DNA of 64,000 nt from Vitrella brassicaformis CCMP3155. Lineage: Eukaryota; Protista; Chromerida. Below, one piece after another: positions 1-64,000 of the stretch (position 1 is its first letter; the number at the start of each line of letters is the position of its first letter). The notes under the pieces were generated by a model. That model was given only the letters and a program-made list of their open reading frames with translations. It did no database searches and was not told where the DNA came from. A program made the position numbers and the translations under genes. The DNA is taken from the NCBI GenBank assembly GCA_001179505.1, contig CDMY01000193.1:109079-173078 (forward strand). The letters run 5' to 3'.

Positions 1-282
1 TGGCGAGACATGCATGTAGTGGGCCGACAGTCATCGACATCGACGTTTTCTGTTTCAGGAAGGCAGAGGTGGAAAAGGGCCTCCCAACCACCCAATGGCT
101 GGTCCGCATGCAAGCCAGCGATCACTGATCGTATCGTCTGATTGGTATCCCTTGCCTATCTCCTTCTTTGTTTCTTGCCGACAGACGGCGAGGGCATATG
201 CGGAGTTTCTTGGCTTGGTATGGCCGTCAATCAGCCGTGCCCGCACACCTTTCGGATCCCTCATGCTGATGGTTGCTGTGCA

Positions 283-1177
283 GGACACTCGTGGTGCCGA
301 CCTTCAGCTGTATCGTCTGTTTCGGCCCATATTCGCCTCTGACCTGCCGGCGCCGTGGAACGCCAGGCGAGACAGCCAGCAACTGGTGAGTGGCTGATGC
401 AAGCAAGAGAGAGCTTGACACGCGGCGTTGATGCCCTCGTGTGCGTGTGGGTGGGTCAGGTGTTCTTCTATCATCCCGGGCTGGTCACGACACAGTGGCG
501 CCACCCGCTCGAAGGTCAGCTACTTGTCCCCGAAAACTTCTGTCTGGGCGACGGTGGACGTACAATGCCTCTGTGTGCATCTGCTCGAAGAGTTCTACAT
601 GGAGCTCGTCAGCCTCTACAAGGCCCACAGGAGGACCTCTGCATCGGAGGGCGCAGAGCCCGCCGCCCCTCAGACAGCAGAGGGCGGCGGCACTGACACC
701 GACAATAAACCGAGAGAGGCGCTCAAATTCGATGAACTGCGGCTGCGGGCTGCGATAGAGAACATCATAACGGACCTGACGGATGCCGGCCAGCTGGTCA
801 AGCAATACGGCCAGTGGAAGGGGCCCTACGTAGAGAAGAAGGCGCCTCTTACCGACAAGAGGGGGACCTTCGTGCCGTCAGAGGGAGAGGGAGAGGGTGA
901 GGCGCCGTCAAGCCCCACAGACAGACCTGCACAGCCAAGGAAGAGGAGAAAGTACTTTGCTGCGTACAAACAGGTGGCTGAGGGGAGAAAGCTGATGAGC
1001 ACAGCACGGATGGTGGAGATGTGTGTGTGTCTGATCGGTGATGTTATGCAGTCTGAGGGCTCGAAAACTTTCCCGAAAGCTCGATGGGACGACCCCGTGG
1101 AAACAACGGCGAAAGAGCTCACACTCAAATTGACGTACCGTACACACGGCACCCGAACAAAACGACACACACTCTGA
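283..1177 (+). CDS. Hypothetical protein, probable 3' exons (5' end unresolved)
   Basis: A putative exon at 283-385 joins via a GT-AG intron (386-459) into the long 428..1177 frame (PGETASNW|CSSIIPGW...). No recognisable domain. Confidence 0.4.
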
Positions 1178-2063
1178 TGCAACATGTGTCTCCCTGTTGG
1201 ACTCTTTCCAACTGCAGAATGTTGCTGCATCTGTGGAGAGCCGCCTTGCCGGGCTACGCCTTCCCCATCGACCCCCCTCATATATACCGCACCGCACACC
1301 AGGCGGCACAGAGCGCCCTCATTCACCAAAGCAGCAAGCGGCCCACATCCGTGGCCGCCGCTCCACACGACACTGAGAGCGTGAGGAGGGCCTCGCACGA
1401 GAGGCGAGAACGGTGTCATTGATACATGCCTTGTCTTCTGCTATCGTTGACACTGTTGAGGTTTGTTGTCGATACTCAGTCCGGCCTGCTGGCCCACTAT
1501 GGCGCCCACGGTTTGTGTGTTTCCGCGTGTGTGTCTCTCTGTGTCTCCATTTGTGTGCGTGGAGGGCCGATGCTGTCATTGCTACCGTCTTTCCATGCCA
1601 TGCCTGGATGCGCAAGATGCTTGTGTTTTGTGTGTCCGTTTTATTTCCTTCATTCCTGACGCCGAGTGCGCGTGTGACACTGTGCGGCAAGACGGGAGAG
1701 AAGATCTTGGCGTGTGACACGCACGGCGTCGGTGGAACGAGGAACGATTGACGAACGATCTCTCTCCAATTAACGGTCGCGATCGCGCGCGAAGATGCTG
1801 AGCTAGCAGCGACTTCGGGAGTAAAAGCATAAAGCTTGACGTCAGCCCGTGGTTCGTCGGTTGTGTTGCTTCCCAGAGTCGGTGATTTGAATCGCGCCCC
1901 GGCCAGCGAGGGAGGGCGTCGGTGTTTCAGTGCGTGAGAGGGAGGCACACATAGCATCCATCGAGGGTCCTGCCATCCCAGCGGAGGGGGACTCGGACAA
2001 CGGCATCGGTGGTGAGGTGGCCTGTTGACGACGGGCCACCTCTTGTCTGTTGTGCGGGAGTCG

Positions 2064-3418
2064 ATGGCGCAGTCGCCATCCACGCGGAAGCAATGTGACT
2101 TCACCAAGCTGTAAGTGAAGCCGGCACACATGGGAAACACTGTCGGGAGGCAGCCGGGATGCCACACAGCACAGAGTCAGTTTCGCCTTCACGTGGCTGA
2201 GCAGAGAGGCAGCGAGAGCCAGACAGCATGGTGGCTCACAGTCGGATGGCTGTGTGCTTGGAGCCTCGCAGAGGCGCAGTGGTGTCTCGTTTGACGCCGC
2301 TGGACCGCAGGGATAAATTGTTCCTGTCCTGTCTTTCGCCTGTGTGTGTGTGTGTGGTGGTTGTGTGTCAGGATGATAGCTGGTTACGAGATCGACCTGA
2401 ACAACAGCAATACGCAGGACTTCTTCGTCACCTTCAGAGGGCCCAAGGAGAGTAAGCAGACCCTCACACCACAGAAAGAGGGAGGCAGATGTGGGCTCAC
2501 GTCATGTGTCTTTTGTGTGTGAATGGAATGTGTCTTCAGCTGCGTATGAGGGTGGGATATGGAAGGTTCACGTTGAGCTGCCGGACCAGTACCCTTTTGC
2601 GTCGCCATCCATCGGATTCGTCAACAAAATCCTCCACCCGAACGTTGACGAGGCGTACGCACGCACACCAACATCTACACAAAGTTGCATTGCACACTGG
2701 TGTGCCCTGTGCTGGCCTGTGGTTGACTTGCAGGTCAGGGTCTGTGTGTCTGGACGTCATCAACCAGACCTGGACACCACTATACAGTCAGCTACACACA
2801 CAACACCAACTACACCGTTCGGCTCTCATCTGTGATGGCGTGTGTGTGTGCTTTTGTCTGCACATCACACACATCTCTCTGTTTGTAGGTTTGGTGAACA
2901 TCTTTGACGTGTTTCTGCCGCAGCTGTTGACGTACCCCAACCCCACCGACCCCCTCAACAGCGAGGCCGCGTCCCTCTACATGAGGGACAGAAAAAAATA
3001 CGAAGACAAAGTCAGAGGTACGGTGCGGTACGCACCTCCACTATCAATCAATCAATCGCACACACCCACCCACCCACTTCTCTCTCTGTCCCTTTCTTTG
3101 GTTGGCCCCTCAGAGTACGTTCGCGAGTACGCCAGCGAGCGCACGTGGCAGAGTTCTTCATCCCGGCAGGGCTCATCCAAGGCGTCGTCCATGTCGACGT
3201 CCGCCAACGGCAACCCCTCGCGTGCACACAACGGCCCCAGTGGGACCCCATCTGGTGCGGCCACGGACAGCAATGGCGACACGGCCATGGGTGGGGAGGG
3301 AGGGGGAATGGGCGGCGGGGGCGGGGGCGGCGATGATAACGATGAGGACGACCCCATGAGTGAGGTCAGTGACCTGTCGCAGGACAACGACGAGGATGAA
3401 CTCGACCTCGAGGACTGA
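2064..3418 (+). CDS. UBE2H: Ubiquitin-conjugating enzyme E2 H / Ubc8 family with acidic C-terminal tail
   Basis: Six in-frame exons (2064-2110, 2372-2451, 2540-2654, about 2734-2786, 2889-3017, 3114-3418). Spliced product: [16 protein letters not shown]...[60 protein letters not shown]...[15 protein letters not shown] motif and catalytic Cys are present, with a D/E-rich tail. Confidence 0.93.
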
Positions 3419-6400
3419 CACTGACACTGACACAAACGACGGGGGAGCACTCTGCCGGTAGGTCAACACCCACGCAACGCACGCCCCCACAGCACATGCA
3501 TGGGTGGGTTTCTGTGCGTGCGTTGCTCCTGCATCAGGTTTCCCTTCCCCGCCGTGTGTATGGTGTCGGTCGGTCGGTCGGTCGGCCGTTGTTTTTGCTC
3601 TCTCTTCCTTCCTTGGTGTCTGTCGTTGTCATCGTTTTTCCGCTAGCCAGCTGCTCCATTGATGGGATGCATGGATGGGTGGGTAGATGGGTGGGTAGAT
3701 GGGTGGGTGGGTGGGTGGGTGGAGTGAGGGACATATGAATGGAGGGAGCCAGAAGGAACGACGTGACGTGCCCACACGACGGAACGACGACGGATTTTTT
3801 TCGTTTGTTTCGCTTCGCATCGCCCCTACTCCTCCCTCTCTCCCTTTCTCCCGTAACCCACATTCCATTCCCTGCCTGATGTGTTACTCATTCACTCACT
3901 CAGCTACTCGCTTATCGATCCATCCATCCAGCCACATCCGTGTGTCTGTGTGTCTACACGCGCATGCGTCCATGGACGAGCAGACCCGGAGGGAAACGCC
4001 CCTCCTCCCCCCTGTGGATGCACTCTTCCCATGCCCGTCTGCTTGCTGACTCTCTCTCTCTCTCTCTGTCTCTCCCTCCCTCTCTCTAGTCTAGGCTTTC
4101 AATTCGGCGGCCCTCTATGTCTGTCTGTCTGTCTATCTGTCACTCCATACGCCTGCTGTCAGTCTGTATTGTGTGTATGTGTGTGTGTGTGTGTGTATGT
4201 CATATTGCTGCCTCACCTACTTGCTCCTGAAGCGATACCAAAAATGGGAACGGACGGACGCCTGGCCGGCCGCTTTTGTTGTTTCCTCTTGTCAAGCCTG
4301 GATGGGTGGGCGGATGGATGGATGGTGTGTCTGTCTGGTTTGTGTTCTCTCTCTCTCTCTCTCTGGCTAGAGACTGCGTCGGCAGGAGCGGGGAAGGTGT
4401 CCGCCTGTCCGTTTGTCAGTCTGTCTGTCTGTGTTGGTTCTCTTGTACCATACACCGTGTTAAGATGATTCACGCGTACCCACCCATCCATGCACAACAT
4501 GCAACACACGCAGGCAGACGTACACACACACACAGACACATACCTTTCCAGCATATGCACAGACGTATTTTGTCAAGGTGTTTGGATAATTGGTCGATGT
4601 GCCACGTACCCCCGTGGGTGTGTGTGGAAGAAAGTGTGTGTGGGGTGAGTGAGTGGACGAATGAAAAAGCGCCCTGCTGATGTACCATAGTATTGCTGGC
4701 TGGCTCGCTACACGTGCCGAATACACGGTCGCCGACGCATGTCTGTCTGCCTGTCTGTCTGTCTGTGTCTGCGCATGGCATCTGGTGGATAACGAACACA
4801 CACACACACTCACTCCCTCCTGTGTGGATCGATCCACCTTGCAGTGACTGCTGGTGTCGTCGTCTTTTTCCCATGATGAGTGTGATGATGCACACACCAC
4901 CACACCACACCACACCACACAGTCTGGCCGGCCACCCCCTCCCCCCTCCTCATGTCTGTCTGTCTGTCTGCCTGTTCATCTCTTCTAGCTAGTGCCTGCG
5001 TCCGTGCGTGTCGGCTGGCCGGTAGACGGACGGACTTCCTTCGTGTGTGCGCGGACACGTACCTATCTACTCGGCTGGAAGAGAGACAGCAGCGGTCAGG
5101 ACAGACACGACGGACAAGGGTTGTCTGCCAAATGAGCGCATACGAAGGAAGAAGTAAAGGACAGGAAGGAAAGCTGACTGACGTGGATGGCTGGATGGCT
5201 GGATGGATGATGGCTGGTGGCGTAGCGTGCACAATCGGACCTCATCGATCACATACAGACCGGCCGAGCGACTCAAGTAAGTGTGCGGACGCGGTGTGAT
5301 GCTGCTGGTTGCTGGCTGATACACACAGACACACATACACACGTCCACTGGCAGAAAGAGAGACGGGCAGACCAGAGGCAAGGCAGGGGCCAAGCGGCGG
5401 AATGGGACGACCTGTGCCCACCAGTTTTCGATGATACCATGCCATACCATCATATGCATGCTTTCTAGGTGTTGGTCAGTCAGCCATCTATCTCTCGACA
5501 CAAGACCGGACGTTTCTCTTTCTTAAGATATGCAGAGTGCTGTTTCTTTCTTTCAATACCTACCCGCACCGAGCCAGCCAACAGACCGACACACAGCCAG
5601 CCAGCCAGCCAGCTAGCTCTGTTTCTCTGTTTCTCTGTTTGTCAGTGCACTCACTCCATGTAAGTATAGCCAACCGAGTGTCTCAGCGGCTCAGGCGTCC
5701 ACCCATGCCGTCGTGTCAGTCAGTGAGTCAGCGAGGGGTATTTTTGTGTGATCGATCGTATCGCCATACGCCATGCGGTGCGGTGCGATGCGATGCGCCT
5801 CTCACCCATCTGCTTCCTTCCCCTCTCCGTGGATGTCGCCACGACCTCACACCTTTCCTCTCACACCTCACCTCTCTCTCCTCTTTCTTCCCGTATGCGT
5901 CACTCTTTTTGCTTGCCGTGCCGTGCCATGACATACCACACATTCACACGCACACGTGAGTGATCGGTTGACGTTTTTTGTGCACACCATGCAGCAAGTA
6001 CCGTGGAGTGAGTACACACAGTACAGTCAGGGGACAAACGTGGCGATCGCACTGCTAGGAACTCTGGTGTGACTAACCGTCGTATGGTGGAGGGATGGAT
6101 GGATGGATGGATGAGGCAGTCAGTCAGCCAGCGAGGCATGGAAGGGAGAGTCGTTGTGGTGTGTGCCCTGTCTGTGAGGTCCTTTCCAACGAAACCGACC
6201 ACTCACTACGGGCGCGGCGGCAGCCAGCCAGCCGTAGGGGGTGGGTGGGCGAAGAGAGAGAGAGAGTGCTTAACAACCGACCGATGGGTGTGGTGTCCGT
6301 GCTTGGTTTGTTGGTTTGTCGTTGCATTCGTGTGTGCCTGCCTGCCTGCCTGCCTGCCTGCCTGCCATGGGTGCCTGTGGTGTGTCGATGTGATGTGTGG

Positions 6401-6700
6401 CTGCGATTTTGCTGTCGTTGTGATGTAGGCAGTGTAGGCAGGAGGCAGGCGATTGTTTGCTGCGAGGGATGCATTTGAGATGGATGGATGGATGGCACAG
6501 GCGCCAGCCGAAGCCAACCAGTGAGTCAGCCAGTCAGTCAGCCAGCCAGACGTGCACTGCATGTACTGCTTGCCCCGCCCCCACGCCCGCCGCCCATCGG
6601 GTGCAGTGCAATCAGCTGCGGTGAGAATCCCAGAAAGGGCCGAAAAGTCAGTCATGAACACACGCATGCATTCATGCATCGCCTGTAAGACCTGTGCCCT
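3419..6700. repeat. Microsatellite-dense UTR/intergenic region
   Basis: Many (GT)n, (CT)n, (CTGT)n, (GGAT)n, (GCCT)n and (GCCA)n tracts. The ORFs here are repeat translations. Confidence 0.8.
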
Positions 6701-6836
6701 GAACGCTCGCGCCGTCCCACATCGCATGCATCCTTCGATCGCGCTGTAGATCGCGGCGAAGGATCGGGTGTTTCGTCGCACCCCTCACCTCCACACACCC
6801 TCTCCGATCTTCCATATATCGCACCCTCCACCCGCG

Positions 6837-9621
6837 ATGGCGATGATCTGGCTGTCCCTCGCAGCGGTCCTGGTGGCTCTCCTCCCCTCCACACCCATCG
6901 CTCTCGAGTGCAATGCGCCCAACGCGGGAGCACTGTCATCCATCCCCCACTGCGTGCCGCTCTCTGACGAAGCCATCTTTTACTGGCGCTTCGACGACAG
7001 CCGAGGAAAGATCCAGCTCGGAGGACACTTTAAGGCGGCCGGATGGGTCGGATTGGGCCTGTCAGCAAACGGCGGTAAGTGCGCAATGCAGATCTCACGG
7101 TTGCCGCATCGTCACGCACTGGCGTACTTGTTGATCTGCCCGGCGTGCAGGCATGAAGGGTGCTGACATCATTGTGGTCCGCGAAGGCAGCAACGGCACA
7201 TATGTGGTGGAGGACATGTTCTCCACCGACTACGCGATGCCCACGCTCGACGCACAGCAGAATGTGGAGCTGATCTTCGCCAACCGCACTGGACAGGAGA
7301 CCGTGTTTCTGGTTGAGCGGGATATAGAGCCGTGCGACATATGGGAAGACTTTGACATCAGCAAGGGAGAAATGAAGGTAGGTATGTCGTGGCCTTAATG
7401 GATGGATGGACGGCTGGATGGGTGCAGTGTAGCCACAGCAGCTGCGTGTGTTGCCCGTGTGTGTGTGTATGTGCGTGTGTGTGCAGGTGATCGCCGCGTG
7501 GCAAGCTGAAGAGATCCACGAGCTGATGTATCACGGGCCGGCCAAGAGGGTCACCAAGGCACTCATTCTCAGAGACCACGACCAGATCAGCCCCATCGAG
7601 CAGACACCGGGCATCCAGACCGTCGACATTCAGATGCCTAACGTAAATAACACACTCATCCACTCATCCATCCACTCGCCGAGCCGATCCACAGACATGC
7701 ACCCATCGCATCGTTTTTTCTTGTTTGTATGTTTTGGTGTGGTGTGGTGTGGTGTGCAGGTGACCATCCCGTCCAAGCACACGACGTACATGTGTCTGCC
7801 CGTGGTTTTGCCCGACGACCGCAAATACCATATGGTAGCCAACGACCCATTGATCTCTCCTCAAAGGGGCGGCGACCTCGTCCATCACATGATCATCTAC
7901 CACTGCGACGCACCGGAAGAGCGTATGCGCCATACAGACAGACACCCACCCACCCCACACACACAGACAGAGGGAGGGAGGGAGGGAGGCATGATTGTTC
8001 ATGTGTGTGCAGCATCGTCCTGGTTGAGTGGTCCCAAGCCGTGTGGCGAGATGAAATGCGGCTTCTGGGCTGGCTGGGCGGTCGGTGGCGGCAGGTGGGT
8101 CGCACCAGAGCAGGCGGGCATGCCCATGGGCAAGGGCCAAGGGTCGGCACGATACGTCATGCTCGAGGTGAGACACACACACACACACACACACGGAGGC
8201 CCGGAAGGCGCCCTAGACGCCCTGCATATCATTTTGTGTGACACGCAGGTGCATTATGACAACCGTGAGTTCCTGGAGAACATCACCGACAGCAGCGGCT
8301 TCAGGCTCTTCTATACGGATGACCTACGGACACACGACGCCGCCGTGCTCACACTGGGCCGGCCACTGGAGTCGCTCAAGATCCCACCTGGCGAGAGCTC
8401 ATTCCTCCTCTCCAATGAGTGCCCGGGGTGAGCTGCTGCACGACACGAGCCACAAATGCAGGTGTCATGTCGGTGGCTTGGATATCTGTGTGCTTATCAA
8501 AACATACAGTGAGTGCACTTACAAGAAGCTGCCGGCTGGCGGGCTGACGGTGTTCGGTGTGGCCCTCCATGCACACGAGTACGGCACCTCCATCATCACG
8601 CGACACATCAGAGGTGCGGGGCGTGGCGTGAGCGAGAGGGCGGGGCGACAGACAGACACCAACACGGATACCTACCGAGCACAGATGAGATGTGTGTGTG
8701 TGTGGTGTGCAGATGGGAAGGAGCTGGCTCCCCTGGGCCACCAGCCCTACTACGATTTCAACCATCAGCAAATGGACTACGTCGACTCACGAAAGATCCT
8801 GCCGGGCGACAGATTCATCACCGAGTGAGCTACCCACCACCACCAGGCGCCCCCACTGGTCATTTCCTCTTCCGTGTGCCGTCTGTCTGTCTGCCTGTCT
8901 GTCTGTCTGTTCAGGTGCGTCTTCAACTCAGAGAGGGCGGATAAGCCCATCCTCGGAGGTGAGTCCACCACTGAAGAGATGTGCTTCGCCTTCACCTTGT
9001 AAGTATGCGAACACACACACACGCCCACACGCGCACACACGAGCACGATACACTGACGCAGAAGTGTCCCCCTGTGCTGTGTGCAGCTATTACCCGATGA
9101 TTAAGGGGTGGAGTTGCCTTGACTTCGTCGAGCAGCCAGGCTTCGACGACATCAAGAATGTCTCAGCGGACACCTCCTTCGCCCTGTGCAGCGGCGAGTC
9201 GCTCGCAGTCGACAGACGACAAAGGCGGAGGAGGAGGATGCAAGTCGAGAACAACACTGACACCGACAGCAACAACAGCACAGAAAAGGCCAATGATGAC
9301 GCTGAGGAAGACGACGACAAGGACATCTCTCCCGAGGAGTTCAAGCGCCGCTTTGTGGGCTACAACAGGACAGAGCTCGACACCTATATCCGCTTGGAGG
9401 AGCCGAAGGCTGACCGGCTCAGCCTGGAGAGATGTGGGGGCAAGAAGGAGGAGGGAAAGATGCCAGTGGTCAAAAGCCAGGCCACCGGCAATGATGACAG
9501 TGGCGTCGGTGTGGTGGAGGTGATGGGCGCTTCCGATGCCACTGGGGCTGCCGCAAAACTGGCGTGTCCGGGGATGCCGATGCTCGTGGGGGTCGCCATG
9601 AGTGTGCTGCTGATGATGTAG
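6837..9621 (+). CDS. DOMON + copper type II ascorbate-dependent monooxygenase (DBH/MOXD1-like), signal peptide and hydrophobic C-terminal tail
   Basis: About 10 exons. Signal peptide MAMIWLSLAAVLVALL; DOMON motif GWVGLGLSANGGMKGADII; Cu-ligand motifs VHHMIIYHC, EVHYDN, LHAHEYG and EEMCFAF; YDFNHQ; C-terminal PMLVGVAMSVLLMM*. Confidence 0.9.
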
Positions 9622-11076
9622 AGATGGCGCAGAATGAAGGTTTTTTCGTTTCAGACACGTGTGTGTCGACGTGAGGTCTGCAACAAGGCGGGTAGCTGAA
9701 TCGGCATCTGCCTGCAATTAGGTGTGCCTTTCTGTCTGCTGGCATCCTAATTACTGACAGCACTGCTGGATGGATTCATTCACACGGAGATACATGTACG
9801 TGTGTCTGTCTGTCTGTCTGTCTGGGTGTGTGTGGTGTGGTGTGGTGTGGGTGTGTGTCGCCTTTATGTTCATCCGTGCCTGCCTGCCCGAGGCGTGTCT
9901 GTCTGTCTGTCTGTCTGCGTGTGTCATGACATGTGCTGTCTGTGTCTATCTATCTGAGTGTGCTGCTTGGTGTGTACGCACCCACTGCTTTTTAGCTCAA
10001 GTGAGTGCATATCTGCCATACGTGGCATACGTGGCGAGTGGCATTTGTGGCCGCGACATACATACAGATGGACAGACGTCCATCCATACGGTCGATCATA
10101 GATGAACCTGTGTGGTGTGCCGTGTCGTGTGGTGTCGGGTGCACTGTTCACTGACTGACTGTTGCATGATGGATGACGGGATCGCAGGACAGACGGCTGC
10201 CTGCGCATCCTCTCGCAAGAAAGATGTCTGTGTGTGTGTGTGTGTGTGCCTACTCCCTCACACACACACATACACACATCCGCATCGAGAGGCTGTGCAC
10301 GCACCCGCCTTGCCTTGCCTTGTCTTGTTTGGTGAACCTAGTTCCGCTGTGGAGCGTCGTACGGTTAAATCTTACATCCATCCTGATGTGATTGATGTAC
10401 ACGGACGGGATCATTCCTAACGATTTGGTCGGATGGATGGATGGATGGCTGGATGCATGGGCTGGGTGCAGCCCAGCCCCCCTACACCTCTCTCTCCCCT
10501 TTGCTGCTCTCTTTTTCGTGGGGGCCTCCCGGCGTGCGTGCGTGCGGACCTGCATAACAGGCATGTGCTGTTGGTTCTTTATTGTTCGTGCTGGGCTGTG
10601 CTTGTGTGTCTTCTGACGTGTCTGTCATGGAGGGACCCACAGGGCATCCAGACCAACACACACACCGACCTTTGGCGCTGGTTCAAGATTGAAAGTATGA
10701 TCGTACTCCGTCTGTCTGTCCGTCTGTCTGTCCATTGCTTTTCATCAAGCAGGCGGGCAGAGACACAGCAGCAAATTCCTTTCTCCCTTCCCTTGGTGTA
10801 AGCAAAAGCCATTAATTAGGTCGCTTTGGACCTACAACTTGGTGAAGCAGAAAGCAGGTGTGCTCACTCACTCAAGCCACAGCAAAACAATCGATCCACA
10901 GCAAAACAATCGATCCCCCGCCCCATCACACACACACACACACACTCACGCACTCACACGCCCCAACAGACAGTCAACCCCCACGGTGAATTCGCCCTCC
11001 CCCCTCCCTGCTCCCTTGATGCTGAAGGCCTATATGTCTATCTGTCTATCTCTCTATGTTGTATGCTATCGGTCAG

Positions 11077-14000
11077 TCAACTTTTCTTGACGGCTGGTGC
11101 CTGCAGCACGTCCACAATCTGGGAGATGGCCGCGGACGTCATGCTCCTGACGACGCCCGTCGCCTCCCCCACCCCCATGGACCCCTCCCCCACCTTTCTG
11201 GCAATCGAGTGCACCGCCCCCTGCTTGTCGCGCCGCAGCAGCTGGATGGCCACCAGCCCTATGGAAGGCACCGACAGGCCCAGGCATTTGCTCTCCTGCC
11301 CCTCCGCCTCTCCCCCTCCCTCCCCGTCTTCGGTCTTGACGCGTGCCATGACTGCGTTGCTGAGGGTCTTTTGCACGTCGAGGTGCTTCATGATGGGCAC
11401 CAGGTACCGCCACGCCATCGAGGCCCTCTCTCCCATGTCCACCACTTTCTGGGGCAGGTCGGTCAGGCCCACAGGCTCGGGCTCGGCTGTTGGGGACGAA
11501 GCCGACTCGCCACCATTATCGCCACCACCATTAGTCGTCGTCGCCAGGTCGGTGAGGACTTTCTGGAAGCCTTGAGACATGAGCGTGATGGATGAGGAGT
11601 CCGTATCGTCACTGACGTTGTTATCGTCCTGTTTGCCTGTCTCTTCTGTCTCATCCTTGTCCTTTTCCTTGCCCTTTTCCTCCTGGTGCCGTCTCGATGG
11701 CCGACCACTTTCCTCTCCAGCTGTTGAAGGGTGGTAGAAGAGCTCCACACGAGGAGGGCCGTAGGGGTGATACCGTGGCCTACAGGCAGTGAGCCTTTGC
11801 AGCATCGAGCTCGGCGTCAGCTGCCCCCCGCCCCCCTCCCCCTCTGCCTCTCCGTCTCCGTCTCCCTCAGTGCATCGGCCCATGACGAGCATGTCGTCCA
11901 GCTCGTCTTTGAAGCGAGACGAGGAGGACCGCGGGTCGGGGTCCATGTCCATGAAGGCCCGCTCGGCATCGCTCGTGGGCCCCGGTGGCAGCATGTCCAT
12001 GTCCGTCGTCAGTGTGGCGTCGTCGGCCTCCGTCTTCAGGTGGCTCTTTCCCCTCTTGCTGCGGCGGGCGGGGCCGTACTTGGTGGGCATGTCTTTGTGT
12101 TTGTGTGTGTAGGGGGAGATGCCGAGGGAGGGGGTGGGGCTGAGGGACGATGTGCCGCCCATTGCAGCAGCAGCAGCAGCAGCAGCACTGTAGTGGTGGC
12201 CGCCGAGCGACCGGTCGATGTCGTACATGGCTATGGCGCCATCCTGCACAGCACACATGACAGACACGAAGGAGAGAAAGAAAAAGAGACACAGCTGGCA
12301 CCAACCATCACCAAGGCAAGGCAGGCACCACCTCCCGATTCGGCCCAGCCCACATACCTCCATGTGTGCATCAGCAGCAGCAGCAGCAGCAGCGTGTGCG
12401 TGTGCGTGTGCGGCGGCTGAGGATTGCGCCACGGCCTCACTGAGCATCTGAGCCATGTGATACTGGTGTGCTGCCTCGCTGGCCAGGAGCATCTGGGCGC
12501 CCAGCTCGTTGGCCATCGGGGTCCATGTGGTCGCCTTGGCCATGACGGGCGGCTGGCGAGAGAGCTTGGCGCGCACCCGCTGATGGACGACACTGAGAGG
12601 GAGGCGCCGCATGTGCTCCAGGTGGAGACGCTGGACCAGACCCCACAAGTCACTGACACGACAATGGGTGGATAGGCATAGCATAGGCAGATAGGGAATT
12701 CATGGGAGACAATTTAGGCGAACCATCGATATGCCAATCTCAGGAGATCTTCGTTCTTGAGCAGACAGATGCGCTGCCCTTGCTCAGTGCCTGCGACAGT
12801 ACAGGACATCACTCACATCAATCAATGCCTTCAAGGTACACTGACTGCACTTAGGTAGGTAGGTATCATCAGACCAGACCGCATACACACCTGAGAGTCC
12901 CTTGAGACGGATGCATCGGCGGAGCATTTCTCGCCCGGCCTCACCCAGTGTCAGCGTCATGCCATCCTCATACTCAAACCGCTGCAGCACACACGCACAC
13001 GAACATACCATGGATGCGACACCTATCGATGTAGCCCGCCTTCTCATTTCCCCACCCTGACCAGTTTCGGCGGGATGGTTGAGACCTCACAGAGCCCCAG
13101 CAGGTCGTCCTTGCTGATCTTGAGCCCATGTATGGTGACCTCTTCGACACCCGTCTCCCTCCTCCGCAAGTATCCCTCCACCTTGACACGTCGCGACTTT
13201 GGCGGCGGCCGGTAGCGCTCCTCCTCCTCTATTATCACCTGACCCGTGCCGCCCACCTCCAGCAACTTGGGCACTCGCAGGCCACCCGACACACGACGCG
13301 GCACGTACTCGTCCTCATCCTCATCGCTGCTCTCCCCCTTGGTGCCGTCCTGGCTCTCGCCCTCCATCTCCGGACGCCACTCGTCCGACCCGTCATCGGC
13401 AGGGGGGTCCTCAGCCATTGACATACCAGGGGGAGGGGGCGTCACCGCCTTGCTTGTGGCGCGACCGCCTCTGCGCCCCTTGGCGCCACGGCCCCTCCCT
13501 CTCCCCTTGCGCGGCGACACGTTCCAGCCGCCCCGGGTAGACCCACGCGGGCGGCCTTTGGGTCGGCCGCGGGTGCCCTTCTTGCCCCTCGTGCAAGGCC
13601 CCTCTTCGTTGGAGCCCGGGGAGGGGGACCGAGTGAAGAAGGGCATCATCATACTGTGGGGACGACCGCAGGGGAGACACACATACATGTGTGTGTCTCT
13701 GTTTGAGTTGTTCGCCTGTATATCGTACCGTGGTGGGAAGGGGAAGGGCATGAAGGGGCTGAAGTGCGGGTAGTGCATCTGGTACTGCATCAGCCGGTGC
13801 ATCACGTCGAACGGCATGCGGCCCTCATAACCCAAGTAGCCCGCACCCTCCCCCGCACCACCCCCTTCTCCGTCGTGTGCCCCGTAACCATCAGCACCAG
13901 CAACGTCATCACAATCACCACCGCGGCCGACCAGGGCCTGGAAGGAATTAATTGACCCAAACTATGTGTCTCTCGGGTTTCCGTGCAGTGCAGTGCCGTG

Positions 14001-14861
14001 CTCTGCTGTGTGACCTACCTGCTGTCTTAGGTCTCCGCTGATTTGTCTGAGACCGTGTGGTCCTTCGCTGCTGTCCGGGCCAGCCATCGATCGCAGCATC
14101 AGGTCGTCGCTGGTTCCGTTAGTGTCGGTGGCGCGGCCGGCCCGTGAAGGAAGGGGCAGGTGCAGGTGAGACGGGAGCCTGCACGAGCAGGACAATGAGG
14201 GAGGGGATCTGTGTGTCAGGAGTGTGGGGCTCACGTGACTTGTGATTGTCCGGGAGGCGATGAAGGTCCAGCCTGGGAGGGACAAGAGACACAACACCAT
14301 GTCTGTCTACCACCGATGTCTCCCTCCCTCCCTCCCTCAGTCACTCACCTGTTCCTTGCCCCCATTCTCTCTTTGTTGTAGCTCCTCGGCATCGTCTCCC
14401 CCCAGCAGTTTGAGCATTGTGTCCACCTCTTCATCCATCGCCCTGCTCCCTCTCTCACACCCGTCCGTCGCCCCAAATCTCACCTCGTCGGCACCTTCAC
14501 CCAGCACCTCCCCATCCGTCCCAGGGGGCAGCACCACACCCAGTGCTTCACGGCTCGGCAAACAGAAGGAGGTCGTAGCTGGAGGCCGATCGGCTGCCGC
14601 GGGGATGATGTGGCGGCCGCGTTTCGGGCCGCCGAGGGCTGGTTTGTCTCTGCGATTGGCGTGCCCCTGTCGCTTGTCTCTGTGTATGTCGTGTGGGACG
14701 AGGTCGTCGAGGTCACTGTGGTTGGGAATCGACCGCTGCTGTGCCGTGTTCCTCTCGGACTCGACCTTCTCGAGGGCCTCCTCCAGGTCCTTCTCAGTCG
14801 ACATCAGGGGGTAGGGGCCGGGCTGGTGGGCTCCGTCACTTGTCGGGAGCAGCCCTGACAT
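11077..14861 (-). CDS. Large multi-exon low-complexity hypothetical protein with AT-hook-like motifs
   Basis: Long minus-strand ORFs 14337-14861, 13044-13943 and 11077-12684 are separated by GT-AG introns. It contains TRGRPKGRPRG and KGRGRGRG, acidic patches and poly-Ala. The exon chain is only partly resolved. Confidence 0.55.
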
Positions 14862-15410
14862 AGCGGGAGGGTTGGCCTGATGTGACGAAGGGGGTGTACA
14901 GCGATGGTTGTCCGGTCGTGTCTTGGGTCGTGTCTTCGGTTTTCAAAGCATGAGAGAGCGGTTGGCAGGGGGCGGTGTGGACCTGTAGGCCCGGTGGGGA
15001 CAAGACTCACAGACCCCCCTGCGGCGCACAGGACGCCCTGCAGCAGACCGAGCGACGGCTTGTCGTTCGAGAGAAGGCTCAAGAGAGAGAAGGCGAGTGG
15101 GACAGAGTCACGTGTCCCGCTCTCAGTCCCAGCCGTCCGTCACAAACGCGTGAACGGAATACTGTGGTGTGGAAAGGGACGGAAGAGGCAATGCGCGCAG
15201 GAACGCCGGGGCTGCATAGCATGCAGACGCCCACACAAGCCCCCAGGCAGATCCCTCCCTTCCCTCCCCTCCCCTCCATTCTCCCCCTCCCGACCGCTGG
15301 CAGCTAAAGGCTGACCTCAGCTGAGGTCTCTGCTCCATCAAGGCGTTTGCGGCGAGAGGCGCGAGCTCACCACAGGGAGGCGAACCCTGCAGAGGAACGC
15401 TTTGGACGCC

Positions 15411-17110
15411 ATGTCGGGAGTTGTTGATGGTGTTGATAGTGATGTGTTTGGATGTCCTCATATCTCGACTATCCGGGCGGTCATCGGCAGTAACGACGCC
15501 AGCATCGTAGAGAGGATGAAGATGCTCTACTACGCCAGACACAAGGGAGGGCCAGAGGCAGTGGAGGCACTGCAGCTGGGACTGAACACCAGATCCAACC
15601 TCCTCAGGTGCGGTAGCCACAACAAATGAACAAGAGATCCCGCAGTTAGAGAGATGATGCTGTCGGTGTGTGTGTTTGCTGCGCTGCTGCGTTGTGTGTC
15701 TATGAGCAGGCACGAGATAGCGTATGTGTTGGGTCAGCTGGGGGAGCCGTCTGCCATCCCCATTCTTACGCAGCTCCTCAGCGACCCAGCAGAGGACGAT
15801 ATGGTTCGCCATGAGGTAGGTGACCGCATTGATACACACACACACACACACACACACAGACACAGACTGTTGTGATTCATGCCGGCCGCGTGTCCTTGCT
15901 CCAGGCTGCTGAGGCCCTGGCGGCCGTCAAATCGACCGAGAGCCTGGATCTGGTGAGCCTTTTTGGGGTGTAGACACGACACGATGTGGAGAATAAGTGC
16001 GTCCGTTATGCCATATACATTCAGATCCGCGAGTACGCTTCTGATGCCTCCCTCCCCGCCGTTGTTCGCGAGACCTGCGAACTGGCAGTGAGGTCGCTGG
16101 AGGACAAGAAGGAGGAGCAGGAACCATCAGATGCCGACCCATCACCACCAGCAGCAGCGGCTGATGAGAGCGATAAGGACCAGCGGCATCAAGAGGAGGC
16201 GACTCAGAGGGGCAAGGGGTGGACGCTCCACAAGTTAGTCGATGGCGAGGCCTGCAGAGAGAATGAATGACAACACAGCTTAAGACACCTGGATGTGATG
16301 TGTGTGAATGTGCGGTGGGTGATTGGTGCAGTCCTGTTGGTGCGCCATCGGCCGCGGGTGCGGACTCGTCCGTGAGCCCCTACAACACCGTCGATCCCCT
16401 CGCCACCAAGAAGGGCTACCGCAAGCAAGACATCCCGGCACTGCGCCAGACACTCCTCGACCACACATCCCCCCTCTGGCTCAAGTAGGTAGACGAATCA
16501 AGGCCAGCGAGTCAGTCGATCCACACAGACGCTGTTTGTCTGTTTGTCTGTCTGTCTGGTCGTGTGTGTGTATGTGTGTGTGACCAGGTACGAGAGTCTG
16601 TTTGCCTTGCGGAATCTGGGTGGCAGTGGTGCTGTGGAGGCAGTGTCGAGAGCCCTCACGGACGACCGGACGTCAGCTCTCTTCAGACACGAGGTGAGGC
16701 GAAGCAGGCGGGCGGCTGGACACGCAGTCAACCTGAGAGAGCGGAAGGAGCGATGGCATCCATCGAATGGTCCACTTATTTTATTGTGCTTGTGTGTGTG
16801 GATTGCGTCAGTTGGCGTTTGTGTTGGGTCAGATGCAGAGTGAGGACAGCGTGTCGGCGCTGGTTCAGTGCCTGGGTGACGCTAGCGAGCACCCGATGGC
16901 ACGGCACGAGGCGGCACTCGCTCTCGGGGCCATCGGGTCCAAAGAAGCCATACACGCACTGTAAGCGAGACAAGATGCAGCCAGAGACAGACCGCGAGAT
17001 AAAACGGCTGTGGGTGTGTGTGTGTGTGTGTGGTCAGGGAGCGCCACGTGGAGGACCCTGAGCTAGTTGTGAGCGAGAGCTGTCTTGTCGGGCTGGCGGG
17101 CGAAGACTGA
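15411..17110 (+). CDS. DOHH: Deoxyhypusine hydroxylase (HEAT-repeat di-iron enzyme)
   Basis: Spliced product has all four His-Glu motifs: LLRHEIAYVLGQ, MVRHEAAEALAA, LFRHELAFVLGQ and MARHEAALALGAIG. It also has VRETCELA and VVSESCLVGL, with an acidic linker between the two halves. Confidence 0.95.
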
Positions 17111-17426
17111 CTGACTCTCTGTCCGTCCCGTCCGCCTGCCTGCCTGGGTGTGGTGTTTGACCCTTGATTTGCTGTATACCGACCGATGGTCGTGATGTGG
17201 TACACCCATGGATGCATGCCTTGAGTGGGTGGGCGAGACCGTCACATAACATCGAAGGTGAATACTCTCAGGGAATTCTGTACACGGCGAGGGCAGAAGA
17301 AGGGGACTGACAGGGTTTGTGGTGTGCTGTGTGTGAATGCACTTCTCTTTTGTTGCCACCACACAAAAGACTATCCGGCTTGCAATACTATACACAGACA
17401 CACACAGACACACATGCATGCATCAG

Positions 17427-19478
17427 TCAGGTCGTCGTCAAAGAGACGCCGGCAGTGTCTAAGATGCACGAGATGAGAAAGGGCAGCGGCACCAGCGAGA
17501 GGGCATAGATGGCCGCCAGCGTCTGCGCCATCGACTCGGCCTCCTCGCGCTGGCCTTGTTTCTGCACACATCACATCCACATGCACATACCTTGTGGAAA
17601 CGACTCGCACCTTCCCAGCTGGGTGTATCTGCCACTTGCCTGCAGAATGACGACAGTATTCTGCGCAGGAGGCATGCAGCCCTCGAGCAGCAGCAGAAAC
17701 ATCAACACTGGGTCAGCCTGATGGGATGGAGGGAGGGAGGGAGGGAGGGAGGGCGGGACGGGCCATAGAGTCGTGGTGATAATGAGTGCCTGTCTGTCTG
17801 CAGTCTGTCTGTCATACTCTGCATAACACACCTGTATGAGCGATGTCCTCTGCGCGAGTCTGACGACGGCAAATGTGATTGCGGGCATCACACCGAATCT
17901 CGCCAGTGCGACGGCCGGCAGCTGAAAAGCCTGCAACCAGCCAAACAAATAGCCACCGCTGCACTGACACGAACGTGTGTTCGAGACTATATCGCCGTAT
18001 CTCCTCTTGATTACATTGACGCGGAATCCCCCTTGTGCGAATCCACGATACAGCGACCCTGAGAGACACACACGACGGCGGCAACGATACACGTACGTGT
18101 GTCAGTCAGTTCCGTCAGCGTGCTGTCAGTCATCGGCAGTCTGACCGACCAGCGAGGGTGAGTAGTACAGCCGGCAGGTAGAGACTGCCCACATTGCGCA
18201 CCGCATCCACTAGCGGACGAACCACACACGAAGGATTGGCGAAGAAAAACGAGCGAGTCCACGGAAGACCTCCTGCATCGCACAACACAAACCCGTCTGC
18301 TTCCTTCCTTCCCTGCCACCATGTGAATGCGTGGACCTGCGAGTGCGCCAGCGAGGCACCCGAGCACAGGCGGCCTGACCAAACTGTCTCGCGCCTCCCT
18401 CAGTACACCACTCCACGATGGTTTGTTGTTCACTTTGTCTCGGTCATCAGCAAGGATGTTGTAGCCCAGCGACCACAGAAAGGGCGACCACCCAAGCAGG
18501 TAAAAGGCAATGAAGGCTTCACAGCGCTGAAGGATCGAGGCATCTTCATGGAAGGGCATATACCATATGAGCAGTGAACACAGTGACTGACACATGTGGA
18601 TCCATGGGCGTGGGGTACGGCACCTTTATGGGTCCTGAAGAGGGCGCGACAAAAGAGTAGAGGCAAAGGGCCGGAGTTGGCAAATGTAGCCATTGCCGCA
18701 ACCTGCCTAGCCTCCCTGCTGCCACGGGGCAGCCGGCCGACATGCCGCAGTAAACCACCCACACACGAACCTGCAGGTGCACACACCTGATGCGATGCGC
18801 CTTGGATGAGTGCGTGACTGTGTGGCTTACCTTACCTATGAGTATCTGCAGGACAGCGAAGACGGGCAGAGGGGCGAGGAGAGAGAGGCCGCCCGGTGTG
18901 GTGGAGATGGTCTCAGCCACAGACACGAACAGGAAGGCCGGCTGCGCGATGGAATACACCAGCTCACTCAAACACCTGCACGCCGAATGCATTGACCAGA
19001 CACTCAGCTGCAAAGCCTGGCTAGCCTTGCTGCTGACTCGCCTCGCCTCGCCTGATCTTGGCCTGGTCCAGCACACCGAGGTGCCCAGCAATGGCGCCAA
19101 TCACTCCCACATACAGCAGGTTCAGAACGGCGCCGAGCGATGCCTTGAAGATGACTGGATTGGGCACCGGCAGCCCGCCGGCGAGGGACGGCACCTACAC
19201 TCGACACACACAGTGAATTAATGCGGAGAAGGCAAACAGCCAACAGTGCAGTACACACAAGATGCTGGCTGCCCCACCGCCAAAGCAGGAGCAGCCGTTG
19301 ATTGCAGTTGAGTGCAGCTCCCATCAAGAGGTGACGGCACACGCGGCTGCCGTCTGACCAGAGCTGTGCTCCTCCATCGTACGCATGGGTTGTTGATGCT
19401 GCCAGATCTCGAAAGAAGGCCGCTGTTTGCGATAGATGGAACAAGAGGCAATGGTGCAAAGGCACACGTGGGCGCCAT
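17427..19478 (-). CDS. Auxin efflux carrier (AEC)/PIN-LIKES-type membrane transporter
   Basis: Exons give LSELVYSIAQPAFLFVSV, ATFANSGPLPLLF, FIAFYLLGWSPFLWSLGYNIL, VRPPVLGCLAGAL and LLLLEGCMPPAQNTVVILQ, matching conserved AEC/PILS helices. There is a Ser/Arg-rich N-terminal extension. Confidence 0.8.
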
Positions 19479-19619
19479 CAAAGGCGATGATTCCTTTGAA
19501 TTCGCACCGATCGCCGCGCGAGATCAGACGCTCCAGCTGGGCGCTTTCCGTTACGTGAAATCGCCGCGCGCGGAGGAACAATGAGCTCTTCGGGGCTTGT
19601 TTGCAAGAGATCTCGTACA
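19479..19619. promoter_or_regulatory. Putative bidirectional promoter between the AEC transporter and Z-ISO
   Basis: Only 141 bp separate the divergent ATGs. TCGCCGCGCG occurs at 19511-19520 and 19561-19570. Confidence 0.5.
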
Positions 19620-21322
19620 ATGTCTGACCCAATGCTCATCTCACTCATCGCCTTATCCACATTATTCATCGGCTCGTCAGCGTTCCAGCCATCACCCCTC
19701 AGGCGGACTCATCCGCCACCCAGGAGGCATCCGCAGCACCCGCAGCCAACGCAAGAGCGGCCCCGTCACCATGTGTTCCAGCCAGTGCGGTTCGAGGCGA
19801 CGCGCGAGGACCGGGCGGCAGATGCTGTTGGCTTCGTCGGTGAGGATGCAGCGAGGTTCGACCTGGAGGAGCAGAGCCTTAAGAGCTGGGGGATCTTCTC
19901 TGTTCTGCTCGTCACTGTGCTCGGTCGGTGACAAACAGTAGACCCATCTGGACGGCTGTGGTCCTGTCTGTGCCTGATCTCTCACTGGTGGCTGTCTGTG
20001 TGTCTGTCTGTCTGTATGTCTGTCTGCAGGTGCGTTGTATGTGTCATGGATCAGCCCAGAGACCGGCTTCGGCAAGGACTACCTCCGGCTGCTGGAAAGC
20101 ACCTCTGACTCACCAGAGGTACTCAGGACAAAGCAAATGAGTGTCCGTCCATCCACACACACCCCAAGCAGCTGATTGTCGTTTGTTTGTTTCTTGGTGG
20201 TGGTGGTGCACTGCAGGTGGTCATGACGGAGCTGATGGGCATATTTGCAGTGGCCCACAGCGGCCTGGCGTCACTGCGGCCACGGATGGAGGGTATCATA
20301 GGTGCTCGTGCCTGGCGCGTCGTCTTTGCCCTGATGTCGCTGCCACTGGCCTTCTCTGCCATTGCCTACTTCATCAATCATCGGTACACTCAGCCAGCCA
20401 GCCAGCCAGCCAGCCGCCCGCCCGGGGGCGGGGCGGGGCGGGGCGTGTGCAATCAATCGGTCCATGTGGGTGTGGTGTGTGTGCAGCTATGATGGCGTGC
20501 AGCTGTGGGACCTGAGGAACGTGCCAGGTGCGGTTTGCGCTGCGTCGACGCACACGCACACAACGAGGAAGTTTGCTGTGTGTGTTTATGATATGATGCA
20601 GGTGTGCATGAGGTGGTGTGGGGTCTCTCCCTGGTGTCGTTTTTCTTCCTCTACCCTTCCACCTTCAACCTGCTCGAGGTCGCTGCAGTCGACAAGCCTC
20701 AGCTGCACCTGTGGGAGAGCGGCGTGATGCGGATCACTCGGCACCCTCAGATGGTGGGGCAGGGCCTCTGGTGCCTCGCACACACACTCTGGATCGGAAA
20801 CAGGTGAGTGAGTCCTTCCGTCCGTCCGCCTGAGCATCTCATCTCCCTCCGCCTCTCGTGTGTGTGCAGCTTCACCTTGTGGACGTCTGTGTTGCTGATG
20901 GCCCATCATTTGTTCGGTGTGTGGCACGGCGACCAGAGGCTGAGGGCCAAGTACGGCGAGGCGTTCGACCAGGTGCAGCGGCGCACCTCAGTGGTGCCCT
21001 TCGCAGCCGTCATCGACGGCCGGCAGCGACTACCAGACGACTACTGGTGCGACCGACGGGCTTGCACGACGCACACCCGGATGCCGTCAATAACTGCGGT
21101 GCTTGGCTTGACGCAGGAAGGAGTTCGTTCGCCTGCCGTATGCGGTTGTGCTGGCCGCCACGCTGGGCGCATACTGGGCCCACCCCTTCATGCAAGTAGG
21201 TGCCTGCCTGCCTGCCTGCCTGCATGAGAGGGCAACCTGCCACGGGCCTTCAGCTGCACTGCGTTCTTGTCCTTCTCATGTCTGTGCAGGCTTACTCGTG
21301 GCAGAGTCAGGGACGGCCATGA
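19620..21322 (+). CDS. Z-ISO: 15-cis-zeta-carotene isomerase (NnrU family), plastid-targeted
   Basis: Spliced motifs [96 protein letters not shown] and YWAHP. Bipartite leader: hydrophobic signal, then SSAFQP, then a basic transit peptide. Confidence 0.93.
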
Positions 21323-21730
21323 CAGTGACCGTCAACAGATCCATCCGCTGTCAGTGTGTGAGTCCATGCGCGCTGCAGTTGTCTGCCAATGCAGCTAGCT
21401 AGCCACAACCTAAGTGTCGATAATTGATAGGCATTGTGTGCCCCATGAATCAATGGCTTAGAGAAAGGAAAAGGACTGAAACGTATCGTCATCGTGCGAG
21501 CTTTCAACCCGAAGAGCGCTCTGAAGACGACGTGCAACGACATAAGAGGAGCGAGTGGAATCCTGCTCTCCCGACCTCGCATCGAACGACCTGCCGACAA
21601 ACTATATCTATGACGCGCTCTCCCGGCGCTCTTTCGCTCAAGGAGTCGGTGCCGGCGTGATCTGTCCCTCACGGCGGGGACTTTGCCCATCGGGCGGCCG
21701 CATCCGGAGGCGTCGGCCACACCAGCCGCC

Positions 21731-24305
21731 ATGGACAGCAGCTACCCTCCTCTCTCGTTGCCGCTGTCCGGCTCCTCTGGTTCGCCCTTCGATGAGGTCC
21801 CCTTGACAGATGATGGCGACGGCAGCGACCTGGAGGCCTCTGCGGCTGATGTGCAGCCGATCCCGATGGGCGGTGCGAAGGTCATGGCTGTGCGGAAGGT
21901 CGATCTGCGGTACCCCGGTGACCTGAGTCAGCTCAAGAGGGTGCAGGACGAGCAGCCTGAGTTCAACCTCTTCACGTGGAAGCTGGAGCGGCAGGTGCTG
22001 CCCAGTGAGGCAGAGGGCGGGCCGGGCGAGGGCGTCACGGTCAGGGAGTTCAAGTGCTGCACACACGAGGGGTGCGACGTGCGCCTCTGCCTCATCGCCT
22101 CGCCAAACCTCATTCAGCTCGAGATCACTGGTCAGTCAGTCAGTCTACGACCAATGAATGGCACGGCACACACACCATGCGAGGAACGAACCTTTAGCTT
22201 ATTTATTTTGCCTTCCGTCTCGGTTGTGTTGGCGGGTCGTTCGTTCAGGTGAGCACGAGTACAGCATCCACACAGCGTCCCAGGGGTTCCGGACGGCCCT
22301 CGACCGGGCTCTCCAGACCGACCTCAGCACCAACGGCACGGCCTTCCTGCTGCTGTTATCGCGCGCCGAGGAGGCCCGGCTGCGGACGGCCGTCAAGACG
22401 CTGGGCTTCCAGCTGGGGGCCGTGGCGAGCCATGTCGGCAACATCACGCCCTACGCGGCCTTTTGTCAGATCTTCCGGCTGGCGCTCAAGGACTCGGAGG
22501 TCAGCAAGATGTGGCAAGCGCATGGGCTGCCCTACCCCTTCCCCAACCAGCCCCCACAAGTGCCGCTGCCCGAGGCGTTCCCCCAGCTCATGAACCTCAA
22601 GGGCCTCGTCGACGGCATGGGGCAGCTCATGGGGGCCATGCCTGATCCCATGATGGCTGCAGCGGCTTTCCCGGCACCTCCTCTGCCCTCGTTCGACCAG
22701 GAAGAATGCGACAGCGACGGGGAGGGCAGCAAGGGCGGCGGCGTGAAGGGGCAGAGGAGGTCGCGGCGTATTGCAGACGCAGATCGAGAGCTGCCGCCCC
22801 CGCCGCTGTTCCAGCCTCTTGACTCCCTCCCCCCTCCACCAGTGTCCAAGAACGGCCTCTCGTCCCCCCCGCCCCCCCCGCAGAGCATGGATCTGCTTAG
22901 GCTGACGCAGCAAATGGATGGCGGCCTCGCCGAGGGCCTCAAGGCGGTCTCAATCCTCCAGGGACACTTGGGGCGTGGTGGTGCCGACACGTCGCCGAGC
23001 GAGCTGGCCGCGGCGTTCCATTTGCCGCCGATGGACCCAATGGGGATGGCAATGGGGATGGGCATGGATATGGCAGTGGGCATGGGGATAGCCGCGTCGC
23101 TCAAGGCCAAGAAGCGGCGCCGCAAGGTGGCCAACGACGACATGCCTTTCCTGCAGCGGCTGCCCACCCCCGCACCGCCGCTGTCATCACTGCTGAGGTC
23201 TCAGTCCCGCCCGCCCCCTCCCCCGCTCCCCCAGCCGCCCCAGCACGATGACGACAGCGCCGCACCGGAGTCGCCGTGCAAGTCATCTTCCAAGAGGCGG
23301 CGGGCCAAGAGGCCGAGAACGAGGAATCGCGACTCGGGGGGCGACTCGCCCGTGTCGCCTGGCTACCAACCCAGCGGCATGGGGCCCCTGGCTGACATGG
23401 CGGCGCCGCCGGCGACCCCTCCTGCGTCCAAGGGCGCCAGACCGAGAGAGATAGACCGGCGCAAGACCATCGTGCCACTGCTGCCGCCACCCCCACCCAC
23501 CGCGGCGTCGCCCCATTTTCCGCTGACCCGGGGCAGAACCACCCCGGCCCTCCCATACCCCTCCCCCTTCGCCAGCCCCCCACTCATCGGCCTTTCCGTC
23601 GGCCACCCGCCCGCAGAGGCAATCGACTTCACGGACGCTCTGCTGCGCAGGAAGAGTCTCCCTGCCGACCAGCTGCCCTCGCTCGCCTCGTCGCTGCGGG
23701 CCGACGGTACGCGGCCCTCTGAAGCTGAGACGGCTCACATCCTGGCGAGTATGGGCAGGGGTGTGATGCTGCCGATGCCGCCCCACCTGCAGCTGCTGGC
23801 GAGGGCCGAGACGCTGCTGGATGAGCGGCGGATCAAGGGGCTCATTGAGAGGGTCAAGGCAGGGGTCGACCAGGGGGCTGACGTGTCAACCAATGCTGTC
23901 TTCGGCCGGATGAGAGACCCGCAGGTGAACTGAACACGCCCACACACACACAACGACACTTCGGTTCACTGGCTGACCGTTGCGTGTTGTTTGTTCGTGT
24001 GCCGTGTGCCGTGTGCTGTTTGTGCTGTGTGTGTGTATCATCCATCCATCCATCAGCTGTGGAAAGCGGTCAAGCACGTGGCTGAGAAGTCTGCGATGTC
24101 CCCTCTGTGCGAGGAGCACTTCGACACCAACCTCTCCGCTTTCATACGCGACATCATCGCCACCATTGCCTCATCCACAAGCGCAAGCGCAAGCGCAACC
24201 AGCACCGCCGCCGTCCAGCCGCCCGGGCCGCTCGGCGTGCCCCATCCACCCCCTCTGCCGATACCGAGAATGCCGGCAATACTGGCGGCCAGCAAGAAGC
24301 GCTAG
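21731..24305 (+). CDS. Hypothetical nuclear protein with putative WRKY/GCM1-like Zn-finger and Pro-rich region
   Basis: Three exons (21731-22130, 22249-about 23924, about 24057-24305). The first junction gives REFKCCTHEGCDVRLCLIASPNLIQLEITGEHEYSIH. Basic NLS-like motifs KAKKRRRK and KRRRAKRPR. The gene is well supported; the domain call is inference. Confidence 0.7.
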
Positions 24306-25366
24306 CTAGATCAGCTAATGGCAGGCCGGTCGTGTCAACGGCCGGCCGATCGTATCGATGTGTTTGCCGGATGGCTGGCTGGCTGGCCGCGTAAGGTAAG
24401 TGTGGTTTTCCCTCCCTGTGTGAGTGTGTTCCGGGCGGTCTGGGGTGCGTACGGGTGGGATGCGTATAGTGGTAGTTATGGATGGCTTCGGTAGGTGGGT
24501 GAGGTGGGGTGGACATGTGCGTGATGTGCGCTACCATGGCATGGCATGGCCCTTCCTCTCTCCCTCCGGCCCACATGATGTGTTTTATCCCTGTGTGTGC
24601 CTATGTGTGCCTTCCCTTCCCTTTATCGGTCTGTCTGCAAGGAAGGAATGGCTGGCTGGGTGGATCATGCCGCCGTCAATCTTGCAAGCTCGGTTGGTTG
24701 ACGGCTCTTGTACAGACGCACTCATACACACACACACACACACAGACTCACGTGTGGATGGATGGATGGATGGACACACACGCAGCTAACACCCACCCAC
24801 CCACACACACACAATGAAACACTTACTCGGTCTAGTAAGGGGAAGGGGGGAGGGACGGGTGTCTGTATGTAATTCCTCCGTACGTCATGACTAAACTAAC
24901 TGCACACACGCAGACCTCTTCTAAGTCTCTCTCTCTGTCTCTCTCTCTTTCACTGTCTCTCTCTCTCTTGGATGCGCTGCGTGGGTGGTCCGGGGGCCTT
25001 CATATCTCTACCACTATATGTAATTCAGGTGTCTGCACGCCTTCTACATCATCCACAGTCAGTCGACGTCAGGCAGGGAGGAATTAGTGATGGATGCCGT
25101 GGGGTGGGGGAGAGAGAACAGATGGATGGATGGATGGATGGACAACTGTTTATGTAGAAGCACTCACAGCTACATAGTTACATGGGTGGGGTGGGGTGGG
25201 GTGGTGTGTGGTGGGGTGGGGTGGGTGTGTATGCGTGTCTGGGTCTCGTAAGGAGAGATCTATATCCTTTATGCCCTCATGGATGGATGGATGGATGGAT
25301 GGATTGTGACCGGGTGAGTGCACGGAAATGGACGGACCAATGAATGAGTGTGAGACTGATCAATCA

Positions 25367-37218: not shown

Positions 37219-37650
37219 ATGACTTCCCTTCTTTTCGTCAATCTGTCAGTCGTTGTCGCGTCTGCCGTCAATGGTGTATCGTCTCTCACCCTCACACACG
37301 AGATTATTGGACTCGCGCTGATCATTGCGATGGAGTGCGCATGTGAAGGGATGGTCCTCGTGGTCATGGTCAGGTGGGCAAACCTGCCCATGGTGTCGTC
37401 ATGGCGGGAGAAAGGGGTTGTTCGCTGCATGTTTCTGACCTGCCTCCTGGCCGCCACCGCTTGGTCAGACATCCACGTTTCTCTCTATTACCTCCCGCAG
37501 GCCGCATGTCTGTCTCTACCTTTTCCATCATCTGTGTGTCTGCAGCGTTCTCGTGTGGCTGCCGTTCATGCACATGGCGGTGCGTCGTTCCATCGGGCAA
37601 GAGAAGTGGCGCGACGTGGATGCGGAGTTTTTTTGCCCCACTTTCTCTGA
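37219..37650 (+). CDS. Hydrophobic ORF (cassette gene 2, copy 2), probably part of a spliced gene
   Basis: MTSLLFVNLSVVVASAVNG...IIGLALIIAMECACEGMVLVVMVRWANLP...LTCLLAATAW. Conserved with 61538-62317 on the minus strand, including a likely tgtctgcag acceptor. Confidence 0.45.
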   Translation: MTSLLFVNLSVVVASAVNGVSSLTLTHEIIGLALIIAMECACEGMVLVVMVRWANLPMVSSWREKGVVRCMFLTCLLAATAWSDIHVSLYYLPQAACLSLPFPSSVCLQRSRVAAVHAHGGASFHRAREVARRGCGVFLPHFL

Positions 37651-37744
37651 TGTACTTTTCTGATTCTTGCGCCTTCAGAGGATGAGAAAAGAGAGGGGCC
37701 GATCCATTGACTGCTCTGCATGAAAATGACTTGACATAATTTTG

Positions 37745-38157
37745 ATGCGAGAAGTAAGTGACAAAAATGCCTTGTACGTGAGGGAGCATACAAGGACAGC
37801 GATACGGAAGCAGGGACGATTGGAGGCAGGAGCGCGGGGGGGGGACAGGGGGGCTGCTGCTGCACCAGGCCGCAACGTGCAGCAGTCCTTATCTCAATGC
37901 GGCCTGTGTCAGCGCATGATGGATATCCACGCAGGCAGGGAGACAGGAGAACACAGCACACCGGAGCACATACACGAGCCGACACTCATATACACGTGTG
38001 TGTGTGTCCGCAGACGGTGTTGGCTGGTGGTGCTGTCGGCAACCATGGTGGGGCGGCGGGAGGGGGAAGGGGTCGCGGCAAGGCTGCTGCCAAGGGGCGA
38101 GGGGGGAGGGGCAGGGGCAGGTCAGCCGACATTCTTCAGCACCCGACATTATGGTGA
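37745..38157 (+). pseudogene. Truncated TOP3-CTD gene (exons 1-2 only, cassette copy 2)
   Basis: ...QSLSQCGLCQRMMDIH and the RGG exon TVLAGG...GRGGRGRGR are present. Downstream exons 3-7 are absent; unrelated sequence follows about 38205. Confidence 0.6.
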
Positions 38158-38526
38158 TGGATGCGATGCGTGAGTGTCTCCATGTGTGCATCTGTTCCCC
38201 AACTCAATGCACTCTGTACAGCCACACACGATGGATGGGCGATTCAATGGCGAATTGTGTCTCTCTGTCGCGCAGCTGCAATAAGTCAAGTGAAATGGAA
38301 AAGAAGGTTGAATTAACGAAAGAAGAGCCATGCGTCACCAGGCACCATCATCAATCAAGCCGTCCCAAGCACACACACACACACAAATGGCACGGTTCCG
38401 CGCTTGACTCACGATCTCCTTTGTCGGCGGGGGTGAGACGGATCTCGCTGACTGACACCTCAGTCGGTCAGCTAGCTACTGGCTCCTTCTGCTCTCCTTC
38501 ACTTGACTGACTGGTCCACTCCACAC

Positions 38527-39698
38527 TCACTCCTTCCTGAGGTCCACTTTGCTCTTGTTGACGCCCGTCTCATCAATCACATACACCTCGGCGTAGTCAC
38601 CTGCACACACACATACACAGACAGACACAGACCAGACACAGCACATGACTCCGCCCTCCCTGCGCTCAGATCAGATCATCCCACCCCACCTGTGTAAATG
38701 TCCCTCTCGCCAGCAGCGGCGATGACGTCCTTGGCCAGGTCAATGAGGTCTGTCTTGTCGAGCGGCTCGAGCTGCTTGGTCTGGTTGGTCTTGCCGATCT
38801 GGTTGTCCAGCACAGAGGTCACGAGCTCCGCCCCGGTGCCCTGGGAGACGTACGGGATGCGCTCGAAGCTGCCGATGGCGTCGTAGCCGTAGACAGCCCC
38901 CTTGCCCTCCTCGTCCAGGCCCACCACCACGTTGAAGGTGTAGTAGGGGAAGAACCGCTTAAAGTACAGACGGGTCGACAGCAGCTGCGCCACTGCATTC
39001 ACAGACGGCTCACGGCGATGCGCGTGCTCGTACTGGGTGATCAAAATCTGGGGGAGGGAGTGCAGTGCGGGCAATCAGAGAGGAGAGAGGGATCAGTCAG
39101 TGTGTCGACTCATTTCATGAGGGAAGCAGTGCTTGCTTCCACGCAGACAGACGATTAGGGGCCTGTCTGTCTGTCTGTCTGTTTGCCTGTCAGGTTGGGT
39201 GCGTGCGTACCTTCATGCGTTTGTGTAGCTCCACCATCTCGGCCTGCATGCCTCCGGTGAGCACCACACACTTGGACGTCCTGCAACGCAACGCAACGCA
39301 TCGTAACGCACACACATTGATCAGACTCACTGGTGGCTGGGCGTGGCGTCTGCTTACAGTTGGGTGCATTTGGTCGTGTTGCGCGAGAGGATTCTCATGC
39401 CCGAACTGAGACGCGTGTCGGCCATGGCAACGGCATACGTCGGACCAGCTACTGCAAACACCGTCCTGCACCCGACCCGACACACAACACAGTTTCGTCT
39501 CAAGAGATCTGTGTCTGTGTCGATCTGGTGTGATGTGGTGTGGTGTGGTGTGGTCTGCAGGGCTTGAGCCCACCCTCCGTTGTTCTGGTAGGGCATGAAG
39601 CGATGCTCCATCGGCGGGTTGGACACGGGGCGCGGCACAGATCCGTGGCTCTGCATATGCTGCTGAAGCCCCTCACCAGAGGACCACTCTCCCATCAT
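38527..39698 (-). CDS. PSMB1: 20S proteasome subunit beta type-1 (beta6/Pre7)
   Basis: Spliced product: FMPYQNNGGTVFAVAG...ADTRLS...LSTRLYFKRFFPYYTFNVVVGLDEEGKGAVYGYDAIGSFER...GERDIYTGDYAEV...LRKE*. Start is 39698 or 39656. Confidence 0.95.
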
Positions 39699-40289
39699 TG
39701 CGCCAGCTCTGCTACTCTGCTTGTGTTGTGGCTGAGTTCTTTCAGGCTCGCAGCTAAGCTCGCATTGGAGGGAGATTCGCGCGAAGACTGGTCGCTTCTC
39801 TTCACTGAGTTTGGCGTGATAGGTCGTGTTGTGCAGTAATTTTGAGAGTCGTGGCCGTCCAGGGCCAGGAGAAGAGAGTTCACCGAGTTGAGGTAGGCAC
39901 GGACATGGCAGAGGTCCAGCAGACACTGACGATGGCCACGCATCGACAGAGCGGGCCTCCATGTGTGGGGACGGGACACCCATCTGCTGCATTCCCGTGT
40001 GTATGTTGTTGGTGTGTGTGTGTGTGTGCTTTTCTTCAGAACAGGAGAGTCCCACTGCCTGCCTTGACCCATCTGTCTGTCTGTCGTCAAGTTGTCGTCG
40101 CCACCTTCGTCCACGCCCAACTCCCCCACCCCCGCTCCCGCCCAGCCTGAGCCTGCCCAACCGCAGTGGCCGCCGCAGCCCAGCCCGAGCCCGTCCTCAC
40201 CCACACGAGGGCAGTCACAGCAGCAGCAGTCGCGGGCCGAGAGGGCACGGGACCTGCTGATCGTGACGACCAACGCCAGCAGCACAACG

Positions 40290-43200
40290 ATGCAGGACCC
40301 CAGTCTGGCGGCAGGGCCCGCCAGCCAGGACCGGGACAGCAGCGCTGGCATCAGCATCCTCAGCGGGCAGCGGCGGGGCAGGGGCGGCACAGAGACGCCT
40401 TCAACCTACCACAACCCGCCCAGGAGGTGGAGGGAAGTAGAGGTGAGGGAGGGGAGGGAGGGAGGGAGGGAGAGCGGCGACGGACGGCTCCAAGTTCGTG
40501 TGGTCTGGTGCGTGTGGTGTGTGTGTCAGTTGGGTCCATCATCAGATGTGAAGCCTGGTGAGCGGAGTGGGGCGGCGTCGGTGGTCTACAACGGCGCGCT
40601 GTACGTCTACGGGGGATATGGCGGCAGGTCAGTCAGTCCGCTCATCGACCAACACACGCACAGCCACAGAGCACAGCCAGAGAAGGCAAGAAACCATCCC
40701 TGTGCGTTAACCTTCCTTACTCCTTTCCTTGTGTGTGTCGCCGTCAGCGGCCGTCTGGACGATTTGTGGAAGTTCGACTTCGGTAGGCACCTCCGCCCCA
40801 ATCCCATCCCATCCCATGCACACTCACACAAACCGACATAGACTAGACTGCAAGAGGCGGACGGAGTCTGCGCTGTCACTCACTGTGTCTGTCGTGTGTC
40901 ACTCAGAGAGCCGGTGCTGGTCCAAGATAGAGGCCCGCAACCCTCCTGCTGGTCGAGAGAACAACGGTGCGGTGGTGTACGGCAGCAAGATGTTCCTCTT
41001 CGGCGGATACAGCGGATTCAACTGGCTGCAGGACTTCCACGAGTTCAACTTCGGTACGTACGCGTGGCACGGCACACCTGGGTGGGAGTGGGTGGGGTGT
41101 GGGCGCCGCAGGCGGACAGGACAGCAAGCTTGTGTCTGTCATCCACCGAATGCGCCGCGCCCTGCCTGCGTGTCATGTGTGTTTGGTGTGCACCAGAGTC
41201 GAATGAGTGGTCGCCTGTCAACGCCAAAGGCAACCCCCCTTCCACCAGATTCGGGTATGTGAGTGCGGTTAGCGAGGACGGTTTGTTTGTGGTCTTTGGC
41301 GGCTACGACGGCTGCACGTGGCTCAACGACATGTACGAGTTCAACTTCGCCACCCACCAGTGGAGCATCACCTCCGCACAGGGCAACATTCCCAGCGGGC
41401 GCAGCTGCCCCTCCTGGGCCACCTACAAGGTAAGGTACACACGTCTCAGGCAGGTCATGTGATTGAGCTGAATGTCTGTGTGGTGTGGTGTGGTGTGGTG
41501 TGGCTGCCCTGCTCTCAGGGTTCGGTGTTTGTGTTTGGCGGGTACGACGGCGTCCACCGCATGAACGACTTCCACCAGTTCCAGCTGCTGACGCGCACCT
41601 GGTCGCCCGTCCGCTACTCGGGACACCCCCCCTCCCCCAGATACTTCCACGCATCCGTCGTATACGGTAAAAACGGACGGACGTCTGGATGTCTGTGAGT
41701 GTGTGCCGACATGGCTATCCTATCATCACACGCATCGATCTCTGCATATGTGTGTGTGTGTGTGTGTGTGTTCAGGCGACAGTTTGTTTCTGTTTGGCGG
41801 GTACAGCGGCCACGAGCGGCTGAACGACCTTTACGAGTACAGGCTGGACCTGCACACATGGCTCATGGTTGACATGGACAAACCGCCCTCAGGACGGTCC
41901 TCACTAGTCGCACAGGTAACCAACAGGAGAGAGAGAGAGAGAGAGAGTGAGGGAGGGAACGCCCTCGACAGACAGACGTGTGGTGTGTGTGTGTGTGTGT
42001 GATGTGCACAGGTTAGCGGCAACAGTTTGTATGTCTTCGGGGGGTACAACGGGCAGTTCGTCCTCAACGACTTCCACGAATTCAGATTCGGTCGGTCATG
42101 ATACTTGCACGCCATGCCATGCATTCACACGGATATCGACTGTGCATCTCTCTGTCTGTGTGGACAGAGCCTGTGGCCATCCCGCCCTCTGCTTTGGTGG
42201 AGGACCTCAAGAAGCTCATCAACAACCAAATGTTCGCTGACGTGGTTAGCCAGCCAGCCAGCCACCCATCCACCCACACGCAAAGGCAGAGGCGCCAGTG
42301 CACTCCCTGCCTGCCTGCCTGCCTGCCTGTCAATATCTTTCAGACGTTTGTTGTTGAGAACCGTGAGGTCTACGGCAACCGGGCACTCCTCGCATCGCGA
42401 TCAGAGCACTTCAGGTCGGTCAGGATAACACAACGGCACTAAGTCCCTGAGGCCCTTGTGCCCTTGTGTGGTTTGTGGTCGATTCGTTCATTCGTTCAGG
42501 GCGTTGTTCTACGGCGGGATGAAGGAGTCGTGCAAGGTGGAGGCAGAACCCATTCCCATGCCCGACGTCAGATACGACGTACGCAACGCAGCTCTTGGAG
42601 AAACCGACACAGAGGCGGGCACACGAGTACATGGATGGACCGCACTGTGTGCGTGTGTTTGTGGTCCGTAGATATTCCTTGCGTTGCTGGAGTACCTCTA
42701 CACGGACAAGGTGCCCGTCAACCTCACGTCTGAGGATGCCGTCCACCTCCTCATCGCCGCCGAACGGGTCAGTCAGTCAGTCAGTCAAGGAAGAGTGGAA
42801 CCGCACGCACGCAGCGGGGCCTCTCTGAGAATCGATGTCTGTTCTGTCTGTCTGTCTGTCTGTGTGTGTTCATTCAGTTTCTGCTGGACCGTTTGAAGGC
42901 GTTGTGCCAGGACATCATCCGCAAGGGCATCTCCATCGACAACGTCGTGAGCATCCTCCTCGCCGCAAACTCACACCGAGCTGACAGACTCAAGGTCAGT
43001 CAGCCGGCCACTTGTGTGCTCCCTTGCTCCCTCAAGACGTGCAATCATGCCATGCCATGTGTGTGTGCGTGTGCAGGAGATATGCTTGGACTTCATCAAG
43101 ATCCACGAAGACCGCCTCAAGCAGAGCGACGCATTCAAAGAACTTATACAGGTGCCCCGGGCAGCTCACACACACACACACACACATGCCTACCAGCCAA

Positions 43201-43334
43201 CCGCACAGACAGACACATACATAGCGGATTTCACTGTCTGTGTGTGTTGCTATGTCTATCGTGTTGGTTCCATCAATCAGGAGCCCACCCTCCTGTATGA
43301 GATTTTCATGCGCAAGAGCAACAGCAGCTCGTGA
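40290..43334 (+). CDS. Kelch-repeat (6x) + BTB/BACK protein, LZTR1-like cullin-3 adaptor
   Basis: Six repeats of the type R..H/G..V....LYVFGGY.G...LNDF..F....W, then FADVTFVVENREVYGNRALLASRSEHFRALFYGGMKES, LLEYLYTD and FLLDRLKALCQ. The start may lie further upstream. Confidence 0.9.
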
Positions 43335-45011
43335 GCTGCAGCCAACACGCAGACACCACATGCCCGTGTGCGTGTGCAGCTGCTCTGCTAGCCATCGCGC
43401 GATCGCACCTGATGACGATAGCTTGCCTTGCTTTCTCGTGCCTTTCGTTGCCCGCCTCGTTCCATAGCCGAGTGAGGCACACAGATAGACCGACAGCCAG
43501 ACAGCCAGACAGACAGACAGACAGGCTTGGTTGAGTGTCTTCGTGTTGCCTGTGTTTCTCTCTCTTGCTGCCTTGCTGCCTTGCTACATTCGTTCCCTCA
43601 TCCACTTGTTCATTCATGTGTGTGTGTTTCGCTGCCTCCCCGCTTTTTTCTCTTGAGTGGCCAGGCCACACACCGGGGGGAGGGGAGGGGTGGGTGTAAC
43701 CTAGCTAAGTGAGGGATGGGATGGGATGGGATGGCTGTGTGGGTCCGCCGGTCCGCCCACCGCCTCTCAAGAGGTGCATTAGGGCAGGACAAAGCACCCA
43801 TCCCATGGCTCGATGGATGGATGGATGGATGGCACCACACATCCAGTCCAGACACCCGTACGCAGTCGACTTGGGGGCGCCGGTTGGAAGAGGTGAGGGA
43901 GGGAGGGATACACCGATGTGTGTGTATGTATGTCACAGACAGACACTGCCTATTGCCGCCGCTTGCTGGTGTTGTCCTGCTGCCGCCTTGCCCCCGCCAC
44001 CCACTGATTGACTGACTGACTGACACAGTCACTGAGCGACAGACAAGAGTGCTATTTGTACTGTCTCCGGCCACTCACTGTCCATCCGCCCATGCATCTG
44101 TGGCTCTTGGCATTGGATGGATGGATGAGTGTGTACGTGTGAGTGAGTGAGGAAGTCGCCTACTGGTCGCATGTATGTGTAAGTATGTATGTATGTCACT
44201 CGCACTTTTCACATGTCTGTCTGTCTGTCCGCGTGTGCAATGAATGAATGCAGTTAACAACCAGCGGATTGATTCAGCAAGTCACTCTGTGCATCAATTG
44301 CTCTCTATTCAATGATCGTGGTGTCACTTCCCATAAAGCGCAGCTGGTTCCCGGTGAGGTTCGATTTCGGGGGTCGCCAGGTCTCGTTGCAGGAGTGCCG
44401 ATGCACTGACCCTCGTGATTAGGCAAGGGTCAGTTTCACGAGGGACATAAGATCGCAATGTAGAGGCGAAATAAGAACGGGACCTCACAGACCCACAGTG
44501 ATGTTCTCAGACTCACAGATTACTTAGATCTGCCCCTACTTCAAGAGATCGGTCCAGCCCTTGCAAAACCCTTGCCCCATCTGCACACATCAAGGGCCGT
44601 ATCTCGCCCGTGCAGGGCCGCAGAGAGCTCACTGACGCCTGCCGTGCCACTTGCAGCCCCGTCCGGCCACCATCAGGTACATTCACCCGACGAAGAGGCA
44701 CAGACGACTCACTCACTCACTGTTTTTCTGTCCATCTGCGTGTCTTGCAGGTATACGTGTTGCGGTGGGGGTTCCCTCAAGGTGAGCACATCATACATCT
44801 CAAGGTGAGCACAGACAAACGAGGCAGGGCAGGCAGGCAGGCAGGCAGGCAGAGAAGGAAGGACCACGACACACATCACGACCGCCCATCCATCGACTCA
44901 TGCACCCGTCCATCAGTCATGTCTGCCTGTGTGTGGTGGTGTGTCTACCTGTGTGGATAGTGTCGGAGCTCTCGAGCTGCAGCTTCTCACGAGAGGGAGT
45001 GAAGACAAGAG

Positions 45012-46426
45012 ATGTTGACTTCATGTTTTCCCGGCAGCGCCCACCGGATTCAGTGCGGCTTTTCCGGTGGGCATCAAGGTGTGCTGCTGAGTCCCAACGT
45101 GTGCGCGACGGCGGCACATGTCGCGCTGTGCCACGTCGACGTCGACGGTGCAGCTGTTACGCACGGTGAAGGCTCTCATGAGATCAAGGAGTACTACATC
45201 CACAAGGACTATCTCTCTGACGGCCATCCGGACATCGCGATTGCCACGCTCCAGCAGAATGCCTCTCCCCACCGTCAGACATCCATCTGTTACGGCCTGG
45301 ATATCGGGGTGCACCTGGAGGCGCAGGAGATCGTCACTGAGCCTCAGGGAGGAGGCGCGTCAGACGAGTACCAGTACAGCCGTCGGTTTGGTGGTGTGGT
45401 CTGTGGCGTGAACAAGAAGGCTGATGGCACGGTGTCGTTCCTGCAGCTGTCGGGCGTCAGCTCAAAGCCGGGTGACTCGGGGAGCCCGCTGTTGGTCAAG
45501 GACAAGAGGGCGGTGGGCGCCATCGTCCACGGCCTGTCGGCGCACCGCAACCGAGGCGGCCGCCATCGTCAGGACCCTGAAGAGACAGCTCAAGTGTATC
45601 ATCAGCTATTCGTCTGCCCGCTTGACTCACTCCGCGACCCAACGGCCAACTTCCTGCACGTGCCGCGTTCGTTCCTGCGAAAGGCGCCATCGGCATCTAC
45701 ATATTCTCTCATGCAGTGCATCGAGGAGCTTCCCGTCGGTTTCTTCGATGCAACGAACCGGCAGACATCGCTTCGTGACTCCTTCGACGCGCAGGCCCAA
45801 CCATCAGCAGACCCCTCTAAGACTTCCATGCCAGCCCCTCCACCCATACCTGACGGTGCACCCGATTGGGTACAGCCGCTAGTGCAGTCGGCACCCGATT
45901 GGGTACAGCCGCTAGTGCAGTCGATGACACAGGGGTTCGCCGCCGTGGACAGGCGTTTGGCGACGATAGAGGGCGATGTGAGGGACTTGCGACAACGAGC
46001 GATAGGGTACGACAAGCCCACAACCACAGTGCCCTCTGCGATCGTCAACGACATGAAGTCCGCCATTACCCACCACGTGAGGGCGGGCGAGATAGTGCTG
46101 CAGGGGGAGGTCGGTCGGGGAGGGGCTCAAGGGCAGCAGGCTAGCTTGCAGCGAGTGGGAGAGTTGCAGCAGGAGCTTGATGAGGAGGAGATCCTCGGCT
46201 GGACCATCGGCAACTTCATCCGCGACCTTGTGGACAGCCTCAGCCGCCCTCAAGCACAGGTATGTTTGTAGGCAGACAGACTTACACGGGAACAGCAGTG
46301 GGTGGAGTCGTGCGAAGGGATATCCGCATGTGTCGATGTGTCATTGTGTGTGTGTTTGTGTGTGTTGTGTTGTGTATTGTGTGCGCGCAGGACATCCAGC
46401 TGACTGCGAAGTGGATCAAGTGCTAG
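45012..46426 (+). CDS. Trypsin-like (S1) serine peptidase with C-terminal coiled-coil; N-terminus uncertain
   Basis: Catalytic triad motifs ATAAHV, HPDIAIATL and KPGDSGSPL in exon 45012-46259. A phase-0 intron leads to 46391-46426 (DIQLTAKWIKC*). Confidence 0.8.
45858..45923 (+). repeat. Perfect 33-bp coding tandem duplication (APDWVQPLVQS x2)
   Basis: GCACCCGATTGGGTACAGCCGCTAGTGCAGTCG occurs at 45858-45890 and 45891-45923. Confidence 0.95.
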
Positions 46427-46857
46427 CTACTGGCTGTAGCTGCAGCTGAGCTGTAGTGTAGGGTGAACTTGTGTGGTGGGGCTGGCCGGCAGGAGGGGGT
46501 GGGGTGATGCGGTGAGTTGGGTGTTCGTTTGTGATTGACTGATTGACTCATTGGCAATGGACCAGACATCCATTCCATCCTTATTCAATGGTTGCTGTGC
46601 ACGACGGGCATCCACTGCCACTGTCCACGGCGTCATCTGCAAATGGCCAACCACAGATCCACACACACACACAGACGCACACGCCTAGTTGTTCACACAT
46701 CCTATCTGCAGGTGCAATCAATGCAACGATCGATGGATGGATGGATAGATTGACCACCCATACTGCGATCGGTCCATCAGTCTAGCAGGTAAGGATATAT
46801 GTCGGGCGACACACGGTCACGCACGCGTCCATGCACAGGCCAATCCAATCCAATCAG

Positions 46858-48485
46858 TCATGCCCGCGTCAGCAGCCCTAATTGTCTCGACAGACCCAGC
46901 GCCAAAAGCGACACCCACACACAACTGCGCGGTATGTGTCGTGCTCTGATTGCCCCGGCCCTCTCGGGTGTGGGCATCTTGTTTGGGACGTCCTCGACCC
47001 GGTAGTAGCTGCTCTGTTGGCCCGCCTCCCCAGCCACATGCCGCCTTATCTCGTGCGAGTGCTCCTTGATATCGTAGGCAGTGCTGCCGCCCGCCCCTCT
47101 GTGTCTCTCGGTGTCCTTCGGCCCGAACAGCCCCTCACCGCCAGCAAGACCCGCCCCAGGACGGCCGCGCGTGAAGGCCATGCCTGCCCTCATATCGCGC
47201 CACTCGCCAACCTTCCTCTCGCCCACATAGAACTCCCCAGAGCCGTCCAGGGCCACGGACAAGCGGCGCAGGTCACACGTCATCAGCTCGTGCTCGTCGC
47301 CGATAAGCGCAGTGAGGCCACCAAAGAGAATGACGGTGCAGTCGGGGGCCACCAGATCGCCGCAGCCGGATGTGCTGTTGACGTTGGTGAGGTTGAAGGG
47401 GCCGCGGTGCACCACCTTGAGCTCGCCTTGGTCCACCACCTTGAGCTCGCCAGAGTCAGGCAGCCACGCGAGTGCGCGGACCTGAATGACGCCCTCCTTC
47501 TCGTCACAGGGAGCGCAGTCGAGGCCGCCGCAGTCCACGTCTGTCTCGTCACCATTCTGCACACCATCACTGCCCAGTTAACACAAGACACACAGTAGAA
47601 GCAGAGACACGAAGCGACCGATCGACCAACGTGCGTACGTGCAGGTGGGTGCGGGGCAGGGTTTGCACGAGCCGCCGCAGTCGATGCCAGTCTCGTCCCG
47701 TTCATGGCATGGTCGGTGCAGTTGCCCAGCACAGTGACGAAGTGCAGCCGCTGGCAGCCCACCGACCGGTCGAAAGTGCCGTCGCTCCTGCACGAGAAGC
47801 TGAATGCCGTCCTGGAAGGGTCGTTGACCTCCGGCGCATCCTCAGCCATCGCCACGCCCTCCGCTGCCGCATACCCCTCGTCACACGAGAGCATCAGCGT
47901 CTCTCCAGGCTTGACGAGGCCGACGCCGTTGCACCGGTACAGCCGTCGCTGGCTGTTTGCAGAAGCCCTCTTTGTCTCACATTTGAGGGCTCCGTCAACA
48001 TATGGCACTCTGCACTCGACCTCCTGGTCGATGCTTGAGGGCGGGATGACGTTGATGGTTCCCATGTGCGGTGAGTCGCTGAGTGCGGCCTTGAAGGCCT
48101 GGACGAGAAGGGCTTGTGGCGTGTCGACTAGGCGGGCCCTGAGGGTGGCCTGTGAGAGGATGGTGCTGGTGACCTTGACGAACTGGTGCACCTCACTCTT
48201 GACGTCGCCCCTGACATCAAGATCGACAAAGGACTGCTCCTTCGCTCCGGTGGCATTCTTAGGGCGTTGTTGTTGTTTGGTGGCGTTGCAGAGTGCGACG
48301 GTGGCCTTGCCGCCTGTGGGGTTGAATTGCCCACCGGTGTTGGGCTTGCACGCGTCCTCAGCGGCTGATGACGGGGGGGTCTTGTCGCTGGAGTCGTCAT
48401 CGGAATCATCATCGGCCTCGTCGTCACCTGCAATGCCAAACACAACCCAAGCAGTGAGACAAGCAACAGTGTCTTTGCTGGCGCG

Positions 48486-48521
<36 letters not shown>

Positions 48522-51500
48522 TACTGTCGTCGTCGTCGTCATATGATTCATCCTCCTCCTCATAGAACGACATCGCGGCGGCAGCAGCAGCGGCCTCTCT
48601 CAGGTCCTTGCACTGCTCGAAGTGGATGCTCCACGGATCGCTGATATTCCATATCCCCTAGGCAGCCAGCTGCTTTTTCAGCCTTCGCGAGTGCAGCATC
48701 AGCGTCTCGCAAAGCGACCCGTATTCCACGCCCAGAGTGACATGCAAAGTCACCGCCAGCAGCACCGGCACCTCGGCACACGCCGCCGGCCGGGTGTAGA
48801 GCCCGGAGTGGAGGCAGTAGGACTCGAACACTCTTGGCGTGTAGCCCGCCTCGCAGCCGGCCATGACGTGCTCCTCCTCCAATGCGTATGCGCTCGACTG
48901 GCATGTGGTGGCGTTGACGGTGCCGTCGAGCCTGGAGATCCAGCAGCGGTCGGCCTGGGGCGGGTTGGGAAGCGGGCACTCGCCCAGCTCCTGAATGGAG
49001 TTCTGGTTCACCTGCACGTACTCGTTCTCATTCACCACCTGGTATACAGACAGAGACACCATACATACCATGATGGACATACACATACACATACACATAC
49101 AGACATTATGGAAACGAGAGCCCACCGTCAGAAGGTTGGCGGCGTTCGGCTTGTCCGCAGGCGGTGGCCCGTCCCTCACGTGCGCGTCTCTCAGCACCAC
49201 ACTGAAGCTGTCCTTTGTGTCGGTGGGCATCCGCGACATGTCCGACAGCCGGCCCACAACGTCCTCCTTTAGCTCACCGAACGTCCTGGCGCTCATCGCC
49301 ATACGATACACCTCCCTCTCCCCCTCCCCGCCCTCGTCAGCCGTCTTGTCGCAGTGGTCCTTGATCACCTCTATGTCCTCTGCGCCGTTCTGCAGCCTCA
49401 GTTCCCTCGCCATCCATTCCTTCAACACCTGCTGCTCGTACTGCAGCCTGCATTGGCCGTGGCCGGTGATATACACGTCGAAGGAAAGCACTGCGCGGCT
49501 GTTCGCGTCACATCCGGCGATCTCCCAGCAGTCGGTGGTGTTGGAAGGTTTCTTGACGTCGTCACAGTGGTACTCTGTCGGCGCGCCACACGTGACAGTC
49601 CGGTGCCGCTTGCCGGGGCCGCAGTTGCGCGAGCACCGCGACCAGCTGGTGGTGACCCACCCGACACACTTCGGCGGGGGGTTGCTCCATGTGCCGTTGG
49701 AGAGACATGTAGCCGAGTGCGGGCCTCTGAGGGTGAAGTCCTTGGCGTTGGTCGCAGTAGGGTCTGCCCCTGATGTGTCGGACATGACTGAGCCGTGGGG
49801 GATGGTCGGCCAGGGGTAGGGGCCACACGTGGCACGCTGACAACGAGGCACCGCACCACTGATGGCAGAGTGACAGACAGGAGGTGCATGAAAAGGTGGG
49901 GCCTCTCACGTACTACATGGGTGGACCTGCGTCTGCTCTCCTGTAAGATCCGTCGATTTGGCACTGCATGATGGCCTCCCCGACGAGAGTGAACCCCTCG
50001 TCGCACTCCCATATGACCTTGGTGCCGGCAACGAGTCCCATCTCGCCGCCCACGCCCGGCTCTCCCTGCTTGTGGCTGGGGAGGTGGATGTGTCGGTGAA
50101 GGTGCCACTGGTCTTTGGGCTTGACGATCTCTGCCACGTCGCACACGACGGGCTCGCACTCGGGCGGGATGGGGTGGGTGTACTCCATACGGCTGACGTC
50201 AGAGGGGTCGTGCTCGTTGCCACACACAGTAATCTCCGGGCCCTTCAGAGTGTACCTGACCAAACCAATGAAGCAAGGAGACACATGGCATGGATGCATA
50301 CCTCCCTGTCACGAGTGAGTGGCTGGTGTCTCCTGCTCACCCGTCGTCGCACACGAATCGGATTTTCGACCCTGGCGCCCACCCACCGTCCTCACCCAGC
50401 AGCCGGCCATGAAGTGGTGGCGTAATGGGCCCACAGGTGAACACCTCCACCCTGGCCGCGTGCGGATGGTCCAGCACGGGCGACGACTCGGCCTCCTCCT
50501 CGAGAACGTCATTGAAGTGCGTCGCGCCCAGCAGTGTCCTCGCGAGCTCGTTGCTGGTGTAGTTGGTCTCAATGAGCGTGTTGGGCGCTGCAGAGGGGTC
50601 GGTAGATACCCCTAGTCGCGTGTTGATAACCGGGACGTAAGCCGAGCCGTTCCAGCGGTCGAGCTCGAGCGACTGGGGTGGGATGCCCTCCCGGCCGCCC
50701 ACATGCCGGTGGTCAGCCGGGCCCTGGCGCACAACGAAGCAGTGGATCGCTGCTGCTTTGTTCACCTGGAGGGCCAGCCAGGGACCCTCGATCGGGTTCA
50801 GCGACGCCGCCCAGTTCTCCGTTTTGCTGACAATGGTGTCATTGGAGTGTGCGGTGACATTGTAGTGCCACGCAGTGGACAGCGAGCCGTCGACGGCGTG
50901 CTGTGGGGGGTGGTCGGGGGTGTATCCGGCAGCGGTGATGTCCTTGATGGAGAGGGCGAGGCGTGAGTCGGGGTGGCAGTGGGCGTCGCTGTAGAACTCC
51001 ATCTCATACACAGTCCACACCTTGGCATCCTCCGCTTTCAGACCCTTAACAAACAGGGAGGGAGGGACGACAGACAGACAGATATACAAGTGTCTGCGTC
51101 ATTACGTATGTTGTCACATCGGCTCATTGCTGACCTCGCTGCCGTAGGATCGCTTCACACGGATGCGGTAGTGGGTGTTGGGCTCGGGAGAACAGGGAGG
51201 TGGGTCGCCAGTGCTCCAGGTGCCATTGGCCAGGCATCTGGTCTGCACCACAGATGACGCCACCTCCTCGGGAAACTGCCACCCATCCTCACAGCGCATC
51301 TCGATTGTCGATCCCTTGGTCCAGAAGAAGCCTCCCTCACTGCTGAAGGGAGATATCTGCTGCAGCGATAGGTGCCGCCCCCGTGTGGCGTTGAGGTCGA
51401 TGGCACCGCATGAGATGGCTGTGCAGGTGATCTCCGTTGGGTCAGACGACCACATTCCCGACGACTCACAGGTGATTTTGCTGGGGCCATTGAGTGTGCC

Positions 51501-52403
51501 TTCGTCACACGAGAAGGTAACAACGTCGCCCACATAGTAGGAGTTGCCCGTCCGCCGTCGGTGGGGGTGCTTGTTGGTGTCGGGATTGGGGCACGATATG
51601 TGGACGCACTCCTCGTTCTCGTCATACTCGAATATGCCCTCCTTGGTGCACACGGCCGTGATGGGGTTGTCACTCCGGTAGCCCTGGACACACTCGTAAG
51701 CCACTTGCATCCCAACCGTGTAGCTGAAGGTGCTGCTGGGAGGCAGCCCGCCCTCATGAGGCACAGGCACCCTTTCGCCGGTCACAGTCGAGTTGAGAAG
51801 AGAAGCCTTGGTGTTGCGCAGGACAGGAGGCGCGTCACAGGTTACCGGCACGCACTCGGGCGGGTTGTCCGTCCACTTGCCCCTCCCCTTGCAGCGGATC
51901 TCCGCCACGCCTTTCAGCAGGTAGCCCTCCTCGCATCGGTAGGCCAGCACCGATCCCGGCGCGTCCTTCTCGCCCTGCAGAGCGGTCCGGTTGTAGTGGG
52001 CATGGGGCAGCAGGGGGGGCTCGAAGCATCCCGTCTGCGGTGATGCCGCGGGCTGCTTGGCCGTGGAGTTCTCCTGGGTCAGCGATATGCTGGGCAGGGG
52101 GAGGGGCAGCGTGACGCGATGGTGCTGGTGGTTGTGGGTCGTCCTCGCCGAGGAATCATTGGATATGTCGCGCATTTGAAGGAACGCCATGTCGTGTTCC
52201 ACATCGTCATCGGGCAGCGAGGCCGGCACCATGAAGGCCACGGCGCCCTTGGCCTCCACCAGCACCTGTCTGCGCCGCCCGCTCTGCAACTTGTTCCTCA
52301 GTATACCCGCCTCCACACTCTCGAGAGCAAGCGACCCGCACACAGCCAGCAGCCCCACCAGAAGCCCCTCCCATCTGCCGCGAATTGACGGCCTCGTCGC
52401 CAT
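46858..52403 (-). CDS. Secreted multidomain adhesin-like protein: sushi/CCP repeats, discoidin/galactose-binding-like domain, TSP1, ETxxDCGG Cys repeats
   Basis: Signal-like LLVGLLAVCGSLAL; at least 6 CCP-type units (e.g. YRCEEGYLLKGVAEIRCKGRGKWTDNPPEC); AVDGSLSTAWH; TSP1 WSRCSRNCGPGKRHRTVTC; repeats ETGIDCGGSCKPC and ETDVDCGGLDCAPC. The 3' end is approximate. Confidence 0.85.
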
Positions 52404-53497
52404 AGCCGTGGGAACGTTCTGACTCGGCCTTGCGCTGCTGGTGTCGGTGCTGCTGCTGCAGGGGGCCTGTCGGCAGGGCACAGGAGAGGTGTCGGCCATT
52501 ACAGATACATATCAATGAGGGACGGGGCTGGACGGGTTGCGATGCTGCCTGACGAAAGAAAGAGAACGCAATGCAATCATCATCAAACATCAATTGCATT
52601 CCCGGTGTATCTGTGCGTTCTTTCTGTCAGTCACCGAGCAGGTGTGCTGCGATACAAGTGCGTGCGATGCAGAAGCGTTCTTGAGGCACCCCACCCGTGC
52701 GATGCAGGAAAGTACAGAGAGAGCCCCTCACCAATGAGAGGATTGGGAACCTCGAATGAGAATGTAACAATGGTTAGCAGTGCTGATGAACCTTCATCGC
52801 AGACACTTGCAATGCCCTTGTCGCGAGGGGGGAGGAGAGAGGTCACCCCCAATGTCAGCTCGCAAAGCCTTAGGACGTCCGTGAAACCGCTCTCTCGGGG
52901 CCCCTGCGAGCTCGCGCGGAGAGTGAGGAACGCACGCGAGGCGAGGACTCTTTTACTTACTGCAATACAAACAAAGAGTCTCTGGAGGCATTTTTCTCAA
53001 GGCAGCAGTGCGTTGACAAAATCTCACAAAATCGGGGCATGAGCTGGGGCATGAGAGAAGGCTCAGGAGGCAAAGTCACCGCTCACTGGCTCGTTTTCCT
53101 TCTTGCTGCTGCTTCCCGTGGCCAAAGGGCGATGCTGGCTTCTTAACGCTTGGCTGTCTGCGAGTGATTACGCTTCTCTTTCTACCTCTACCTCTACCCC
53201 CTCCCTCCCTCCCTCGTGTGGTCGTATGTGTGTCTGACTGACTGACTGAGATGGTCGTCAGCTGCATGACGCTAATTGAGACTTTCTGTGTGAGGGGCTT
53301 TTCCTTGTCGTGTGCATATGTCAACGGCCCGACCGCTGATTGAATAGTCGGGCAGGCTGGCGTGTTGGAATGCTCACCGACGATAAGCCTCCAAGGTACA
53401 CGCACACACACACACACACACGGAGTGCAGCAGACACACAGACACACTCATATATCTCTTTGTCATAATGTGTGGCTCGTGTGTGTGTGTGTATGTG

Positions 53498-55922
53498 ATG
53501 GCTTCGTTCAGTTCCCCTCTGCAGTATCCATGGCCGTTCGAAGCATCGTCTCACATCCTTGTCAACAAGAAGGTCTCATCCACATCAACATCCCGACCTG
53601 CGCCACTCCCACCACTCCCACCACCCGCCATCTCTGACAAGCAACACCCGCAACACCACCAACAACAACAGCAGCAGCAGCAGCACTTGGCTGACCGACC
53701 TGAAGACTCCCCGCCCCCTCTGCAAGAGCAGACACCCAGCAGCCCCATCCAACCGTCGTGCGACGACAAGCCCCAGCCAAAGGCGGCGGCAAAAGCAGAG
53801 CCACGTGCTGAAGAGTTCAGCCCCATCCCGATTGCCCTGCCAGCGCGGGCGTACCTCAACGACCGGAGCGACGGTGCGCATCCGTCGCCCATCCTGACGA
53901 TCCAACGGCCGCCGATCTTCAACCCCAAGGGTCCGCTGCCGACATTGGACGACATGAGGAGCGACTGTGTGGACAACAGCAGCAAGGGGGAGGGGGTGGG
54001 CATCGACGATATCAAGGACACTGAGAGCGACTGGGGGGTACTCGAGAGGGACGACAGCGAATTCGACGAAGAGGGTGAGTGAGAGAATGAATGACAAAGA
54101 AATGTCTGCCTTGAGTGGCGGGCAGGATCCATGTCTGTGTGTATGCGTGTGGGCGTGTCTGTGTGGCTCACTCGTGTCTGCAGGCAGTGCTCGATTTGGG
54201 TTTGGTTTCGACGACGATGTGCCGGATGGGAGCGGCAGCGAGAGGAGCATTTGCCTGCCGATGGAAGAAGTCTGGCTGCCACACTGGCGCAAAGACGTAC
54301 GCCGATGGAGCAACGACACCATACACACACACATCCATCCATCCACAAATCATTCATCTGTCATTCATTCTGTCTTTCGTTCGTCCCAGGAGCTGCACAA
54401 GGCTGTGGAGCTGTCCTTCATGCTGCCCAGTTTGGACCTCCCCATCCCCACCCCCCGCCGACCACGCAAACTCACAGCTCGCGACCGCTCCCTCTCCGTG
54501 CCCAACATCCCCGTCCCCGACTCGCCCGACCCACCCGCCCGCTTCCTCGCCGAGCAGGATGGGCAGACAGACCCCCTCTTCTCACATGCCCTCGATATCG
54601 CCGTCGACATGAATCTCGAGGCGGGGTGCGCCCTCGGTGCTGAGGAGGAGAGAGAGGGCTCGGCGAGCACCGTGGATTTGAAGGCGGTGGAGGGCACGTC
54701 GAGCACTGGGCGGACCACGACGGCCGACGGCAGCGGGGGCAGCCCCAGCGGGTTCCACCTGACCCCGCTGCACCATGGGCAGAAGGAGGGCGGCGAGAAG
54801 ATCCCTGTCATGCCCGACCTCTGGGGATGGCTCAAGGGCGATCCCAACCACCACAATCAGGTGGACCACTCCCACGCCATCCGTCAGCACAAGCACCACC
54901 AGCCCGTCGTCTGCCCCTCGCCCATCTCGCCAATCTCCCGGCCCTTCACCAGCATCTTCCGCGACTGCGAGATGACCAAGCGCCACGACGCCAAGGAGTT
55001 CCTCCCGCCAGACCTGAGGCGGCCGGGCATCCCCATCATGCCGGGGCAATTCGAGATCGTCCCCGGCCGCGGCGAGAGAGAGACCAGGAGCAGGGAGCAG
55101 AGCGAAGACGGCAGGAGCAGTGGCCAGGTGCGCACCTATCGCTTCGTGTCCAATCCGCGGGCCAAGATCGCTATGCGACAAAGGGGGCGGGGGAGAGGGA
55201 AGATGGGCGTCAAGCGCATGGGCGCGGTGCTCGCCAAGGCTGCAGCGCCACCAACCACCATCCCACCCGCACCCACGCCGCCCGGTGAGTAACTGAGTGA
55301 GTGAGTGAGTCAACAGAGGGTGTGGTACACTGTACATTTATTTGTCTGTGTCTGTCATGTGTGTGTAGACGTGCGTGGTGCGGCTGGGTTCAAGCCCTCT
55401 CAGCTGCTGCGGCCCCCTTTGGCCATCCAGCACGCCGACCTGCTGCACGCGTCCTTCACGCAGAAGCTGCAGCAGCAGGCCAAGCGGATGAGTGTCGCCC
55501 CCGCGGTGCTGCCCAAGAAGACCACCTCGTCCAGCGTCTCCTCGCCATGCCCCTCGGAGAGCAGCTTCAGCTTCGTCCCCTTCCGCGTGACGACACCAGC
55601 TAGTCGTGGCAGCAGCAGCAAGCCATCCAGCAGTGAGTCGCTCCCCCTTCTGCTGTCTGTGCGCACAGGCCTGGTCCACCGCGTGCTGCACGAGGGTGCG
55701 GGGCGGGGCAGTGGGCGGCCGGGTGATGCGGCGGCTGGGGGGCTGAAGCCCGCTTACAAGAGCCAGCGGAGCGTTACGAGCGAGAGGGGTGAGCGGCCGA
55801 GCTCGCGGCCCAGCTCTGATGAGGATCTGAGGGCGATAATGGGGCCGTTCCCCATTGCCCTTCACGGGGGGCCGAAGAAGCCCAAGGAAGGCGCCGTGAG
55901 CACAAAAAGGCGCGCTGAATGA
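53498..55922 (+). CDS. Multi-exon low-complexity (Pro/Ser-rich) hypothetical protein
   Basis: Long ORFs 53468-54082, 53967-55292 and 55305-55922 separated by GT-AG introns. No recognised domain; start uncertain. Confidence 0.55.
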
Positions 55923-55959
55923 CTACTGGTGGGAGAGGGGGAGGGGGGGAGGTCGGGGG

Positions 55960-56259
55960 NNNNNNNNNNNNNNNNNNNNNNNNNNNNNNNNNNNNNNNNN
56001 NNNNNNNNNNNNNNNNNNNNNNNNNNNNNNNNNNNNNNNNNNNNNNNNNNNNNNNNNNNNNNNNNNNNNNNNNNNNNNNNNNNNNNNNNNNNNNNNNNNN
56101 NNNNNNNNNNNNNNNNNNNNNNNNNNNNNNNNNNNNNNNNNNNNNNNNNNNNNNNNNNNNNNNNNNNNNNNNNNNNNNNNNNNNNNNNNNNNNNNNNNNN
56201 NNNNNNNNNNNNNNNNNNNNNNNNNNNNNNNNNNNNNNNNNNNNNNNNNNNNNNNNNNN
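55960..56259. other. Assembly gap (300 N placeholder)
   Basis: Run of 300 N flanked by G-rich sequence. Confidence 0.99.
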
Positions 56260-58073
56260 GGGGGGAGGGGGAACGGGGTCTGACAGCTGCTGGAAATGAA
56301 GCCGAAATTGTTATCAGGTCGTCTGTGTCGATGAATGGCGACACACTCGGTGTGTGTGCGTGTGTATGGGTGTGTATGGGTTACAGAACAGGGAAATGGA
56401 CGGCCATGTGGTCCGTTGGGTGTCGAATCGACGTCCAGAACGTCAAGTCACCTTACTACTGGCTCGATCTTGCTTGCTTCCATCCATCAGACGTACGGCG
56501 ATGTGTCTTTTTCTAAGCCGCCTGACTGCTGACAGACTGCTGGCTGACACGCGTGTGTGTCTTTTCACCTTTTCTGGTGGGGTGGGTGCTGTTTTTCTGG
56601 TGGGTGAGCGCTGTGTTTGGTGCGTGGCTGCATTTGCTAACGATCGCTGGCTGACCCACCGAGGGATGGGACCGGAGGGAGGGAGGGAGGGTCGGTGGGG
56701 AGAGAGAATGAACCAAATGTATTGATTGACACGTTTTGTTTCCCACTGCCTGCTTGTCTGCCTGCCTGAATGGTGCATTCGGCCATGTGTGTGTGTGTGT
56801 GTGTGTATGTGTGACGTCAGTCCAAACAGAGCAGCCAATGCTATGCTCGTGTGGCTGGCTGCATATGCGCGGTGTGTCATGTCACGTTATGCTGCACGAA
56901 CGAATGTGTTCCTTACTTGAGGCACACAACACACGGCGACCGCGCGAGCGAGAAAAGGAAATGAGCCATTGAGCTCAGCTTAGCTCAGCTGTGTGTGTGG
57001 GCATTTTGACAGCTAACTTGACCGTTTGTCTGTTTCACATTTTCATTGACTGACTTGGAAGAAGGAGCGTAACGTTTGGTTCACTCACTCAGTCACTCAC
57101 TCGGTCAGGCACTCGCATGCTTGGGATGCACCAGCTGCACACACGGCGGCCAGCACGCAGACACAGACAGACACACACCAGCGGCCACAGCCATGCAGAT
57201 CCAAATGCATGAAATGTATGTGTGTGTGTGTATGTTTTGGCGGAGGGTTGCTTTGCTGCATCTACTTACATAAACTGCCTGCCTGCCTGCCTGCCGACCA
57301 GGGGGCGGCTATTTTGACTACTCGGTTGGGTGAGGGGAGAGGAGAGAGGGTGAGGGGACAATCCAATCGCATGAGTACACTAGACACACTCCCATACACA
57401 CAGTCTGGACAGACAGACAGACAGACAGACAGACAGAAGGACACTCACTACGACAGACACGCGTCACATCAATTTATAGGATTCGTATCCGGTACACTCC
57501 CTCGCTTCCCGATGATGTATGCAAGCAAACAGGGTTTTGTGTGAGGAGGGGGGGGGGGAGGGGGGTCGGGCATCGTGGCAAGCGTACCGATCCAAGCCTT
57601 TCGAAAATGTTCGAACATGATTGCACGGGCAGCACCAACCAATTGGACAGCACCAGGGAGGGGACAGAGGGAGGGATGAAGGGGTGGGAGCGAGGGGCGA
57701 TGTGATGTTGATTGTCGGTCGACGATGCACTGAGTCAGTATAGTGGATGCCATGCCATGCCATGCGTTGGTAGGTAGGTAGATAGTGCGTGAGTAAATGA
57801 TCCCGTAGGAGCAAGGGGGGAAGGGGGAAAGAGGGACAAGACAAGACAAGACACGAGTAGCTGAGCTGGCTACCTGTAATAGTGGAGGGCGCGGGGAACA
57901 GACAGCCAGCCAGCTGGAGAAACGTTTGTTTATTCGTCGGACACCAATCCGTGCAATCCAATTAATTGCTGACGTCACCAGCCTTTCTGTCTCACTGGCC
58001 CGACACAGCCTCTGTTTATCTCAACATGTACAGCCACCAAACAACCGACCGTTCTATCAAACCAAACGATTGA

Positions 58074-60110
58074 TCACCTCCCCCTCCCTCTGTCTGCCGC
58101 TTGCACCGCTTGACTCAGCCACAGCAACGCACCTCCGAACACCGTCCACAAACGCATCGGCCGCACCATCGTGCATGCCGCCCTCCCCGCTCTCGGCTGC
58201 ATCGAGCAGGCGTCTCTGCGGCAGGCTTGGTATCGGTGGCGGCGACCAGATGTCCTGACTGTCCTCTGTTGCTGCTGTGGGTGGAGGGGGGAAATGGAGC
58301 AGTGAGGCCTCGCCAAAGATGTCACGCAGCAGATAGTAGAGCGAGAGGAAACCCGCTGATGGGATGGCACGTCATATACACAAATGTGTTTCCCCGTATG
58401 GCTTGTGTGACGTACGTTGCCACTTACGCCTTTGCAGCAGCTGTGTAGTGTCGGGCTCGGCGGTGCGGAGGAGGGAGCTCACACACTCCTGCACACACCA
58501 CACCACACCACACCACAACGCGCCACATGGAGTGACAAGACTGCCTGTGGGTCTTGTGAGGGGGGAGGAGGGACACCCCCACGGACCATCAGGGCGATTG
58601 CGTAATTCTCCTGCTGCTGCCTCAGATCCCTCGCATGGCCATTGCGGGGCGGCCGACACTCCTGTAAACACACATACGTCCATCCATCCATCCATCCACA
58701 CAGAAGCGGTTGTGTGTGGGCAGCTCACGTCGAGCACTAGGCTCCTCACGATATAGTAGCCGATGGGCAGGAGAGCCGTCGACAGCGCATCGAAGCCGAG
58801 CTCCCTCAAACCCTGATCAGTCACCACACACACACACACACACACACAGGCCTGTGCATTGCAACTCAGGCGGCTGGGACCACAGCACACGACCCCTCCC
58901 TCCCCCTCTCCCAATGTGCTAGCCTACATAGAGTGCGCCAACTTTGCTGGCGTACGACACGCGCATCGACTCCGGTTTGGCGGCGCTGCCGCTACTGCTG
59001 CTGGCCGCCCGGCTGGCGAGTTTTCTGCCCTGGTCGACAGTGGGCGTCCTCAGCACCCGCTCGTAAAGGTTGCCGAGGTGCAGGGCCGCCGGACCACGCA
59101 CCGACGGCGGGAAACTGAGAGGCAGAGAGAGAGACCAGCTATCAGCGGGAGATTTCACTCATGCGGCACGGCCTCGCTGATGTACCTGCACACAATGTCG
59201 GCCAAGTGCTGCGCCCCACAGACAGACAGACAGACAGACCGACACGATTGGTGGCCGTACGTTTGTGTTGCTTGTGTTGCATTCCCTTCACTTCACCCGT
59301 GCAGCGATTCTTCTGACGCTGAGCTCAGAGGGGTGGAAATCCTCCATCGCTGCACACACGGGGGGATGAAGTGAGGGCTGCGATGCGGGCAGGAGAGCGA
59401 GATGTGTGTGTCAGCGACTGCAGTGCTGCTGATTACTGCCGTATCCATAGGCGAGAGTCCACTGGATGAGCGGCAGCATGTAGGCGTCAATCTGACGGAC
59501 ACACAGACAGGCAGACACCACACCAGCAGCACAAAAGGGCAATGAGCACAGAAGCCCGCTAGGTGTTGTGTTCCAACCGATGATCCATCCATCCATCCAT
59601 CTGTGTGTGCCTGTCGTGTCGGCGTACGTGTCGCTCTTTGTGTTGGTGTGTGAGGTGCGGGTTGCTCAGCAGCGCCCGTACAAGCGACAGACCCACACGC
59701 CGCTCGCGAAGCTCCCAATACATGCCCTAGTGCGTCCATCCATCAGTCAATCAACCACATTGGCAGAGAGGGAGAAACCAGCAGAGAAAACACCACTGGC
59801 AGTGAATGCAGTGCACCCGTCCCGCTTGGCTCACCCTCTGGTTGACTTGCGTCAAGATGAGCCGCACAATCGGCGGCACCGAGGCGCTCACAGCTATCTC
59901 GCCAAGCAGATCTGCACACAAGGCAAGGACGCAGTGAAAAATGCATCCGTCAGCCTCTGTGTGTGAGGCTCTGCTTGTCTGCCGGGATGACTGACCATTG
60001 ACCCTGGATTGGTCTCTGGCGTCTTCGAGGCACCTGAGTATCTTCTGCAGCAGGTGGCGCGACTCGAGCGAGTCCGGCGGGGCACGGAAACCCGATATCG
60101 ACACCTCCAT
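58074..60110 (-). CDS. Multi-exon hypothetical helical-repeat (HEAT/ARM-like?) protein
   Basis: Manual splicing gives MEVSISG...SRVNDLLGEIAV...QRGMYWELRERRVGLSLVRALL...IDAYMLPLIQWTLAY...SELSVRRIAARHLADIVCRYISE...LRELGFDALSTALLPIG. The 3' end is unresolved. Confidence 0.55.
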
Positions 60111-60127
60111 GTCCTTTTTCTGCGAGA

Positions 60128-60154
60128 TTAGGGTTTGGGGTTATAGGGTTCAGG
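60128..60154. promoter_or_regulatory. Degenerate telomere-like/telo-box cluster upstream of the 60110 ATG
   Basis: Plus strand TTAGGGTTTGGGGTTATAGGGTTCAGG, which includes AAACCCTAA on the minus strand. Confidence 0.35.
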
Positions 60155-60221
60155 AACCCAGCAGAACGAGTGCGCATGCACATGAATATCACTTTGAATG
60201 TGCCCATGTTAGTTAGCTAAG

Positions 60222-61452
60222 CTATCCCCCCCTCCCACGCCCTCTTCCTCTCACTCCTTCCTGCTGCGGCGGCGGAGGTGGAGCCCCCCGCCCACCACCA
60301 CCACCAGCAGGCTGTGGCTGGTTGTTGTTGAAGCCGCCCCTGAAGCCCCGACCAGCCGTCGACAGGGAACACTTCTGAGACACCGCACACACACACACAC
60401 ACAAGTGAGAGAGAGGGTGAGATGATGCGGTTCAAGTTCGCTCAGTGAGACTCACTGACGGGGTGTGTGCATTTGAAGCAGCGGAAGTCGCCAGACACAT
60501 TGCCGAAATCAGCCGTAGCATAGTCCATCTGACCACAAGGATGGGGCAAAGGCAAGCTACTGTGGGGTGTGCGCCTGTCCGTCTGTCTGCCTACGGGTGG
60601 GTTGCGGAAGCAGTGCGGGCAGATGTGGTGCGACCTGCCCGTCTCCTCGTTCCTCACACTCAACGCCTACCGACACACAGAGAGAGGGAGACGTTGATCG
60701 TGAGACCGACCGGCCGACACCCTAACCAGACCTGAAAGTGGCAGATGGGGCATCTCTGATTGTGTGCCGTGAGCTGGCCTCTGGATGGCAGCTGCAGCAC
60801 GGTGGGGCAGTTGTTGCTGTAGTTGGTGCACACCAAGTAGCGATCGTCCCTCCTGCGATAGACTGACAGACAGACAGACAGACAGAGGGAGAACCTCACC
60901 ATCGCCGGCCAGCAGCTGTGGTCTGATTCATGTGTGTGTGTGTGCATGTGTGTGTACCTCCGCCCCCTGCCGCCCCACCACGGCCACGACCACGACCACG
61001 ACCGCCCCTGAACAAAATATGCACAGAGACACTCACGCATCCATCACCATAATGTCGGGTGCTGAAGAATGTCGGCTGACCTGCCCCTGCCCCTCCCCCC
61101 TCGCCCCTTGGCAGCAGCCTTGCCGCGACCACCACCACCGCCCCTGCCCCTTCCTCCTCCCGCCGCCCCACCATTGTTGCCAACCGCTCCACCAGCCAAC
61201 ACCGTCTGCAGCACGCACACACACCCCTGTGTGCTCGCGTGTGTGAGCAGTGCTCTCCTGTTTCCCTGCCTGCCTGCCTGCCTGGAGGTCCATCATGCCC
61301 TGGCACAGGCCGCACTGCGAGAACGGCTGCACGTTGCGGCCGGGAGCAGAAGCAGCCCCCCTGCCCCGTCCCCGTGCTCCTGCCTGCGATCGTTCCTGCT
61401 TCCGTATCGCTGTCCTTGTACGCTCCCTCACATGCCCCGCTCGCATCAACAT
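60222..61452 (-). CDS. Stand-alone DNA topoisomerase III-beta-type C-terminal Zn-finger + RGG protein (256 aa, no catalytic core)
   Basis: Seven exons in frame (61452-61282, 61205-61081, 61007-60958, 60862-60732, 60666-60595, 60528-60460, 60374-60222; 771 nt; first intron GC-AG). Motifs: PFSQCGLCQGMM, RYLVCTNYSNNCPTVLQLPSRGQL, RCPICHFQ, HICPHCFRNPP, FRCFKCTHPKC and RGRGRGRGG*. Confidence 0.8.
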
Positions 61453-61537
61453 ATTTACCCATACGTCAAGTCACTTTCATGTCGGAACAGTCAATGAATC
61501 GGTCCCCCTCTTTTCTCATCTTCTGAATATGCACGAA

Positions 61538-62317
61538 TCAGAAGAGTACATCAGAAAAAGTGGGGCAAAAAACCGTCGCATCGGCATCGCGCCACGTCAT
61601 ATGCATCGGCATAAATGGCAGCCACACGAGAACGCTGCAGGCACACACAGATGGTAGAGAGAGACATGCGGAATGTGGGACGTAATAGAGAGAAACATGC
61701 GCGACTGACCAAGTGGTAGCGGCCAGGAGGCAAGTCAGAAGCCTGCAGCGAACGACCCCTTTCTCGCGCCATGACGACATCATGGGCAGGTTTGCCCACC
61801 TGACCATGGCCACGAGGACCATCCCTTCACATGCGCACTCCATCGCAATGATCAGCGCGAGTCCAGTAATCTGGTGTCCGAGGGTGAGAGGCGATGCACC
61901 ATGGACGGCAGAGGCGATCAATATCGCCAGATTAATGTAAAGGAGGGAAGTCATTTCGGCCTGCATACGAATAGACAAAGATGAACAGAGTATTGCAAGC
62001 AATCTTGGCTGAGTATTGTACCAGAGACCACAGACTGATCTGTTCGCACAGAGAGCGCAGGTATCTTGACGGAAGAAATGAACAGTGTGAGACAGAGAGA
62101 AATGCATATGCATGTTCCCCCCATATGAGTACCGTGGTGTGATCTCCAGTAAAGCTAAGGCTGCCTGCAGACTCACAACGTTCTTGCCGAGCCTCGGGTG
62201 TGTTCTGATATAGGCGAGGGCTGCAAACGAGTACGATTTCTGCTGCTGGCGCTGCAGCCCTTCATGACTCTTGGCTGGCTCCTTTTTTGCAGCTATGGGA
62301 TTGTTGTTCTTGAACAA
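61538..62317 (-). CDS. Hydrophobic ORF (cassette gene 2, copy 3)
   Basis: 259-codon ORF homologous to 36860-37650. The upstream part of the + copy has a stop, so the true exon structure is uncertain. Confidence 0.45.
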   Translation of the reverse strand: MFKNNNPIAAKKEPAKSHEGLQRQQQKSYSFAALAYIRTHPRLGKNVVSLQAALALLEITPRYSYGGNMHMHFSLSHTVHFFRQDTCALCANRSVCGLWYNTQPRLLAILCSSLSIRMQAEMTSLLYINLAILIASAVHGASPLTLGHQITGLALIIAMECACEGMVLVAMVRWANLPMMSSWREKGVVRCRLLTCLLAATTWSVAHVSLYYVPHSACLSLPSVCACSVLVWLPFMPMHMTWRDADATVFCPTFSDVLF

Positions 62318-62864
62318 TGTATTGTTGAACCGGGCCTTAAGGAGCCTCTGTATCTGATACAGGGCAAGACACAGCAGGCATCTTTATTCAAGCATCTTTG
62401 TCCACGCCTACCGACAGAAACAACGCAATATCTGATGGACGCACGGATGGACAGAAGCACTCATTAATTCTTCCATCCATTCACACACCTTTCATTCGCT
62501 TGTATATCTCTTAGTGACTGGTAAACTTACGGGTGGGAAGAAGAATATCAAAGATCATGTCAAATCTGAGACAGACAGGCGATGGTGGCATCAGCGAGTA
62601 TGTGGGATTCACGTGGTCTACATTGAGATGAGAATGCTGTAGGCCAGCTTGCTGCTGAGTGTAGGCGCTTCAGCTTGTAGCATCCTGATCGCAACACACA
62701 CAAGATGCGATCATTCGATCAGAAGCACATTCACATGCAGCCCACCGGGGAAAGAGGATGTAAGCTATGGCTGGCAGCGTCATCAGCAGTGGATTGCATG
62801 TCGGAAGTCCCTCCTGAAGCACAACAGTCACCATCAAAGCGAATTCCCTGCTGCGTTTGTGGCT

Positions 62865-64000
62865 CTAGCTCTCACATGAAAGTACCTTAATGGATCGTAC
62901 CACCTTGTTGCAAATCCCTGCGGCAGGTAGGAAGGCACTAAGATGAATTACAGCCATATGAAACCTTCTCTCCGGATTCGCAGAAGCGTATCGAGGAGAG
63001 AGAAAATTAACCCATATGACTTTCATAGTGTACGCGATCACAAAAGCTGCCGTGGCCCTCATTGCATATTCCCGTGGTGCTGCAATCTTAAGCGACCCAC
63101 TGGCAGCAGTGCGGCGGAAGTATGCGTATGTGGAGACAATTAGAGAGCCCCAGACCGCAAAAAGAACGAGAAAGATAATCTCTCTTCCCCAGTGGCTCTC
63201 CAAGTGGTAGTGGTTTGCAAGCGATATTATAAGAGAAAGCGCCAGCGGCGGACTGAAAACGAACCACTCCTTCTTCAGCGCGGTAATCATTCTCCGCGGG
63301 TCAGATCCATCAGTCGTATGTACACAAATCAGCATTACCGCGATAATCAGTGTGATACGGCGAATCACATCGAAGGGGAGCCCAAAAAGTCTCGAAGTAC
63401 ATGAGTGAAAGTAGAGAAAGCTGAGGCCCACAAGGATGATGGCAATAAGCGAAGCGCCGGTCAACTGCAGTAGAATACATCTGGCGGCCCTTTTGATAAT
63501 CAGCAACAGTGGTTCAGGCGTAAAAACCGCACCGACAAGCACTTCAGAGCCGTCCACTGTCTCGTATTCGAGTGTTGTAGGGGCCTCTTCATAAAAGGCT
63601 TCGTATCCCGCGGCCTTTCTGAACGCAAGATACATGCATGCACAGATGTTTTAACAGCGATACGATCTAACCCTGCTGTGCATCTTACCTGAACTCACGA
63701 GCCAACTGGGCTATCGCGCTCTCCTCAGGACGCAGCTCACCCATAGACGAATCCCTCCGGCCGACATCTCCCCCCACGTCTCCGAGACCCTTGTTGCCGT
63801 CGGTGTTGATTGTGGCGCTTCTCTGGCTGGCTGTCACATCGGTGCTCGTGTTCGAGGTGACCGACCCCCGTCTTTCGTCGCCGTGTGCTGCGGTCGTAAT
63901 GCGCTCGCCTAGAGAGACTGCTGTTTTCTTCTGAATCTCATGCTGTTGATCGGACTGTAAGGATGGGGAATCTGATGAGAAACTGGATGAGAGACCTAGG
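62865..64000 (-). CDS. Two-exon multi-pass membrane protein (cassette gene 1, copy 3; 5' end outside window)
   Basis: Exon 1 ends at 63689 with AG|GTAAG, intron 63688-63619, exon 2 63618-62865 in frame (RKAAGYEAFYEE...). Confidence 0.7.

Follow-up and report, generated by a model that had tools for sequence, protein, structure and literature searches.

The minus-strand locus at 61462-60222 of the window (the whole 64-kb stretch of Vitrella brassicaformis DNA analysed here) raises the question of whether the zinc-finger motifs and RGG tracts encoded there belong to a protein that works alone or have some other origin. The first-pass annotation had read them as one intact 771-nt ORF spliced from seven exons, with five Cys clusters, an internal RGG insert and a terminal RG box, and had assigned it to the C-terminal domain of TOP3B, captured without its catalytic core and amplified next to two membrane proteins.

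Exons, transcripts and reading frames

A three-frame reading of 61800-60100, combined with splice signals and corrected by RNA, gave the seven-exon gene of Table 1, in which the introns are 65-105 nt long and of the GT-AG type, plus one GC-AG intron. The Cys clusters CGLC, C-x6-C, CPIC, CPHC and CFKC-THP-KC and the RGG tracts are all encoded in the DNA. The ancestral frame is opened by ATG 61452 and carries the first zinc knuckle SQCGLCQGMMDLQ (CGLC) in exon 1, followed by a Gly/Arg-rich insert in exon 2; ATG 61462, also in exon 1, opens a 256-codon ORF in a non-ancestral frame, in which exon 2 is Trp/Gly-rich. Exon 4 supplies C-x6-C, which is the second knuckle of motif 1, then an LPSRGQL stretch, and RCPICHFQ as the knuckle that opens motif 2. 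Two candidate donors were found for intron 6, namely GTCAGT, which gives THP/KC, as in the relatives described below, together with the RGG tail, and GTGAGT, 4 nt further on, which would give a Trp-rich tail; the former is kept in the neighbouring copy A and the latter is not. [quoted passage not shown] An early exon model with a 73-nt exon 6 and a start at ATG 61452 was discarded. The G+C content of the DNA is about 58%.

Table 1 Features of the locus and of the related copies in the window (positions are those of the window)
Feature	Position	Strand	Details	Basis
Exon 1, coding part	61282..61462	-	contains both ATG 61462 and ATG 61452	
Intron 1	61206..61281	-	76 nt, GC-AG, (CAGG)n repeat inside	RNA joint
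Exon 2	61081..61205	-	125 nt	
Intron 2	61008..61080	-	73 nt, GT-AG	joint in run X7, coverage in run X1
Exon 3	60958..61007	-	50 nt, (GGTCGT)n RG repeats	depth arithmetic
Intron 3	60853..60957	-	105 nt, GT-AG, probable donor GTACAC at 60957	depth arithmetic
Exon 4	60732..60852	-	aligns with L009, L003 and L005	RNA piece 60731-60853
Intron 4	60667..60731	-	65 nt, phase 0, directly after ...FQ	RNA joint
Exon 5	60595..60666	-	motif 2 second knuckle SHHICPHCFRNPP (CPHC)	
Intron 5	60529..60594	-	66 nt, stop-free in frame	RNA joint
Exon 6	60460..60528	-	linker and start of motif 3 (RCFKCTHP)	donor GTCAGT assumed
Exon 7	60222..60374	-	KC, RGG/Gly/Pro-rich tail, stop TAG (60224-60222)	
Membrane gene	61538..64000	-	multi-pass membrane protein; runs off the window end	
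Copy A	33307..34604	+	5' part of membrane gene, N gap, 3' end of fragment	
Copy B	34814..38191	+	membrane gene and fragment exons 1-2 only; 78-87% identical to copy C	

The RNA data consisted of Logan contigs flagged "RNA?" from four public runs, which were treated as RNA because 14 of the joints listed for three neighbouring minus-strand genes have CT..AC or CT..GC ends, as expected of minus-strand introns; the 14 introns seen in the region range from 61 to 136 nt in length. Introns 1, 2, 4 and 5 of the gene are directly visible in these contigs. The joint of intron 1 (61205 to 61282) is present in runs X1, X7 and X8, and those of intron 4 (60665 to 60731) and intron 5 (60529 to 60596) were found in all four runs. 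Intron 2 is seen in X7, where the joint from 61000 to 61080 is longer than the intron by one 6-nt repeat unit, which is missing there. The boundary of intron 3 was obtained by depth arithmetic on the same contigs, with no displayed joint, and this was counted against the main reading given below. In the X7 contig, of depth 101.8, a mean of 22.2 over the 197-nt bin 60858-61054 is equivalent to 43 covered bases (60958-61000), and in X1 a value of 13.7 at a contig depth of 50.9 is equivalent to 53 bases, i.e., a 50-nt exon 3 (60958-61007) and three chance-overhang bases (CTG), which match the intron as well as the end of exon 2; the X1 coverage thereby agrees with the canonical acceptor of intron 2. 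Because of this coverage in X7 and X1, exon 3 was taken as 50 nt long, with the donor GTACAC at 60957, and models in which it was skipped or long were dropped.

The X7 contig carries two 6-nt deletions and two substitutions within exons 2-3, and this run expresses a version of exon 2 that is shorter by 6 nt. At the junction of intron 5, all of the runs read ...ACCG/ATGG..., one base different from the window at 60595; the difference is synonymous in the zinc-finger frame. The X7 variants and the difference at 60595 point to a second, near-identical expressed copy, and copy A may be the one behind the X7 variants. Apparent joints and loose ends at 61265-61285 and 60292-60310 were disregarded as matches of (CCTG)n and (GGT)n repeats. 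The fragment's contigs are two to seven times as deep as those of the upstream membrane gene, which is unlike a strongly NMD-targeted transcript, although contig depth is a poor measure. An unspliced RNA contig (61839-61439) extends from the last intron of the membrane gene across its stop codon into exon 1, so the transcripts of the two genes overlap or there is read-through.

It is the 50-nt length of exon 3 that breaks the ancestral frame. Exons 2 and 3 together measure 175 nt, which is 1 mod 3, and 2 mod 3 would be required for the frame that carries CGLC in exon 1 to enter the zinc-finger frame in exon 4; the frame of CGLC and the internal RGG is therefore not continuous with the zinc-finger exons. 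The X7 variant copy, with 163 nt in these two exons, is also 1 mod 3. Translation of the spliced RNA from ATG 61452 gives an ORF of 157 codons, which carries CGLC together with the internal RGG, passes through exon 4 in the wrong frame and meets a stop codon where exon 5 begins. The 771-nt ORF of 256 codons begins 10 nt upstream, at ATG 61462, reads exons 1-3 in non-ancestral Trp/Gly-rich frames and follows the zinc-finger frame from exon 4 onward, so that it holds C-x6-C, CPIC, CPHC, CFKC-THP-KC and, with the GTCAGT donor, the terminal RGG tail, and contains neither the first knuckle (CGLC) nor the internal RGG insert. The ligands of motif 1 are thus split between different ORFs of the RNA-supported mRNA, whereas those of motif 2, encoded in exons 4 (CPIC) and 5 (CPHC), share one frame over intron 4, which is itself verified by RNA. 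The seven-exon structure proposed in the first-pass annotation is accordingly borne out by splice signals and RNA, and its 771-nt ORF exists, yet with its start at ATG 61462 and not at 61452; its five Cys clusters are not joined in one ORF, the frame of CGLC and the internal RGG ending after 157 codons.

Origin in the zinc-finger region of a topoisomerase III

Relatives were traced with the stop-free exon 5-intron 5-exon 6 piece, which was compared with 1.84 billion representative proteins. This search returned two fragmentary relatives, P0004 and P0006, and neither a protein of this alga, nor a full-length enzyme, nor a self match. The loci L001-L012 were then obtained from the contigs of P0004 and P0006 and from a metagenome scan (alignment A2). 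L009 is a single intronless ORF of 1222 codons as listed from a TTG, or 1181 from the first ATG, with Toprim (E 1.2e-11) and Topoisom_bac (E 1.6e-103) domains by Pfam, and it scores 610 bits against human TOP3A versus 431 bits against human TOP3B. In L005, the module stands directly after the core, and the corresponding scores are 317 and 193 bits. L003 has a Topoisom_bac fragment upstream of the module, for which human TOP3A is the best match (E 5.6e-5); no match to human TOP3B reached E 0.01.

The ancestral-frame translation of the window exons matches L009 residues 728-796 with 46% identity over 69 residues (blastp, E 6e-18), so similarity to a true topoisomerase III lies far above chance. 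The local alignment is colinear from the linker to motif 3: its first part comprises the linker ..QP-x-CGxC..M-[ED]-L and then a Gly-rich insert at the same place, and its later part comprises R-x-L-x-C, LP..G.L, RCPxCxFQ, ICPHCF..PP and RCFxC...C. The window exons also match L003 and L005, and the knuckle of exon 1 aligns with the CGxC knuckle of all three genes. Origin of the exons in the C-terminal zinc-finger region of a topoisomerase III, as first proposed, is well supported by these alignments. The position and phase of intron 4 (phase 0, after ...FQ) are common to L003 and L005, a phase-2 intron lies a few codons before R[YF]L.C in both the window gene and L003, and another L003 intron falls within one codon of window intron 6. 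Since parental introns were kept, the fragment is a DNA-level copy and not a retrocopy; six introns are present, whereas a retro-pseudogene is recognized by intron loss.

From these comparisons, the closest relatives appear to be alpha-type enzymes, which come from uncultured eukaryotes. Human TOP3A gives better scores with their cores than TOP3B does, and no direct match to TOP3B was obtained, so the TOP3B label of the first-pass annotation was not supported. The link to human TOP3B seems weak and indirect, passing through the metagenomic P0006, residues 7-53 of which align with TOP3B 667-713 (PDB 9CAH) at E 0.013; with the longer TOP3B chain, the L005 alignment gains about 13 bits. Human TOP3A has no counterpart of motifs 2-3. 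Against the PDB, TOP3B chains included, exon 4 and the exon 5+6 piece gave no topoisomerase match, nor did two small profiles, which contained intron-encoded residues. Pfam returned only sub-threshold zinc-finger noise on single exons, and it found Zn_ribbon_Top1 in P0006 and L003 and not in the window gene. Homologous-protein searches with P0006, with exon 4 (within its 126-residue ORF) and with the L009 module gave no match; the length window of the exon 4 search (0.55-1.75 times the query) excludes a product of 236-272 residues, which makes that blank result weak evidence.

In human TOP3B, residues 612-717 hold three zinc motifs, C4, D1C3 and C3, the zinc-finger domain binds DNA upstream of the cleavage site (PMC12318649, 2025 review), and both this domain and the RGG box increase processivity and the binding of substrate (PMC12318649; also PMC10969213). 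The window gene has the same order of zinc sites as TOP3B motifs 1-3 (PDB 9CAH chain A), i.e., a C4 site in two knuckles, then ..CP.. followed by CPxCxxxPP, then a C3 site CxxCTHPxC, with an RGG box downstream in both. At the same time, the zinc sites of TOP3B come directly after the catalytic core, which the window gene lacks; motif 2 has four Cys (CPIC..CPHC) in the window gene against D1C3 (CPLD..CPYC) in human TOP3B; and motif 1 of the window gene, unlike that of TOP3B, has a C-x6-C second knuckle and a long Gly/Arg insert. The RGG tail follows motif 3 directly, and the later zinc ribbons, both TOP3B motifs 4-5 and the Topo-I type, are missing.

The alpha-type genes (L009; L005/L006/P0006; L003/P0004) show 37-54% identity across motifs 1-3 and share with the window gene the CPxCxFQ and CPHCF.NPP signatures and, in L009, the Gly-rich insert after the first knuckle. 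These relatives have a full Toprim and Topoisom_bac core before the module (one core fragment in L003) and a Topo-I-type zinc ribbon after it, plus CCHC knuckles in L009; the window gene has none of these. Motif scans and tblastn with topoisomerase pieces found no Toprim/Topoisom_bac core in the whole 64-kb window, in agreement with the earlier statement that no TOPRIM or catalytic domain lies upstream. None of the three outcomes that the first-pass annotation had named as fatal to it came about: splice junctions are seen, none of those listed ties exon 1 to a core upstream, and the sequence can be aligned with TOP3 C-termini.

Copies of the unit and signs of selection

Directly upstream, on the same strand, lies a gene for a multi-pass membrane protein, whose introns are seen in RNA at 61634 to 61710, 61959 to 62021, 62064 to 62133 and 63618 to 63689. 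Its stop codon (61540-61538) precedes ATG 61462 by 76 nt and ATG 61452 by 86 nt, and the interval contains stops in all three frames. The membrane ORF has no Pfam family, and its matches in the protein atlas are hypothetical proteins only; the other ORFs upstream belong to membrane, kinase and other genes. Of the two linked membrane proteins named in the first-pass annotation, the linkage stood, and the sequence looks like one gene, probably not two. Its statement that the module is amplified was confirmed by self-comparison, in which the two-gene unit of membrane gene and fragment is present at least three times in the window: as copy C, the locus studied (60222-64000, minus strand), and as copies A and B on the plus strand. 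The copies are 78-99.7% identical, with the intergenic region and introns included. Copy B loses its similarity within intron 2 and is followed by a proteasome gene on the opposite strand. In copy A, a 300-N assembly gap (33889-34188) separates the 5' portion of the membrane gene (33307-33888) from a stretch (34189-34604) with the last part of intron 5, then exons 6 and 7 and the intron between them; the start of the copy (33546-33888) matches the end of the window (64000-63658) with 99.7% identity.

The six exon indels between copies are all multiples of three (18, 3, 18, 3 and 9 nt, plus 9 nt at the ATG), whereas the intron indels (7, 5, 19 and 8 nt) are not, and exon 7 of copy A keeps its frame and stop despite indels of 3 and 9 nt. 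Such in-frame exon indels give some support to past or present coding constraint. Substitutions between copies B and C in exons 1-2 number 7/9/16 at codon positions 1/2/3 in the ancestral frame, a weak third-position excess (chi-square estimate p about 0.1), and the same substitutions counted in the frame of the 256-codon ORF give 16/7/9. In exon 7, copies A and C differ by 2/8/5 in the RGG frame, without a third-position excess. Exon 6 is identical between A and C, and so is the flanking intron, which points to gene conversion rather than constraint. The 9-nt indel at the start removes ATG 61462 from copy B. These mixed signals fit a fragment whose ancestral frame served as coding sequence for a period before a frame change arose in the repeat exons; evidence for selection on the fragment is weak.

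Weighing the explanations

The explanation that we favour, with a probability of about 0.6, is a DNA-level partial duplicate of a topoisomerase III gene, expressed and either young or decaying, and not a conserved stand-alone domain protein. The duplicated stretch would have begun with the linker behind the catalytic core and taken in zinc-finger motifs 1-3, with the low-complexity RGG tail following, and would have landed behind the membrane-protein gene. Subsequent local amplification of the two-gene unit would have produced the tandem copies A and B and the inverted copy C. Copy C and at least one near-identical copy are transcribed, with splicing at the introns that were inherited. Within the Gly/Arg repeats of exons 2-3, an offset of one base has cut the ancestral ORF in two. 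The mRNA could yield either a product of 157 residues, composed of the first knuckle, the RGG tract and then out-of-frame sequence, or one of 256 residues from ATG 61462, in which the N-terminus is overprinted and rich in Trp and Gly, half of motif 1 is left, motifs 2 and 3 are intact and the RGG tail is kept. The data show the origin of the fragment, its exon structure and expression, its copies and the break in its frame; which of these ORFs is translated, and any function of its product, we infer. No fragment product could cut nucleic acid, since a TOPRIM domain and a catalytic tyrosine are both missing, and the one mode of action left to a translated product would be the binding of ssDNA or RNA through its zinc ribbons and RGG repeats; the proposed role as a decoy or effector is speculation.

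This locus resembles partial segmental duplicates and transcribed unprocessed pseudogenes in being truncated, in having kept its introns, in the interruption of the ancestral frame and in its amplification together with a neighbour, and it differs from them in being well expressed and correctly spliced, in the survival of a long ORF and in its in-frame exon indels. With RGG-box RNA-binding proteins it has in common a C-terminal set of RGG/RG repeats and, in the ancestral frame, an internal one as well; unlike them, it has only short low-complexity tracts, of which the internal one is outside the long ORF, and no RRM or KH domain. Every zinc ligand remains in the DNA, a circumstance that counts against decay.

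The alternative with the most to recommend it, although it still seems unlikely to us, is that the ORF from ATG 61462 encodes a real, functional, lineage-specific protein that binds RNA or ssDNA. It would combine topoisomerase III motifs 2-3 and the RGG tail with a new Trp/Gly-rich N-terminus, the RGG repeats there being out of frame, and it might compete with topoisomerase III or recruit a partner. Such a protein would agree with an ORF that is open over seven of seven exons from the first long-ORF start of the region, with abundant and correctly spliced transcripts, with between-copy exon indels that are all in frame and with the one difference between RNA and genome, at 60595, which is silent in the zinc-finger frame. 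However, GGN-repeat exons are open in every frame through composition alone, copy B is without the start codon, the B/C substitutions favour third positions of the ancestral frame and not of this ORF, the exon 7 differences between A and C show no such excess, and no homologue was found among the 1.84 billion representatives or in the homologous-protein searches. It is decidedly doubtful that the 256-residue ORF is translated and that selection maintains it as a novel nucleic-acid-binding protein, amplified locally and with an overprinted Trp/Gly-rich N-terminus; its WG/GW-like tract could in that event serve as an Argonaute hook, and the membrane-protein partner would be co-inherited and perhaps co-expressed.

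Two further readings have less in their favour. The exons could be the 3' end of a larger gene, either a topoisomerase III with its core elsewhere, reached by distant or trans-splicing or separated from it by misassembly, or a fusion with the membrane protein, for which the unspliced contig that runs over the stop to 61439, the stop-to-ATG distance of just 86 nt and a possible acceptor inside exon 1 (..gatcgcag/GCAGG) might be cited. Against this, which we regard as very unlikely, none of the listed RNA joints connects exon 1 to any upstream exon or to a topoisomerase core, the 86-nt spacer has stops in three frames, and the contig depths of fragment and membrane gene differ; moreover, copy B, and probably copy A too, repeats the order of membrane gene and then fragment, so that a single assembly error does not explain it. 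One intact stand-alone domain of 256 residues, with five Cys clusters, internal RGG insert and terminal RG box, is scarcely credible. All of its motifs are indeed in the DNA, colinear with topoisomerase III in the ancestral frames, and a minor isoform with an exon 3 that is a multiple of three, e.g., through a GTGAGG donor at 60899, might restore it, but the RNA-supported exon 3 of 50 nt (44 nt in the variant copy) links the frames in neither version, and the only canonical in-phase donor leaves a 47-nt intron, shorter than all of the 14 introns seen.

Under the partial duplication that we favour, what the locus means depends on its fate. In decay, it would be one of the ordinary by-products that segmental duplication leaves. 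If a working protein is made, it would be a natural experiment on the zinc-finger module of topoisomerase III acting alone, without strand passage, and would show cleanly how a gene is born from a partial duplicate whose low-complexity region has shifted frame. For the family as a whole, the three-motif module known from animal TOP3B is also present in alpha-type topoisomerase III of uncultured eukaryotes and, as alpha-type enzymes carry it too, the module is probably older than the alpha/beta labels derived from the human proteins suggest.

Inverted repeat and neighbouring genes

Comparison of the window with itself revealed an inverted repeat of 343 nt with 99.7% identity (33546-33888 versus 63658-64000), the two arms of which lie 30 kb apart. 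The remainder of the duplicated unit, which comprises a membrane-protein gene and the topoisomerase III-derived fragment, is only 78-87% identical, and this contrast suggests either that gene conversion occurred recently or that the assembly is at fault here. The second assembly gap adjoins this repeat and conceals most of copy A of the unit.

The proteasome-subunit exon is located directly beyond the truncated copy B and marks where the duplicated segment ends. The gene downstream of the fragment is outside the duplicated unit, and a Pfam search with its first exon gave no match.

Features of the window and of metagenome locus L009
Feature	Position	Strand	Remarks
Assembly gap	26584-26883		exactly 300 N
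Assembly gap	33889-34188		exactly 300 N
Assembly gap	55960-56259		exactly 300 N
Protein kinase exons	28808-29653	+	Pfam Pkinase, E 3.7e-26
Proteasome-subunit exon	38679-39074	-	Pfam Proteasome, E 1e-16
Gene downstream of fragment	58100-60110	-	at least 6 RNA-verified introns
GGN-repeat exon of fragment	61081-61205	-	several frames open
GGN-repeat exon of fragment	60958-61007	-	several frames open
GGN-repeat exon of fragment	60222-60374	-	several frames open
Topoisomerase III, alpha-type	L009 7757-11425		intronless; found in several metagenomes

Expressed sequence and GGN-repeat exons

The RNA contigs from all four runs differed from the window by one base at 60595, the end of exon 5, and exons 2-3 of the run X7 contig (61001-61154) additionally lacked 6 nt at two places and carried two substitutions. 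These differences point to an allele or to an expressed second copy that is nearly identical.

In alternative frames, the GGN-repeat exons read as Trp/Gly-rich strings (WW, WSWSW, WWWWW), which resemble WG/GW tracts.

Topoisomerase III relatives in metagenomes

The L009 topoisomerase III has a poly-Gly insert within zinc motif 1, further poly-Gly tracts, RGG repeats and two CCHC knuckles. The enzymes of four other loci (L007, L008, L010 and L011) were identical to it across the part compared, and that of L012 has a C-terminal tail unlike that of L009. Judging from splice signals, a 48-nt intron appears to be present in the stretch 895-960 of L003, in the topoisomerase III gene of an uncultured marine eukaryote. 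The L009 enzyme shows that a TOP3B-like zinc module of three motifs is present in alpha-type enzymes too.
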